Assembly (NCBI GenBank): GCA_002418965.1
Contig: DIFD01000018.1
Span: 289,834-353,833 of the forward strand
Source: Peptococcaceae bacterium UBA5757
GTDB taxonomy: Bacteria > Bacillota > Dehalobacteriia > UBA4068
Direction of reading: 5' to 3'
DNA: 64,000 nt
The notes under the pieces were generated by a model that was given only the letters and a program-made list of their open reading frames with translations, was not told the origin of the DNA and did not search any database. This document shows positions 1 through 64,000 of this stretch, piece by piece. Position 1 is the stretch's first letter. Each line of letters begins with the position of its first letter. The position numbers and the translations under genes were made by a program.

Positions 1-2466
1 TAATTTTACTGAAGTGATGTCTTCGCGTTCCGTCTCCATCTGTTCTTGCTTGTGCTGCCAAGTTTGCTCTAAAGAACGTACCGTTTCTTCCAAATCCTCG
101 CTTTGCTTTTGCCGGGCTTCGATCTCCTCGACCAGTTCTTCCTGACGAGAGAGAATATCATCCTGCTGCGCCATAATGGAGCGCCTTTCTTCAAAGATGG
201 TATCCAGCTGATAACGGTTGGCTTTATAGGCTACGGCGCAAGTGTCTTTTTCTTTTTGCAGCGCATTGTTGGCCTCTTGTTTTTTGGCAATCGCCTCCTG
301 GCAAGACCTGATCTGTTCGGCGATATCTGCGGCTTGCCCGCGGATGGCGATCAGTTTATTTTCCCATTCAGCCAATGTTTCATCCATCTGACTCAAATCT
401 TTTTGGGCCTGTTCCAAGAGATTCTTTTTGCTTAAGATATCACTGTTCTTTTTATTTTTGCTGCCCCCCGTCAAAGTGCCGCCGGGATTAACCATATCAC
501 CGTCTAATGTAACTATGCTGCAACGGTAACCGAGAGTTTTAGCGGATACGGTCGCCGTATTCATATCTTCTACAACCAAAAGATGGTCCAGCAAAAAATT
601 AACGGCAGGACGAACCTGGTCCTCGCAGATGACCAGTTCCGAAGCCCGGCCATAACTACCCTTTTGATTTTTGACAGCGGATAAATCCAGTCTGGGACGT
701 AAGGTTAAGGTATCCAGCGGCAAAAAAGTCGCCCGACCCAACTGGTTATTTTTAAGATAGGCAATAGCCGACTTAGCAGATTTTTCCGTCTGGGTAACGA
801 TATTTTGCAGATTGGCACCTAAATAGGTTTCAATGGCGTTCTGAAATTCGGAAGGAACATCTATTAGTTGGGAGAAGACATCGATAACTCCGGATACTTC
901 TGTCACACTTTTTTGTTTGGCTAATAAAACGCCACGCACACCGGGGAAGAATCCATCGTAACTCTGAAACATTTCCTGCATCATATGGACTCGCGTTTGC
1001 AGGGCATGGTGTTGGTAACGGCAGCTTGTCTCGTTTTCCGCCACTTGATGGCGCTCGTCGTTGATCCGCTTTTGAGTTTTTTCATAGGCCGATAGCTCAC
1101 CCGATAAATGGCGTAAGTCCCCATCGTTTTCTTTCATCTGTGCATCCAAAGATGCCAGCTGTTTTTCCAAGTCCAGTAAAGATTCTTCGATTTGCTCTTT
1201 TTGCTGGTCCATGCGCAAGACGGACTGCTGATGATTGGAGAGTAACTGATCCTGATAACGGCTTTTATTGCGGCGGTCGGCCAGTTCGTTGGCAATCTCA
1301 AAGGCATCCTCTTTGCTTTTTTTTAGCTTCTCTTCTAAAAAGGTCACAGCCTGCCGGCGCTTTTGCGCGTCCCCCTCACCGGTCATAATTTCGACTTCCA
1401 TGGCCTGGACCTGATCTTTTTCCTGAGCAAGGTTTGTTTGGCAATCATTGAGTTCTTTTTGCTTAATAAGCGCTTGTTCTTCCAACTGTTGCAACTCTTT
1501 TGCCAAACGCTCTTTGTTTTCCGTTTTATTCTGGTGGTTTCCCTGAGTAACCCCCATCTGAGCCAGAATCCGCTCCCGCTGGGTCTGCATTTGATAATAT
1601 TCTTTTTGCAGGTCGGCAACTTCGGCATCAAGCCCGTCGATCAACATCCGTAATTGTTCCATTTGTGCCTGGTTATTATGTAGTCCCGTTTCTGTTTCGA
1701 TGAGACTATGCTCGTTCTGGCTCATCTCCTCTTCAACTTGGGTCAATTTATCTTTGGTCTCTTTCAAAACCTGCACGGAAATAGCAATCTGCAGACAGTC
1801 TGCCGTTTGTTTCATTTCCTGATATTGCAAAGCTTTTTCCGACTGCTCGCTCAAAGGACCGACGCGATCGGCAAGTTCAACGATAATATCACTGATACGT
1901 TCCAGATGACGTTCGGTTTCCAAAAGTTTGCGTACAGCTTCACGCTTGCGGTTCCTATATTTGATGATCCCTGCGGCGTCTTCCACCAGAACACGACGGT
2001 CCTCGGGATGGGCGGAAATGATCTCGTTGATCTTGCCCTGGCTGATGAGGGAAACCCCCTCCAAACCGATGCCGGTATCCACAAAAAGCTGGTAAATATC
2101 TTTAAGACGGCAGGATTTTTGGTTGATCAAATACTCACTCTGGCCGGAACGGAAGGTCCGCCTGGTTACGGCAATCTCGGAAAAAGGCTGGGATAAATAA
2201 CCGTCGCTGTTATCCAGCGTAATCGTCACTTCAGCCATGCCCAACGGTTTACGGTTTTTAGACCCGGAAAAGATCACGTCTTCCAGCTTGCTTCCGCGCA
2301 AAGACCGCGCGCTTTGTTCTCCCAAAACCCAGCGCAAGGCATCGGAAATATTGCTCTTGCCGCTGCCGTTGGGGCCAACGATGCAAGAGATTCCCTCTTC
2401 AAAGGAGATTTTTGTCTTATCCGTAAAAGATTTGAAGCCAAACAAATCAATCTGTTTAAGATACAT
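1..2466 (-). CDS. smc: Chromosome segregation protein SMC (N-terminal part; runs off the window edge)
   Basis: Manual translation from ATG at 2466: MYLKQIDLFGFKSF...GISCIVGPNGSGKSNISDALRWVLGEQSARSLRG (Walker A, SMC N-terminal signature), then coiled coil; GGGAGG RBS. Absent from the ORF track because the stop lies outside the window. Confidence 0.97.
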   Translation of the reverse strand, partial: MYLKQIDLFGFKSFTDKTKISFEEGISCIVGPNGSGKSNISDALRWVLGEQSARSLRGSKLEDVIFSGSKNRKPLGMAEVTITLDNSDGYLSQPFSEIAVTRRTFRSGQSEYLINQKSCRLKDIYQLFVDTGIGLEGVSLISQGKINEIISAHPEDRRVLVEDAAGIIKYRNRKREAVRKLLETERHLERISDIIVELADRVGPLSEQSEKALQYQEMKQTADCLQIAISVQVLKETKDKLTQVEEEMSQNEHSLIETETGLHNNQAQMEQLRMLIDGLDAEVADLQKEYYQMQTQRERILAQMGVTQGNHQNKTENKERLAKELQQLEEQALIKQKELNDCQTNLAQEKDQVQAMEVEIMTGEGDAQKRRQAVTFLEEKLKKSKEDAFEIANELADRRNKSRYQDQLLSNHQQSVLRMDQQKEQIEESLLDLEKQLASLDAQMKENDGDLRHLSGELSAYEKTQKRINDERHQVAENETSCRYQHHALQTRVHMMQEMFQSYDGFFPGVRGVLLAKQKSVTEVSGVIDVFSQLIDVPSEFQNAIETYLGANLQNIVTQTEKSAKSAIAYLKNNQLGRATFLPLDTLTLRPRLDLSAVKNQKGSYGRASELVICEDQVRPAVNFLLDHLLVVEDMNTATVSAKTLGYRCSIVTLDGDMVNPGGTLTGGSKNKKNSDILSKKNLLEQAQKDLSQMDETLAEWENKLIAIRGQAADIAEQIRSCQEAIAKKQEANNALQKEKDTCAVAYKANRYQLDTIFEERRSIMAQQDDILSRQEELVEEIEARQKQSEDLEETVRSLEQTWQHKQEQMETEREDITSVKL

Positions 2467-2538
2467 GGTTTCCTCCCGCCCGCAACCTATGAAATGAATC
2501 CCAGGGAATACCCTACAATATTAATATTGTACCACAAA

Positions 2539-2580
2539 ATATGGCTGAAAGGCAATAATAATAATGCCTTTTAGCCATAT
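2539..2580 (-). terminator. Intrinsic terminator-like hairpin between the radical SAM gene and smc
   Basis: 16-bp stem ATATGGCTGAAAGGCA / TGCCTTTTAGCCATAT (one mismatch), followed by a short T-run on the minus strand; abuts a TGTGGTACAAT extended -10 upstream of smc. Confidence 0.6.
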
Positions 2581-2588
2581 ATCTAGAG

Positions 2589-3674
2589 TTATGACAATCT
2601 CTCGGCATAGCTTTGTAAAAAATCCTGCTGCGATAAAATCTGCATCTCTTGCGCTCCTGCTGGCAAAAATGCCAATTCCCCGGCAGTAAGTACACTTTGA
2701 CAGGAGAGGACCACATTTGAATAACACTCCGACAGCCATTGGCGGTTACTCTTATTCTGTCCGACTACCTGCTCCATATCGCCAGGAAAAGCGTAAAGCT
2801 TCCCTTCTTTTTGCCCTTGCAACAGCATCTCCATCTGCCGACGCCGCAATTCGGACCAGACCAAGTTACCAAACGCCGCATGGTAAGGTCCACATAAAAC
2901 GGCGGCTTCCGTTTCTTTGGAAGGATTCAAGCCCATGCGGATTAATTCAACCCCTGCGGCTAAAAACAAAATCGCCATATCGCAACAAACATCCACAGCC
3001 CGGGTAAGCATTTGCGGCTCATATTGCCCCTGCTGCCATAAATCCGCTAAAAGGGTATCCTTTAACACCACGGTCGGATAGATGCGAGCCATGTCGCACC
3101 CAGTATTAACGGCAATTTTAGCCGACTGGAGACTCTTTTGCGCCGTGTCGGCAGGAAGTCCCGTCATCAGCTGCACACCGAGCCTAAAACCGTGCCGTTT
3201 GACTCTCAGGCATGCTTCATAGGCCGTTTTGGCATCATAATGACGACCGGAGCACTCCAAAACATCATCAAAAAACGATTGAATTCCTAATTCTATTGTC
3301 TTTACGCCATAAGAGGATAAAAAATCCAACTCATCATCATCCACGAAATCCGGCCTCGTGGAAATACGGATGGAGCTGATTTTTCCCTCTGCAATACCGG
3401 CTATCGCTACTTCCAAATATTTTTTTTGTCGTTCTTGGGGCAAAGCGGAAAATGTCCCCCCATAAAAAGCAACCTGAGGCTTTTCTTTTCCAGTATATTC
3501 AAAAATTGTAGCTTTTATCTGCTCTTGGCTGGGGCTTTGAGCTTGACTGCTAATCACTCTTTGGTCACAAAAAACACAAGCCCCGGGGCAACCTTCCATA
3601 GGGATAAAAAAAGGCAAAATATGCCTTTTGCCTTTTTGTTTCTTGCTGACATTTTTAGGTTGTACCGGCCTCAT
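2589..3674 (-). CDS. Elp3/MiaB/NifB-like radical SAM protein (YhcC-like)
   Basis: GCPGACVFCDQ (CxxxCxxC), FYGGTF, STRPD, IELGIQS motifs; usual position between rnc and smc in Clostridia. Confidence 0.88.
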   Translation of the reverse strand: MRPVQPKNVSKKQKGKRHILPFFIPMEGCPGACVFCDQRVISSQAQSPSQEQIKATIFEYTGKEKPQVAFYGGTFSALPQERQKKYLEVAIAGIAEGKISSIRISTRPDFVDDDELDFLSSYGVKTIELGIQSFFDDVLECSGRHYDAKTAYEACLRVKRHGFRLGVQLMTGLPADTAQKSLQSAKIAVNTGCDMARIYPTVVLKDTLLADLWQQGQYEPQMLTRAVDVCCDMAILFLAAGVELIRMGLNPSKETEAAVLCGPYHAAFGNLVWSELRRRQMEMLLQGQKEGKLYAFPGDMEQVVGQNKSNRQWLSECYSNVVLSCQSVLTAGELAFLPAGAQEMQILSQQDFLQSYAERLS

Positions 3675-3685
3675 CTTGATCCCTC

Positions 3686-4477
3686 TTAACCATTATGGGT
3701 ATTCTTTTTATTAACGATTTTTTTATGACTTTTATCCAACAAAACGGGCAACCATTGATCCATATTTTGAATAGCGTCTTTCGCTGCTTCCTGCTGGCTG
3801 CATTTTTTAGAGTTGCCGCTGCCTTTGCCTAGGATAAGGTCACGGCAATACACGCCGCTTTCAAAAATTTTAGCATGGTCGGGACCGGTGCTGTCCAAAA
3901 CCCGGTAATTGATGGAAAGTGGGCACTGCTTTTGCACCATTTCCTGCAACTGGCTTTTACTGTCCTCATATCCCTCCGCAACCAGGTTGTCCAACTCGTC
4001 GGCAAATTGCTCCAGGACAATCGATCTTGCGGCATCCATTCCCCGGTGCAAATAAACTGCGCCTAAAACCGCTTCAAAAGCATCGGCTAAGACGGAACTG
4101 CGTTCACGGTCACCTGCTGCGTCACTGCCTTTTCCCAAACGCATGGCTTTGCCGATCCCCATTTTCAACGCAGCATGAAACAAAGCCGACTCGCATACAA
4201 CTACAGCACGCATTTTTGTCAGGTCGCCTTCCCTTTGTTCCGGATAGCGTTTATACAAGTATTCTCCCACTACAAAATCCAAAATGGCATCGCCCAGAAA
4301 CTCTAAGCGCTGATTATCCAGATTGTTTTTTTCTCCTTCAAAAAAGGTAGGATGAGTCAAGGCCTGATCCAGCAAATCCTTCCCTTCCCCGGTCATAGAA
4401 AGTTTGATTGCTAAAGCATCCATGTTGGAAACAAAATCAATCTGCTGGGGTTTATTCTGAATCGAATGTTTTCCCAA
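3686..4477 (-). CDS. rnc: Ribonuclease III
   Basis: NQRLEFLGDAIL signature, ADAFEAVLGAVY, C-terminal dsRBD (GPDHAKIF, GKGSGNSKK); TTG start uncertain. Confidence 0.95.
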   Translation of the reverse strand: MGKHSIQNKPQQIDFVSNMDALAIKLSMTGEGKDLLDQALTHPTFFEGEKNNLDNQRLEFLGDAILDFVVGEYLYKRYPEQREGDLTKMRAVVVCESALFHAALKMGIGKAMRLGKGSDAAGDRERSSVLADAFEAVLGAVYLHRGMDAARSIVLEQFADELDNLVAEGYEDSKSQLQEMVQKQCPLSINYRVLDSTGPDHAKIFESGVYCRDLILGKGSGNSKKCSQQEAAKDAIQNMDQWLPVLLDKSHKKIVNKKNTHNG

Positions 4478-4513
4478 TTTTCTTCCCTTTTTTCTTTTTT
4501 AATTTTTATGATC

Positions 4514-4741
4514 CTACAATATATTATTGAGATAATCGGCAATCTGCCCGACTCTCTTAAAACCGGCTGCGACTTCGTCACTGATATTGACATCATATTC
4601 TTCTTCAATAGCCATGATAAATTCCAAAAAGACCAGCGAATCCAAACCTAAATCTTCAAATGTTGTGGCTTCGTCAATATTGTTCATATCAATATTAAAT
4701 TGCTGATTGATCATTAATTTTAGTTTATCTAGCACATCCAT
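4514..4741 (-). CDS. acpP: Acyl carrier protein
   Basis: EDLGLDSL phosphopantetheine motif; acidic, 75 aa; start reassigned to ATG 4741 after a GGGGG RBS. Confidence 0.92.
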   Translation of the reverse strand: MDVLDKLKLMINQQFNIDMNNIDEATTFEDLGLDSLVFLEFIMAIEEEYDVNISDEVAAGFKRVGQIADYLNNIL

Positions 4742-4817
4742 ATTGAAATCCCCCGCATTTAAATTATCTAATTCTACTAAAATATATGCAGATGCCAACA
4801 ATTGGTTTGGTTAATCT

Positions 4818-5804
4818 TTAAGAAATATTTTCTTTCTGTAATACTTCTTCGATTTTTTCAACAAAACGGCCTTCCCAACAAGTCTCGGCCACCCGCATAG
4901 CGTTAAAAATTGCTTTGTTGTTGGAACTGCCATGACAAATGATGCTGATCCCCTTAACCCCTAACAACGGGGCGCCGCCATATTCCGAATAATCCATGGC
5001 ATTTTTGATCTGCTTAAGCCCGGGCTTGATCAACCCAGCGCCTAACTTACGCAATGCACTTGAAGTCAGTTCCTTCTTTAACATGGAAAAGATCGCGCCG
5101 GCCGTGCCCTCGATGGTCTTTAAGGCAACATTTCCGGTAAAACCGTCACAAACCATCACATCATAACCGCCTTTGATCAGATCACGGCCTTCCTTATTGC
5201 CGATAAAATTCAAACCGCTTTTAGCCAGAATTTCATGGGTGGCGACAACCAGCTCATTGCCTTTGCATTCCTCTTCACCGTTGGAAAGTAAAGCGATACG
5301 CGGATTTTTGATTCCAAAATAGATCTGGCTATAAACGCTGCCCATGACGGCAAACTGATAGAGCATCTCCGGCTTACAATCGGCATTGGCCCCGATATCC
5401 AGCATGATGCCCGCTTTTTGTAACGTAGGAAGAATGGTAGCAATGGCCGGACGGGAGATACCTTTAATCCGACCCAATTGCAAAAGCGCGGACGTCATTT
5501 GCGCAGCCGTCGAACCGGCGGATATAACTGCATCGGCCTGATTATCCTTGACTAATTTGGTTGCAACCCAAATCGAAGAATCTTTTTTCTTTACTAAGTT
5601 CGTCACCGGCTCATCCATACCCATCACTTCTTCCGCAGGATAGGTGCTGATATTGCCCGGCAATTTGACCAAGGTTTCAATGATCTCTTTTTTCCCTACT
5701 AAAATAACCTGATGTTGCGGATATAGCTCCGCAAAAGACATTGCTCCTTGAAATATTTCCTTGGGGGCATGATCCCCTCCCATCAAATCAACGGAGATTC
5801 GCAT
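4818..5804 (-). CDS. plsX: Phosphate acyltransferase PlsX
   Basis: MRISVDLMGGDHAP, LDIGANAD, CDGFTGNVALK, ICHGSS; AGGAGG RBS before ATG 5804. Confidence 0.97.
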   Translation of the reverse strand: MRISVDLMGGDHAPKEIFQGAMSFAELYPQHQVILVGKKEIIETLVKLPGNISTYPAEEVMGMDEPVTNLVKKKDSSIWVATKLVKDNQADAVISAGSTAAQMTSALLQLGRIKGISRPAIATILPTLQKAGIMLDIGANADCKPEMLYQFAVMGSVYSQIYFGIKNPRIALLSNGEEECKGNELVVATHEILAKSGLNFIGNKEGRDLIKGGYDVMVCDGFTGNVALKTIEGTAGAIFSMLKKELTSSALRKLGAGLIKPGLKQIKNAMDYSEYGGAPLLGVKGISIICHGSSNNKAIFNAMRVAETCWEGRFVEKIEEVLQKENIS

Positions 5805-5907
5805 GGCACTTCCTCCTAATAAAAAACATATCCTAAAAAACAAAAACGTCTCTTTAATCTATTTAATATGATAGCTACTCCAAATCGTTTTGGCAAGTAA
5901 AACTTTT

Positions 5908-5946
5908 AAAAAAACAACCGCCCGAAAAAACAGGCGGTTGTTTTTA
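5908..5946 (-). terminator. Intrinsic terminator after rpmF
   Basis: AAAAAACAACCGCC...GGCGGTTGTTTTTT inverted repeat with A/T tracts. Confidence 0.75.
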
Positions 5947-5966
5947 TTTTAAAGTTCTATTTACAT

Positions 5967-6158
5967 TTATTTTGCTTTGGCAGCTATTTTAATGACCGGA
6001 CGGCCATTATAATAACCACATTCAGAACAAGCATGGTGTGGTTGTTTTGCTGCATGACACTGCGGGCATGTGCTTAAAGCCGGTCCATCAAGCGTATATC
6101 TTGCGGCGCGATTCATTCTTTTGTTTGCTTTTGAAGTTTTATTTTTTGGTACACCCAT
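5967..6158 (-). CDS. rpmF: 50S ribosomal protein L32 (Zn-ribbon type)
   Basis: MGVPKNKTSK...CPQC...PHHACSECGYYNGR. Confidence 0.97.
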   Translation of the reverse strand: MGVPKNKTSKANKRMNRAARYTLDGPALSTCPQCHAAKQPHHACSECGYYNGRPVIKIAAKAK

Positions 6159-6161
6159 TGA

Positions 6162-6692
6162 CTACACCCCCTTTAAAGAATCGTCAAATACATAATCTTT
6201 TAGTTTTTCCAGGCGGGGATCGATGGCGTCATCCCTACATGAACAAACAGTATTGTTTAAATTACTACCGCAATCCGAACATAAACCTTTACAATCGTTT
6301 TTGCACAAACGTTTCATCGGTAAAGCAAGAAAAACCGCTTGTAAAAATTCCGGGGTAAGATCGATTGCATTGCCCGAAAACAAATGGATCAAACGTTCTC
6401 CCTCTTCTTCGGGCTCTTCTTCTTGCAACGAATAATCTTCATCCAGTTCTACTTTTAGGTGATAAAGATACGGTTCCCCACAACGGTCGCAAATCAGCTC
6501 AACCGAAACATCAGCCTCGCCCACAAATTGCAAAATTTGTTCCCGTCTAGACAAGATACCATCCAAATGAACATCATCGGGAAAGGAAAAATCCGTAAAC
6601 CCATAGTTGCGAGGACAAACCGCTTCGCAAAGGTGAACTTCTATTTGCTCCAATGCAGCGCTTTTAAGCTTTTCCACCGAAATTTGTAACAT
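6162..6692 (-). CDS. yceD: YceD/DUF177 family protein
   Basis: CDRC and LPMKRLCKNDCKGLCSDCGSNLN...CSC...IDPRL motifs; directly upstream of rpmF. Confidence 0.92.
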   Translation of the reverse strand: MLQISVEKLKSAALEQIEVHLCEAVCPRNYGFTDFSFPDDVHLDGILSRREQILQFVGEADVSVELICDRCGEPYLYHLKVELDEDYSLQEEEPEEEGERLIHLFSGNAIDLTPEFLQAVFLALPMKRLCKNDCKGLCSDCGSNLNNTVCSCRDDAIDPRLEKLKDYVFDDSLKGV

Positions 6693-6790
6693 AAACGATT
6701 CCACCTTGTCAATTGCTATATTATACAATTGAAGTGTTTGTTTGTCAATGTTTTAAGTGTTGGCTAAATTTTATCAGTACTTCCCTTCTC

Positions 6791-8008
6791 TTAGGAATGG
6801 GAAACGATTTGCATGGAATCCCGGGCGATCATCAGCTCTTCATTGGTCGGAACGATAAACGCTCTAATTTTTGACCCGGGCTTGGTAATTTCCCGTTCAA
6901 TGCCACGACAATTGTTGGCTTCTTCGTCCAGCTCCAAACCAAACGGAGCTAAATATTCACAAATTGCAGCTCTTGTTTCTACACTGTTTTCCCCGATTCC
7001 GGCCGTAAAGACTAAAACATCGACGCCGCCTAACTCAACCATATAAGAACCAATGAAACGGGCAATAGAAAGATTTAACATATTGATGGACAATTCCGCT
7101 CGCTTATTCCCGTCTGCGGCAGCTTTTTCTACGTCGCGCAAATCGCTGCTGACACCGGAAACTCCTAAAAGTCCGCTTTGTTTATTAAGAAGATGGTTCA
7201 TCTCATCCGCGGATAAACCTTCTTTTCCCATGATATATGTTACAACCGCAGGGTCAATATCCCCGGTACGTGTTCCCATAATAACGCCCGCCAAAGGGGT
7301 AAAACCCATTGAGGTATTGACCACTTTCCCACCTTTAACAGCCGCCAAGCTGGAACCATTTCCCAAATGGCAGGTAATGGCTTTAAAACTTTCAACCGGG
7401 ATTCCCATCATTTCAGCAACGCGGTAACTGACATAACGGTGAGAGGTTCCGTGAGCGCCGTAACGGCGGATAGAATATTTCTCATAATACTTATAAGGCA
7501 GCGCATATATATAAGCGTCCGCTTCCATCGTCTGATGAAACGCCGTATCAAAGACGTCTACCATCGGTTTGCCGGGCATAATTTCCATGCAAGCTTTCAT
7601 CCCGATCAGGGCCGGCGGATTGTGTAATGGCGCTAAATCGATCACTCTTTCCAGCTCTTCCATCACATCATCAGTAATCAAAACTGAACTGGTGAAATGC
7701 GGGCCGCCATGAACCACCCGGTGACCGATAACACCAATTTCGTTCATATCGGAAATCACGCCATGTTTTTTGCTGGTAAGCGCTTCAACAACCATGGCGA
7801 TCGCTTTGGTATGATTAGGAATATCTTCTTCTACCACATATTTTTCGGCGCCGGTTTTTTGATGTGTTAATTTTGCTTTCGATCCGCTGACACCAATTTT
7901 TTCGACCAATCCTTTTGCCATAACACTTTCGTCCTTCATATCAAACAACTGATATTTAAGTGAAGAACTACCACAGTTTAAAACCAAAACGATCATTTTC
8001 TTTGACAT
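6791..8008 (-). CDS. ackA: Acetate kinase
   Basis: VLNCGSSSLKYQL, GHRVVHGG, APLHNP, FDTAFHQT, YGAHGTSH, CHLGNGSS, PTNEELMIA. Confidence 0.98.
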   Translation of the reverse strand: MSKKMIVLVLNCGSSSLKYQLFDMKDESVMAKGLVEKIGVSGSKAKLTHQKTGAEKYVVEEDIPNHTKAIAMVVEALTSKKHGVISDMNEIGVIGHRVVHGGPHFTSSVLITDDVMEELERVIDLAPLHNPPALIGMKACMEIMPGKPMVDVFDTAFHQTMEADAYIYALPYKYYEKYSIRRYGAHGTSHRYVSYRVAEMMGIPVESFKAITCHLGNGSSLAAVKGGKVVNTSMGFTPLAGVIMGTRTGDIDPAVVTYIMGKEGLSADEMNHLLNKQSGLLGVSGVSSDLRDVEKAAADGNKRAELSINMLNLSIARFIGSYMVELGGVDVLVFTAGIGENSVETRAAICEYLAPFGLELDEEANNCRGIEREITKPGSKIRAFIVPTNEELMIARDSMQIVSHS

Positions 8009-8075
8009 CCTCCTTTAAATTTAAACCTGGGAATTTGTATTTATTTTAATTTACTTTGAAACACTGGGAGCAGAC

Positions 8076-9206
8076 ATGAAAAAACTATTTTTGTTATTTA
8101 TTGTTTTTTTAACCGTATCCATGGCAATCTTTCCTTCGCAAACATATGCCGGGGCGCAACAAGGGTTAGCGCTTTGGTGGGAGGTTGTATTGCCTTCTCT
8201 TTTACCCTTTTTTATCTGCGCGGAACTTTTGGTAGCACTGGGAGCTATCCATTATCTTGGGATCCTCTTAGAACCTTTGATGCGACCGGTGTTTCGCCTA
8301 CCGGGTGGAGCAGCACTGGCAATCGTTATGGGATATACTTCCGGATTCCCTACCGGCGCAGCCATCACGGCTATCTTGCACAAAAATGGGATCATCAATG
8401 GAGAAGAAGGCTCTCGATTAATTGCTTTTACCAACAATTCAAGCCCTCTATTTATTATTGTTGGCGTTGCCACAGGAATCCTCCAAACACCGCAAGCCGC
8501 CTGGATCCTGCTTGCAATCCATTATTTATCCAATCTATCGATCGGCATCCTGTTAGGCCAAATCTCGTACTTTAAAAACAGATTACACAAAAAAGGCTCC
8601 GGCTTGGGCTCTTATGATATGCCAGCAAACAATTGGCCGATTGGCATCATGATTAAGAATGCAGCACAAAAAGCCGGAACAAATATTGCTATCATTGGTT
8701 GTTACATTATCTTTTTTTCCGTTTTGATTCAGGTCTGCGGTCAGGTACTTTTGGTAAGCGGAATCAGCCCTCTATTTTTTCAACTGATCTCTGCTTTCAA
8801 CATTCATCCGGATCTGGCATCGGCCTTTGCCAACGGTTTCTGGGAGATGACGCTGGGCATTAATGCCATCGGTGACAGCGTACTGCCAATCGGCATCAAA
8901 TTACCTATCTGCGCGGCCATCCTGGCCTGGGGAGGGATTTCTGTCTGGGCACAAGTCGCCGCCATGGTCAGTGGCACAGATATTCGTCTAAAAACATATT
9001 TTGTCTGCCGTATCATTCACAGTACCGTTTCTTTTTTTGTCGCCCTTTTGCTCTGTCGAAATATGCAGATTTTTCAAACTACTATGACAACAACTCCTGG
9101 CTTACCACCAATACCTTTACAGGTGTCTTTTCTTTTTTCTTGTACCGCCATACTGGCATTATTACTGCTTACAATTACAGCAAAACACAGACAAACTAGA
9201 TTATAA
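8076..9206 (+). CDS. ylbJ: Sporulation integral membrane protein YlbJ
   Basis: GLALWWEVVLPSLLPFF, GYTSGFPTGA, RLIAFTNNSSPLF, GFWEMTLG, WGGISVWAQV; polytopic hydrophobic profile; usual synteny. Confidence 0.88.
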   Translation: MKKLFLLFIVFLTVSMAIFPSQTYAGAQQGLALWWEVVLPSLLPFFICAELLVALGAIHYLGILLEPLMRPVFRLPGGAALAIVMGYTSGFPTGAAITAILHKNGIINGEEGSRLIAFTNNSSPLFIIVGVATGILQTPQAAWILLAIHYLSNLSIGILLGQISYFKNRLHKKGSGLGSYDMPANNWPIGIMIKNAAQKAGTNIAIIGCYIIFFSVLIQVCGQVLLVSGISPLFFQLISAFNIHPDLASAFANGFWEMTLGINAIGDSVLPIGIKLPICAAILAWGGISVWAQVAAMVSGTDIRLKTYFVCRIIHSTVSFFVALLLCRNMQIFQTTMTTTPGLPPIPLQVSFLFSCTAILALLLLTITAKHRQTRL

Positions 9207-9207
9207 A

Positions 9208-9666
9208 TTATTTATGATAATTTTGCAAATCATCTTTTGTTTTGCGGATTGAAAACATGGCTTTATCAAGATTCATTTCCAATTGCTTTAATAAATCTTC
9301 CGCATACGTAACCGCTTCTGCCCGCAGATCTGCAGCATCTCTTTCGGCTTGAGCCCGAATTTCTGCCGCCCGGGCTGTGGCTTCTCTTATGATTTCACTT
9401 TCTTCCACCAATTTTGCCGCATAAGCTCTCGCCTCTTCTAAGATGCGTTTGCCTTGACCCTCCATGCTTTCCAACAGTTTATCGCTTTGATCCAAAACCT
9501 GTCTGGCTTGCTTTATCTCCTCAGGCAAAGCTACATATATTTTATCGATTGCTTCCAAAACACCTTCCCCGTCGACTAAAACTTTGTTTGTCAAAGGGAT
9601 TCTGGAAGCTCCAGAGACTGTTTGCTCCAAATCTTTGAGAATACTATCGATATCCATTTTATCCAT
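9208..9666 (-). CDS. Conserved coiled-coil protein (DivIVA/ATP synthase b-like family usually found after coaD)
   Basis: SRIPLTNKVLVD...LPEEIKQA pattern, then heptad repeats; AAGGAG RBS. Confidence 0.8.
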   Translation of the reverse strand: MDKMDIDSILKDLEQTVSGASRIPLTNKVLVDGEGVLEAIDKIYVALPEEIKQARQVLDQSDKLLESMEGQGKRILEEARAYAAKLVEESEIIREATARAAEIRAQAERDAADLRAEAVTYAEDLLKQLEMNLDKAMFSIRKTKDDLQNYHK

Positions 9667-9690
9667 ATCTCTTTCTCCTTTTCTTATATT

Positions 9691-10302
9691 TTATCGCATA
9701 TCCTTAAGCAACGAATTGGTTGGACCATCCGCGAAATCGGGCTGTTTACAATAAAGGACGGCTGTATCTCCATAGTCCGACTGCTTTACAACCAGCAAAC
9801 CTAACCCGAACAGATCTTTAATATCCTGTCCCTTATCCTTTTGACTGGTCTCAATGATCAATATCCCTTCTCGTTCTAAAATATTTTTTTGCAAAATCAA
9901 GGCAACAGCTTTTTTAATCCAACCTTTACCGTACGGTGGATCCAAAAAAATGAGATCAAATGGCTGTAGATGTTTGGTATTCGGTAAGTGGTTCAAAAGC
10001 GTTAAACAATCGGCGCAATAAACATAAGCACCTTCCAAACCGGTCAAATCAATATTTGCTTTTAAAACTTCGAATGTTTTTTTGTTTCGTTCAATCAATA
10101 TGGCCTCTTTAGCGCCCCTGCTTAATGCTTCCAGCCCCAAAGCACCCGTACCGGCAAAAGCATCCAAAACAATGCTTTGATCTAGATATGCAGCAATAAC
10201 GGAAAAGATCGCCTCTTTGACCCGGTCCGCCGTCGGTCTTGTGGACATTCCTTTTGGTGCATGTAAATGCCTGCCTTTGGCTTGTCCGGCGATCACACGC
10301 AA
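9691..10302 (-). CDS. rsmD: 16S rRNA m2G966 methyltransferase RsmD
   Basis: MRVIAGQAKGR, TRPTADRVKEAIF, LDAFAGTGALGLEALSRGA, DLIFLDPPY; GTG start with AGGAGG. Confidence 0.96.
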   Translation of the reverse strand: MRVIAGQAKGRHLHAPKGMSTRPTADRVKEAIFSVIAAYLDQSIVLDAFAGTGALGLEALSRGAKEAILIERNKKTFEVLKANIDLTGLEGAYVYCADCLTLLNHLPNTKHLQPFDLIFLDPPYGKGWIKKAVALILQKNILEREGILIIETSQKDKGQDIKDLFGLGLLVVKQSDYGDTAVLYCKQPDFADGPTNSLLKDMR

Positions 10303-10778
10303 ACAAATACCTCCTTTAGATACGGCGAATCTTCATATTTATTTATTATATCACATTATTTTTATTTATCCAATAATACGGGCTTTCCAAACCGCTTAAT
10401 TGACTTTAAAAACGATGCTAAAAATAAAATGAAGTAAATTTTAAACTTTACATTATCACAGAATTGTTTTTGAAAATCGGAGTCGCTACTAAAATTGCAA
10501 GGATTTAGATAAAGCATTAATTTACACGAGGTATGAAATACCAAGGAGATTAATAGCTTTATTCCCCAAAATATAGTATAATTGATTGAATATTTTTAAT
10601 TTTCTCTAAAATATCAGTTTTTATTTTTAAATAAATTCGAAAGAGATTCTGTTTTAAACAACTCGTTTATTTTGGTATTTGGTATATTGTAGATAAGGCT
10701 GTTTATGTACATAAATCATCATACTGAAGCAAGAGCAATGACTGTTTTTAGTTATATAATACTTAGGGGGGCTACAGT

Positions 10779-11390
10779 ATGTTAAATGTAAATAAATTAT
10801 TAGCGGCAGCCAATAAGGACCTCTCTTTGATAAATAAAGAGATTGCCCTCCAAAAGAAGCTTATAAAAGTACAAGCAGTATGTAATATCCAGCAGCAACT
10901 ATTAGAAAAAACATTAATATGTATCGGGGATGCGGTCATCTCCACAGACATAAAGAATAATATTGTTTTTTAAAATAAAGTTGCCGAGAAAATTACCGGC
11001 TGGACAAAGAATGAATAAAGTCGGGGAACTGAATAGCAGAGAGATTGTAGAAATTTGAAAGCATCCCGGGAAGGGTTGGTGTATATTAAATGCGACCAAT
11101 GAATTTTCAGAGTTGGCCGAATTTGTTCTTGCACATCATAAGATGTGGGATGGCAGTGGGTACCCTAATGGGCTTAGTAGAGAAAAAAACCGTTAGAAGC
11201 AAGGATCATTAAAATAGCTGATGCCTATGATGCAATGACAAGTGAGAGCTGCTACAAAGTACCTTTTAAAAAAGAGCACGCCGTAGAAGAGTTAAAGAAA
11301 TATTCCGGTACCCATTTTGACCCTAAAGTTATAGTAGTATTTGTGAATAATGTTTTACCATACGAGAGTGATTTCCAGATCGGGTATTAA
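10779..11390 (+). pseudogene. Decayed PAS plus HD-GYP (c-di-GMP phosphodiesterase) gene
   Basis: PAS start TLICIGDAVISTDIKNNIVF*NKVAEKITGWTKNE*, then a frame change into HD-GYP NKVGELNSREIVEI*KHPGKGWCILNATNEFSELAEFVLAHHKMWDGSGYPNGL, a second frameshift in an A-run, then PLEARIIKIADAYDAMTSE...ELKKYSGTHFDPKVI. Confidence 0.88.
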
Positions 11391-11528
11391 AAGCAACTCT
11401 CTATGATATTTTCCAAAACAATATTGTATTAAACCATCGCATTAAACGAAAAAAAGCACACAAATAGTGGGCTTTTATGTTTATGCCGAATACCGATACC
11501 AGAGGATTTTATATTGAAGACTATTGTT

Positions 11529-11558
11529 GTTTAAAAAATCTTTATTTTAGTCATAATA
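11529..11558 (+). promoter_or_regulatory. Putative forespore (SigF/SigG-type) promoter of gpr
   Basis: GTTTA-N15-AGTCATAATA resembles the GYWTA-N15-GgnnAnAHTA consensus. Confidence 0.55.
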
Positions 11559-11592
11559 AGAGACATAACAAAATTAAAGAAGGAAGAACCAG

Positions 11593-12621
11593 ATGGAACA
11601 GAAAAAGAATCTCTTAGCTCCTGAGGAATTGGTCTTTAGAAGAAAATTTAGCATTTTTGCTAAAACCGCTTGTAAAAATTTGGATATGGCGATAGAAGCC
11701 ACCAGCCTGCTTCGGGGAGAAGAAAACCGGGAGATCCCGGGCGTCAAAGAAGAAATCGAGCATTATGACAATATAAAAGCCACCGTCATCACCATTTTTG
11801 ATAAACGTGGCGAAGAGCTCATGGGCAAAAAAATCGGTAAATATATTACCGTGAGTATTCCATCCATGGGTTCTAAACAAGATGAAATTGAAAAAATTAG
11901 CTCGATTGTCGCTCAAAAATTAAAAATGCTTTTTACTTTTACTAAAAATGATACAGTTTTATTGATTGGTCTGGGCAATAACAATGCCATTCCCGATGCG
12001 TTGGGGCCAAAAGTGGTAGATGCTACCATCGCGACCCGGCATATCAAAAAGTACATGCCCGCTGAAATGGATCAAAACACCATCTCTCTTTGCGCCTTGG
12101 CACCGGGCGTTTTGGGCGAAACAGGCATCGAAACGGCGGAAATCATCAAAGGTGTCGTCGATCATGTCAAGCCGTCCTGCATCATCGTTGTGGACTCCTT
12201 AGCAGCCGCCAGTATTCAGAGAGTCGGCTCAACCATTCAAATTACCGATACCGGTATCAATCCGGGGAGCGGTATGGAAGGAAACAAACGTATGCCCATT
12301 AGCTTTGACAGCATGGGCGTTCCCGTGATTGCCTTGGGCGTACCTACCGTTGTCAATACTTCTTTTATCCTTTTTGAAACTGTCAATACGCTGATAGAAC
12401 AATGGCAAAAAGAAGGGTATAAACAGATTCCTCAGGTAAACTCTGAGACAATTGATAAGATCAGTAAAAAAATGTTGGCCACTTTTGCAGGCAATTTGGC
12501 AGTGACCCCAAAAGTAATCGATGCCCTGGTGATGGAAATGGCCACGATCCTGGCGGCAGGCATTGCCCAGGCTGTCCACCCGGGAGTGCATCGCTACAAT
12601 TATCATTATTATATAAAATAA
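11593..12621 (+). CDS. gpr: Germination protease GPR (SASP-specific endopeptidase)
   Basis: LDMAIEA processing-site-like motif, GKKIGKYIT, LIGLGN...PDALGP, APGVLGETGIETAEII, VDSLAA, IQITDTGINPGSG, PVIALGVPTVV; both catalytic-Asp motifs present. Confidence 0.93.
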   Translation: MEQKKNLLAPEELVFRRKFSIFAKTACKNLDMAIEATSLLRGEENREIPGVKEEIEHYDNIKATVITIFDKRGEELMGKKIGKYITVSIPSMGSKQDEIEKISSIVAQKLKMLFTFTKNDTVLLIGLGNNNAIPDALGPKVVDATIATRHIKKYMPAEMDQNTISLCALAPGVLGETGIETAEIIKGVVDHVKPSCIIVVDSLAAASIQRVGSTIQITDTGINPGSGMEGNKRMPISFDSMGVPVIALGVPTVVNTSFILFETVNTLIEQWQKEGYKQIPQVNSETIDKISKKMLATFAGNLAVTPKVIDALVMEMATILAAGIAQAVHPGVHRYNYHYYIK

Positions 12622-12632
12622 TTACCCCAATT

Positions 12633-12663
12633 AAAAAAAGTCCCGAAGTTCGGGACCTTTTTT
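12633..12663. terminator. Bidirectional terminator shared by gpr and the SASP gene
   Basis: AAAAAAAGTCCCGAAGTTCGGGACCTTTTTT. Confidence 0.8.
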
Positions 12664-12691
12664 ATATTCTATTTCCCTATAATCCAACTAT

Positions 12692-12931
12692 TTAGCTGGT
12701 ATAGTTAGAGGTATTTGTTCTAACGGTAGGAGAAGCGTTTGCAATGTTAGCAGTTTGACCGGAAGCCAAAGCTTGTTCAGCAAAAGCAACCATTTTCTTC
12801 GTCATGTTGCCTCCAACATAACCGTTCTGACGGGAAGATAATTGACCTTTATCAATCGTGTTATAATTCGAAAGTCCGAGTTCGGAAGCAACTTCCATTT
12901 TGAATTGGTTCAAGATACTTTTGTTAGCCAT
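12692..12931 (-). CDS. sasP: Alpha/beta-type small acid-soluble spore protein
   Basis: FKMEVASELG (GPR cleavage-type motif), LSSRQNGYVGGNMTKKMV; AAGGAGGTG RBS. Confidence 0.93.
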   Translation of the reverse strand: MANKSILNQFKMEVASELGLSNYNTIDKGQLSSRQNGYVGGNMTKKMVAFAEQALASGQTANIANASPTVRTNTSNYTS

Positions 12932-13220
12932 TTAAATTTCACCTCCTTTTACTGTGCTGGGTCTATTGTCTGCACTTTTTTCGACAGTTATTCTTTTTTA
13001 AATATGTAGATTTTCCCTTTAAAGTATGATTATGTTAAAATTTATCCAATTTAATGATCATTTATATATTGAATCATAAACTTTTTTATTAATAATCCCC
13101 TTTTTTAAATGAATTTATAATATAATTAATAACTAAAAAAAGAGCCGCTAAAATCAAATATAGCCTCTCATTATTATAAAAAGCTAACATAATAAAACAT
13201 AAAAGTTCTATTAAACAAAA

Positions 13221-13246
13221 AAAACCCAGACTTAAGTCTGGGTTTT
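13221..13246 (-). terminator. Terminator after recG
   Basis: AAAACCCAGACTTAAGTCTGGGTTTT palindrome, preceded by an A-run on the plus strand. Confidence 0.75.
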
Positions 13247-15599
13247 AATTGATTCGTTTTAAGTATTTGCTGATTTGCTTATCCATAGCAGCCTTTTCCG
13301 ATTCGGTAATAACAATATCCCCGGAAAGCATTGAAATCGCATCTTCCCTTGTCTCCTCCAAAAGCTTAGCATCCTGGAAAAGGTTGGCGCACTTTAATTC
13401 CGGCAGGCCGTGCTGTCGGGTGCCGAAAAACTCACCAGGACCGCGCAAACGCAGGTCTGCCTCAGCAATAACAAAACCATCGCAGCTCTCTGCCATAATA
13501 TGCATACGCTCTCGCGCCACATCGCTTGCCGCATGATGCATAAGAACGCAATAGGATTGCGCCGTCCCCCGTCCGATCCGACCGCGCAGTTGATGTAATT
13601 GCGCCAAACCGAAGCGTTGGGCATCACGAACCAGCATAATGCTGGCATTGGGAATATTGATTCCCACCTCGATCACAGTGGTGGCGACCAAAATCTGAAT
13701 CTTATTATTGACAAAATCGTCCATAACGGCTTCTTTTTCCGCTGGTTTCATCTTGCCATGCAAAAGCCCCACCCGATACTGCGAAAAAACATCTTTTTGC
13801 AGATGTTCGTACGTCTCAATAGCGCTCTGCAAGTCGAGCTTCTCTGACTCTTCTACCAAAGGACAGACCATAAAGACTTGTCTGCCTTCTTTGATTTCCT
13901 TTTCAACAAAGGCAAAGATCCGATCTTCCATGTCATAACCCACAGCGTATGTCTGTATAGGACGGCGGTTGGGCGGCAACTCATCGACCACGGAGAGACT
14001 CAAATCCCCATATAGGGTTAAAGCTAAAGAACGCGGGATCGGCGTGGCGGTCATGACCAAAATATCCGGGGATTGTGCTTTGCCCTGGAGCTTTTCTCTT
14101 TGCAAAACACCAAAACGGTGCTGCTCATCTGTAATCGCCAAACTTAGATCGGCAAACGTAACCTCATCTTCTAAAATGGCATGGGTACCGATCAAAAAAT
14201 CGATGGTATGAGCGGCAATCCCCCCCAGTATCTGCTGCCTTTGCTTCGCCGTCGTCCGGCCTGTAAGCAAAGCGGTACGGATGCCCAGGGAATTCAATAG
14301 CGGCGTTAGCGTACGTTCGTGCTGCTGCGCAAGAATTTCCGTCGGTGCCATCAAAGCTGCCTGGTAACCGCAAGAAACGGCTTTATTGACAGCCGCGGCC
14401 GCAACGACGGTTTTACCGGAACCAACATCGCCCTGCACCAGCCGCGCCATTACATAGGGCTGTTCCATATCATCAAGAATTTCATTAATTACCCGCAATT
14501 GTGCTTTCGTCAATTCAAAGGGTAGTATTTTTAAAAAACGTTCTAAAGAACCGGACTCTTTTGCATGCGCAATCCCTTCTCTTTTTTGCAGGCTGCCGCT
14601 TTGAACAATGGCGCTTTGTAACAAGAATAATTCCTCATATGCCAAACGTTTCCGCGCGGCTTCCTTTTGCTCAAAAGAGGCAGGAAAATGCATCTGGTAA
14701 ACGGCAGCCGCGCGTCCCATAAGTACCCGGGATTGCAGCAGGGCCTGCGGCAGAACTTCTTCTATCAGATGACCGTAACGATCCCATGCGGTCTCAATTA
14801 CTTGGATAATGGCTTTTTGATGTAGATTTTCCGTGCTACGATAAACCGGAACAATACGGGGCTGCCAGGTACCGACATCATCGATCCATTCAAAATCTGT
14901 CACGGACATTTGCAACTGATTGAACTTTCTTTCCAATTTACCTTGTAAAAGAAGGGTTCTTCCAACAGTTAGCTGCTTTAACAGGTAACTTTGATTAAAC
15001 CAAACAGCCTGAAAAATACCGCTTTCATCCTGAATTAAAGCTTTTATCACAACCAGGCGGCTTTTAGGATGGATAACGCCGACGTCAATAATCTTACCTT
15101 TGAGAACGACCGTTTCTCCGACCGGTGCATCTATAACGGGCATCACGTGCCGTCTGTCCTGATAATCTCTGGGTAAATAAAATAACAGATCGCCTACCGT
15201 ATGGATCCCCAAACGTTGGAAGAGCGCTGCTTTTTTTGGCCCGATATGCTTCATGTATTGAATGGGCGTATCCAAAGAAGAAGACGGACGACCCTTTGCC
15301 TGCATGGCAGAGGGAGTCGCTACAACTGTTAAAGTTGCGGCATTAGCCGACTTTTGTTTTCGCTCCTCTTTACCGCTGTTTTGCGTGATCATTTGCTCCA
15401 TTTGCGCAAGCAATTCTTCTCTTTGAGTCAAAGAGGCACCCTTGTACGCTTGTGCATGAAGGGCTAATTCTGCTTGATTATTTTTTTTTGCCCAAACAAA
15501 AACATAGTCATCAAAACCGCCAAAAACAGAACTGTTCAGGCAGCCGGACTTTTTTTCTTTGACAATCATTTGCAGGATAGAAGTTTGCATTTCATTCAT
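13245..15599 (-). CDS. recG: ATP-dependent DNA helicase RecG with N-terminal extension
   Basis: RLVQGDVGSGKT, LMAPTEILAQQH, DEQHRFGVLQR, MTATPIPRSL, QLHQLRGRIGRG, DLRLRGPGEFFGTRQHG; start reassigned to ATG 15599. Confidence 0.97.
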   Translation of the reverse strand: MNEMQTSILQMIVKEKKSGCLNSSVFGGFDDYVFVWAKKNNQAELALHAQAYKGASLTQREELLAQMEQMITQNSGKEERKQKSANAATLTVVATPSAMQAKGRPSSSLDTPIQYMKHIGPKKAALFQRLGIHTVGDLLFYLPRDYQDRRHVMPVIDAPVGETVVLKGKIIDVGVIHPKSRLVVIKALIQDESGIFQAVWFNQSYLLKQLTVGRTLLLQGKLERKFNQLQMSVTDFEWIDDVGTWQPRIVPVYRSTENLHQKAIIQVIETAWDRYGHLIEEVLPQALLQSRVLMGRAAAVYQMHFPASFEQKEAARKRLAYEELFLLQSAIVQSGSLQKREGIAHAKESGSLERFLKILPFELTKAQLRVINEILDDMEQPYVMARLVQGDVGSGKTVVAAAAVNKAVSCGYQAALMAPTEILAQQHERTLTPLLNSLGIRTALLTGRTTAKQRQQILGGIAAHTIDFLIGTHAILEDEVTFADLSLAITDEQHRFGVLQREKLQGKAQSPDILVMTATPIPRSLALTLYGDLSLSVVDELPPNRRPIQTYAVGYDMEDRIFAFVEKEIKEGRQVFMVCPLVEESEKLDLQSAIETYEHLQKDVFSQYRVGLLHGKMKPAEKEAVMDDFVNNKIQILVATTVIEVGINIPNASIMLVRDAQRFGLAQLHQLRGRIGRGTAQSYCVLMHHAASDVARERMHIMAESCDGFVIAEADLRLRGPGEFFGTRQHGLPELKCANLFQDAKLLEETREDAISMLSGDIVITESEKAAMDKQISKYLKRIN

Positions 15600-15618
15600 A
15601 TAGGCACCTAAATGAAAC

Positions 15619-15641
15619 AAAAGGCGGATCATCCGCCTTTT
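15619..15641 (-). terminator. Hairpin/terminator between the DAK2 gene and recG
   Basis: AAAAGGCGGAT-C-ATCCGCCTTTT, followed on the minus strand by GTTTCATTT. Confidence 0.55.
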
Positions 15642-15662
15642 TAATCTGATCCCAAATTAGGA

Positions 15663-17405
15663 TCACTCTACAGAAACCAAATAGTAATACAACGGTTGCC
15701 CGCCATAACTGCATTCCACATCTAAATCAGAAAACTCGGCCCTCGCAGCCTCTTCCACCTTGTTTCTGTCGGATGTTTCAACTTCTTCCCCGGCGATCAA
15801 GCTGATGATGCAAGGATCTTCAATTTTATCAACCATCCGATGTAAGAGCTTCAGCATAGTCGGCAAAAGCTCTCTACCGGTAACAGCAATTTCTCCATCC
15901 AAAAGGGCTAAGATATCATCTTCTTTAATATCCAATCCATTGACGGAAGAATCCCGTATCGCATAGGTCACCTCTCCTGATACAACCTGGCTGACAGCAT
16001 GTTCCATAGCCTCAACATTCCAGGAAGCCGGTTTATCCTTATCAAAGGGCAGCATCGCAACGAGCCCCTGGGTGACATATTTGGTCTTGATAATATGGAC
16101 GGGTTTTTCTGCTAAGTCTTTAGCCTGTTGGGCAGTCAAGATGATATTACTGTTATTGGGTAAAACGATAACCTCTTTCGCTTTGGTCCGGTTTATCATA
16201 CTGACAAAATCCGCCGCGCTCGGATTCATGGTCTGCCCGCCGTTGATCACAATAGCGCCCATGGTCTTAAAAATATCACGCAAACCATCCCCGGCACAAA
16301 CAGCGATAACTGCCGTTTCTCCCTCTTCCATTTGTTCAATATAAGAGTCGTCGAGAGGTTCGGGTTTTTTACCGTTCCCGTTCCCATTACCGTTCCCGTT
16401 TCCATTCGTATGACCATTATGTTTTCCGTTAGTTTTTTGCAGTTTTTGATTTTGCTCCCGCATATTATCGATTTCAATATCGTGCAAACTTCCGAACTTA
16501 CTTACATATTCCAAAACCAGCCCCGGATGATTGGTATGAAAATGAATCTTAAGCACATCCTCCGTACCTACAACCAAAAGAGAATCTCCTTCAATCCGAG
16601 TAGAAAGATACGTTCGAATGGCATCAAGCGGCAATTTTTCACCTTTGATCAAAACCTGCGTACAATAAGCATAGATAATATCTTCGGGCTTCATCGGATG
16701 CTGGTCAACAAAAACAGATTCATTGGCAGCAATGGTTTCGATACCGAGGGATTCACTGGCTGCCTTCTTTTCCAACTGCTCCATGTTTTCTCCCAAAAGA
16801 GCACGGTAACCGCCTTCAATGATAAATAAAAGTCCTTTGCCTCCGGCATCGACTACACCGGCTTGCTTTAAAACAGGTAAAAGTTCGGGGGTTTTAGCCA
16901 ATGAGACCTGGCCCGCATTTAAAGCAGCTTCCAGAATCAGACAAATGTCATTACACCCTTGAGCCTTATCGTTAGCTGCAGCCACAAGATCGCGAAAGAC
17001 GGTCAAGATGGTGCCTTCTACAGGTTTCATCACCGATTTGTATGATAAATCAACACCTTTTTGCAACGCCATAATAAATTCGCGTGCATCCAGTGATTCT
17101 TTGCCTTTTACACTTAAAGAGAATCCTCTAAAAATTTGGGACAGGATAACGCCTGAATTTCCACGCGCACCCATCAATGCGCCCATAGAAAAATTTTGCG
17201 CCACATCATCTACGGTACTGCAAGGTTTATTTATAATATGTTTACGGGCGGAATCAACCGTTAAAAACATGTTGATCCCCGTATCTCCGTCCGGTACCGG
17301 AAAAACATTTAAAGCATTAACTTCTTCTTTATGTGCAGCAAGCAATGCGCATCCGCCTTGAAAAAAGGCAGATAGATTCGCCCCACTCATGATAGTGAGT
17401 TTCAC
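15663..17405 (-). CDS. fakA: DAK2 domain protein (fatty acid kinase catalytic subunit FakA/YloV)
   Basis: NALNVFPVPDGDTGINM, GARGNSGVILSQ, PVEGTILTV, GVVDAGG, GGQTMNPS, LPNNSNI, GGQPLYYY. Confidence 0.92.
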   Translation of the reverse strand: MKLTIMSGANLSAFFQGGCALLAAHKEEVNALNVFPVPDGDTGINMFLTVDSARKHIINKPCSTVDDVAQNFSMGALMGARGNSGVILSQIFRGFSLSVKGKESLDAREFIMALQKGVDLSYKSVMKPVEGTILTVFRDLVAAANDKAQGCNDICLILEAALNAGQVSLAKTPELLPVLKQAGVVDAGGKGLLFIIEGGYRALLGENMEQLEKKAASESLGIETIAANESVFVDQHPMKPEDIIYAYCTQVLIKGEKLPLDAIRTYLSTRIEGDSLLVVGTEDVLKIHFHTNHPGLVLEYVSKFGSLHDIEIDNMREQNQKLQKTNGKHNGHTNGNGNGNGNGNGKKPEPLDDSYIEQMEEGETAVIAVCAGDGLRDIFKTMGAIVINGGQTMNPSAADFVSMINRTKAKEVIVLPNNSNIILTAQQAKDLAEKPVHIIKTKYVTQGLVAMLPFDKDKPASWNVEAMEHAVSQVVSGEVTYAIRDSSVNGLDIKEDDILALLDGEIAVTGRELLPTMLKLLHRMVDKIEDPCIISLIAGEEVETSDRNKVEEAARAEFSDLDVECSYGGQPLYYYLVSVE

Positions 17406-17419
17406 TTAATCATTCCTCC

Positions 17420-17779
17420 TTAGCCAACCAACCTTACTCCTTGAACATTTACGGTCACATGGTTGACTTTCAGTCCGGTATGTCTTTCAACAATATATTT
17501 AACATTGTCCATCACATTCTGGGCAATGACAGAAATATTGATTCCATAACCGATGACAACGTTCACGGTAATTTTTAGCACATCTGATTTGAGATCAATA
17601 TCGACCCCTTTTGCCAGTGACTCTTTCCCTAAAAGCTCCGCAATCCCATCGCTGAAGATATGGGAAGAAACTACACCGACAATACCAAAGCATTCCGTCG
17701 TGGCAATCCCTGCCAAGGTTGAAATCACTTCAGGGCTGATAATGATAGAACCCCAAGTGCCCGCCAATTCTTTTCCCAA
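17420..17779 (-). CDS. Asp23/Gls24 family protein (YloU)
   Basis: VISTLAGIATTECFGIVG, GYGINISVIAQNVMDNVKY, V..VNVQGVR; upstream of the DAK2 gene as in Bacillus yloU-yloV. Confidence 0.92.
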   Translation of the reverse strand: MGKELAGTWGSIIISPEVISTLAGIATTECFGIVGVVSSHIFSDGIAELLGKESLAKGVDIDLKSDVLKITVNVVIGYGINISVIAQNVMDNVKYIVERHTGLKVNHVTVNVQGVRLVG

Positions 17780-18000
17780 TTTTCAGACCTCCTCTCGGAT
17801 TTACGCCTTTAGTATACCGTAATTTTCACTAAAATTAAACAATTTTTTGTCGAAAAGAAAATCCCACCGGAATCTATTTTATTTCTATTAGGAGAACCAT
17901 AAAATAGATTTCGGTCTTTAACATAAAAAAGCGCCTTGTAAAAGCGCTTTTTAGCCTCACCCTTGTTCTTGCATCTATCTATTCCCATATTTGACACTTT

Positions 18001-18189
18001 TTAGATTGCCCTTTGAACTTTCCCGGAACGTAAGCAACGGGTGCAAACGGATATTTTATGAGGAGAACCGTTAACGATTGCATTGACCGTTTGCAAATTG
18101 GGCTTCCATTTTCTTTTATTACGGATATGAGAGTGACTGACGCTCATTCCTGTTCTGGTTGTTTTGCCACAGACTTGACATTGTGCCAT
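18001..18189 (-). CDS. rpmB: 50S ribosomal protein L28
   Basis: MAQCQVCGK...VSHSHIRNKRKWKPNLQ...VCTRCLRSGKV; GGAGG RBS. Confidence 0.97.
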   Translation of the reverse strand: MAQCQVCGKTTRTGMSVSHSHIRNKRKWKPNLQTVNAIVNGSPHKISVCTRCLRSGKVQRAI

Positions 18190-18256
18190 GCGACACACCT
18201 CCTTTTATCCGGCATTATAGAAACAGCCAATGGCTGCGTTCATCATAGACTGTATT

Positions 18257-18285
18257 ATTTTATCAAAAGCTTTGGAATTTAGCAA
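18257..18285 (-). promoter_or_regulatory. SigA-type promoter of rpmB
   Basis: TTGCTA-N17-TAAAAT with TG extension. Confidence 0.6.
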
Positions 18286-18397
18286 GACTTTTTAAATAAA
18301 ATCTTAAATTTTTAAAAATTCATCGCAAAGCCCTATGTTTTCCGCACCAATAGGTCGCTTTGTTAATAAACTTTAATACGGGGTCAAAAAACCGGGG

Positions 18398-18619
18398 GTG
18401 AAGCACTTGCGCAGTCAAAGAGAAATCCTGAATCAAGTTGATTTGTATAAGGAAAAATTGCTGATCGCCATTGAGGAGAAAGCATTATATGATGATCAAC
18501 CGGACCTTGATCTGATGATTCTTTCTTTAATAGATAAATTGGAAACCCTGTTTTGGGTATTGGAAATGGATTTACCGGGCCATGACCTTTGGGAAAAATT
18601 ACAAAAAGTGAGCCATTGA
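18398..18619 (+). CDS. Small hypothetical protein (73 aa, predicted helical)
   Basis: GTG start after a G-rich RBS-like stretch; fills the gap between rpmB and yebC without overlap; protein-like composition; no recognised motif. Confidence 0.55.
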   Translation: MKHLRSQREILNQVDLYKEKLLIAIEEKALYDDQPDLDLMILSLIDKLETLFWVLEMDLPGHDLWEKLQKVSH

Positions 18620-18626
18620 TGATTTG

Positions 18627-19403
18627 CTACTCCAAACTTTCCATAATATGATCCGGTATATCATAGTTGGCGTAAACTGCCTGAACATCATCGTTATCTT
18701 CCAAGGCCTCGATCAAAGTCAATAATTGAGCGGCTTGAGTTTTGTCATTGACATCGACAGTATTGGAGGGCAACATGGTGATTTCGGCTTCGGTCACTTT
18801 ATAACCAGACCCCTCTAAAGCCGTACGGATCTTTTCTAATAAGTCCGGTGAACAGACAATTTCGGCGATCGGTTCCTCTTCTTCATCTTCATTGAAAAGT
18901 GTATCGGCTGTAAAATCGTCAGCTCCGGCATCGATAGTAAAAAGCATCAACTCTTCTTCATCTTTACCTTCTAATGCGACTGTGATTTGACCACGGCGTT
19001 CAAACATCCATGACACACAACCCGTCTCTCCCAGATTACCATGGTTGCGGGAAAATATATAGCGGATCTCACTGGCCGTTCGATTGCGGTTATCCGTCAA
19101 TATGGCACAAAGAACAGCGACGCCACCGGCTCCGTAGCCTTCATAAAAGAACTCTTCATAAGCTTCCGTGTTACCCACACCGGCAGCTTTTTGTATGCAC
19201 CGTGCAATATTATCACCGGGCATATTGTTATCTTTTGCCTTTTGTACGCATAATTTCAAACGGAAATTGCCTTCCGGATCGGGGCCGCCTTGTTTAACGG
19301 CCACAAGTATCTCTTTGGATATCTTGGTAAAAATCTTACCCCGGGCATCATCTACCTTAGATTTTTTTCTTTTAATGTTGGCCCATTTGGAATGACCAGA
19401 CAT
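18627..19403 (-). CDS. yebC: YebC/PmpR family protein
   Basis: MSGHSKWANIKRKK, YEGYGAGGVAV, LTDNRNRT, GCVSWMFERRG, LEDNDDVQAVYAN. Confidence 0.97.
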   Translation of the reverse strand: MSGHSKWANIKRKKSKVDDARGKIFTKISKEILVAVKQGGPDPEGNFRLKLCVQKAKDNNMPGDNIARCIQKAAGVGNTEAYEEFFYEGYGAGGVAVLCAILTDNRNRTASEIRYIFSRNHGNLGETGCVSWMFERRGQITVALEGKDEEELMLFTIDAGADDFTADTLFNEDEEEEPIAEIVCSPDLLEKIRTALEGSGYKVTEAEITMLPSNTVDVNDKTQAAQLLTLIEALEDNDDVQAVYANYDIPDHIMESLE

Positions 19404-19640
19404 AAATATCCCCCTTTTGCCATAACTGCCGGAACATTGTTCCCATAATCATATAGTTGATAATTTATGTTTATAAAAAAATTGGTTAAAAATTACTAAC
19501 CTATTCTAGCAAAAAACAAGTAAATAGTCAAAATATTTATCGTAAGACATTTTGTACATGAAACAAAAACCACCTCTTTTTCGTCATTACAGTAACCCCC
19601 CTTACAAGGAACGCATATATTGTGTCGGGGAGGTGAAGTC

Positions 19641-20300
19641 ATGGCAAATAACATGCGGAGCTGGAAAAAAAGATCTTGTCTGCCAAAGATTTTTTTAATC
19701 TTACTGTTCTTTTCAATAGGATTTATTTTTATTGAAATTCGTATTTCTCCTGTTTTGATCTGCCTAGCAGACGAAAAAATTCATGCCTTGGCACTGACCT
19801 CTATTCAAAATACTGTAAAGGAAGAAATAAACAGGCATACCGAATATCAAAACTATGACCAGCTTGTTCATATGGAAAGAGATAATAACGGTTATATAAC
19901 TCTTCTCATGCCCAATACTATGAAAATCAATGTCCTCGTCGCAGATATTACAACGGCTGTGCAACAAAATATCAGTGACATAGGCAAGCAAGATTTTTCT
20001 ATCCCCTTCGGAGCGGTTTCCGGCAGTACAATATTTGCCTTTTGGGGGCCAAAAATTCCGGTTTCTGTAGAACCGGTCGGCATTGTCAATGTTCATTTGA
20101 CCGATGATTTTATCTCCGCCGGCATCAACCAAACCCGGCACCGCCTCTGGCTGAATATTGAAACCGATTTAAGTATTGCCATCCCGCTGGAAAAAGACAA
20201 ACAAAGTATTAAAACAGAGGTGCTTTTAACGGAAGGTATCATCGTCGGACCCATTCCAGATACCTATCTCGATTTTAATTCAGATACATCTTTGCAGTAA
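19641..20300 (+). CDS. yunB: Sporulation protein YunB
   Basis: One N-terminal TM, IPFGAVSG, GPKIPV, F.SAGINQTRHRL, IIVGPIPDTY; GGAGGTG RBS before ATG 19641. Confidence 0.92.
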   Translation: MANNMRSWKKRSCLPKIFLILLFFSIGFIFIEIRISPVLICLADEKIHALALTSIQNTVKEEINRHTEYQNYDQLVHMERDNNGYITLLMPNTMKINVLVADITTAVQQNISDIGKQDFSIPFGAVSGSTIFAFWGPKIPVSVEPVGIVNVHLTDDFISAGINQTRHRLWLNIETDLSIAIPLEKDKQSIKTEVLLTEGIIVGPIPDTYLDFNSDTSLQ

Positions 20301-20437
20301 TTTTTAAAAATATTCCGGTTTGCCTATTGCCACTCGGAATGCTATAATTAAGTAATACTTATACTAGAAATTTTGACCTTATCCAAGATAACATATATAG
20401 CATTTTAAACGAAATGAATGATGGTTGGGGGTGCATT

Positions 20438-23155
20438 ATGCCAACGGTAAGAAAAAAGCGTCGCATTAAAAAAATGCGCGTTCTCCTGGTAAGCGTGATC
20501 TTTATTATTGTCTTGGCTGCAATTATAACAGCGGGCTGGGTATTGAGCATCGCAGCCACACTGCCGGATGTGTCGGAAACAAATCTGACGGCCACACAAT
20601 CCAGCGCTCTTTATGATCAAGAGGGAGAATTGTACGGAAACCTTAACGCCGGGGAAAACCGCAGTACCGTTGATATTTCTCAAATGCCCCAATCTTTAAT
20701 AGACGCCTTTGTTTCCACAGAGGACATTCGTTTTTATGACCATTTCGGCGTCGACGTCAAACGTGTCTTCGGAGCATTGTTCAAAGATATTACAAGTAGA
20801 TCTAAAGCCCAAGGCGGTAGTACCATTACTATGCAGCTGGCAAGAAATGCTATTTTGGAAGATCAACAAAAAAAATTAACCCGCAAAGTCAAAGAGGCCC
20901 TTTTGGCAATTGAAATAGAAAAGCATTACTCAAAGGATGAGATACTGTCACTTTATCTCAATGAAATTTACTTTGACGGAGCAGCCTATGGAGTACAAGC
21001 AGCCTCAAAAATGTTCTTCCATAAAGACGTATCAGAATTAAACCTGGAAGAAAGCGCCCTCCTTGCAGGTGTTATCCGTAACCCCGGCATATATTCTCCC
21101 TACTATAATATGGAGAATGCCATCAAAGTTCGGAATACGGTTCTGGGAAATATGCATAACTATAAACCGGACGTCTATACCGATGATATGGTAGAAGAAG
21201 CCCGGGCAACGGAAATTAATGTTTATGAAAAAGGCGCTTCCGCGGGATCCTATGCTTACCCCTGGTTTACCGATTATGTCATCGAATCGGCTGTAGATAT
21301 CATGGACGAGCTTGACTTGGATCAAAGTTTGATCTATACAGGCGGCTTGCAAATCTATACAACATTGGATCCGACTGTTCAGACCAGCATGGAAAAAATC
21401 TACAGCAATGATGATAACTTTCCCTCTTCTGCAACTGCAGACCAGGTTGAAAGCAGCATGGTAGTTATGGATGTAACCAACGGCGAAGTCAGAGGTGTGA
21501 TCGGAGGACGGGATTATACGACTAAACGCGGTTTTAACCGCGGTGTCGATCTGGAACGTCAGCCGGGATCCACGATCAAACCAATCGCCGTCTATGGGCC
21601 GGCATTGGAAGCGGGTTATTCTCCTGCCAGCGTTGTCAATGATGCCCCAACCACCTTCGGCAGCAGTTACAGCCCCAAAAACTATGATGGCAAATGGCGC
21701 GGCTTAATTTCCATGCGCACCTCGATCATGTTTTCCGTCAATATGTCGGCCGTAAAATTTATGCAGGCCATGGGCAGTACCAAAGGTTGGGATTTTGCCC
21801 GCAAAGTTGGGTTGCCTTTAAGTCAGGATGATAACAACCTGGCATTGGCTTTAGGCGGAATCACAACCGGAGTCTCTCCCTTGGAAATGGCAGGCGCTTA
21901 TGCAACCTTTGCCAATCAGGGTGTTTATTCCGAACCTTGCTGTATCACCATGATTAAAGATGCCAAGGGTGGGATTCTTTACGAACATCGACCGAATCAA
22001 ACAGCTGTGATGAGCGAACAATCAGCTTATCTTGTAACCGATATGTTGATGTCCGTTACAACCGGAGGTACCGGTACCAATGCCAAGATGAACCGTCCGG
22101 TTGCATCCAAAACAGGTACCGTTCAATTGCCCAATAAACCGGAATTTGCCGGAAAAACCGGTAATAAGGATGCCTGGTTTGCCGCCTATACTCCGGAATT
22201 GGTCGGAGTCGTTTGGATGGGCTATGATAACGAAAAAGATGATGATGGTACGATCCAATATTTAAAACAGATTTACGGTGGCAAATACCCGGCTTTGATC
22301 TGGAAGCAAGTCATGACCGCATCTTTAAAAGATGTTCCTGTGAAAGCATTTACCATGCCGTCCGGGTTGACTTCGGTTCAAATCGATACCAAAAGCGGTC
22401 TGTTGCCAAGCTCCCTTACGCCAACGGATTATATTAAAAGCGAACTTTTTAACGGAAACAATGTCCCGACCGCCATATCGGATGTTTGGGAAATGGTAAA
22501 AATCTGTCCGGATAGCGGCAAACTTGCAACGGACTATTGCCCCAATGCGGTTACACGGGTAAGACTTAAAAATAACGGCGCCAGTAGCCAAACGGCTGAT
22601 TATCTGCTTTATACCCCCACCATCACCTGTCCCCTTCATACTACGCCTTTAACCGGGATGGTAGCGGTTAAAATCTGTACCGATCCACGCCATAACGGAG
22701 AAGAAGTTTTGGCGAACATCGCCCAAGACGGGCAATCAGGTGGATGTCCCTCCGAATATATAGAAACTAAATACTATTATCCCGACCAGGTACCGACGAA
22801 GTATTGTGACTTGGAAGATCATCAGATCGTCGGCAGTACCGGCGGGTCCAATAACGGTAATAATAAGGGGAAAGATGAGCTTGCTACCCCTTATAACTTA
22901 CAAGTTAGTAGCGTAAGCACAGGCTGCAAACTGACATGGTGGGATGATTATAATGATCCGGGGGAAACGCTCTATATTGTTGAACGAGTCACGAATAGCG
23001 ATAAAAGCGCGAAAACAAAATTCTCCACCTACGGTACAACCTATACCGACACCACGGTAGTATCAGGCAATACCTATCAATACCGTATTTATGCTTATGC
23101 TGAATCCAGTAAAAAATCAAGTGATTGGTCTACTACCGTAAAAATCTCGTATTAA
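20438..23155 (+). CDS. Class A penicillin-binding protein (PBP1A family) with Cys-rich repeats and C-terminal FN3-like domain
   Basis: Glycosyltransferase motifs STEDIRFYDHFGVD, GGSTITMQLARN, RKVKE; transpeptidase QPGSTIK (SxxK), SVN (SxN), KTGT; start reassigned to ATG 20438. Confidence 0.95.
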   Translation: MPTVRKKRRIKKMRVLLVSVIFIIVLAAIITAGWVLSIAATLPDVSETNLTATQSSALYDQEGELYGNLNAGENRSTVDISQMPQSLIDAFVSTEDIRFYDHFGVDVKRVFGALFKDITSRSKAQGGSTITMQLARNAILEDQQKKLTRKVKEALLAIEIEKHYSKDEILSLYLNEIYFDGAAYGVQAASKMFFHKDVSELNLEESALLAGVIRNPGIYSPYYNMENAIKVRNTVLGNMHNYKPDVYTDDMVEEARATEINVYEKGASAGSYAYPWFTDYVIESAVDIMDELDLDQSLIYTGGLQIYTTLDPTVQTSMEKIYSNDDNFPSSATADQVESSMVVMDVTNGEVRGVIGGRDYTTKRGFNRGVDLERQPGSTIKPIAVYGPALEAGYSPASVVNDAPTTFGSSYSPKNYDGKWRGLISMRTSIMFSVNMSAVKFMQAMGSTKGWDFARKVGLPLSQDDNNLALALGGITTGVSPLEMAGAYATFANQGVYSEPCCITMIKDAKGGILYEHRPNQTAVMSEQSAYLVTDMLMSVTTGGTGTNAKMNRPVASKTGTVQLPNKPEFAGKTGNKDAWFAAYTPELVGVVWMGYDNEKDDDGTIQYLKQIYGGKYPALIWKQVMTASLKDVPVKAFTMPSGLTSVQIDTKSGLLPSSLTPTDYIKSELFNGNNVPTAISDVWEMVKICPDSGKLATDYCPNAVTRVRLKNNGASSQTADYLLYTPTITCPLHTTPLTGMVAVKICTDPRHNGEEVLANIAQDGQSGGCPSEYIETKYYYPDQVPTKYCDLEDHQIVGSTGGSNNGNNKGKDELATPYNLQVSSVSTGCKLTWWDDYNDPGETLYIVERVTNSDKSAKTKFSTYGTTYTDTTVVSGNTYQYRIYAYAESSKKSSDWSTTVKISY

Positions 23156-23165
23156 TCTAAACCAT

Positions 23166-23200
23166 AAAAAAAGCAGGTGAGTTTTTCTCACCTGCTTTTT
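23166..23200. terminator. Bidirectional terminator between PBP1A and mutS2
   Basis: AAAAAAAGCAGGTGAG-TTTTT-CTCACCTGCTTTTT. Confidence 0.85.
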
Positions 23201-23206
23201 ATTTTA

Positions 23207-25591
23207 TCATAAATCCAACTCGACAACGGTCACACCCATACCGCCTTCATTATATTCGGCTAAATGATAGGATTTAACCAGCCGGTGCACCGACAGATAT
23301 TTGTTTACGGCCTCCCGCATGGCTCCGGTACCTTTACCATGAACGATGCGAACAGAACGAAGGCCTGCCATAAAGGCATCATCGATATACTTATCCAAAA
23401 ACGCCAAACCGTCATCCACCAACAGGCCACGCAGGCTGATTTCCGGTTTGACAGATAAGGATTTATCAACCCCGATGTGCCCTGTCCTGCTGTACTGAAC
23501 TGTTGGTTTAGTCGCTTTTTCTTTTGCGGGTCTTAGATCCTGAAGTTTGACCATGATTTTTAGGATTCCTACCTGTAAAAAAACATCCTGTGCTTCATCA
23601 GCCGGTTTGATCACATACCCAAACTGATTCAGTTTGGGTATATAAACATAATCGCTTATTGCTACCTTGGAAGGGGCTTCACCGACAAAAACCTGTTCGG
23701 GAGCAGCTTCTTCCAGATCTTTTTGCCAATCTTTAATTTTTTTTCGATTTTGCTGCCAGGCCCGTTCTAAGCTTTTCTCCTTTTCCTGCTCTTCCTTGAT
23801 CCGGTCGATATTATCTGCCATTTCCTCATATAATTTTTGGCTTTTTTCTAAGGTCTGCTCAATGATCTCTCTGCTTTCGTCCGTAGCACGGCGGATCTTT
23901 TCCGCCGCCTCGGCCTCGATTTTTTGCTGATAATGCTTAAGCTCTACTTCTTTGGCCTGCAGACATTTAGCGAACGCTTGCGCTTTTTCTTTTTCTTCGG
24001 CGACCTGCCTGCGCAAATCCTCCAGATTAGCCAAAAGATCGGCCACCTGCGCGTCCTCCATGGTGATATGACGTTCGGCTTCATCAATCACAGATTGGGC
24101 TAACCCTAATTTGGTAGCGATTTCAAACGCATTGCTCTTGCCGGGGACTCCTATTATCAATCGATAGGTGGGAGACAACGTCGCCACATCAAATTCCATG
24201 CTGGCGTTAACAAAACCCGGGTTATTATAGGCAAACGCCTTCAGCTCGCTGTAATGCGTTGTGGCGACGATCTTGGCTCGCGCCTTCTTTAACGTATCCA
24301 GAATCGCCATGGCTAAAGCCGCTCCCTCTGTGGGGTCGGTACCGGCTCCCAGTTCGTCCAGCAAAACCAGACTGTCTTCATCCGCTTCTTTAAGGATATG
24401 GACGATGTTTGACATATGGGAAGAAAAGGTAGATAAGGACTGTTCGATGCTTTGCTCATCTCCGATATCGGCAAACACTTTGGCAAAAAAGCAAACTTCG
24501 CTGCCGCTACCAACAGGCAAATGCAGGCCGGCCATGGCCATAAGGCTTAAAAGCCCTACCGTCTTTAACGTTACGGTCTTTCCTCCCGTATTGGGGCCTG
24601 TAACCACCATGGCGGATATGTTGCGCTCGATGGTAATGCTGACAGGTACAACTTTTGCTTTCGGCAACAGCGGATGGCGTGCGTTCATCAAACGGATGAC
24701 GCCTTTGTCGTTGAACTTGACGGGCATAGCATCCATCTCATAAGCCAAGCGGGATTTAGCCAGAATAAAATCCAAGCGCGCCAACGATCTTAAATTGAAA
24801 TGAAGGTCGTCTCGGAAACCGTTGACCATGATGCTTAAAGCCCGCAGGATTGCGGCGATTTCATCCTTTTCTTCCACCGATAATTTTTGCAGTTCGTTGT
24901 TCAGTTCCATAACGGCCATTGGTTCAACAAAAACGCTTGCTCCGCTGGCGCTCATGTCATGGACGATCCCTGGCACCTGCGCGCGGTATTCCTGTTTAAC
25001 GGGAACCACATAGCGGTTGGCACGGATCGTTACGATGGGCTCCTGTAAAAATTTTTGCGTATTGGGGTTGTGGATCAGACTATCCAGACGTTCCTTGATC
25101 CGGTCCTGATTAATCTTTATTTTCCGGCGGATCTGATAGAGGCGTTCGCTGGCATCGTCCGCAATGCTGCCGTCGGACGCAATCGCTTTTTCCACAGCGG
25201 TCTCGATGGTTTTTAAGATAGCCAGATTTTTACCCAAAGGCATAAGGATGGGATAGCTGCCTTTTAACTCGCTAAAAAAAGTTTTAGTCATGCGGGAAGA
25301 CCTTGCGATAGCGGCAATATGCCAAAGTGCTTCGATATCCAAAACACCGCCGATCTCCACATGACGCAAAGCTTCACGGATATCCCAAAGCCCGCCCGGA
25401 TGAAAAGTCGGATAGAGGCGCAAAATCTGGCAGCCCTCTTCTGTTTCTGCTTGCAACCCAGCAGCTTCTTCCTGATCACCGGCCGGAAGCAAAGACTCCG
25501 CCAATTCCCGGCTACAGCTAAAAGACGTATACTCAGCCAAGCGCGCTGTTATTTTGACGTATTCCAGTTTATTTAAGGCTTTATCGTCCAT
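23207..25591 (-). CDS. mutS2: MutS2 endonuclease / ribosome-splitting factor with Smr domain
   Basis: VTGPNTGGKTVTLK, DIGDEQSIEQSLSTFSSHM, LLDELGAGTDPTEG, TTHYSELK, C-terminal IVHGKGTG. Confidence 0.97.
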   Translation of the reverse strand: MDDKALNKLEYVKITARLAEYTSFSCSRELAESLLPAGDQEEAAGLQAETEEGCQILRLYPTFHPGGLWDIREALRHVEIGGVLDIEALWHIAAIARSSRMTKTFFSELKGSYPILMPLGKNLAILKTIETAVEKAIASDGSIADDASERLYQIRRKIKINQDRIKERLDSLIHNPNTQKFLQEPIVTIRANRYVVPVKQEYRAQVPGIVHDMSASGASVFVEPMAVMELNNELQKLSVEEKDEIAAILRALSIMVNGFRDDLHFNLRSLARLDFILAKSRLAYEMDAMPVKFNDKGVIRLMNARHPLLPKAKVVPVSITIERNISAMVVTGPNTGGKTVTLKTVGLLSLMAMAGLHLPVGSGSEVCFFAKVFADIGDEQSIEQSLSTFSSHMSNIVHILKEADEDSLVLLDELGAGTDPTEGAALAMAILDTLKKARAKIVATTHYSELKAFAYNNPGFVNASMEFDVATLSPTYRLIIGVPGKSNAFEIATKLGLAQSVIDEAERHITMEDAQVADLLANLEDLRRQVAEEKEKAQAFAKCLQAKEVELKHYQQKIEAEAAEKIRRATDESREIIEQTLEKSQKLYEEMADNIDRIKEEQEKEKSLERAWQQNRKKIKDWQKDLEEAAPEQVFVGEAPSKVAISDYVYIPKLNQFGYVIKPADEAQDVFLQVGILKIMVKLQDLRPAKEKATKPTVQYSRTGHIGVDKSLSVKPEISLRGLLVDDGLAFLDKYIDDAFMAGLRSVRIVHGKGTGAMREAVNKYLSVHRLVKSYHLAEYNEGGMGVTVVELDL

Positions 25592-25623
25592 TATCCGGCT
25601 AACCTCCGCATTGTATCGATTTA

Positions 25624-28128
25624 TCAGACGCCGCGATACAAATGTCCTTTGGTATATTCTCCAATCATTGCCTTGATTTCCTGCTGCAAAGAGGATTCCT
25701 CTTTTCCTTCTTTTAGATAAGCAGCCCGGCGATACAAAGCCATGATTTTTTCAGTCTCGTTTGGTTCATATAAACGCAGATCGAGCCGCAGCAAATCTAA
25801 ACCAATCGCCGATAAAGTCAGCAAGTCGGCGGCAAGGCAGAGCGGCCGCGAATTAAAGATGTGCATTCGGCAAAAACGATCAAAACGGCAGGGGAAAATA
25901 TAATTCTTTTGATCGCGCAGGTTGTATACACCGGATTTTAAACAAGGTTTTGTACAGGCTCTATCCAAGTCCTTACCGCCGCAAAGCGCACCTAAGGCAC
26001 AATAGCGGCTGACCATCAGCTCTTGCGCGCCGTGCGCGAGCCATTCTTTTTCCACATGGATATCAGCTGTGGCAGCTGCGATTTGTTTGAGCTCATCCAA
26101 ATTCAGTTCCGGTGATAAGGTAACGCGATCCAAACCCTGTGCGGCAAAATACCGCAGACTGCTGCTGTTAAAAATATTGAAGCCCGAGTCCACATACCTT
26201 TTCCCCCGCCAGTTCATTTTTCGGAGTAAGGCTAACTCAGAAAAATTGCCGATCAAAACGGCTTCGACCTCCGCTTTTTGCCAGCGGCCCACTTGCTTTT
26301 GCCAGTAGGGCAAGTCCCCGTCATGCAAAATTTTCGGCAAGCAGGCAACAAGACCGCACCCTTTGGCCTCCAGCCGTTTTTTCAGCACTTGCCAATCTGG
26401 GTTTTTGCTATAAGGCGCAAACGAATCAGCGGAAAAATATATTTCATTGGCCCCAGCTTCCGCAGCCGCCAAAGCGGCTTCCTCCCGCTCTACCATGACG
26501 GCAAATCGGCACTGTCTTGAGGGTTGATTTTTTTTCGGGTTTGATGTAACGGATAACTCTTTTTTGATTTGGTTCAGTTGGACATAGTCCGGCTCTGATT
26601 TAGTAAAGCATGCCAGTCTTTGAGCTCGCAACTGCTCGATCATATCCCTGCGTCCATGATTTAAAACGCTGGCCGGAAGCATACAGTTTGCTTCGATTTG
26701 TAAGTGCAAGTCCCGTAAATAATAACCGCTCCCGCCCAAACGGGAAAGTTGCGCTTCAATGCTTTCTTTTGTAGCCGGAGCTGTTTTGGCGACCACAACC
26801 ACATAGTCGGAAAGCACTTGGGCGCTAAATCCGTCTTCGCAGACAGCGGAAAGTTGTAGCGGTTCATCTATTTTGGCTGTCACCGTCAGATCGACGGCAA
26901 ACTGCTTTAATTCTTCATAGGATGCTTGCGCTTTTTGGGCAAGCTTTTGATCATAAGTTTTAAAAACACGGTCGCCGATATGTGCGCCCAGACAATCCAC
27001 GGTCACGGTATCCCCTGCTTGTGCGCTTTGAACAGGCTGTCCTTCTTTTTGCATGTGTTCAACGATAAACCCTTGACGTCCGCCGACTTTTACCCAGATT
27101 TCCAGGCCGTCACCCACAAGCAGGTTTTGCTCCAGCGTAATCGTTGCGGAATTTGGTGTGGCGGATAGGATGCGCCCTAAGAAAGTGCCACGATTATTGG
27201 GGCGCTGGTAGCTCATCAGCGACACACCCGGATTACCTGAAAAGTAGCCGCAGTTATGATCACGGTTAAAAACCTGGATCAATTCAGATAGATCTTTGGC
27301 ATGGTCCTGCTCTTGCCATTTACCCGCCAAAATATCCCGCTGCGCTTCGGCGTATATCCTAGTCACGGTGGCTACATATTCGGGCCGTTTCATGCGGCCT
27401 TCAATCTTCCAGGCCGCTAAATCCAATGCGGCAACATCCTCCAACACTTCGTAACCGTAGATGTCACGCGGCGAAAGCAAATATTTGCCGGCTACAGTAT
27501 TTTGAACTTTATTTTGCTCCGCGTCTAAAAAATCGTATTCCAAACGGCAGGGCTGCGCGCAACGGCCCCGGTTGCCGCTACGACCGCCGATCATACTGCT
27601 CATGAGGCATTGACCGGAATAAGAGATACAAAGCGCGCCGTGAATAAAAACTTCCAGCTCCGTGTCTGTCTTATCTTTGATAAATTTAATCTCTTGGAGG
27701 GATAGTTCTCTGGCCAGGATCACACGCCGGACGCCGGTCTTTGCCAGCATTTGCGCACCGGCAAGATTATGCACGGTCATTTGCGTGCTGGCATGGATCG
27801 AAAGATCCGGGATAGCACGCCGTAATGCGGCTAACAACCCCCAGTCCTGAACAATCAAAGCGTCGATTCCGGATTTGCAGGCGAAGGCAATATAAACCAA
27901 AGCCTGCTTCAGCTCTTCGTCGGTTAACAACGTATTGACGGCAAGATAAACCCTTACCCCATAAAAATGGGCAAGTTCAATAGCCTCGGCCAACTGTTCT
28001 TTGGAAAAATTATCGGCAAAAGCCCTGGCGCTGAAGAGTTCACCGCCCAGATATACGGCATTGGCCCCATTGGCGCATGCAGCCCGTAAAGATTGCATAC
28101 TGCCTGCGGGCGCTAAGATTTCCGTCAT
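25624..28128 (-). CDS. U32 family protein with DUF3656 (RlhA-like RNA hydroxylase family)
   Basis: EILAPAG, GANAVYLG, HASTQMT, LARELSL, HGALCISYSGQCLMS...SGNRGRCAQPCR, KIEGRMK; second degenerate U32 repeat; ends TKGHLYRGV. Confidence 0.9.
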   Translation of the reverse strand: MTEILAPAGSMQSLRAACANGANAVYLGGELFSARAFADNFSKEQLAEAIELAHFYGVRVYLAVNTLLTDEELKQALVYIAFACKSGIDALIVQDWGLLAALRRAIPDLSIHASTQMTVHNLAGAQMLAKTGVRRVILARELSLQEIKFIKDKTDTELEVFIHGALCISYSGQCLMSSMIGGRSGNRGRCAQPCRLEYDFLDAEQNKVQNTVAGKYLLSPRDIYGYEVLEDVAALDLAAWKIEGRMKRPEYVATVTRIYAEAQRDILAGKWQEQDHAKDLSELIQVFNRDHNCGYFSGNPGVSLMSYQRPNNRGTFLGRILSATPNSATITLEQNLLVGDGLEIWVKVGGRQGFIVEHMQKEGQPVQSAQAGDTVTVDCLGAHIGDRVFKTYDQKLAQKAQASYEELKQFAVDLTVTAKIDEPLQLSAVCEDGFSAQVLSDYVVVVAKTAPATKESIEAQLSRLGGSGYYLRDLHLQIEANCMLPASVLNHGRRDMIEQLRAQRLACFTKSEPDYVQLNQIKKELSVTSNPKKNQPSRQCRFAVMVEREEAALAAAEAGANEIYFSADSFAPYSKNPDWQVLKKRLEAKGCGLVACLPKILHDGDLPYWQKQVGRWQKAEVEAVLIGNFSELALLRKMNWRGKRYVDSGFNIFNSSSLRYFAAQGLDRVTLSPELNLDELKQIAAATADIHVEKEWLAHGAQELMVSRYCALGALCGGKDLDRACTKPCLKSGVYNLRDQKNYIFPCRFDRFCRMHIFNSRPLCLAADLLTLSAIGLDLLRLDLRLYEPNETEKIMALYRRAAYLKEGKEESSLQQEIKAMIGEYTKGHLYRGV

Positions 28129-28151
28129 ACTTTTCCTCCTTGTAAAAAACG

Positions 28152-28173
28152 AAGGACGGGTTTTCCCGTCCTT
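28152..28173 (-). terminator. Terminator between the NIF3-like and U32 genes
   Basis: AAGGACGGG-AAAA-CCCGTCCTT followed by CGTTTTTT on the minus strand. Confidence 0.7.
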
Positions 28174-29122
28174 ATCTTTTGACCCGAATCAAACCGGAAG
28201 TAGGGATAATGGCAACCCCCCTGGCTTCTATCTTATCCAAAAAGCGGTTCAGTCCGATGCTGTCGCTTGCCATATGTCCAGCTATAACTAAGTTAAGATG
28301 CTTTTCTTTGGCGGCTTCGATCATCTTTTCCGAAGCGTACATGGCGATCACGGTACTGACACCGCGTTCCGCCAACATGGCATAGGCATCCTTCGGGCCT
28401 GTCGTTCCCCCGGTAAAATCCACATAGACTTTGCCGACGGAGCGGTCGGGACTACCGGAGGCAATCAGCGTTTTGATGTAGTTTTTGCTGGCTGTATGGT
28501 ATTCGGGAATCTTTCTGATTACATTTACAAGCGCTTCCAGAGTTTGCGGCTGCTCCTGTTCGATATTTTCATAAAGCAGCTGAGTTACAAGATTGTCGGC
28601 CGGCGTATGGACGCATAAAAAAGCAAACCCAAAAAGACGGGCCGCATCCACAGCGCGGAAATGATTGCTGACGCCGATACTGCGGCTGACTTCCCCAATG
28701 CGTTCACTCATGATGGCTTCCGCCACATTGGGCAGCATGCCATATTGTGCCATATATCCTGTCTGCAAGTGCATAACTTCCGGCAAAGCAGCCAAAGCCG
28801 CTCCTTCCGGATGATGCGATAACAAAAGGTCGATCTTTGCGCCTTGCGTATTTAAGGCTTGCGCAACGGCAACCTCTCCGGCTTCGATATCAATCCCAGC
28901 CAGAATGGTTTTAACTTCCCGGTCTTCCTCACCCAAGAGAATCCGCGTATCCGCATAGGGATTGGTAAGACTTTCCGGATCAAAAAACTCTTGATCTTCC
29001 TCTTTTAGCTTTTTATATTCTTTTTGTTTCTTGGCAAGGCAATCGGCTACCGCCTCCTTGCCTCTGGGATCGGCAGCAATGCCCATCTCCACGGCCAGGC
29101 GGTACAGTTCTTTTAATTTCAT
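28172..29122 (-). CDS. NIF3/GTP cyclohydrolase I type 2-like metal-binding protein (clostridial long form)
   Basis: AGIDIE, LLSHHPEG, CVHTPADN, DFTGGT, IAGHMASDSIG metal-ligand motifs typical of Nif3-like proteins. Confidence 0.8.
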   Translation of the reverse strand: MKLKELYRLAVEMGIAADPRGKEAVADCLAKKQKEYKKLKEEDQEFFDPESLTNPYADTRILLGEEDREVKTILAGIDIEAGEVAVAQALNTQGAKIDLLLSHHPEGAALAALPEVMHLQTGYMAQYGMLPNVAEAIMSERIGEVSRSIGVSNHFRAVDAARLFGFAFLCVHTPADNLVTQLLYENIEQEQPQTLEALVNVIRKIPEYHTASKNYIKTLIASGSPDRSVGKVYVDFTGGTTGPKDAYAMLAERGVSTVIAMYASEKMIEAAKEKHLNLVIAGHMASDSIGLNRFLDKIEARGVAIIPTSGLIRVKR

Positions 29123-29160
29123 GGTTATCTAATAGCCTCCTTTTAGGCAAAACAGAAAAT

Positions 29161-29409
29161 CTAAGGGCGTCCTGCTTCCGCCAGCATGGCACGGTAATCC
29201 TTTTGCAGATAGAGAAGCTCATCTGCCAATTGTAAAGAAACCAAAGTAGAAATCTTGTGGCTGGGATAATCCGGATGTTCCCGTTTGATCGAGGCATATT
29301 TTTCGTTCACCAGATCAATGATGGCCTGCAGGTGCGCAACAGGTTCTTTCCCCCGTAAGGTATAAGATACCCCGTTGATCGTTGCCATCAAAACATTATC
29401 CTCCGGCAT
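29161..29409 (-). CDS. zapA: Cell division protein ZapA
   Basis: ATINGVSYTLRG, HLQAIIDLVNEK, LVSLQLADEL; directly downstream of pheT; start reassigned to ATG 29409. Confidence 0.8.
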   Translation of the reverse strand: MPEDNVLMATINGVSYTLRGKEPVAHLQAIIDLVNEKYASIKREHPDYPSHKISTLVSLQLADELLYLQKDYRAMLAEAGRP

Positions 29410-29429
29410 AAAAATCTCACCAATTCTTT

Positions 29430-31868
29430 CTATCTTAATTTCAGCGACCATTTTTCGTCCAGGTCGCGGACGATCTCGTTAAATACCGCATTGATCTCCT
29501 CATCAGTCAATGTGCGGTCATAGGCCTGGAATGTAAGCGCATAAGCCAAAGAACGGCAACCTTCCGGAATCGGCGGTTTATCATACAGGTCAAACAACTC
29601 GACCTTTTGCAGGTAAGCTCCACCTTTAGAAAGGATGGCTTTTTGAATTTCGGCAGCCGGGACATCCTTTTTGCCGATTAAGGCAATGTCACGCGAAACA
29701 GCCGGGAATTTGGGCAAATCTTTGCATTGCGGCAAGGAAATGGCCAGATCAAACAGCGTCTGCAAATCCACTTCCAATATAACTACTTTTTGTTCGACTT
29801 CAAAACGATCCAAAACAAGCGGATGAACTTCCCCGATCAAGCCTACGGCCTTGCCGTTATTTAAGATTTCAGCCGAACGGCCCGGGTGCAAGTACGGATA
29901 ATCGGGTGCATTATTAGGTACGGCAAAATCCAATCCGCGGATATTCATAGCAGATGTGATGGCCTCAAAAATACCTTTGAGGTAAAAATAGTCCATTTCC
30001 GCTTCTCCACCTGACCAACCGAAGGAATCTTGGCCGGATAAGGCAATACACAGGCTATGCGCTTCCTGCGGTTGTTGCGCGTGAACATCTGCCACATGCG
30101 GATCCGGTAAAAAACGGGCTCCGCATTCAAAAAGGCGCAAGCTTTCGTTACGGCGGTTGAGATTGCGTGCCACCGTATGCAAAATACCGGGAATAAGGGT
30201 TGTCCGCATAATGCTTTGCTCTTCGTTGAGCGCATTGCGGATCTTCATTACTCGGCAAAGCGCATGCTCGGCCGGCAAATTCATACGGCTAAAATCATTT
30301 GGGCTGATAAAGCTGTAGTTAACAACCCCCATCAGGCCGTTTGCCATGCAGTTCTCGCGTAAAACTTCCAGCAATTTTTGTTCTCTCGTTTTGCCAATCT
30401 GTCCGGAAGAACCGGAAGGAAGCGTTAAAGGAATATTGTCGTACCCTTTAAGCCGCGCGACTTCTTCGATCAGGTCTACTTCCAATGTGATATCCTGACG
30501 GTATACCGGAACGCTGACTATAATTGTATTTTCATCTTCGCCTTGTTTTCTTTCCACGGGAAACGCCAGACTATGCATAACCGCAGCGATTTCTTCCATG
30601 GAATAGGTTGTGCCTAAAAGGTCATTGACCTTACTTTTGCGCAAGACGATTTGTTTTTCCTGTTTTTTTGTTTTGCAAACATCGATCAAACCCCTGCATA
30701 CGGTAGCGCCGCAAAGGTCGGCCAAGAGCTGGCAAGCTCGTTTCGCCGCTTGATCGCAGTTTTCCATATCCACACCTTTTTCAAAGCGTAAAGAAGCTTC
30801 CGATGGAATGCCAAAAGCACGAGCTGTATGGCGAATGCTGATAGGATTAAAATAAGCCGATTCTATGAAAATATCTTTGGTAGATTCGGAAATGCCGCTG
30901 TTGATACCACCCATAATCCCGGCGATGCAAGCAGGCTTATTGGCGTCACAAATCAAAAGTTCCTCGCCTGTAAAGACGCGTTCTTTTTCATCCAGCGTCA
31001 CCATCTTTTCTTTGACGCGGGCGCGGCGGACAACAATTTTATGTCCGGAAAGTTCATTATAATCGAAGGTATGCAAAGGCTGTCCCATTTCCAAGAGCAC
31101 AAAGTTACTGATATCCACGACATTGTTGATGGGGCGCATACCTGAGGCTAACAGGTATTGCTGCATCCAAATGGGAGAAGTTCCGATTGTGACATTTTGC
31201 ACCATCCTGCCCAGATAACGGGGGCATAAATCCGTATCTTCCACTTCGACTTCAATCATCTGGTTGATGTCGACACCTTTTTCCGCATATTGAATCAAAG
31301 GCAGTTGCACCCTCGTTTTGGTAATAGCGGCGACTTCTCTCGCTACATTAACCATGCCTAAACAATCTGAACGGTTGGGGGTCAGATCCAAAATCAGCAC
31401 AGCGTCTTTTAATTTTAGAGTTTCTACCAGATCGGCGCCAAGGGGCAAATCATCCGGCAAAACCCAAATACCTTGATGCCCTTCTTCATCCAAACCCAGT
31501 TCTTTCTGTGAGCAAAGCATTCCGGCCGATTCTATACCGGCAAGTTTTGCCAAACCTATTTTAACTCCTCCGGGGAGTTCAGAGCCGGGCAGGGCCAGTG
31601 CCACCGTCTGACCAGCCGCCACATTAGGCGCGCCGCAGACAACGGTTTGCACTCCATTGCCGCTATCTACCTGACAAACGGAAAGATGATCGCTCTTAGG
31701 GAGCTTTTCGCAACTGATGACTTTAGCAATCACAACATCTTTGATTTCATAGCCTCTATATTCCACTTCATCCACAATAATGCCCGCCATGGTCATGGCG
31801 TCGGCCAACTCCTGCGGAGGAAGCGCTACATCCACATATTCTTTCAACCAATTATATGATACTCTCAT
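29430..31868 (-). CDS. pheT: Phenylalanine--tRNA ligase beta subunit
   Basis: MRVSYNWLKEYV, VVCGAPNV, LTPNRSDCL, RPINNVVDISN, SLRFEKGVD, DLIEEVARLKGY, C-terminal FDX-ACB. Confidence 0.98.
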   Translation of the reverse strand: MRVSYNWLKEYVDVALPPQELADAMTMAGIIVDEVEYRGYEIKDVVIAKVISCEKLPKSDHLSVCQVDSGNGVQTVVCGAPNVAAGQTVALALPGSELPGGVKIGLAKLAGIESAGMLCSQKELGLDEEGHQGIWVLPDDLPLGADLVETLKLKDAVLILDLTPNRSDCLGMVNVAREVAAITKTRVQLPLIQYAEKGVDINQMIEVEVEDTDLCPRYLGRMVQNVTIGTSPIWMQQYLLASGMRPINNVVDISNFVLLEMGQPLHTFDYNELSGHKIVVRRARVKEKMVTLDEKERVFTGEELLICDANKPACIAGIMGGINSGISESTKDIFIESAYFNPISIRHTARAFGIPSEASLRFEKGVDMENCDQAAKRACQLLADLCGATVCRGLIDVCKTKKQEKQIVLRKSKVNDLLGTTYSMEEIAAVMHSLAFPVERKQGEDENTIIVSVPVYRQDITLEVDLIEEVARLKGYDNIPLTLPSGSSGQIGKTREQKLLEVLRENCMANGLMGVVNYSFISPNDFSRMNLPAEHALCRVMKIRNALNEEQSIMRTTLIPGILHTVARNLNRRNESLRLFECGARFLPDPHVADVHAQQPQEAHSLCIALSGQDSFGWSGGEAEMDYFYLKGIFEAITSAMNIRGLDFAVPNNAPDYPYLHPGRSAEILNNGKAVGLIGEVHPLVLDRFEVEQKVVILEVDLQTLFDLAISLPQCKDLPKFPAVSRDIALIGKKDVPAAEIQKAILSKGGAYLQKVELFDLYDKPPIPEGCRSLAYALTFQAYDRTLTDEEINAVFNEIVRDLDEKWSLKLR

Positions 31869-31892
31869 TCTTTTACTTTTCCCCTTTCGCAG

Positions 31893-32915
31893 TTAAAACT
31901 GAGCTAAAAAGCGGACATCGTTTTCGAACAACAAACGCATATCTTTGATGCCGTATTTTAACATGGCAATGCGTTCTATCCCCATACCGAAGGCAAATCC
32001 GCTGACTTCTTCCGGATCATAACCGGACATACGTAAAACATTGGGATGTACCATACCCGAACCCAATATCTCGATCCAGCCGGTTTGCTTACACAGACGG
32101 CAACCTTTGCCACCGCAGACAAAGCAGGAAATATCCACCTCAGCGCTGGGCTCTGTAAATGGGAAATAACTGGGACGAAGGCGTACTTCTCTCTCTTCAC
32201 CAAACATTTGCCGGGCAAAGGCCAAAAGCGTACCTTTGAGGTCTGCGAGCGTCACCTTACGGTCCAGATATAAGCCCTCCATTTGATGGAACATAGGGGA
32301 ATGCGTCGCGTCGTCGTCGCGGCGGTAAACCACACCGGGGCAAACTACCTTAACAGGTAGATTGGGCGTCATTTTTTCCATGGTACGGGCCTGAACCGGT
32401 GAAGTCTGGGTCCGAAGCAAAATGCTGTCGGAAAAATAAAAGGAATCCTGCATATCCCTTGCCGGATGATCAGGGGGCAGGTTCAGCGCTTCAAAATTAT
32501 AATAATCCGTTTCTACCTGGGGACCTTCCGCGACCTGATACCCCAAAGAAAGGAAAATTTCCTCCATTTGTTCGGTCACCTGAGTCAAAATATGCTGTGT
32601 GCCAACAGTAAATCGTCTGCCCGGAAGCGTGATATCGATTTGCTCTTCTTTTAACTGATTTGCGAGCATAGACTCATTCAAACAGGTCATTTTTTCATCG
32701 ATCAGATTTTCGATAACCTGTTTTGTTTCATTAACCGCCTGCCCCATTTTAGGACGCTCTTCAGCCGACAACTGTCCCAAAGCTTTGGATATTTGCGTCA
32801 GCTGCCCTTTTTTGCCTAAAATAGCTACTTTGATCTCTTGCAAGGCATTGTTGTCATTACAGGAATCAATCATCTTCTGCGCTTCGCTTTTCAGCGAAAG
32901 CAATTGCTCGTACAT
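31893..32915 (-). CDS. pheS: Phenylalanine--tRNA ligase alpha subunit
   Basis: [66 protein letters not shown]. Confidence 0.98.
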
Positions 32916-32932
32916 ACTTTCTCCCCCGTATC

Positions 32933-32980
32933 TTAAAATATAAAATGCCTCTTATCCCAATAGATCAGGACAAAAGGCAT
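32933..32980 (-). terminator. Leader terminator/attenuator hairpin immediately upstream of pheS
   Basis: Minus-strand RNA AUGCCUUUUGUCC-UGAUCUAUUG-GGAUAAGAGGCAU followed by UUUAUAUUUU, ending about 18 nt before the start codon. Confidence 0.7.
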
Positions 32981-33071
32981 ACCAAGACTAGAACTAATCA
33001 GCTATTATTAACAGAATGCAAACTTATCCTGTCAATATCACTAAGTACGCTTTGGTTCCCGCCCGTTATAA

Positions 33072-33164
33072 TTATTGCAGCTTCATTTTACGATAAATGA
33101 TGTAGGCAGTTACAGAACCCGTTTGCTCGAATAGATTCCAAAATAACTCGGCATGGCCCGTCAT
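33072..33164 (-). CDS. yqzL: YqzL family small protein (30 aa; below the ORF-track cutoff)
   Basis: Manual translation MTGHAELFWNLFEQTGSVTAYIIYRKMKLQ; FW..F..TGS..AY pattern of YqzL; AAAGGT RBS and promoter just upstream. Confidence 0.8.
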   Translation of the reverse strand: MTGHAELFWNLFEQTGSVTAYIIYRKMKLQ

Positions 33165-33208
33165 GAGCACCACTACCTTTCATTATCCTGCTTTTGATTT
33201 ATGGATAA

Positions 33209-33237
33209 ATTATAGCATAAAGGAACTGCAATTACAA
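33209..33237 (-). promoter_or_regulatory. SigA-type promoter for yqzL (and possibly pheST)
   Basis: TTGTAA-N17-TATAAT with TG extension. Confidence 0.7.
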
Positions 33238-33268
33238 GAAATTGGTTCACAGAATTTTCAGATAAAAT

Positions 33269-34099
33269 TTAAAATGGAAAACCTTTTTGCCGGGCTGTCT
33301 CATATAGCAAGATACCTGCCGCAATAGAAACATTTAAAGATTCGGCCCCTTTCGCCATGGGTAAAGACACGGTGACATCCGCTGCCTTTTGCCAAAAAAT
33401 GCCTGCGCCCTTTGCTTCAGAACCCAAAACCCAAGCAATGGGTATGTTTAAATTTTCTTCACTATAAATATGCTCTCCGTCAGCGGTAGCTAAAAAAACT
33501 TTCATTCTGGCTTTTTTAACCATCTGGTAAGCCCGATCATAACCAGAGACAATGATAATCGGCAAGCGCAATACGGCCCCCATAGAAGCACGTACTGTTT
33601 TGGGATTGTAGATGTCGACACTCAAACCTGCTAAAATAACGACTCCCACGCCAGCCGCATAAGCCGTACGCAAAATTGTTCCCGTATTCCCGGGGTCTTG
33701 CAGAGAATCAGCGATCAGGCAAAACCCCTTATGATATAAAGGAAAATCTTTTAGTTGATAATGTTTTTTTTCGGCAACCAAAAGAATTCCTTGCGGATGT
33801 TCTGTACAAGAAACAAAAGAAAAGATGGATTCATTAACCAAAAAGACCTGGATTCCTTTTTTTCTGCAAGCCTCAGCGCAGGCCAGACCGCGCTCATCCT
33901 CCAACAATTGCGGCGAGATCAAGCCAAAATGCAGCGGATAATTGATGGCAAGCGCCTCTTCGCAAAGACGTACGCCTTCCAGCAAAAAACGGTCGCAATC
34001 CTGTCTGCCTTTTTTATTGCGCAATCCTCTGGCCATCTTGATATATTGGTTTTCTTTAGAGGTTATAACAGGCCAACCGTTTGCAAGTTCTTTATACAT
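33269..34099 (-). CDS. TrmH/SpoU family RNA 2'-O-methyltransferase
   Basis: FLLEGVRLCEEAL, HPQGIL, LQDPGNTGTILRTA, NPKTVRASMGA, LGSEAKG, ESLNVSIAAGILLYE. Confidence 0.93.
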   Translation of the reverse strand: MYKELANGWPVITSKENQYIKMARGLRNKKGRQDCDRFLLEGVRLCEEALAINYPLHFGLISPQLLEDERGLACAEACRKKGIQVFLVNESIFSFVSCTEHPQGILLVAEKKHYQLKDFPLYHKGFCLIADSLQDPGNTGTILRTAYAAGVGVVILAGLSVDIYNPKTVRASMGAVLRLPIIIVSGYDRAYQMVKKARMKVFLATADGEHIYSEENLNIPIAWVLGSEAKGAGIFWQKAADVTVSLPMAKGAESLNVSIAAGILLYETARQKGFPF

Positions 34100-34754
34100 C
34101 TCCGTTGAATCCTTTCAAAGAAGATTCTTTACCAATGGCAATCAATAGGTCGCCTTCATGAATAACAGAGTCCGCTCCGGGTGACAAGATGATGTTGCTT
34201 TTGTCGTCTCCCTTTTTGATGGCAATGATATTGACTTTATGTTTTGCTCGTAAATTAAGGTCTCCCAATGTCTTACCAATCAAAGGTTCGGATGCCGCGA
34301 CTTCCATAATGCTGTATTCGGGCGAGATATCGATGGCATCCAGAATATTGGAATAAACCAGGTTATGTGCCACCCGCACCCCCATGGAGCGCTCGGGGAA
34401 AACAACCCGGTCAGCTCCGATGCGTTGCAATATCTTTCCATGCACATCATTAATGGCTTTGGCTACAATATATTTGATCCCCAGGTCTTTTACAAGCATG
34501 GTCGTCATGACATTACTTTCTATATCATTGCCGATGGCAATAACAGCCACATCATAATTCCGTAGCCCTAAAGATTTCAATACTTCGGGATCGGAAGCAT
34601 CCGCCTGCACACAATGGGTCGAAAAATCCATCATAGCGCTGACTTTTTCATAATCTTCATCAATCGCTAAAACATTTTTCCCCATTTCATATAATGTCTT
34701 GGCAATCGATGAACCAAAGCGCCCCAACCCGATGACCACATATTGTTTTTCCAT
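34092..34754 (-). CDS. ktrA: KtrA/TrkA family potassium-uptake RCK subunit
   Basis: VVIGLGRFG, KILQRIGADRVVFPERSMG, C-terminal RCK_C; overlaps the trmH start by 8 nt. Confidence 0.92.
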   Translation of the reverse strand: MEKQYVVIGLGRFGSSIAKTLYEMGKNVLAIDEDYEKVSAMMDFSTHCVQADASDPEVLKSLGLRNYDVAVIAIGNDIESNVMTTMLVKDLGIKYIVAKAINDVHGKILQRIGADRVVFPERSMGVRVAHNLVYSNILDAIDISPEYSIMEVAASEPLIGKTLGDLNLRAKHKVNIIAIKKGDDKSNIILSPGADSVIHEGDLLIAIGKESSLKGFNGDV

Positions 34755-34858
34755 AATAAAGCCCTCCTTAAAAAGAACTTATATGCTCGTAAATGTGCTC
34801 GCGACAGGATAGGTAGTCGGCTTATCGTATGAGCCTCGATTGATTAAAAAGCGTAAAG

Positions 34859-34888
34859 ATAAAGTTAGCCTAATATGGCTAACTTTAT
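34859..34888 (-). terminator. Hairpin/terminator after rplT
   Basis: ATAAAGTTAGCC-N6-GGCTAACTTTAT perfect 12-bp stem. Confidence 0.7.
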
Positions 34889-34908
34889 TGACAGAAGTAT
34901 TTATTGAA

Positions 34909-35265
34909 TTATTTTAGGTTGGCTTTGGCAATTTCGGCAAATTGGTTGAAAGCGGGCGCATCATTGACAGCCAATTCGGCCAAAACCTTCCGGTTGACAT
35001 CAACGTTGGCGTTTTTCAAACCGTTCATCATCCGGCTGTAAGATATCCCGTTCATTCTGGCTGCAGCATTAATTCTTGTGATCCACAATTTGCGGAAATC
35101 ACCCTTCTTCTTGCGGCGATGGGCAAAAGAATAGCATAGAGAATGCAAAACCTGTTGATTTGCGATTCTGAACAATTTGGAATTAGAAGCACGATAGCCT
35201 TTGGCCAATTTTAAAATTTTTAAATGACGGCGATGTTTGACATAGCCTCTTTTTACTCTGGTCAT
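34909..35265 (-). CDS. rplT: 50S ribosomal protein L20
   Basis: [42 protein letters not shown]. Confidence 0.98.
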
Positions 35266-35286
35266 AATGGGAACCTCTCTTTCGAC

Positions 35287-35484
35287 TTATAAATAGGGCA
35301 ATAACCTTTTGGTTTGTTTGGAATCGGCAGCGGAAACAAGAGTGCTATGACGTAAACCGCGTTTGCGATTAGCGGATTTTTTGGCCAAGATATGTCTTTT
35401 AAAAGCAGAACTGCGCTTGAGTTTCCCTGTAGCGGTAGCTTTTATGCGTTTGGCAGCACCTCTGTGCGTTTTCATTTTAGGCAT
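35287..35484 (-). CDS. rpmI: 50S ribosomal protein L35
   Basis: [13 protein letters not shown]...KRHILAKK...LLPY. Confidence 0.98.
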
Positions 35485-35515
35485 TGTTTTCCCCTCTTCT
35501 CATCAATTGTTGAAT

Positions 35516-36028
35516 TTATGAACTATGTTTCGGCGTAAAGACCACAATCATATTTTTGCCTTCGACTTTGGCTGCTTTTTCCGGAACAGCGATTTCAGCC
35601 AATCTTTCCGCCAATTTATCACAAAGCACTCTGCCAAGCTCCGGATGCGTGATTTCGCGACCGCGGAACATAATAGTCACCTTTACCTTATCACCCGCAT
35701 TCAAAAAACGCTCGGCATTTTTGGCCTTTGTTTCAAAATCGTTATCCTCAATATTAGGGCGCAATTTTACTTCTTTAACCTGGATCACTTTTTGATTCTT
35801 TTTGGCTTCTTTTTCCCTTTTTGCCTGTTCAAAGCAATATTTGCCATAATCCATCATCCGGCAAACCGGCGGAGCGGCATTGGGGGAGATTTCCACCAAA
35901 TCAAGTCCTTTTTCCATGGCATGCGCTAAGGCTTCTTTGAACGGCATGACGGACTGCTCATTGGCGTCAGACATAACCAGCCTTACTTCTGAAGCACGAA
36001 TCTCTTCATTGATTCGTAATCCCTTAAT
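35516..36028 (-). CDS. infC: Translation initiation factor IF-3 (ATT start codon)
   Basis: GGAGGTG RBS followed by in-frame ATT at 36028 (IKGLRINEEI); LDLVEISP, PPVCRMMDYGK, KVKVTIMFRGRE. Confidence 0.96.
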   Translation of the reverse strand: MKGLRINEEIRASEVRLVMSDANEQSVMPFKEALAHAMEKGLDLVEISPNAAPPVCRMMDYGKYCFEQAKREKEAKKNQKVIQVKEVKLRPNIEDNDFETKAKNAERFLNAGDKVKVTIMFRGREITHPELGRVLCDKLAERLAEIAVPEKAAKVEGKNMIVVFTPKHSS

Positions 36029-36054
36029 ATTTTCCACCTCCAAATAAAATACAC

Positions 36055-36185
36055 AAAAAACAAAAGAGCGAACAAATATGTCCGCTCCAAATCTAGCATA
36101 CTTCAAGATGCATTGCTTGAATTATGATACCTTAAAAACGAAACGCATTAAGGTGAGAAGCAGACAACTTCTACTTTTTAATTGA
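36055..36185 (-). ncRNA. Ribosomal protein L20 leader (autoregulatory attenuator of infC-rpmI-rplT)
   Basis: AAGUAGAAG...GCUUCUCACCU...AAGG core resembles the Firmicute L20 leader, followed by terminator GAGCGGAC-AUAUUU-GUUCGCUC-UUUUGUUUUUU. Confidence 0.8.
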
Positions 36186-36196
36186 TCAGCTTTTAT

Positions 36197-36225
36197 AATA
36201 TAACACAACTAAGGCCGACTGTCAA
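36197..36225 (-). promoter_or_regulatory. SigA-type promoter of the infC operon
   Basis: TTGACA-N17-TATATT with TGTG extension. Confidence 0.75.
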
Positions 36226-36226
36226 C

Positions 36227-38137
36227 TTATTTTTTATGGATAATCTCGTCCTTAAGCAAAGCGACAATTTCATCCATCGAACGAGCGCCCAAATCTCCTT
36301 CCGAGCGTTTGCGCAAAGCCGCCGTCCCCTCTTCCATTTCCTTATCGCCCAAAACCAGCATATACGGTACTTTTTCCGTCTGTGCGGCGCGGATCTTGTA
36401 ACCGATCTTTTCATTGCGGTCATCCACTTCCGCACGGATCCCTGCAGCGGTAAGTTTTTGTGCAACCTCATGGGCATAGCCGTTCTGGCGGTCCGTAATG
36501 GTTAAAATTTTCGCCTGTACCGGAGATAGCCATAATGGAAAGGCCCCAGCGTAATGCTCCGTTAAGATACCGATAAAACGCTCGATGCTGCCGAAAACGA
36601 CACGGTGAATCATGACGGGACGGTGCGGCTGGTTATCGGCGCCGGTATAGGTCAGCTCAAATTTTTCCGGCATCTGGAAATCCAACTGGATGGTCCCGCA
36701 CTGCCAGGTACGTCCAATGCTGTCTTCTAAGTGAAAGTCCAGTTTCGGCCCGTAAAAAGCACCGTCGCCTTCGTTGACCGTATAAGGCATTTCCATGGCC
36801 TCCATGGCTTCGCGCAAAACGTTGGTGGCAACTTCCCAAGTTTCCGGATCGCCCATGGCATTTTCCGGCCGTGTGGAAAGTTCCACATGATAAGAAAATC
36901 CAAAGAGTTTATAAAAGGAATCAATCAGTTTTGTGACATTGATGAGTTCGTCTTTGATCTGCTCCGGCAACATAAAGATATGAGCGTCATCCTGCGTAAA
37001 GCAACGGACACGCATCAGGCCGTGCAAAGCTCCGGAAAGCTCATGGCGGTGCACCAAACCCAGTTCCCCCATGCGGATAGGCAATTCGCGGTAACTGTGT
37101 GGCTTGCTTTTATAGACCAACATACCCCCGGGGCAGTTCATGGGTTTGACGGAATAATCCTCGCCGTCAATTTTTGTATAGTACATATTCTCCTGGTAAT
37201 GGTCCCAATGGCCGGAACGCTCCCACAAAGCGCGACTTAAGATGATCGGCGTTTTGATCTCCTGGTATCCCCATTTAATGTGCTCTTGGCGCCAGAAGTT
37301 TTCCAGCTCGTTGCGTAGGATCATGCCCTTAGGCAAAAAGAACGGGAAACCCGGGCCTTCGTCCAGGATCATAAACAGCTCCAGTTCCGCCCCCAGTTTA
37401 CGGTGGTCACGTTTTTTGGCTTCCTCCACCTTAAATAAATATGCTTCCAGCAATTCTTTACTTGGGAAAGCGGTGGCGTAAATCCGCTGCAACATCTTGT
37501 TTTTTTCACTGCCGCGCCAATACGCGCCCGCCAGGCTCATCAATTTGACCGCTTTGACATAACCCGTGGAAGGCAGATGTGGACCGGCGCAAAGGTCGAC
37601 AAAATCGCCCTGGCCGTAGATGCTGATCACAGCGTCTTCCGGTAAGTCGTTGATCAGCTCAACTTTATATGTTTCGCCCAAAGAATCAAAAAAGCGCAAG
37701 GCTTCCTCCCTGGGTAATTCTTGACGTTCGAAAGGTATGTTTTCTTTGATGATCTTCTTCATTTCGGCTTCGATTGCTTCATAATCTTCCGTAGTAAAGG
37801 TATGGCTTGAGTCAAAATCATAATAGAAGCCGTCCTTTATGGCGGGGCCGATACCAAATTTAGTATCCGAAAACAGACGTTTTACAGCCTGAGCCATGAT
37901 ATGCGAAGCACTGTGACGGTAGGCCGTTTTGCCTTCCTCATCCTCAAAAGTAAGTATTTTTAAAGCGGCGTCCTCGTTAATCGGCGCTTTTAAAGATACC
38001 TTTTTTGCGTTGACTTCGGCAATCAAAGCGGCTTTTGCCAAATCGTGGCTGATCTCTTTGGCAACTTCAATGGGCATGATACCCTGTTCAAACATTTTTT
38101 GGCTGCCATCCGGCAGACTGATATTGATCGTACTCAT
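36227..38137 (-). CDS. thrS: Threonine--tRNA ligase
   Basis: TGS domain, HSASHIMAQAV, DLCAGPH, KRDHRKLG, KPMNCPG, GLMRVRCFTQDDAHIF, WQCGTIQLDF, HRVVFGSIERF. Confidence 0.98.
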   Translation of the reverse strand: MSTINISLPDGSQKMFEQGIMPIEVAKEISHDLAKAALIAEVNAKKVSLKAPINEDAALKILTFEDEEGKTAYRHSASHIMAQAVKRLFSDTKFGIGPAIKDGFYYDFDSSHTFTTEDYEAIEAEMKKIIKENIPFERQELPREEALRFFDSLGETYKVELINDLPEDAVISIYGQGDFVDLCAGPHLPSTGYVKAVKLMSLAGAYWRGSEKNKMLQRIYATAFPSKELLEAYLFKVEEAKKRDHRKLGAELELFMILDEGPGFPFFLPKGMILRNELENFWRQEHIKWGYQEIKTPIILSRALWERSGHWDHYQENMYYTKIDGEDYSVKPMNCPGGMLVYKSKPHSYRELPIRMGELGLVHRHELSGALHGLMRVRCFTQDDAHIFMLPEQIKDELINVTKLIDSFYKLFGFSYHVELSTRPENAMGDPETWEVATNVLREAMEAMEMPYTVNEGDGAFYGPKLDFHLEDSIGRTWQCGTIQLDFQMPEKFELTYTGADNQPHRPVMIHRVVFGSIERFIGILTEHYAGAFPLWLSPVQAKILTITDRQNGYAHEVAQKLTAAGIRAEVDDRNEKIGYKIRAAQTEKVPYMLVLGDKEMEEGTAALRKRSEGDLGARSMDEIVALLKDEIIHKK

Positions 38138-38244
38138 ATTTTTTCTCCCTAAACAGATTGAAAGCGGTTTTGTTTATGATAAGCTCTTTTATACGTTTTA
38201 ACATTCGTCGGTTGAGTTTATCCAAAGTCAATTCATATTAGTTT

Positions 38245-38274
38245 ATTATAAGCCTCTTAGACCCGCTTTGTCAA
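38245..38274 (-). promoter_or_regulatory. SigA-type promoter of thrS
   Basis: Perfect TTGACA-N18-TATAAT, about 100 nt upstream of the start codon. Confidence 0.75.
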
Positions 38275-38289
38275 TTTGAGAGCAAAAAT

Positions 38290-39231
38290 TTAAGAATGGG
38301 TCAATATGTTATGGCAAATTTGGCAATCGTAACAAAAATAAATCGCATCTTTAAAAATATCTTGCAGCATATGGACAATTTTTTTAAAATTTGATGTTAT
38401 CTGAGGCTCCGTATGAATCATCAGTTTTTGAGGACTTAATAATAATAAACGCCAAATAATCAAATATTCGCTATCCTTGATTTTTCCATCTTCGATAAAA
38501 CGTAAACAAAGATTTTTGCCTTCGGCCTCTTCTGCAAAAAGATAAAATAAATCGTCCTGACTTAAAACCAGATGCAGCATCTGGTCATTCATTTGCCGGC
38601 TCGCATGGGATTTGACATAATTACGCAATAGTTCCAAGTACTGCTCATCATCATTCAAAGAAAGGACTTCTTCCGCCGCGTAAATCAAACAAGAAAGCAG
38701 GTAATGCTGATAACCGGACATGCGAAACAGAACAAACCCTGCCAAATCAAAACGATCATTGTCTTGAAAATATTCTTCTAAAGCGTCACGCAGCCTTTGA
38801 TGGCGGCTTTGGGCGCCGGTAAACAAGCCCCAAACAAAATGATCGGAATGAATCAATTCCTGGGCTTTTTTTTGAATTTGGCTAATCTGTTCAAAGCTGA
38901 ATCCCACCAGATGATACTGGCTCATCTGCCACAATAACATAGGTTCCAGACGTCCAAAGATAAAATCAGCCAATTCGGATGAAAGAATCTGGTTTAAATA
39001 TTCATTTCCTTTTTTTCGCAAGATCGTACAGATACCTAAATCTTCTTTTTCTTTCAGGGTACAGCAGATCACCTTGCCATCTTCTTTTTTTGCTGCATCC
39101 TCCCAAAAAACCACAATGGGAAGCCTTCTGTCTTTTTTTTGCAGCTGTAAAAAAAAGACATCATTCAAATAATCATCGGCCAAGATGATTTTTTTTAAGG
39201 CTTGTGTACTGTTGCTGCTTTTTTGATCCAC
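38290..39231 (-). CDS. ytxC: Putative sporulation protein YtxC (divergent)
   Basis: FDLAGFVLFRMSGY, EQYLELLRNYV and C-terminal LSPQKLMIH...IFKDAIYFCYDCQIC match the YtxC pattern; upstream of thrS as in Bacillus. Confidence 0.7.
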   Translation of the reverse strand: MDQKSSNSTQALKKIILADDYLNDVFFLQLQKKDRRLPIVVFWEDAAKKEDGKVICCTLKEKEDLGICTILRKKGNEYLNQILSSELADFIFGRLEPMLLWQMSQYHLVGFSFEQISQIQKKAQELIHSDHFVWGLFTGAQSRHQRLRDALEEYFQDNDRFDLAGFVLFRMSGYQHYLLSCLIYAAEEVLSLNDDEQYLELLRNYVKSHASRQMNDQMLHLVLSQDDLFYLFAEEAEGKNLCLRFIEDGKIKDSEYLIIWRLLLLSPQKLMIHTEPQITSNFKKIVHMLQDIFKDAIYFCYDCQICHNILTHS

Positions 39232-39315
39232 AAAGGCCTCCGGTTAAGAATATTTTTCTAAATTTAGTATATTCATCTGCTTTGCATCTATACAAAATTT
39301 AAGCGTTGACGGCAT

Positions 39316-39349
39316 AAAAAAAAGTTCGGTATTAAACCGAACTTTTTTT
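39316..39349 (-). terminator. Terminator after rpsU
   Basis: AAAAAAAGTTCGGT-ATTAA-ACCGAACTTTTTTT. Confidence 0.8.
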
Positions 39350-39365
39350 GTTAATTATTAATTTA

Positions 39366-39542
39366 TTAATTCCATTTGCGCTTTCTGGCGGCCTCAGCTT
39401 TTTTCTTCCTTTTTACGCTGGGTTTTTCATAATGTTCGTGTTTGCGGATTTCCGCCATGACACCAGCTTTTTGACAGGTACGTTTAAAGCGTCTCAGCGC
39501 GCTGTCCAAAGACTCATTTTTTCCTACTCTAACTTCACTCAC
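39366..39542 (-). CDS. rpsU: 30S ribosomal protein S21 (58 aa; below the ORF-track cutoff)
   Basis: Manual translation from GTG 39542: [58 protein letters not shown]. Confidence 0.97.
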
Positions 39543-39663
39543 GATCTATATCCCTCCCCCCGAAAAAAAAACAGAGTTTGTTTAAAAGCAAAGCAAGCTT
39601 TGCCTGTAAAAATCACTAATCCTGGTATTTTTACATTATAAAGCAAAAATGTTTTTCCGTCAA

Positions 39664-40011
39664 CTATTGTTTTACAAAAGGCCCCAAAAACACACCGCCC
39701 AACAAATGATAGTGCAGGTGAAAGACCTCTTGCCCGCTGTCGGGGCCGCAATTGCAAACCAGACGGAACCCTTTTTCCCCGATACCCCTCTCTTTGGCAA
39801 TTTGGGTTGCTAAATAATTGATTTTACCGATTAGAGTGATATCTTCTTTTGTAACCGCATCACTTCCGGAGATATGCTTTTTGGGGATCAGCAAGACATG
39901 TACGGGAGCCAGCGGGTGGATATCTTCAAACGCCAGAACTTCATCGTCTTCATATATAATTTTGGCGGGGATTTCTTTGTTTGCGATTTTGCAAAAAATA
40001 CAATCGGACAT
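39664..40011 (-). CDS. HIT family nucleotide-binding protein (HinT-like)
   Basis: MSDCIFCKI, AFEDIHPLAPVHVLLIPKKHI, GQEVFHLHYHLLGG histidine triad. Confidence 0.95.
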   Translation of the reverse strand: MSDCIFCKIANKEIPAKIIYEDDEVLAFEDIHPLAPVHVLLIPKKHISGSDAVTKEDITLIGKINYLATQIAKERGIGEKGFRLVCNCGPDSGQEVFHLHYHLLGGVFLGPFVKQ

Positions 40012-40073
40012 AAAAAACACTCCTTTATCTATTAACAAAAATAATTCCACAAAATTTAATTAATCCCTTTTTG

Positions 40074-41408
40074 TCAACGGATCAATTCTCCCAAAATACA
40101 ATCTTTTGATAAACTTTTTGCCAACACCTTGACCTCCTGACCGATCAGATGATCCGGTGCGAAGAACATGACCAGCAAATATTCATCACTGTGCCCTTGC
40201 AACATTTTTTTGCCCTGGTAATCCACGGCTTGTTCCGGCAATATAGTTAAGCTTTTATCCAAAAACGAGCTGGCATAAGCATCAGCCATCGAATTAGCTA
40301 AATCGGCCAGGCGCACCGCTCTATCGGCTTTTTGTTGCGGTAAAACCTGTCCCGAAAGCCCGGCCGCCACCGTGCCCTTCCTTTGTGAATAGGGGAAAAC
40401 ATGCATGTCGGCAAACGCCATTCGACGGCAAAAATCATAACTGGCTTGAAAATCTTCGTCAGTCTCCTGGGGATAACCGACCATGACATCAGTGGTAACA
40501 GCAATATTGGGCACGGCCTGGCGCAACCGATTAATTAAGTCTGCATAAAACCCCGTATCATAACGCCGACCCATATTTTTTAGGGTACGGTCGCAGCCGG
40601 ATTGCAAAGGAATATGCAGATGTGGGCAAATCTTTTTTTCTTCTCTTAAAAGTGCAATCAAATCTTCGTTGATTTGATGCGGTTCCAAGGAGCTAAAGCG
40701 CAAACGAACCAGGCCGTCCAACTTCACTAATTTTTGGGTCAGCGTAACCAGATTGGTATGATCCACATGCGGCAGATCCTGCCCGTACGCCCCGATATGA
40801 ATGCCGGTCAGCACAATCTCTTTATGCCCTGCTGCGATCAATTGTACTGCCTGCAAAACGGCCTGTTCCATAGGCAGGCTGCGCACCGGGCCACGGGCAT
40901 AGGGAACGATACAGTAATGGCAGAACTGGTCGCAACCATCCTCTATTTTTAAGTAAGCACGAACCCTATTTTGAGCGGAAACATCCGAGGATATGGGTAC
41001 AAAACGATCCGATTCTTGAATATCGGAAACAACTTTCCGTACCGAATTTTCCGCTTGTTTGCTCGTATTTTGCCACTGCTGCCTGACAAGTTGGGGCAAA
41101 ATAGCCCGCTCACCCACACCAGCAACCAGATCAACTTCCGTAAGCTTCAGCAATTCATCGGCTGAAACCTGGGCATAACAGCCGGTAACCACCACGAGCG
41201 CTTGTTCGTTACGGCGTCTAGCACGTCGGATCATAGCGCGCGATTTGCGGTCTGCCAAATGCGTTACCGTACAGGTGTTGATGACATAAACATCAGCTTC
41301 ATCCTCAAAATCCACCTGGCAAAAGCCGTCTTTTAGAAAGATGCCGGCCATAGCAGCCGCTTCCTCCTGATTGACTTTGCATCCCAATGTATAGATGGCA
41401 AAGCGCAA
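40074..41408 (-). CDS. mtaB: tRNA t6A37 methylthiotransferase MtaB
   Basis: TLGCKVNQ, INTCTVT, VTGCYAQ, KIEDGCDQFCHYC, PHLHIPLQSG, HVFPYSQRKGT; probable TTG start at 41408, 10 nt after the prmA stop. Confidence 0.94.
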   Translation of the reverse strand: MRFAIYTLGCKVNQEEAAAMAGIFLKDGFCQVDFEDEADVYVINTCTVTHLADRKSRAMIRRARRRNEQALVVVTGCYAQVSADELLKLTEVDLVAGVGERAILPQLVRQQWQNTSKQAENSVRKVVSDIQESDRFVPISSDVSAQNRVRAYLKIEDGCDQFCHYCIVPYARGPVRSLPMEQAVLQAVQLIAAGHKEIVLTGIHIGAYGQDLPHVDHTNLVTLTQKLVKLDGLVRLRFSSLEPHQINEDLIALLREEKKICPHLHIPLQSGCDRTLKNMGRRYDTGFYADLINRLRQAVPNIAVTTDVMVGYPQETDEDFQASYDFCRRMAFADMHVFPYSQRKGTVAAGLSGQVLPQQKADRAVRLADLANSMADAYASSFLDKSLTILPEQAVDYQGKKMLQGHSDEYLLVMFFAPDHLIGQEVKVLAKSLSKDCILGELIR

Positions 41409-41418
41409 ACCCTCTTCT

Positions 41419-42354
41419 TTATCTTTTGCAGGCAAAAGCATGCCACTCTCCCTGCCTTTCTTCATTTAAAATCACGAATTTGTGCGCTACCAAAGCCTGC
41501 CGCACCGCTTCCGCCCTAGCCTGGATAATCCCGGAGGCAATAAAGATACCGCCCTGAATCAGATTTACATCCAAGAGATTAAGTAAAGACAAAATCACAT
41601 CGGCGACGATATTAGCTACGATCACATCATACAAACCGGATAACCGTTCGGTCAAATCTCCTGACGAGACGGTAACTTGATCCGCTACACCATTTAAAAT
41701 AACATTTTGCTTAGCGGTACGGACGGCCATCTCATCACAATCCACAGCTGTAACGGACTTTGCGCCCAGTTTGGCCGAGGCAATGGCTAAGATGCCGCTG
41801 CCTGTCCCGATATCGGCCACACGCGCATCAGATGGCAGCCAAGCTTCTATAGCGCGGATGCACATCGTTGTCGTGGCATGTTCTCCGGTGCCGAAAGCCA
41901 GCCCCGGATCGATCGTGACTACGATCTCGCCTTCTTTTGGTTCATACGCTTCCCAGCTGGGGCAGATAACGGTTTTTGCGCCCACTTTTGTAGGATGAAA
42001 AAATTTTTTCCATTCGTTACGCCAATCCAGATCGGTCAACGGCTTGCCTACCAGCTCCTGCTGTGGCAAACGATGCAAAACAAGCAGGGAGGCAAAAGCC
42101 TCCCTGCTTGTTTCTATTTTTGTTTTTGCCGCCTGTCCCAACTCATCGTCGGAAAATACAGCGCTCATGACCAAAATACGGTCTTTCTGTGCTTGCGGCT
42201 TAACCCCTTGAGAAAGCTCTTCCCACTGGCGCCTTTGTAAAGCATACGGATCCTCTAAAAATATGCCTTCACAACCTGCAAGCCAGAATACCGCACTGGC
42301 AGCTTCTTCTAAATAGGCCGGTATCATAGCTGTCGCTTGCATATATTTTATCAA
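41419..42354 (-). CDS. prmA: Ribosomal protein L11 methyltransferase PrmA
   Basis: DWRNEWKKFFHP, IDPGLAFGTGEHATT, DIGTGSGILAI, VANIVADVI, SGII. Confidence 0.96.
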   Translation of the reverse strand: MIKYMQATAMIPAYLEEAASAVFWLAGCEGIFLEDPYALQRRQWEELSQGVKPQAQKDRILVMSAVFSDDELGQAAKTKIETSREAFASLLVLHRLPQQELVGKPLTDLDWRNEWKKFFHPTKVGAKTVICPSWEAYEPKEGEIVVTIDPGLAFGTGEHATTTMCIRAIEAWLPSDARVADIGTGSGILAIASAKLGAKSVTAVDCDEMAVRTAKQNVILNGVADQVTVSSGDLTERLSGLYDVIVANIVADVILSLLNLLDVNLIQGGIFIASGIIQARAEAVRQALVAHKFVILNEERQGEWHAFACKR

Positions 42355-42372
42355 CGTTTTTTTTCATCCCCA

Positions 42373-43497
42373 CTATTTAAAAACTTTATTAAAAAAACCC
42401 TTTTTTTCTTCCTGGGGAACAGACAAAGAATGGTCCAACTGCGCCAAAATCTGTTTTTGTTCTTCCGTCAAACGGGTGGGCACGACCACCTTGACCGTGA
42501 CCTTCTGGTCTCCTTTTCCCCTACCGCGGAGCTTAGGAAAACCCCGTCCTCGCATACGGAACGTAGTTCCGGATTGCGTACCTTCCGGTATGGTTAATTT
42601 TGCGTCACCCTCTAAAGTAGGAACCTCCACTTCACAGCCCAACGCGGCTTTGGTAATACTGATGGAAAGTTCATACAAAACATCGTCTTCCTGACGTTTA
42701 AAAAATTTATGTGGCAAAACGCTGATATAAATGTACAAATCTCCCGGGGGGCCGCCTTTGTGACCGCTTTCTCCCTCTCCCGACATACGCAGCCGGGATC
42801 CGGTTTCTACCCCCGCAGGGATATTGACTTTAAGGGTACGCTCACGTCTAACACGGCCGCTTCCTGAACAGGTTGGGCAGGGTCTTTCTACAATAGTACC
42901 TTCCCCTTTACAGGTGTTACAGGTACGAACTGTCTGGAATTGGCCGAAAGGCGTGTTCTGCGCCATCCTCACCTTGCCGCTGCCTCCGCATGTGGGACAA
43001 CGTTTGGCCTGCGTTCCGGGCGCTGCGCCGCTGCCGTTACAGGAGGTACAGTTTTCCATCCGGACAATTTTAATCTCGCGTTCCAGCCCTTTAGCGGCTT
43101 CTTCAAAGGCGATGGAAATATCCACCCTTAAATCAGAACCGCGCGCCGGGCCGGTAGGATTTGCCGCTGTTTGTCCGCCAAATCCACCGCCGAAAAAGCT
43201 CTCAAAAATATCTCCGAAACCGCCGAACTGCCCGGCGTCAAAACCACCGCCACCGCCGCCGAATCCACCTGAGCCGGGATCGTTATGACCAAATTGGTCA
43301 TAACGGGCCCGCATGTTCTCGTCACTTAAAGTCTCATAAGCTTCGTTGACTTCTTTGAACTTATCTTCCGCGGTTTTGCTGTCCGGGTTAAGATCGGGAT
43401 GATACTGTTTTGCCAGTTTTTTATATGCTTTTTTTATTTCGTCGAGGGTAGCGGTTTTGGGTACGCCTAAAACCTCATAATAATCCCTTTTTGCCAT
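42373..43497 (-). CDS. dnaJ: Chaperone DnaJ
   Basis: J domain with HPD, G/F-rich linker, four CxxCxGxG repeats. Confidence 0.98.
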
Positions 43498-43521
43498 GGG
43501 TTTAATGATCCCCCGTCATCC

Positions 43522-45357
43522 TTATTTGTTCTTATCGTCGTCCACCGTATAGTCGGCATCCACTGTATTGTCGTCTTGTTTGGGCGGTTCCTGTCCCGGT
43601 TCACCCTGTGCACCTGCCGCTGCGCCTGCTTCACGGTATATACGTTCGCTGAGTTTATAGACAGCCTCGGAAAGTGCCGTCGTTTTGGCTTCGATCTCAT
43701 CCGTGTCATCTCCTGACAAAGCGGAAACAAGATCGGCTTTGGCCTTTTCGATGCTTTCTTTTTCATCCGGTTGTACCTTATCGCCGAAATCTTTCAATGT
43801 TTTATCGATCTGATAAATCAGAGAATCAGCCTGATTACGGACTTCTACAGCTTTTTTACGCTTTTCGTCTTCTTCTTTATATTTGTCGGCATCCGCCATC
43901 ATGCGGTCAATTTCACTATCGTCAAGACCGCTGGATGCCGTAATGGTAACGCTCTGTTGTTTACCCGTGCCTAAATCTTTGGCGCTGACATGCACGATGC
44001 CATTGGCGTCGATGTCAAAACGAACTTCGATCTGAGGAATACCACGCGGAGCCGGAGCGATGCCGGTCAGGTTAAAACGTCCCAACGTTTTGTTGTCGGC
44101 AGCCATCTGGCGTTCCCCTTGCAGCACATGAATCTCAACGGAAGGCTGATTGTCAGAAGCCGTAGAAAAGATCTGTTGTTTAGCCATGGGGATCGTCGTG
44201 TTACGGTCGATAATGCGTGTGAAAACGCCGCCCATGGTTTCGATACCCAAAGAAAGGGGCGTTACGTCCAAGAGCAGAACGTCTTTGACTTCCTTGTTCA
44301 AGATTCCACCCTGGATGGCTGCGCCCAAAGCAACACATTCATCCGGGTTTATGCCCTTGTGAGGATCTTTGCCCAAGAGCTTTTTAACCGCTTCCTGAAC
44401 AGCTGGAATACGTGTCGAACCGCCGACCAGGAGTACTTTGTCGATTTTGTCCGCGGCAAGACCGGAATCGTTTAAAGCCTGCCGCGTTGGTGCGATTGTT
44501 TTTTCTACCAGATCTGCAGTCAATTCATCAAATTTGGCACGCGTCAGACTGATATCCAAATGTTTGGGTCCGTCGGACGTTGCCGTGATGAAAGGCAGGT
44601 TGATATTGGTGGTTAACATGCCGGAAAGCTCGATTTTAGCTTTTTCGGCCCCTTCACGCAAACGCTGCATGGCCATTTTATCTTTGGATAGATCCACGCC
44701 TTCGGTTTTTTTGAATTCCGCAAACAGATATTCGACCACTCTTTGGTCAAAATCATCGCCGCCGAGGAAGTTGTTGCCGGAAGTAGCCTTGACCTGGAAA
44801 ACACCGTCATCCAATTCCAAAATGGACACGTCAAAAGTACCGCCACCCAAGTCAAAGACCAAAACGGTCTGTGCCTGTGCTTTATCAAGGCCATAAGCCA
44901 AAGCAGCGGCGGTCGGTTCATTGATGATTCGCAAGACTTCCAGTCCTGCGATCTTACCGGCATCTTTTGTAGCCTGTCTTTGGCTGTCGGAAAAATAAGC
45001 CGGAACGGTAATCACAGCTTGAGTAACCGTTTCACCCAAATAGGCTTCAGCGTCCGATTTTAATTTTTGCAGGATAAATGCAGAAATTTCCTGTGGTGTA
45101 TAAACTTTATTGTCAATTTTTACTTCAAATTTTTTGCCCATCTGTCTTTTAATGGACTGTACCGTGCGGTCCGAATTGGTTACGGCCTGACGTTTCGCGA
45201 CCTGCCCTACCATACGTTCACCATTGGCATTAAATGCAACAACGGATGGTGTTGTGCGTGCCCCTTCCGGATTTGGAATGACGATGGCTTCCCCACCTTC
45301 CATAACTGCAACGCAAGAGTTTGTTGTACCTAAGTCAATACCGATTACTTTACCCAT
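43522..45357 (-). CDS. dnaK: Chaperone DnaK
   Basis: [44 protein letters not shown]. Confidence 0.99.
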
Positions 45358-45435
45358 ACTTAAATCCTCCTATAAAGAACTTATTCTATTTTATTTGTTA
45401 CAAATATTCTTTTATACTTTTTGATCTGATACCCA

Positions 45436-46092
45436 CTAAATACCGACTTTTACCATTGCCGGACGCAGGAGCTTTTCATTGAGCAGATACCCCTTTAGGA
45501 CGACGACAATCACCTTGTTTTGATTCTCTTTTCCTGCTGCCTCCTGCCATACTGCCTCATGTAGCTCAGGGTTAAAGTCAGCTCCCAAAGCCTCCATTTC
45601 TGTGACGCCGCATGTAGCTAAGATGGCTACGATCTGGCGGTAGACTAAGTCAACCCCTTTTGTAAACCCGTCGTCGTTTGGGGCAATCGCAAGCGCCCGC
45701 TCCAGATTATCCACCACAGGTAGTATCTTTAGGATTAGGTCGGCAGAAGCCGTTTGCTTTAGATCTTCTGCGGCCTCACGGTTACGGCGGCGAAAGTTAT
45801 CAAAATCGGCTAACAAACGGTCATATTGCTGAGTGCTTTCTTCTTTTTGCTTTTCCCACACGGCTTGGGCATTTTTGAGGTTTTGATTTTCTTTATCCAG
45901 CTCTTCTTTTTCTTTGACCAACTTTGCCACAGAAGCAATGAATTCCGCAAACTGTTCTTGGGTCATTTCCTCCGGCAAAAAATCCTCTTGCGGATTGATC
46001 GAATCACCCGTATTTTTGACTTGATCTTCTTGCTTTTGGTCGACGGGAGGTTCAAAGCTGTTGTTTTTTTGCGATTTTTGGTTTTTTGTCAT
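45436..46092 (-). CDS. grpE: Nucleotide exchange factor GrpE
   Basis: ADFDNFRRR, LPVVDNLERAL, FNPELHEAV, KGYLLNEKLLRPAMVKV. Confidence 0.97.
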   Translation of the reverse strand: MTKNQKSQKNNSFEPPVDQKQEDQVKNTGDSINPQEDFLPEEMTQEQFAEFIASVAKLVKEKEELDKENQNLKNAQAVWEKQKEESTQQYDRLLADFDNFRRRNREAAEDLKQTASADLILKILPVVDNLERALAIAPNDDGFTKGVDLVYRQIVAILATCGVTEMEALGADFNPELHEAVWQEAAGKENQNKVIVVVLKGYLLNEKLLRPAMVKVGI

Positions 46093-46168
46093 TTTTTCAC
46101 CTCTATCATGATGATAAAAATCATATTCTCTTGTGAAAATATTATTCTCGCGAAACGGATAATTAAGG

Positions 46169-47191
46169 CTATTTTCTACCGAAAAGATCCGTTAATTCGC
46201 TGGTTATAAATTCCATCAAGGGGATAGTCTTGGGATACAGCATACGCGTGGGCCCCAAAACTCCGATGGTCGCCGTCATGCCTCCCAACACCTGATAAGA
46301 AGAAACAACAATACTGCAATCTTTCATCTTACCGCCGGGTAGCTCCTGTCCAATGGCAACACTGGTACCACGCTGACGTGTTTTTTGCATGAGCAACTGT
46401 TTGATCTTATCATCTTCTTCTAAAAGCCCAAAGATATTTTTTAATTTATCGATATCCCTAAATTCGGGTTGCGAGAGCATATTTAAGGCGCCGCCAGTAA
46501 AGACACGCTCATCTTCCTGGGGAGAAAGAGCCTGATCCATCAATTCCAGCACTTGTTCCACGAGCTGCTTTTGACGGCTCATCAGGTTGGATACTTCCCG
46601 TAGCAAAGTCACATTCAATTCCTTCATTTCTTTGCCGCCGAGCTTTTGCTGTAAAAGATCTTCCAGTATTTTTAAGCTTTTAGCGTCAACAGAAACAGGT
46701 AGCTGCAATAGTCTGGAAGATACCAATCCGGAAGTAGTCAGAATCGTCAATAAAACCTGATTATCGTTTAAGGGAATAAAGGTGATCTTCTCTAATTTGC
46801 CTTTGCCAACCTGCGGCATGATCATCATTACCGTATAATTGGTCAGCTGGGAAATAAATTGACAGCATTGACGCATAAAGGTGTCGACTTCATTAAGCCT
46901 GCGGGAAAGGTTCAAATGGATCAAATTAATCTCCTCGTCGGTCAATACTTCCCGTTCCATGAGATGATCCACAAAATACCGATATCCTCTGTCTGAAGGA
47001 ATCCTTCCGGCCGAAGTATGCGGCTGTTCTAAGTACCCCAATTCTTCCAGATCCGACATTTCATTGCGGATTGTGGCAGGAGATACCCCTAACGCATATT
47101 TTTTGGCTACGGCACGGGAACCTACAGGTTCTGCTGTAGCGATATAATCCTTGATAATCGCATTTAAAACTTGCCTTTTACGCTCATCCAT
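46169..47191 (-). CDS. hrcA: Heat-inducible transcription repressor HrcA
   Basis: MDERKRQVL, EPVGSR, SPATIRNEMSDLE.LGYL.QPHTSAGRIPSDRGYR, GVLGPTRM; AGGAGG RBS. Confidence 0.97.
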   Translation of the reverse strand: MDERKRQVLNAIIKDYIATAEPVGSRAVAKKYALGVSPATIRNEMSDLEELGYLEQPHTSAGRIPSDRGYRYFVDHLMEREVLTDEEINLIHLNLSRRLNEVDTFMRQCCQFISQLTNYTVMMIMPQVGKGKLEKITFIPLNDNQVLLTILTTSGLVSSRLLQLPVSVDAKSLKILEDLLQQKLGGKEMKELNVTLLREVSNLMSRQKQLVEQVLELMDQALSPQEDERVFTGGALNMLSQPEFRDIDKLKNIFGLLEEDDKIKQLLMQKTRQRGTSVAIGQELPGGKMKDCSIVVSSYQVLGGMTATIGVLGPTRMLYPKTIPLMEFITSELTDLFGRK

Positions 47192-47211
47192 AGGTGTTTC
47201 CTCCTGTATTA

Positions 47212-47238
47212 ATAGCACTCTCCTTCAGTGAGTGCTAA
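47212..47238. promoter_or_regulatory. CIRCE operator (HrcA binding site)
   Basis: ATAGCACTC-N9-GAGTGCTAA, one mismatch to TTAGCACTC-N9-GAGTGCTAA. Confidence 0.95.
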
Positions 47239-47242
47239 AAAA

Positions 47243-47271
47243 AGAATACACCGTTTTCCGTTTTTTGTCAA
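47243..47271 (-). promoter_or_regulatory. SigA-type promoter of the hrcA-grpE-dnaK-dnaJ operon
   Basis: TTGACA-N17-TATTCT directly upstream of CIRCE. Confidence 0.75.
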
Positions 47272-47341
47272 TAGATTGGCATTTAGTTTTCTGTGACAAT
47301 AGCACAAATCACAACCGAATACTTGTTTTTAAAGACAACCA

Positions 47342-48496
47342 TTATACAAAATCCACAAAAACTTCATTCGCTAAAGGAATTCCTTTTTCTGTTAATGATA
47401 AAGTTTCGTCTGCTTCTTGCAGCAATCCTCTTTTAATATTCTGGGTAATGGCATCAAAAAAATACTGCTCCAGATCGCATTGATAGCGCGCGTTCCACTC
47501 CTTAATTGCGATACCCCGCATCATCCTCAACCCCAAAAAAACAGACTCCGAAAGCACCTGCTCTTCTGTCAGATGTTCTTCTTGGGCAATCGTGGAGATC
47601 CCATTGCAAACTGCGTTTTCATAATCCTTGAGGGTGTCAAAATTACGCCAGCGAACGTTCCCATAACAGCTCGACGCATTGACGCCGATACCCAAATAAT
47701 AGCAACGCTGCCAATAAGCGCAGTTGTGACGGGAATGATAACCCTGTTTGGCATAATTGGCAATCTCATAATGCACATATCCGTTATCCTGGAAAAATTG
47801 AGAGGCAAATTGCTGCATATCGGCACAAAGATCCTCATCGGGCAAGATAAGCCTTCCGTGCTCATGGGCTATCCCCCAAACGGTCTCTGCACTCAGCGTA
47901 AGCCCATAAAGAGAAATATGCTGGCAATCGAGCGCAACAGCGGTTTGCAACTGATCGTGCCAGTTTTGCATATCTTGCTCAGGTAAGCTATAGATCAGAT
48001 CCAGGCTGATATTGTCAAAACCCGCCTCTTTGGCCAAAGCCACGGTCTTTTTGCCATCCCCTGCCGTATGTCTGCGCCCCATCTGTTCCAGCATCGGGTC
48101 GCTAAAGCTCTGCACCCCGATGGATATACGGTTGAATCCGGCTTGACGCAATAAAGTTAGCTTCTCCAAATCCACAGTAGCCGGATTAACTTCGATGGTA
48201 ATTTCTTCAATCCTTTGAGCCTGCGGATCATTGGCCAACGCTAAAACAAAGCGCAAAAAAACGGCCAGATCCTCGGCCGCGAGCAAACTGGGCGTGCCTC
48301 CGCCAAAATAAATTGTGGAAAGGCCACCCAGCAAATCTTTTTTTTTCTCTGTTCTAAGCAAAAGCTCTTTTTTTAATAGTTTTAAATACTCGCCAAAACG
48401 TTTATCCTGCAAATCAGCAGGAAAAGAAATGAAGTCGCAGTAATTGCACTTGGACAAACAAAACGGAATATGAACGTAAAGCGATGTAAAAGACAA
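47342..48496 (-). CDS. hemW: Radical SAM heme chaperone HemW (HemN-like)
   Basis: LYVHIPFCLSKCNYCDF, YFGGGTPS, NRISIGVQSF, DLIYSLP, YEIANYA; between lepA and hrcA. Confidence 0.92.
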   Translation of the reverse strand: MSFTSLYVHIPFCLSKCNYCDFISFPADLQDKRFGEYLKLLKKELLLRTEKKKDLLGGLSTIYFGGGTPSLLAAEDLAVFLRFVLALANDPQAQRIEEITIEVNPATVDLEKLTLLRQAGFNRISIGVQSFSDPMLEQMGRRHTAGDGKKTVALAKEAGFDNISLDLIYSLPEQDMQNWHDQLQTAVALDCQHISLYGLTLSAETVWGIAHEHGRLILPDEDLCADMQQFASQFFQDNGYVHYEIANYAKQGYHSRHNCAYWQRCYYLGIGVNASSCYGNVRWRNFDTLKDYENAVCNGISTIAQEEHLTEEQVLSESVFLGLRMMRGIAIKEWNARYQCDLEQYFFDAITQNIKRGLLQEADETLSLTEKGIPLANEVFVDFV

Positions 48497-48507
48497 GGTT
48501 TGACCTC

Positions 48508-50316
48508 CTAATCGATTTCCAGTACCGCCATAAAGGCTTCCTGTGGGATTTCTACGCTTCCTACCTGCTTCATCCTCTTTTTACCTTCTTTTTGCTTTTC
48601 TAAGAGTTTTCTTTTACGTGAGATATCGCCGCCGTAACATTTTTCAATCACGTTTTTGCGCAAAGCTTTAACAGATTCGCGCGCGATTACCCTACTGCCG
48701 ATCGTGGCCTGAATGGGAACCTCAAACAACTGCCGCGGGATCAGGCTCCTCAATTTGGTGACCAAGGCCTTGCCCCGGTGATAGGCTTTATCTTTATGCA
48801 CGATGCAGGAAAGCGCATCCACGATCGCATCATTAACCAAAATATCCAGTTTGACCAATTCGGCCTTTTGATAGCCGGCCAACTCATAATCCAATGATGC
48901 GTAGCCCTTGGTACGGGATTTAAGCTGATCGAAAAAATCATAGATGATCTCGGACAGAGGCAGATCATATAACATCATGACACGTGTCGGCGTGATATAT
49001 TCCATATTGATAAAGACGCCGCGGCGCTCCTGGGTCAGCTCCATAATACTGCCGATGAATTCACTGGGCACCATGATGGTGGCCTTGACATATGGTTCCT
49101 CCACAAAAGCAAGCGTATTGGCTTCCGGCAGATTAACAGGATTGTCCACGGTCACCACTTCCCCATTGGTTTTGCTGGCACGGTAACTGACGCTGGGCGC
49201 CGTGATCAAAAGATCGAGGTTATACTCGCGCTCCAGCCGCTCTTTGATGATCTCCATATGCAAAAGCCCCAAAAACCCGCAGCGAAAGCCAAAACCCAAA
49301 GCTACGGAAGTTTCCGGTTCAAAAATCAGGGAAGCGTCATTCAATTGTAATTTTTCCAAAGCGTCCTTTAAATCACCGTAGGCATTGTTTTCCACCGGAT
49401 AAAGACCGCAAAAAACCATGGAGGTGGCTTTACGGTAACCGGGCAAAGGATATGGCGTGGGATTAGCCGCGTCCGTCACCGTATCGCCGACCCTAGTGTC
49501 GGCCACATTTTTGATGCTGGCAGCAAGATAGCCCACTTCTCCGGCGCTGAGCTTATCAACGGTTTTTGGAGCCGGCGTAAACACACCCACATCCGTTACT
49601 TCCGCCGTTTTGCCCGTATTCATCATGCGAACCTTCATGCCGGGCTTCAACTGCCCGTCCATAACGCGCACATAGGGAATAGCGCCTTTATAGCTATCAA
49701 ATTTGGAATCAAAAATCAAGGCGGAGAGAGGCGCGTCCACAAGACCGCTGGGCGGCTTAACTTTTTTGACGATGGCCTCCAAAATCTCCTGTGTACCCTG
49801 TCCCGTTTTGGCCGAGGCCAAAATAGCGTCCGATGCGTCCAGGCCGATCACATCTTCGATTTGCTTTTTAACGCCTTCCGGGTCGGCGCTGGGCAGGTCG
49901 ATCTTATTGATGACGGGTATGATCTCCAGATCATGTTCCAAAGCCAAATATACGTTGGCTAAGGTCTGTGCCTCGATACCCTGCGCTGCGTCTATGACCA
50001 ATAAAGCGCCTTCACAGGCAGCCAGACTGCGGGAAACCTCATAATTAAAATCGACATGTCCGGGCGTATCAATGAGATTGAGTATATAGGTATTGCCATC
50101 CAGTGCCGTGTAATTCAAGCGTACAACCTGTAATTTGATGGTGATGCCACGTTCTCGTTCCAGATCCATCTGATCCAATACTTGATCGGACATTTCCCGG
50201 TCAGACAAAGCGCCCGTATATTCCAAGATACGGTCAGCCAATGTAGATTTACCGTGGTCAATATGGGCAATGATGCAAAAGTTACGCACCAGATTGGTTT
50301 GGAATTCGTTTGCCAT
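48508..50316 (-). CDS. lepA: Translation elongation factor 4 LepA
   Basis: [63 protein letters not shown]. Confidence 0.99.
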
Positions 50317-50339
50317 TTATCTTCCTCCTGATATTAGAG

Positions 50340-51950
50340 CTATTCAGCTGGAGTTACTCTTGAACGTCTGAAGCGCCGTTTGAGAATCTTATTGACATAA
50401 TCGGCTTCTTCCATCTTTAAAAGATTGGCTATCAACATATAAACACCTACGCCTACGGGAATAGAAACCGCGATTTGTATGATTTGAGCGATCTTTGCTT
50501 CAACCCCGAAAACAGCTTCACAACCAAATGATGCCAGCCAGACGACAAGCCCCATCAATGTGCTGGTTAACACAGTCTTGCTAAAAGAAATAAGTAGGTT
50601 TTTTCCGTCTATATCGCCGCGTTTACGTTGCCATAACAATAACAGAACCACCATATTAATAATTCCGGCTATCGAGTAAGCCAGCGCCAACCCGTCTTGC
50701 GCCATGAAGCGTACCAATAAAAGACTGCAGCCGATATTGACCGCAATCGCCATGATACCGGCCAAAACCGGAGTCATCGTATCATGCAACGAATAAAAGA
50801 CCCGGCTTAAAACATGGATGGCACCGTAGGCAAACAGGCCGATACAATAATAAAGCAATACTTCGGCTGTGGCCAAAGTGGAAGCATGCGTAAAAGCGCC
50901 GGACTTGAATTCGAACATAAAGCGGATGATCGGCACACGTAAAACAGCAATACCCACGGCCGCGGGAACCGTAACAAAAACCACAGAACGGAGGCCTAAA
51001 GATGCTGTGGCCTTGAAATCCTCATCTTCGTGACGGGCAAACTGGGCTGTCAAAGAAGGGAAAACAGCAACCGCAATCGCGATGGCAAAAACGCCTATAG
51101 GCAATTGCATAATCCGTTGCGCCGTCCTTAATGCCGCAACCATTCCCTCAGGCAAACCGGATGCCAGGTTTTGGTTGATAAAGAGATTGATCTGACTGAC
51201 GGAAAGCCCGATAATCACCGGAATTATCAGTAAGATTAATTCTTTGACGCCCGGATGCATGAAATTAAAACTGAAGGTATAGCGGATTCCAACTTTTTTT
51301 AACGCCGGCACCTGAACCAAAAAATTGATGGCGGAACCGATCACGACACCAACAGAAAACCCTGCAATACCATATCCTGGCCAAAAATGTTCAATGGGTA
51401 CCGCCAAAAACAAACCACCCAAAATAATACCCAGGTTATATAAAACGGATCCCAGGGCGGGGGTTGTAAAATGCTTATAGGAATTGAGTATCCCCATGGA
51501 TATCCCCGATAAACACATAAAAAATACCTGGGCAAACATAATTCTTGTTAAGACGATGGTCATCTCCAGGGAGCGTCCGTCAAAACCCGGAACCAAAAGA
51601 TGGATCAACTGCGGCATATAGATGCAACCCAGGGTTACACCCACCGTCAAAAGCAGCATCACCCAGTTAAAGATGATACTGGCGACTTCCCAGCCTTCTT
51701 TTTCCCTGTTTGTGGCAATATAAGAAGAAAATACCGGGATAAAGGCAGAACTCAAAGCACCTCCGACCAAGAGCATATATAAAAAATCAGGGATTGAAAA
51801 AGCAGCATTGTAGGCATCGGTAATACGGTTTTGGCCAAACTGCGTATAGATAAAGACATCTCTTAAATATCCTAAAATACGGGAAAGGACCATCGTAACC
51901 ATCAAAAAACCGGCGGCGCGAACCACGGTAATTCTTTGCCCTTTTTCCAT
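50340..51950 (-). CDS. murJ: Lipid II flippase MurJ (MviN type)
   Basis: SRILGYLRD, DAYNAAFSIPD, GGALSSAFIPVF, QLPIGVF, FYSLHDTMTP; about 14 TM segments. Confidence 0.93.
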   Translation of the reverse strand: MEKGQRITVVRAAGFLMVTMVLSRILGYLRDVFIYTQFGQNRITDAYNAAFSIPDFLYMLLVGGALSSAFIPVFSSYIATNREKEGWEVASIIFNWVMLLLTVGVTLGCIYMPQLIHLLVPGFDGRSLEMTIVLTRIMFAQVFFMCLSGISMGILNSYKHFTTPALGSVLYNLGIILGGLFLAVPIEHFWPGYGIAGFSVGVVIGSAINFLVQVPALKKVGIRYTFSFNFMHPGVKELILLIIPVIIGLSVSQINLFINQNLASGLPEGMVAALRTAQRIMQLPIGVFAIAIAVAVFPSLTAQFARHEDEDFKATASLGLRSVVFVTVPAAVGIAVLRVPIIRFMFEFKSGAFTHASTLATAEVLLYYCIGLFAYGAIHVLSRVFYSLHDTMTPVLAGIMAIAVNIGCSLLLVRFMAQDGLALAYSIAGIINMVVLLLLWQRKRGDIDGKNLLISFSKTVLTSTLMGLVVWLASFGCEAVFGVEAKIAQIIQIAVSIPVGVGVYMLIANLLKMEEADYVNKILKRRFRRSRVTPAE

Positions 51951-52009
51951 GTGGTTTCCCCTTTTAAATCAAAATACTTGTCCAACTCTTAAAAAGAATT
52001 ATGATGTCA

Positions 52010-52156
52010 TGGCTGCAAACTGGCTCCGGCTTTTTGATAAAGTCGACCGGACTATGACGTAGCAATCCATATCGCGGCGCAAAGCACCGCAACCCATTAA
52101 AAAGCGCGGCTAAAAAACAGCTTTGTTAGTTTATCTTCCGTGGATATTATACCACA
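52010..52156 (-). ncRNA. Candidate structured ncRNA unit 3 (paralogue of unit 1), also the 5' region of murJ
   Basis: Begins at TGTGGTATAAT; shares several conserved blocks with 52320-52490; hairpins GCGGUG-CUUUG-CGCCGC and GGAUUG-N8-UAGUCC. Confidence 0.5.
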
Positions 52157-52159
52157 AAA

Positions 52160-52320
52160 CAGCGTCAAAGCCACAGGTTTTGTAAACGCCTAAGCGTTTA
52201 CACGTTGCACAAAAAAAGCGACTGCCACTTACGATGTAATGAGCACTCAATAAAATCATAATGCCGCAGTATGCGGCACTAAAAAGCGCTGCCCTTTTAG
52301 TTTTGTGTTCATTATACCAT
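52160..52320 (-). ncRNA. Candidate ncRNA unit 2 (divergent member of the tandem array)
   Basis: Begins at TATGGTATAAT; AAACUAA followed by a first hairpin similar to unit 3; UGCCGCA-UAC-UGCGGCA hairpin; ends in a weak hairpin plus U7. Confidence 0.4.
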
Positions 52321-52490
52321 ATCCTGCCGCTGCAAACCAACCGATGGATTATCGGCCGTTTAACGGCGGTGTCCGTTCTTTGCCGACCGTTCTGTGGATT
52401 ATTAATCCTCATCACGGCGCAAAGCCGTAACCCGGCAAAAGCATGGGTACAAACAGCTTTGTAAGTTTTTCATGCGGATAGTATAACACA
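52320..52490 (-). ncRNA. Candidate structured ncRNA unit 1
   Basis: Begins at TGTGTTATACT; five short hairpins plus an enclosing UUUGCCG/CGGCAAA stem; paralogous to unit 3. Confidence 0.5.
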
Positions 52491-52527
52491 AGTACTTTCA
52501 TTTTTACATCTTACTTCTCTTGAGCGT

Positions 52528-53532
52528 CTATTTTAGAATCTCGGACAAAGTTTTTGCGATCATTTGCGCGCTCGCTTTGGCCTCTGCTAAGGTATTATCC
52601 GTAGATCCCACCTCCAAAAGGATACATTTGGGAGAAAAGTGTTGATTATAGCGTCCGTCCTGCACCCTGACCCCGCGTAAAATCCCCGGGTAGTTTTTCT
52701 CCAAGAGGCTGCCGATGCTTTGAGAAAAAGCCAGGTTTTCTTTCCAGTTATCATGTGTTAACCGCTGATTGCTGCCCACGATCAACATCACTTTGGCGGC
52801 CTTCTTCCCGTCATTTTCAAACGTAGTCGACACCCCCTCAAATGCAGCGTCACGGTGCACATCGATATATATCTGCAAAGATGGGTACTTTTTCTTCATC
52901 TTTTTTAGACTCTCCAAAGAATTTGCGTAAGACTTGGTCCACTCGGGGTAATCATGGATTGTTTCACAAAGAACAGTCTGGATGCCAGTTTTTTCCAAAC
53001 TGGACTGAAGCTGTTTTGCCACTTCAAAAACACCGCCATTTTTCCCTTCCAACCTATCCGCCCCCATATTGGCATAACTTTCCGCATTATGCGTGCAATA
53101 GATACAGACAATGGGGCCCTCTATTGGTGATTCATCAGCGTTTTTGGCGTTATCTTTCGGAGTCTCCTCTTGTTCTTCGATTTTTTCTCCTTCAGGTTGA
53201 GTAGGCTCCGCTTCCAGCAGCTCTTCTCCATCTTCAGAAAAATCCGGATCTGCCGTGGCTGTGACAATTGGCTCTATCATTAAACTGCTGCTGGCCAAAA
53301 CATATTTAGGAGAGACAAGCTTTTGCAAAACCTGTGCGAAGGTTAGCGGTGTGGGGTCAAGAGAACGGGCAGGCAAGGTGACAGAAATCATCGATTTTGC
53401 CCAATCGCCTTCAAAGAATGTTCCGATTTGAAGAACGGGAAGCAAACGAAATCCAGTGTAAAACCCGATGATCAAGACTAATGTAAATATCCAAATGATA
53501 ATCGATCGCAAACCACGCCTACGTCCAAACAT
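52528..53532 (-). CDS. spoIIP: Stage II sporulation protein P (septal peptidoglycan hydrolase)
   Basis: IYCTHNAESY, HDYPEWTKSYANS, YIDVHRDA, VMLIVGS, RYNQHFSP..ILLEVG. Confidence 0.92.
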   Translation of the reverse strand: MFGRRRGLRSIIIWIFTLVLIIGFYTGFRLLPVLQIGTFFEGDWAKSMISVTLPARSLDPTPLTFAQVLQKLVSPKYVLASSSLMIEPIVTATADPDFSEDGEELLEAEPTQPEGEKIEEQEETPKDNAKNADESPIEGPIVCIYCTHNAESYANMGADRLEGKNGGVFEVAKQLQSSLEKTGIQTVLCETIHDYPEWTKSYANSLESLKKMKKKYPSLQIYIDVHRDAAFEGVSTTFENDGKKAAKVMLIVGSNQRLTHDNWKENLAFSQSIGSLLEKNYPGILRGVRVQDGRYNQHFSPKCILLEVGSTDNTLAEAKASAQMIAKTLSEILK

Positions 53533-53552
53533 TTGTCCACCTCCCGCCTTTT

Positions 53553-53586
53553 ATTATAAATATGCGGCAGATCAATGGGTATGAAC
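53553..53586 (-). promoter_or_regulatory. Putative SigE-type mother-cell promoter of spoIIP
   Basis: TCATACC-N13-CATATTTA upstream of the GGGAGGTGG RBS. Confidence 0.45.
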
Positions 53587-53594
53587 ATTCGATA

Positions 53595-53660
53595 AAAAAA
53601 TAAAAGCCTAAACAAAAATCCTATCCGCGCGGATAAGAGCTTTTGTTTAAGCTTTTTGTT
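53595..53660 (-). terminator. Long terminator hairpin after rpsT
   Basis: AAAAGC(C)TAAACAAAAA...TTTTTGTTTA(A)GCTTTT stem with an inner TATCCGCGCGGATA palindrome and a T-tract on the minus strand. Confidence 0.7.
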
Positions 53661-53678
53661 TATAAAAATAACTTGACA

Positions 53679-53939
53679 CTACATTTGGCTGACGGCTTTA
53701 TAAAGGTTGGATTTACGGCGAGCAGCGGCGTTTTTGTGGAGAACACCCTTGGTAACGGTTTTATCTAAAACGCTAACGGTTTGAACCAGTTGTGCTTCTG
53801 CTTCTTCTTTATTGCCGGCCTGAACGGTTTCGGCAAATTTTTTCAACTGGCTTTTCATTTGCGATTTAATAGCAGCATTCCTCTGACGACGGGTCTCAGC
53901 TACGATTACACGTTTTTTAGCAGATTTAATATTCGGCAT
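53679..53939 (-). CDS. rpsT: 30S ribosomal protein S20
   Basis: MPNIKSAKKRV...KGVLHKNAAARRKS; AGGAGGTG RBS. Confidence 0.98.
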   Translation of the reverse strand: MPNIKSAKKRVIVAETRRQRNAAIKSQMKSQLKKFAETVQAGNKEEAEAQLVQTVSVLDKTVTKGVLHKNAAARRKSNLYKAVSQM

Positions 53940-54004
53940 GCTTGTCACCTCCTCTTGGGATATAATTCTATCTAAACGATTGTTTTTTTACATAACTAAC
54001 GATT

Positions 54005-54033
54005 ATTGTACCATCGACTTAGCTAAAATGCAA
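54005..54033 (-). promoter_or_regulatory. SigA-type promoter of rpsT
   Basis: TTGCAT-N17-TACAAT with TG extension. Confidence 0.7.
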
Positions 54034-54049
54034 GTTAAATCAATAAATT

Positions 54050-55084
54050 TTAAGAACAAATACGAATAATAGCCAATTCTAAATCACAGACAATCTCTCC
54101 TTGCCCTGTTTTATTTGCGATATCCACATTCAAAAACAATTCCAAAGAACGGATTAAACCGGCTAAAGATAGATTTTTGCAGGCCATACGGTTCTTTTTA
54201 ACCACAAATGGATGCAAGTGCAACTGGCTAACGATATCCGCTTCTCCAAACCCCCGAGCCGAAAGATCAAAAATCATCAGCATATTGTGCAGCTGCCCAC
54301 CTAAATATGCCAAAATCTTCTGCGGTGCCTCTCCCTGCTCCAGCATATCACGGTAAATTGCCACAGCTTTTACGCCATCCTTAGCAGCAATGGCGTCGAT
54401 CAGGTTGAATTGGTTTAAGATACTGCCGCGGCTAGCCACATCCTCAACATCACGGCGTGTGACTTTCGGCTTGTCCTGACAATAGGAACAGATTTTTGCA
54501 ATTTCGTTCTGTAAAAAATAGAGACTCGATCCAGCGATCACAAGCAGATATTCCACTGCGTCATTGTCCGCCTTTTTGCCCAGATGCAGAAAAGTTTTTT
54601 GCGCCCAATCCGATAGCGCGGTTCCTTTTAAAGCGGCAAACTCGACGATCCGCCCGGCTTTTTCGATCGCTTTAACAATTTTACGTCTTTTATCGATTTC
54701 GCCGTTGACGGTGAAAATCAGGCAGTTTTCCGGCACCGGATCAGTCAAATAATCCAGTAAAGCCTGCATATCTTCTTTGGTGTCTACCTCTTCTTGCGCA
54801 TCATCCAGATCTAATTTAGCGGATTTTTTTTGAAACCATGCTACATTGCGCACGACGATCAGACGTCTTGTGGAAAAAAACGGAGCCGTGGAGGCCGCCA
54901 CAATAATTTTGGAAAGATCGGTTGTCTGGCCGTCAAAATAATCAAGGTTCCAGTTATTGCCGTCGGGAGCGACCAAAGCAGCGATTGACTTAATCACTTC
55001 ATCCTGCAAATAGGGCTCCTCACCGTAAAAGAGATAGACAGGGGACAATAACCCTTTGGCAATGCTATCCTTTAATTGTCTCAT
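54050..55084 (-). CDS. holA: DNA polymerase III delta subunit
   Basis: VYLFYGEEPYL, APFFSTRRLIVV, DKRRK, NEIAKI, LHPFVVKK; follows comEC. Confidence 0.92.
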   Translation of the reverse strand: MRQLKDSIAKGLLSPVYLFYGEEPYLQDEVIKSIAALVAPDGNNWNLDYFDGQTTDLSKIIVAASTAPFFSTRRLIVVRNVAWFQKKSAKLDLDDAQEEVDTKEDMQALLDYLTDPVPENCLIFTVNGEIDKRRKIVKAIEKAGRIVEFAALKGTALSDWAQKTFLHLGKKADNDAVEYLLVIAGSSLYFLQNEIAKICSYCQDKPKVTRRDVEDVASRGSILNQFNLIDAIAAKDGVKAVAIYRDMLEQGEAPQKILAYLGGQLHNMLMIFDLSARGFGEADIVSQLHLHPFVVKKNRMACKNLSLAGLIRSLELFLNVDIANKTGQGEIVCDLELAIIRICS

Positions 55085-55109
55085 TTTCTACCTCCTTTTA
55101 TGGATTCTG

Positions 55110-57491
55110 CTATTGTTGAGTAGTTACTTGAATCCGGCTTCCATCTGTGAACATGATAATGGCACCGTCCTGATCCGTGCGAAAATAGGTGATTTGGGTT
55201 TGTTGCAAATAATCTAAAACAACAGCAGCTGGGTGCCCATAAAGATTGTTTTCTCCCACACTGATAACACAATAATCCGGGGCCACCTGCTCATAAAATG
55301 CGTCAGCAAAACTGGTCTTGCTGCCATGATGCGGGACCTTCAGTACTTCGGAGTCAATCGGATCGGCTATTATAGACGCTAATTCAGTATAATCAGCGTC
55401 GCCTGTAAAAAGAAAGTCGATATCTTCATAGCTCAATTTGCAGATCAACGACCCTCCGTTTTCCTCCCCTTCGGCAAACGTTTCTCCGGCATCCGGAGCA
55501 TAGACGGTCAAATACAAACCATCTTCCAGGCGGTAAACGTCACCACGGCAGGCAATATCGATTTGGGTGCCATGGTCTTTTGCCGTATCGATCAGTTGGT
55601 CATACAGCTCGCATTCAGGGTATGCGTCGGCTACCAACAAACGGTCAACTTCCAAATCACCAAAAAGCGCCAGGAAGCTACCGGTATGGTCTGCATGCGG
55701 GTGACTGGCAATCATTAGGTCGATATCGGAAACATTGCGGTAACGCAAATAGGGGATCAGCACCTGATCCGCAATACTAGTATCTCCCATTTTACCGCCG
55801 CCGTCAAGCAATATGGTATTGCCCTGTGGTGTTAAAATAAAGACCGCGTCCCCCTGACCCACATCCAAAAAATCGACTTCCAGCACAGCACCCTGCAAAT
55901 CAGCATGGACTGGACTCGTAACCGGAGCCGTTGCTAATGGTACGATAAAGACGATCATCGCAGCGGCCAATACTGCCACAGCAACTTTTTTGCCATATTT
56001 TCTATATAACGGAACCGCAACAATCAGAATCGACAAATAAACCAAAATCAATGCCCACCCGGGTTTGGCTAGATACATGCTGGCAAACGGTACTTTTTCA
56101 GCCAGTTGGGCGCAAGCAAAGATAAAATCCATCAACAATCCGGCTGCATACAATGGTAAAACCGCTATCGCTGCTCCCAAAACGGCGCCAAAGGCAGCGC
56201 AGACAGACAAAATCACCACAAAACCGATCAAAGGAAGTAAGACAGGTGAAATAACGAAACCGATCAAAGAAGCGATGGAAAAATAATAGGCAATCAAAGG
56301 CATGATACATAAAGACGCTGCTAAGGATATGGAGAAAGCGTCTTTGAGCATTTCGCCGAAGCTGCTCGTGCCAGGCAGAATCTTTTGCCATAGGGGCATA
56401 AGGTAAGCAATCCCCAATACCGAAGTAAAAGACAGCAAAAATCCCGCGTCCGTAATCCATAAAGGGCGCGCCAACAGACAAAGCAGTGCTGCAATGCCCA
56501 CAGAGGTATACAGATCGGTCTTTTCATCCAAAACCAACGCCAACAGCAACAAAAATCCCATCACACAGGATCGTACCACAGGGGGCGCAATCCCTGTCAT
56601 CAAAAGATAAAATAGCAGTAAAAAACAGGCTATGGCAAAACCAGACCAGCGCCAACGCCGCCTGAGCTTAACCAAAGCCGCTCCCAAAAGGATAACATAG
56701 GCCACATGCAAACCGGAAACACTAAAAGCATGCTGAATCCCCGTCGCAACCAGAACATCCTTTGCTTCCCGGTCAATCTCCGTTTTGTCACCCAAAAAAA
56801 CGCCTGCGATAAACGCCGCCTGTCGGGCCGGCAGTTGTCCAAGCGCCGAATCAAAGTTCTGTTTGACGCAGGAAACAGCCCACATCAAAGCATTGCCGGT
56901 TCGCTCTCCGTCTAACTTCCCAACAGCGTTGTCACCATACGCCAAGACGCAAGCCGCAACCCCCTGCTTTTTTAAATATTCCCTGTAATTAAAAGCCCCG
57001 GGGTTAAGATAAAAAGAATCTTCCGCTATGGTGCCGGTTATCTGAAAGTTTTGCCCATAAAGGATATAATCTCCCGGATCTCCCTTGGCATAAACCTGAA
57101 CAATACAATCATACGGCTCTCCGTCGATCTGCTTCGTATGCAGCCTCAGCATATAATTGCCGTCGCTGTCAGCCAGCGCATTATCTGTTGCGTAGCCCTT
57201 CATTTGTACAGATTCTTTTGCCTGATACGGGAAAACTTCTTGGGTGGCAAAAGCAACACTCATCCAAAAAACGCCCACAAAAAAAGAAAATAAAAGCAGC
57301 CCCCAAATCTGTTTTTGCCGTAAAGCAAATACAGAAACGACAGCTGCCGCTACGATCATAAATATAGAAGTGAAAACGGGAATTTGCCAAAGGTTAGACA
57401 AAGCCAGACCGAGCATAAACGTCATACAATGCCAAAATAAAGGCCTGTCCAAAACAAAATCTGCCCGTTTGCCTTGTGCCTTAGTCCACAC
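55110..57491 (-). CDS. comEC: DNA uptake channel ComEC/Rec2 with C-terminal metallo-beta-lactamase domain
   Basis: GIQHAFSVSGLHV, PPVVRSCVM, GFLLSF, FLDVGQGDA, LLDGGG, SHPHADH, FTGDA, LKVPHHGS, ISVGENNLYGHP, RTDQDGAI. Confidence 0.96.
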   Translation of the reverse strand: MWTKAQGKRADFVLDRPLFWHCMTFMLGLALSNLWQIPVFTSIFMIVAAAVVSVFALRQKQIWGLLLFSFFVGVFWMSVAFATQEVFPYQAKESVQMKGYATDNALADSDGNYMLRLHTKQIDGEPYDCIVQVYAKGDPGDYILYGQNFQITGTIAEDSFYLNPGAFNYREYLKKQGVAACVLAYGDNAVGKLDGERTGNALMWAVSCVKQNFDSALGQLPARQAAFIAGVFLGDKTEIDREAKDVLVATGIQHAFSVSGLHVAYVILLGAALVKLRRRWRWSGFAIACFLLLFYLLMTGIAPPVVRSCVMGFLLLLALVLDEKTDLYTSVGIAALLCLLARPLWITDAGFLLSFTSVLGIAYLMPLWQKILPGTSSFGEMLKDAFSISLAASLCIMPLIAYYFSIASLIGFVISPVLLPLIGFVVILSVCAAFGAVLGAAIAVLPLYAAGLLMDFIFACAQLAEKVPFASMYLAKPGWALILVYLSILIVAVPLYRKYGKKVAVAVLAAAMIVFIVPLATAPVTSPVHADLQGAVLEVDFLDVGQGDAVFILTPQGNTILLDGGGKMGDTSIADQVLIPYLRYRNVSDIDLMIASHPHADHTGSFLALFGDLEVDRLLVADAYPECELYDQLIDTAKDHGTQIDIACRGDVYRLEDGLYLTVYAPDAGETFAEGEENGGSLICKLSYEDIDFLFTGDADYTELASIIADPIDSEVLKVPHHGSKTSFADAFYEQVAPDYCVISVGENNLYGHPAAVVLDYLQQTQITYFRTDQDGAIIMFTDGSRIQVTTQQ

Positions 57492-57984
57492 AAATCTGCT
57501 CCTTTATTTTTTCGTATGTTTTTTCTCCGATTCCCGATACATTTGTAATATCCGCTATGGATGAAAAACCGCCTTTTGTTTTGCGGTAATCGACAATGGC
57601 CTGCGCTTTGACTGGCCCGATGCCGGGCAAAGTTTCCAGCAAGGAAGTGTCTGCTTGGTTGATATTGATTTTTCCGTTCACCTGGGAGACATGATTGGCC
57701 GACTCGGTTTTTGAAGCGGATGACTCACCGCTTGATTCCGGTGTAGACAGCCCCTCTTCTTGCTGCGATGCCACATTAGCTACGGAAGCGTCGGATGAAT
57801 CCTCTACTACAGAAAGCGGATCGGTTGTCTGTGAATCCTCCGTTTGGGAGGAGGATACTTTTTCCATAGCAAGCGCATTTTCGGAGCCGGATGCTATGTA
57901 CTTACCATACTGTACACCGCCACCAAAGGCAATGGCTAAAAAAATTGCGAAAATTAAAAAGTATTGTTTAGGAACGGAAGCCAT
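57481..57984 (-). CDS. comEA: Competence DNA receptor ComEA
   Basis: N-terminal TM, S/T-rich linker, C-terminal KININQAD..LLETLPGIGPVKAQAI...VSGIGEKTYEKI helix-hairpin-helix. Confidence 0.93.
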   Translation of the reverse strand: MASVPKQYFLIFAIFLAIAFGGGVQYGKYIASGSENALAMEKVSSSQTEDSQTTDPLSVVEDSSDASVANVASQQEEGLSTPESSGESSASKTESANHVSQVNGKININQADTSLLETLPGIGPVKAQAIVDYRKTKGGFSSIADITNVSGIGEKTYEKIKEQICVD

Positions 57985-58335
57985 TTAAATCACCTGCCAT
58001 ACGGATACACCAAAAAACAACACCCAACAAATTGACAACAAATAAAACCTATCCAAACCCTTCTTTTCGTTCATTACGACAAATTCTTAGCAAACCCTGC
58101 AAATTGTCGAATATTTCGCGATATTTCTTCATCAAAATACAACCCCGGCGTCGAAAACTGCGGTATAAGGATATGTTGCTAGCAAAAGTTTCAGCGGTAA
58201 TTGGGATAACGCAGCATACCCTTTTGTCTGTCATCGTAACGAAGGCAAAATACCTAAAAATAGCAAGAGATTGACCTCCCGTATTTAGCAGCGGGGAGTT
58301 TCGCCGACCATGTTTTGAGCAAAAGGGGTCAATCC

Positions 58336-58378
58336 AAAAAAATCGCTCCGCAGATCAACGATTTGCTGCGGAGCGATG
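58336..58378 (-). terminator. Terminator after leuS
   Basis: ATCGCTCCGCAG-N12-CTGCGGAGCGAT followed by TTTTTT on the minus strand. Confidence 0.85.
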
Positions 58379-58407
58379 ATATAAAACTCTCTTATTTTAC
58401 CAAACCC

Positions 58408-60885
58408 TTACTTGACCACGATGTTAACAAGTTTATTCGGAACGGTAATGATCTTTACAGCCTGCTTGCCCTCACCTAGCCATTGGGCGAACTGGGCATG
58501 CTTTTTGACGACTTCCTCCAATGCCTTGGCATCCAGCCCGGAGGCAACAGCAAATCTTCCTTTAATTTTGCCGTTGACCTGGACAACGATCTCTACCTCA
58601 TCCTGCTCCAAAGCCGCCGTATCATACCCCGGCCAATTCTGACGGTGGACGCTGCCTAATTTGCCTGCTTGCTCCCATAATTCTTCGGCAATATGGGGCG
58701 CAAACGGAGCCAACATCAAAATCAAAGCTTCGGCAGCTTCGGCCAAAATAGCTGGTTTGGGATTAGGCGTCTCCAGATAATCATAAAGGGTATTGATGGC
58801 TTCCATGATGGCGCTGATGGCCGTATTAAAATTGAACCGCGTCCCGACGTCGTCCGTCACCCGTTTGATCATGGTATGAACAGCGCGGCGGGCGTCTTTG
58901 TCGGCTTTATCCAATTGAAGCTTATCTAAAGAAACATCCTGTCCTTTGGTCTGTTCAAAAATGGTCTGCTCTAAGCGCCAAATGCGGTTTAAAAAACGGT
59001 AGCAGCCTTCGACAGCGGCATTGTTCCATTCCAGGTCGCGTTCGGGCGGAGCGGCAAACAAAATAAAGATCCTGGCCGTATCAGCGCCGTACTTATTGAT
59101 GATCTCCTCAGGGCTGACCACATTGCCCTTAGATTTGCTCATCTTGCTACCGTCTTTTAAGACCATCCCCTGAGTTAAGAGATTGGTGAAAGGCTCGTCC
59201 ACGGCAACCAGACCTAAGTCACATAACACTTTGCAGAAGAAGCGGGCATACATGAGATGCAAAATAGCATGCTCCACACCGCCGATGTATTGATCGACGG
59301 CCATCCAGTAATCGACCTTTTCCCGGCTGAAGGCAACTTTTTCATTGTGCGGGTCGCAATAGCGCAAGAAATACCAGGAAGAACAAACAAATGTGTCCAT
59401 GGTATCCATCTCGTGCGTGGCTTTGCCGCCGCAAATGGGGCAGGTTGCCTGCGCGAACGTGGGGCTGGTTTTTAACGGCGATTCCCCTGTGGGTTTGAAT
59501 TCCACGTCCGTCGGCAGATAGACGGGCAGATGGTCGTCGGGAACGGCGACTTCGCCGCATTTTTGACAATATAAAATAGGAATGGGCGCGCCCCAGTAGC
59601 GCTGGCGAGAAATCAGCCAGTCGCGCAAACGGTAATTGATGACACGTGTGCCCATGCCTTGATCTTCGAAATAGTCCGCCATCTGTTCCATAGCCTCTTC
59701 GCGGTTCTTAAGACCGTCGAACTGCGCTGAACCTATCATAATCCCGTCGTCAACATAGGCTTCTTTTAAAGGAGCATCGGACGGATCATCTGGGTTTATA
59801 ATAACCTGTTTGATCGGCAGGCTGTACTTGGTGGCGAATTCAAAGTCCCGTTGATCATGCGCGGGAACACCCATAACGGCCCCTGTGCCGTAATCCATAA
59901 GGACATAATTGGTGATCCAAATCGGCACTTTTTGTCCGGTAACAGGGTTGATGGCAGTTGCGCCGATAAACATGCCTTCTTTTTCAAAATCATTGGCCAA
60001 GCGTTCCGTTGGGCTAATGGTGTGTACTTTACGGATAAACTTTTTCACATCGGCTTCGTATTTTGTACCATCGGTCAGTTTAGCGACCATAGGGTGCTCA
60101 GGCGCTAACACCATATAGGTGACACCGTAAACCGTGTCATGACGCGTCGTGAATACGGGCAAAGGATCGCCGGCTTCGGTAGCAAATTCCAGTTGCATAC
60201 CGTGGCTTCTGCCGATCCAGTTTTCCTGCATGATCTTGACTTTGTCCGGCCAACCGGGAAGTTTACTCAAATCGTCCAACAATCGTTGGGCATAATCCGT
60301 AATCTTAAAGAACCATTGTTCCAGATCTTTTTTCTCCACTACGCTATCGCAACGCTCACAATGTCCCTCGACCACCTGTTCGTTGGCAAGAACCGTAGCG
60401 CAGGAAGGACACCAGTTAACGGCAGCTTTTTTCTTATAGGCTAAGCCTTTTTTATACAGTTGCAAGAACAGCCATTGGGTCCAATGGTAATAATCGGGCA
60501 GACATGTTGCGACTTCCCGATCCCAGTCGTAGCTGATACCCATAGATTTGAGCTGTTTTCTCATATTGTTGATATTTTCTTTTGTCCACGGTTCAGGGGG
60601 GATGGATTTTTTGATGGCAGCGTTTTCGGCAGGTAAACCAAATGAATCCCACCCCATGGGATGCAGGACGTTATACCCTTGCATAGTTTTATAACGCGCC
60701 ACCACATCGCCGATGGAATAATTGCGCACATGTCCCATATGCAAATTACCCGACGGATAAGGGAACATTTCCAAAAGATAATATTTGGGTTTGTCTGAAG
60801 TTTCCGTCACGCGGTAGATTCCAGTGTTTTCCCAGGCCTTTTGCCATTTGGTTTCGATTGCCCCAAAGTCGTATTTTATTTCCAT
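58408..60885 (-). CDS. leuS: Leucine--tRNA ligase
   Basis: MFPYPSG.LHMGH (HIGH-like), [26 protein letters not shown]. Confidence 0.98.
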
Positions 60886-60932
60886 TGCCCTGCCTCCATG
60901 GTTTTATCTACTATTAAATTCTCCAACTTGTA

Positions 60933-60961
60933 ATTTTACTATACTTGACACAATTAGACAA
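60933..60961 (-). promoter_or_regulatory. SigA-type promoter of leuS
   Basis: TTGTCT-N17-TAAAAT, about 40 nt upstream of the start codon. Confidence 0.6.
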
Positions 60962-61216
60962 GCCCCTACTTGGATTTTGAGGCGTGTTGCCCCGTGAATT
61001 TTTACAAATGTATTGGTTGGTAGCTTTAGCGTTTCATGCTCCATCGGCGGGAGCGGTGAATACCTGAATCAAATTGTATTGCGAACATTTCCAGCAACCA
61101 AATTTCTTCTTACACAGTCTGTAATAAATGATCCGTTAGATATGCCCATTCAAAACCAATTTCACTCGCTCCATTAAAAAGGTTTTCTATCATTCCCCTT
61201 CATTTTTCAGTCTCTT

Positions 61217-61714
61217 TCAGTTGTCATATACCCCCTGGATGGTCGCCTGTGTCAAAATATGTCCTTGCATGGCCCAATAGAGTTCGTTCCAATAAAAACC
61301 CGGCTTCAAATCCAAAAGACAGTCCAGCGCAAAGACGTGCAGCTCATACGTATGGGGCGCATTAGGCGGGGCCATACCGCCATAAATACTGGTCGCAAGA
61401 CGATCCGCGCGGTCATATTTGCCGGACCAGCTTGTGGCTCCCTGGATAAAATCTTTGGCATCAATACTCTCGTTGGGCAATAGCTCCACTTTGGTCAGAT
61501 TGGCGCAAAGCCAATGAATCCAACAAAAGCCGCAGACCGGAACAGAATCCTTATCTTCTAAAAAAACAGCATACGATACGGTACCATAAGGCGGGTCGAG
61601 AATCTTGAAAGGTAAAGAATAGGTGACCATACCTGCAGAATTCCTTTTTTCTCCCCGTTTGCCGTACCGGTCTTGAATAACCCCGTTTATAATCCCAGAA
61701 CTTTTCAGTTTCAT
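61217..61714 (-). CDS. YbhB/YbcL family (PEBP / Raf kinase inhibitor-like) protein
   Basis: SYAVFLEDKD, WIHWLCAN, YGGMAPPNAPHTYELHVFALD; start reassigned to ATG 61714. Confidence 0.92.
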   Translation of the reverse strand: MKLKSSGIINGVIQDRYGKRGEKRNSAGMVTYSLPFKILDPPYGTVSYAVFLEDKDSVPVCGFCWIHWLCANLTKVELLPNESIDAKDFIQGATSWSGKYDRADRLATSIYGGMAPPNAPHTYELHVFALDCLLDLKPGFYWNELYWAMQGHILTQATIQGVYDN

Positions 61715-61933
61715 AAGACCACTCCTTTTAACTATTGTGTACATTATAATTGAAAAGAGCCGTTACATACAAGTAGTAGGTATAAAAATTGCATTGCCAA
61801 CAATACTAACCCATATAAATCTTTTTGGTGCGTTTAAGGTGTGGATAAAAGTATACTGCCTGTAAAAAATCAATACGGATATCCTTATAAGTCCTAACAA
61901 GATAAAATTGAAACCGGACGGATATGGATAGAT

Positions 61934-61965
61934 AAAAAGCAGCCGCTTGAAAGCGGCTGCTTTTT
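61934..61965 (-). terminator. Terminator after the SLH protein gene
   Basis: AAAAAGCAGCCGC-TTGAAA-GCGGCTGCTTTTT. Confidence 0.85.
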
Positions 61966-61979
61966 GTTTTACCGGCATG

Positions 61980-64000
61980 CTATACAATCAAATGCAATAA
62001 GGTAGCAATAATTTTTGCTGCCTCGGCGCGCGTGGCACAATCGGTGGGCGCAAATTGCCCCTCTCCCTTACCGTTGATGACACCGGCTTTTGTTAACAAC
62101 CCAACGGCATCCTTGGCATAAGAAGCGATCTGCGCTCCGTCGGTAAAAGCAACTGTTCCGTTTTGTTGCGCCAGGCTGATCTTTTGCGCAACCAAGCAAC
62201 GGACGATCATCACAACCAGATCCTGTCGGCTGATGGCGGCGTTGGGATTAAATTTTCCATCTGCACCCTGCGTGATACCACTTTCTTCCGCCCAGAGAAC
62301 ATATAGCTCAAACCAGGCTCCGGCAGCCACGTCGGTAAAGGAAGAATCCCCCGTTTGCTGCCAATCCGGCGCGAATGTGGCTGCCAGAATTTTCACAAAT
62401 TCCGCACGGGTCACAGGTTCATTCGGCGCAAACAAATTACAACTCCGTCCCTGCAAGATGCCGAGATCGACCAGATAGGAGATGGCATCGTACGCCCAAT
62501 GGCCTTGCGGTACGTCGATGAAGGAGGTACCGATCGTTGGGGTCTGTGTTTCTGTTGGCGTGCTTGTTACAGAACCACCCACGCCGGAGTTATTGGAATC
62601 ATCCCCTAAATCTGCTCCCAAATTACGCGTATAGAGCCACTCAACATAATTGCCTTTTTTTAGCTCATACGAGTCGGAAGAAATATCCGGGAACACGCCG
62701 TTGACGCTGAACATCCATCCGCTTTCGGCCGTTACGTCGAACTCGCTTAAATCCTCGATCGTTTGAACATAAGTACCGTAATCGGACTTGGTGTCGGCCA
62801 CATAATACAATCCCGTTTTGGTCAGCAGGCTGAAGGCAGTCTCATTGTCTTCGATGGTAATTTTTGTTTTAGCAAGATACGTCGTACCCTGCGGATCGGC
62901 TACACGGATATAGGCGTAATCACTACCTCCACCCGATGAGGAAGCGCGTACTGTCACCTGAAACGTCAGTTCGGTCCCCTCATAGCTCACCTTGACGGTT
63001 TTGTTGCCGGAAGTGGAACTATCAAAACCAAAGAAAGTCAGGTCATCCAAATCCAAAGTCTCATCATGACCATCGCTGTACCGGGCGCTGACGATCAGCC
63101 CCTGCGGATCAAATGCTTCCCCGATGGCATAGCTGGTTTGATCTGGCATGTGTTCCAGAGTCAGGCCAGATACCGTCACAGCCCCGGAACCGTCTTTTGT
63201 CGGGACATTAAACTGATAGGGTGAAACGGCCTGCCCCTCTCCTTCAACATATTGCCGATAGGCGGCCAAAGCGCGGAAACCCTGCTCCGTCGACAAGGCG
63301 TTTTTAGTCGCATTGCTGGAAGCCCCTATATAGTTGCTTTCATCCACATCTGGCGTATCCGGATTATCTGCCGTCACAAAACGCAACAAACCGTCGACAA
63401 CGCTGGATGTAAAATAGCTGTCTCCGTCATACCCCAGACAGGTCAAAGCAATCAACACCATGGCTGTCGAATTGCTGTTTGCAAAAGACCCGTTATCGGA
63501 TTGTTTGGCTCCCAGCCACGCCAATGCTGCGTCCGCAGCTCCTTTGACTTGCGGATCACTACTGTAATAGGGTGCGAGAGCCGAAATCACCATAGCCGTA
63601 ACATCTACATCGGCGGAAGAAGCTCCGGAGAGGCGCCAGGCCCCTATATTGCTGCCGCTTTGAATCTGTGTCAAGAGGATCGCGTCGATGACGGCTTCAC
63701 GGTCCCAGGTTCCCCCCACTGTATAATCGCCGCTGTCATAGGCTAAGAGGGCAAACAGGTACCCGTTCATGGTTCCCAAGCTGGTAAGATCGGCAATCTT
63801 GTCGATCATATCCACCTTAACTCCAGAGCCGTTGTCAAATCCAGATGCGTCATAGCCCAAAGCGGTCAAAACGATGGCTACCCGCTCCAGATCCGTCGCC
63901 AGCGTGCTGTTTTTAATCACATTACGGGCAACGCCCAGATAGGCATTTTGATCCACCTGATCAGGCAGCCCGTAAAAGGCCATATCCATCACGGGCCAGT
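61980..64000 (-). CDS. SLH-anchored surface protein: alpha/alpha-barrel repeats, Ig-like domain, DUF4430 and three SLH repeats (5' end outside the window)
   Basis: Barrel repeats (DVDVTAMVISALAPY, Q..GSF...NSTAMVLIAL); Big_3-like DQTSYAIGEAFDPQGLIVSARYSDG; DUF4430 GWMFSVNG...Y.L..G..VEWLYT; three SLH repeats. Frame stays open to the window edge. Confidence 0.9.
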   Translation of the reverse strand, partial: WPVMDMAFYGLPDQVDQNAYLGVARNVIKNSTLATDLERVAIVLTALGYDASGFDNGSGVKVDMIDKIADLTSLGTMNGYLFALLAYDSGDYTVGGTWDREAVIDAILLTQIQSGSNIGAWRLSGASSADVDVTAMVISALAPYYSSDPQVKGAADAALAWLGAKQSDNGSFANSNSTAMVLIALTCLGYDGDSYFTSSVVDGLLRFVTADNPDTPDVDESNYIGASSNATKNALSTEQGFRALAAYRQYVEGEGQAVSPYQFNVPTKDGSGAVTVSGLTLEHMPDQTSYAIGEAFDPQGLIVSARYSDGHDETLDLDDLTFFGFDSSTSGNKTVKVSYEGTELTFQVTVRASSSGGGSDYAYIRVADPQGTTYLAKTKITIEDNETAFSLLTKTGLYYVADTKSDYGTYVQTIEDLSEFDVTAESGWMFSVNGVFPDISSDSYELKKGNYVEWLYTRNLGADLGDDSNNSGVGGSVTSTPTETQTPTIGTSFIDVPQGHWAYDAISYLVDLGILQGRSCNLFAPNEPVTRAEFVKILAATFAPDWQQTGDSSFTDVAAGAWFELYVLWAEESGITQGADGKFNPNAAISRQDLVVMIVRCLVAQKISLAQQNGTVAFTDGAQIASYAKDAVGLLTKAGVINGKGEGQFAPTDCATRAEAAKIIATLLHLIV

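Follow-up and report, generated by a model that had tools for sequence, protein, structure and literature searches.

Stacked promoter-like boxes and a putative duplicated leader upstream of murJ in a narrow Bacillota lineage

Why is spoIIP separated from murJ by 577 nt (51951-52527) in a row of genes that all lie on the minus strand? In the window, which is the whole 64-kb stretch of DNA analysed here, the gene order is comEC, holA, a short S20-like ORF, spoIIP, the gap, murJ and lepA. spoIIP (52528-53532; Pfam PF07454 SpoIIP, 5.5e-64) ends with the stop codon TAG at 52530-52528. The lipid II flippase gene murJ (50340-51950; Pfam PF03023 MurJ, 8.7e-100) is followed downstream by lepA (48508-50316), whose product has LepA domains in Pfam. 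The GC content of the gap (43%) is close to the coding level of 45%, and most other gaps in the window have 31-41%. No tRNAs were found in the window. A preliminary description, which gave the length of the gap correctly, had read it as three tandem promoter-headed, structured non-coding units and had proposed a duplicated family of small RNAs, protein-sponge RNAs, or stacked cis-regulatory leaders of murJ. On the evidence of the sequence, the gap most likely serves murJ-lepA as a promoter and 5'-leader region peculiar to its lineage, rather than being a new structured small-RNA family.

Three extended -10 boxes are present on the minus strand at exactly the coordinates of the preliminary description, at intervals of 169 and 165 nt. 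Nothing else in the 64 kb matches TRTGKTATAMT, for which 0.27 matches would be expected, and three or more matches occurred in 0 of 100 shuffles. A passage of PMC6570832 gives the Firmicute sigma-A consensus as TRTG at -16 plus TATAAT at -10, and all three boxes, here called P1, P2 and P3, match it on the strand of murJ. P1 is a TRTG-extended -10 box (TGTGTTATACT, 52480-52490). P2 (52311-52340) is preceded by a GGTTTGCAGC block and has the box TATGGTATAAT at 52321-52311, with a -35-like hexamer, TTGGTT, at 52340-52335 and a spacer of 18 nt. P3 has the extended -10 box TGTGGTATAAT (52146-52156) and is the closest putative promoter to murJ, 196 nt ahead of the ATG. The -35 hexamers of P1-P3 are weak, and a sigma-70 scan requiring both hexamers called none of the three. 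ECF-sigma, sigma-54, WalR, Spo0A and RAT-antiterminator motifs gave no convincing match by eye on the sequence. A promoter-like site on the plus strand, TTGTTA-16-TATTAT, overlaps P3.

The blocks over which units 1 and 3 had been aligned proved sound. In local alignments with the -10 boxes removed, compared with dinucleotide shuffles, the two units scored 54 versus 16.0 +/- 2.3 (z = 16.8). The unit 1 core (52395-52473, minus strand) is a paralogue of the unit 3 core and contains AAACUUACAAAGCUGUUU, GCUUUU, GGGUU, hairpin 1 (52428-52414) and hairpin 2 (52408-52396). Two more hairpins, H3 (GCCGUUAAACGGC, 52367-52355) and H4 (52355-52341), lie at the 3' end of unit 1 (52341-52367, minus strand). 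The unit 3 core (52059-52139, minus strand) contains AAACUAACAAAGCUGUUU, AGCCGCGCUUUUU and AAUGGGUU, hairpin 1 (52090-52074) and the 5' arm of hairpin 2 (52068-52049). It is followed by a variable 3' part (51998-52058, minus strand), with GTTTGCAGC at 52020-52012 and a decayed -10-like site, CATCATAAT, and then by the stretch before murJ (51951-51997, minus strand), with a small hairpin (51999-51985) and the Shine-Dalgarno sequence AAGGGG (51963-51958). The hairpins of units 1 and 3 are present as originally described, and so is the difference between TTA in unit 1 and TAA in unit 3. Directly after the -10 box all copies carry an AAAC-N10-GTTT inverted repeat; in the string AAAC-NNN-CAAAGCUGUUU the block is invariant in five copies and the three middle bases vary. 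Tandem Repeats Finder did not detect the array because the units are too diverged.

Unit 2 had been counted as a third member of the family, and this kinship was not borne out. Without its -10 box it scored z = -0.3 against unit 1 and a marginal z = 2.1 against unit 3, and beyond the box it has just the string GCNGCGCTTTTTA in common with unit 3. Since clear homology is lacking, the region is better described as two paralogous units split by a different promoter-headed segment. The first part of this segment, unit 2a (52245-52304, minus strand), is a short two-hairpin RNA candidate (fold z = -2.7) composed of hairpin A (52301-52278) and hairpin B (52281-52259) with a U-rich tail (52258-52249). 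Hairpin B and its tail form the sole terminator-like site in the gap, and a terminator scan called none between spoIIP and unit 2a. In the second part, unit 2b (52181-52217, minus strand), GGCAGUCGC is followed by seven T (T7, 52217-52211), and a hairpin with a palindromic stem of 9 bp, TGTAAACGC-TTAG-GCGTTTACA, lies at 52202-52181.

Near relatives of the genome were found in two groundwater metagenomes, X2 and X3. One contig of 613 nt from X2, X2c7, covers the whole gap; it was rebuilt from all its differences to the window, and its contig-end sequences agree. X2c7 is about 85% identical to the window (15.3% of columns differ) and has the same three-unit layout. As a neutral yardstick we used the third codon positions of spoIIP in two X2 strains, of which 12-17% differ (17/116 together). 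The three promoter zones are well below this value, with 4/51 columns different around P1 (52520-52470, 7.8%), 3/44 around P2 (52340-52297, 6.8%) and 3/55 around P3 (52189-52135, 5.5%). The unit 3 core (4/76, 52134-52059, 5.3%; P = 0.006) is the most constrained segment of the putative transcript, and the stretch before murJ (51997-51954) has no difference in 44 columns (0%). The unit 1 body (52469-52341) differs in 31/130 columns (24%), the unit 2 body (52296-52190) in 23/107 (21.5%) and the 3' part of unit 3 (52058-51998), in which the fourth, decayed -10-like site falls, in 19/63 (30%). With 21-30% divergence against 12-17%, the unit bodies therefore appear to drift at the neutral rate or faster. 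Set against the bodies of units 1 and 2 pooled with the 3' part of unit 3 (73/300), the promoter zones together (10/150) give a Fisher P of 2e-6, and all conserved zones differ from the bodies with P = 8e-11, the promoter zones and unit 3 core being 3-5 times less divergent; these P values on divergence are optimistic, as the segment boundaries were chosen with the data in view and there is one comparison sequence.

The boxes of P2 and P3 have no change in X2c7, and that of P1 reads TGTGTTATAAT, a shift towards consensus from TATACT to TATAAT. Judged by this comparison, constraint acts on the zones of P1-P3, on the unit 3 core and on the ribosome-binding region. How a copy without selection would look can be seen from the decayed -10-like site behind unit 3. 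Three other contigs (c8 and a 1975-nt contig from X2, c12 from X3) were compared over their recovered parts. X2 c8 retains the upstream region of P1 (...TACTTGTGGT) and 52087-52324; its unit 1 is of similar length and cannot be aligned, and 76 unlike letters stand in for 51984-52086. X3 c12 diverges further, yet 52087-52108 is perfectly kept, and this part of the unit 3 core is identical across four lineages. Modules resembling unit 2a, with the same promoter and hairpins and with altered loops, are present in the 1975-nt X2 contig and in an X3 contig of 163 nt, and their flanks are unlike the window. These contigs show that the gap region is plastic among strains, as far as their aligned parts indicate.

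The preliminary description had recognised no RNA family here, and we found 0 Rfam matches at gathering score in the whole window. In E-value mode the region 51900-52600 gave just two chance snoRNA-like matches (E = 0.89 and 3.6), and 12 related loci gave no match to Rfam 15. The hairpins of units 1 and 3 had also been said to covary. In hairpin 1 this holds for a single compensatory pair (A-U versus G-C), and nothing was found beyond it: the consensus that RNAalifold gave for the four copies of units 1 and 3 is weak (-12.6 kcal/mol, covariation term -0.62), one of its 29 pairs being compensatory, and no significant covariation was seen among the few homologues compared (four unit copies and one rebuilt orthologue). 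Folded singly, units 1 and 2 are moderately stable (z = -3.2 and -2.6), and unit 3 has no exceptional stability (z = -0.46). The core of unit 3 is likewise thermodynamically ordinary (z = -0.9 and -0.7), and its role could therefore be that of a DNA element and not of an RNA. Across ten hairpins compared between the window and X2c7, 41 pairs are unchanged, 3 compensatory, 6 changed on one side and 13 broken, and stems change as often as loops (20% versus 14%). The minus-strand SCI of window and X2c7 (0.59-0.74) is not above that of column-shuffled controls (e.g. 0.59 versus 0.54-0.59). The plus strand equals or beats the minus strand in the structure tests (z = -4.2 for unit 2), and thus there is no overall strand-specific signal.

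The individual hairpins vary in how well they are kept. In X2c7, hairpin 1 of unit 1 acquires an A.C mismatch, hairpin 2 is short of one base, the H3 stem is preserved by two compensatory pairs and H4 is destroyed. The terminator stem of unit 2a loses two pairs and gains three G.U pairs, and the palindromic hairpin of unit 2b has two basal pairs broken. All three changes in the hairpins of unit 3 preserve pairing, and on the minus strand only (U.G to C-G twice, G-C to G.U once); the small hairpin before murJ has one U.G to C-G change. In X3 c12, hairpin 1 retains its outer GCGG:CCGC stem, its top is different and its loop is CGCAA, so that not every copy has the CUUUGC loop. In the same contig GAA stands in place of the GGA that follows hairpin 1. 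The idea of a protein sponge gained no support, as GGA occurs 8 times against an expected 6.5 +/- 2.0, which makes a sponge of the CsrA type unlikely. Unit 3 has no terminator, and shuffled sequences fold at least as well as the 73 nt that lead up to the ATG (z = +1.5), so that no expression platform was found there.

Translation of the gap in six frames gave short frames only, and X2c7 breaks them by indels of 1-2 nt or by stops. The leaderless 23-codon frame, minus-strand frames of 42 and 94 aa and a plus-strand frame of 67 aa were considered and rejected, as all are broken in X2c7, where the indels do not come in threes and a stop cuts the unit 1 frame short after 8 codons. The gap is therefore non-coding.

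Where did the region come from? Twelve related murJ loci, with MurJ 58-70% identical, were obtained by exact-protein look-ups. Even the nearest full-length relatives, some of which are named Dehalobacterium, Formimonas or Peptococcales, have just 70% identity in MurJ and 47% in SpoIIP. Syntenic relatives have spoIIP, a small membrane ORF, one -10-type promoter box, murJ, lepA and hemN. The product of the small ORF is 57-120 aa long, carries the motif GLN..A.G(M/L)H and belongs to no Pfam family. A tblastn search of these ORFs against the gap and the window gave no significant match and no trace of the ORF; short DNA matches (GGTTTGCA...) were rejected as vestiges, since they fall on different codons among the relatives and are hence due to chance. 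Searches with nhmmer, using profiles of units 1/3 and of unit 2, revealed no additional copies in the window or in 20 loci, and no other contig of the source hydrocarbon metagenome has a copy at 80% identity or more. As the relatives lack the units and the window lacks the small ORF, the array appears to be a lineage-specific replacement of the ORF. The preliminary description had allowed for a duplication private to this genome; the element is indeed restricted to one narrow lineage, but it is present in more than one genome.

The promoter itself seems to be older than the units. In 9 of the 12 relatives a TGN-extended box, TGNTATAAT, lies 31-101 nt ahead of the murJ start codon, compared with 196 nt for the nearest box here, and an extended -10 promoter of murJ is therefore probably ancestral. 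The 12-nt string ATATGGTATAAT / TATGGTATAATG of P2 recurs at the murJ promoter in relatives L011 and L015, and CGCTGTTTTG upstream of P3 is common to L015. L015 has two tandem -10 boxes with P2-like and P3-like strings (TATGGTATAATG; CGCTGTTTTG...TGGTATAAT), which hints that the two-promoter layout may predate the units. Tandem sigma-A TRTG promoters of Bacillus subtilis and other Firmicutes are similar in their TRTG-N-TATAAT form, in a weak or absent -35 and in the placing of several co-directed promoters before one operon, and the same box stands before murJ in most of the relatives. The array in the window differs from them in that its three boxes are regularly spaced at about 167 nt and a duplicated leader of about 100 nt is attached to two of the boxes.

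Of the readings offered in the preliminary description, stacked promoter-headed leaders before murJ fit best, since the -10 zones and the unit 3 core are kept in X2c7 and the rest is about neutral. We give a probability of about one half to a promoter stack that feeds murJ-lepA, with a constrained murJ-proximal leader and decaying duplicates upstream. One point against it is that there is no evident reason for keeping three promoters 165-169 nt apart; the weak -35 hexamers, the ordinary stability of the unit 3 core and the lack of a terminator between spoIIP and unit 2a also count against it. Trans-acting small-RNA genes, with units 1 and 3 as siblings and unit 2a as an sRNA of about 55 nt with its own terminator, would explain why each unit has a conserved -10 box. 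Sibling sRNAs with their own promoters form tandem arrays in Listeria (LhrC1-4), Vibrio (Qrr) and Pseudomonas (PrrF1/2), and the locus resembles these in its head-to-tail units of 100-170 nt, their own promoters and two clear paralogues. Unit 2a, with its two hairpins and U-rich tail, is the best sRNA-like candidate, though on thin evidence; the modules like it, with their promoter, in other X2 and X3 contexts agree with such a role, and the invariant CAAAGCUGUUU block, preceded by three variable bases, would suit a seed. However, no seed is conserved in all units, the transcripts are putative, and units 1 and 3 lack an intrinsic terminator or any terminator-like site. The terminator hairpin of unit 2a is weakened in X2c7, and the bodies of units 1 and 2 (21-24%) diverge no slower than third codon positions, without detectable purifying selection. 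There is no other copy of at least 80% identity in the source metagenome and none in 14 related loci. The duplicated sRNA family of the preliminary description is weakly supported, with 13 pairs broken against 9 kept despite changes, and we regard sRNA genes as unlikely. It is a little harder to believe that the array is the neutral relic of a tandem duplication, in which the boxes seem conserved through the closeness of the strains alone. Its confinement to a narrow lineage, its absence at 58-70% MurJ identity, the replaced segments that distinguish strains, the neutral drift of the bodies and an SCI within the range of the controls would all suit a relic. The reduced divergence of the conserved zones speaks against it, and so does the decayed fourth site, which at 30% divergence is a model of an unselected copy. 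Moreover, the duplication is far older than the strain split, and yet units 1 and 3 have kept 70-75% similarity.

The conserved blocks might instead serve a transcription factor as DNA, either as operators or as a divergent promoter region, with RNA irrelevant. The unit 3 core, conserved in sequence and little structured, would fit this, as would the AAAC-N10-GTTT inverted repeat after the box in all copies, the plus-strand site over P3 and the good folding of the plus strand. No known operator consensus was recognised, however, the three changes in the unit 3 hairpins favour pairing of a minus-strand RNA, and operators would overlap with a promoter stack rather than exclude it; as a complete account, DNA operators are improbable. 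That the array is what remains of a mobile element or repeat of small size (MITE or BOX-like), inserted where the small ORF was, is very improbable and the reading we least expect. The loss of that ORF and the modular content that differs between strains would be consistent with an insertion, and an inverted repeat of 16 nt (52503-52488 and 51981-51966, 88% complementary) brackets the array. This repeat was considered as a long-range helix or a terminal repeat and rejected, as its duplex energy is no better than chance (P = 0.13). The remnant would also be without a target-site duplication and without another copy in the window, the source metagenome (80% identity) or the related loci.

A cis-acting RNA is the remaining possibility. 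Tandem riboswitches and structured leaders, such as the glycine riboswitch and tandem T-boxes, also consist of repeated non-coding modules in the same orientation 5' of one operon, and here too the proximal module is conserved. The locus differs from them in having a promoter for each module and a very narrow phylogenetic range, and in its lack of covariation support, an expression platform or an Rfam match. Nevertheless, the invariant, loop-like block CAAAGC can pair with the invariant GCUUUG at the top of hairpin 1, so that two exclusive folds and possibly a switch are conceivable. In such a case a metabolite or a protein linked to cell-wall synthesis could set the CAAAGC:GCUUUG switch, and the duplicate behind P1 would be another sensor under a promoter of its own. 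In our judgement it is quite doubtful that the unit 3 core and its unit 1 paralogue are a cis-acting RNA of a new kind by which the lipid II flippase operon is tuned.

Under the promoter stack, which we prefer, a narrow Bacillota lineage would have lost the small ORF that its relatives carry after spoIIP. P1, P2 and P3 would be sigma-A-type promoters firing in the direction of murJ, and their transcripts would read into murJ. P1 and P3 would head paralogous leaders born of a local tandem duplication of about 170 nt, which probably copied the upstream block of the next promoter, GTTTGCAGC, as well. Clear constraint is limited to P3 with the unit 3 core and to the last 45 nt, which points to the unit 3 core as the working leader. 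This 5' leader would consist of a GC-rich hairpin and a second hairpin and may act as RNA. The bodies of units 1 and 2 might be drifting spacer or leader sequence with some local hairpins retained, and the weak terminator of unit 2a may end some transcripts. murJ would thereby gain vegetative promoters independent of the upstream sporulation gene.

If the promoter stack is true, the promoter and leader region of this operon was rebuilt by local duplication after gene loss, and stacked vegetative promoters in place of a sporulation-linked small ORF would uncouple murJ-lepA from spoIIP. The finding would be useful for the annotation of this uncultured Bacillota group and would involve no new principle. 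To our knowledge, no murJ leader element has been described in Firmicutes. The locus would have greater weight if the 80-nt unit 3 core were a regulatory RNA, since control of lipid II flipping would be of interest to cell-wall biology.

In the relatives, the interval between spoIIP and murJ contains a small membrane ORF of 57-120 aa, which lacks any Pfam match and bears the motif GLN(T/L)xAxG(M/L)H. The ORF lies at 2674-2847 in murJ locus L010, 5103-5312 in L014, 2000-2185 in L015, 131-385 in L016, 2094-2381 in L017, 1494-1856 in L018, 1626-1898 in L019, and approximately 3620-3970 in L002. Its position corresponds to that of yqxA in Bacillus subtilis. The window lacks this ORF, both in the spoIIP-murJ gap and in the rest of the 64 kb. 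In L015 (MurJ identity 68%), the small ORF is followed by a strong terminator and then by the first of two -10 boxes upstream of murJ, which are approximately 145 nt apart (L015 2185-2500). The L015 strings TATGGTATAATG and CGCTGTTTTG...TGGTATAAT match P2 and P3, the extended -10 boxes of units 2 and 3 in the window.

On the other side of spoIIP, the holA-spoIIP interval (517 nt, 53533-54049) contains an 89-aa ORF at 53679-53948, which is probably rpsT (S20), as in L010, L014, and L015. There is no gpr gene ahead of spoIIP in the window, in contrast to B. subtilis. The window has further long stretches with no ORF of at least 130 aa (10303-11592, 17406-18626, 39232-40073, and 34755-35515); their GC content is 32-41%, and none of the four had a match in Rfam.

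Within the array, a promoter-like site on the plus strand (TTGTTA-16-TATTAT, 52123-52150) overlaps P3, and the invariant AAACAGCTTTG block ends in its TTG. Its counterpart in unit 1 is at approximately 52459-52487. Antisense transcription in the spoIIP direction may start from this putative site. The entire array is also flanked by a 16-nt inverted repeat (51966-51981 and 52488-52503, 88% complementary). Both arms are retained unchanged in X2c7, a rebuilt 613-nt groundwater contig spanning the whole gap. Since the duplex-energy test against shuffles gave P = 0.13, the repeat may have arisen by chance.

The P2 box and both hairpins of unit 2a, the element behind it, were found again in groundwater contigs whose flanks differ from the window locus: 52291-52322 matched a 1975-nt contig of metagenome X2 and 52261-52303 matched a 163-nt contig of metagenome X3. 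In these contigs the hairpin stems are retained and the loops are changed. No second copy was found in the source metagenome. The recurrence could reflect either an additional locus or a small module present in several copies in related genomes. In two other variant contigs, c8 from X2 and c12 from X3, window positions 51984-52086 and 52325-52514 are replaced by unlike sequence of similar length, while 52087-52108 and the flanks of the replaced segments are retained. Such strain-level replacement marks the array as a turnover hot spot.
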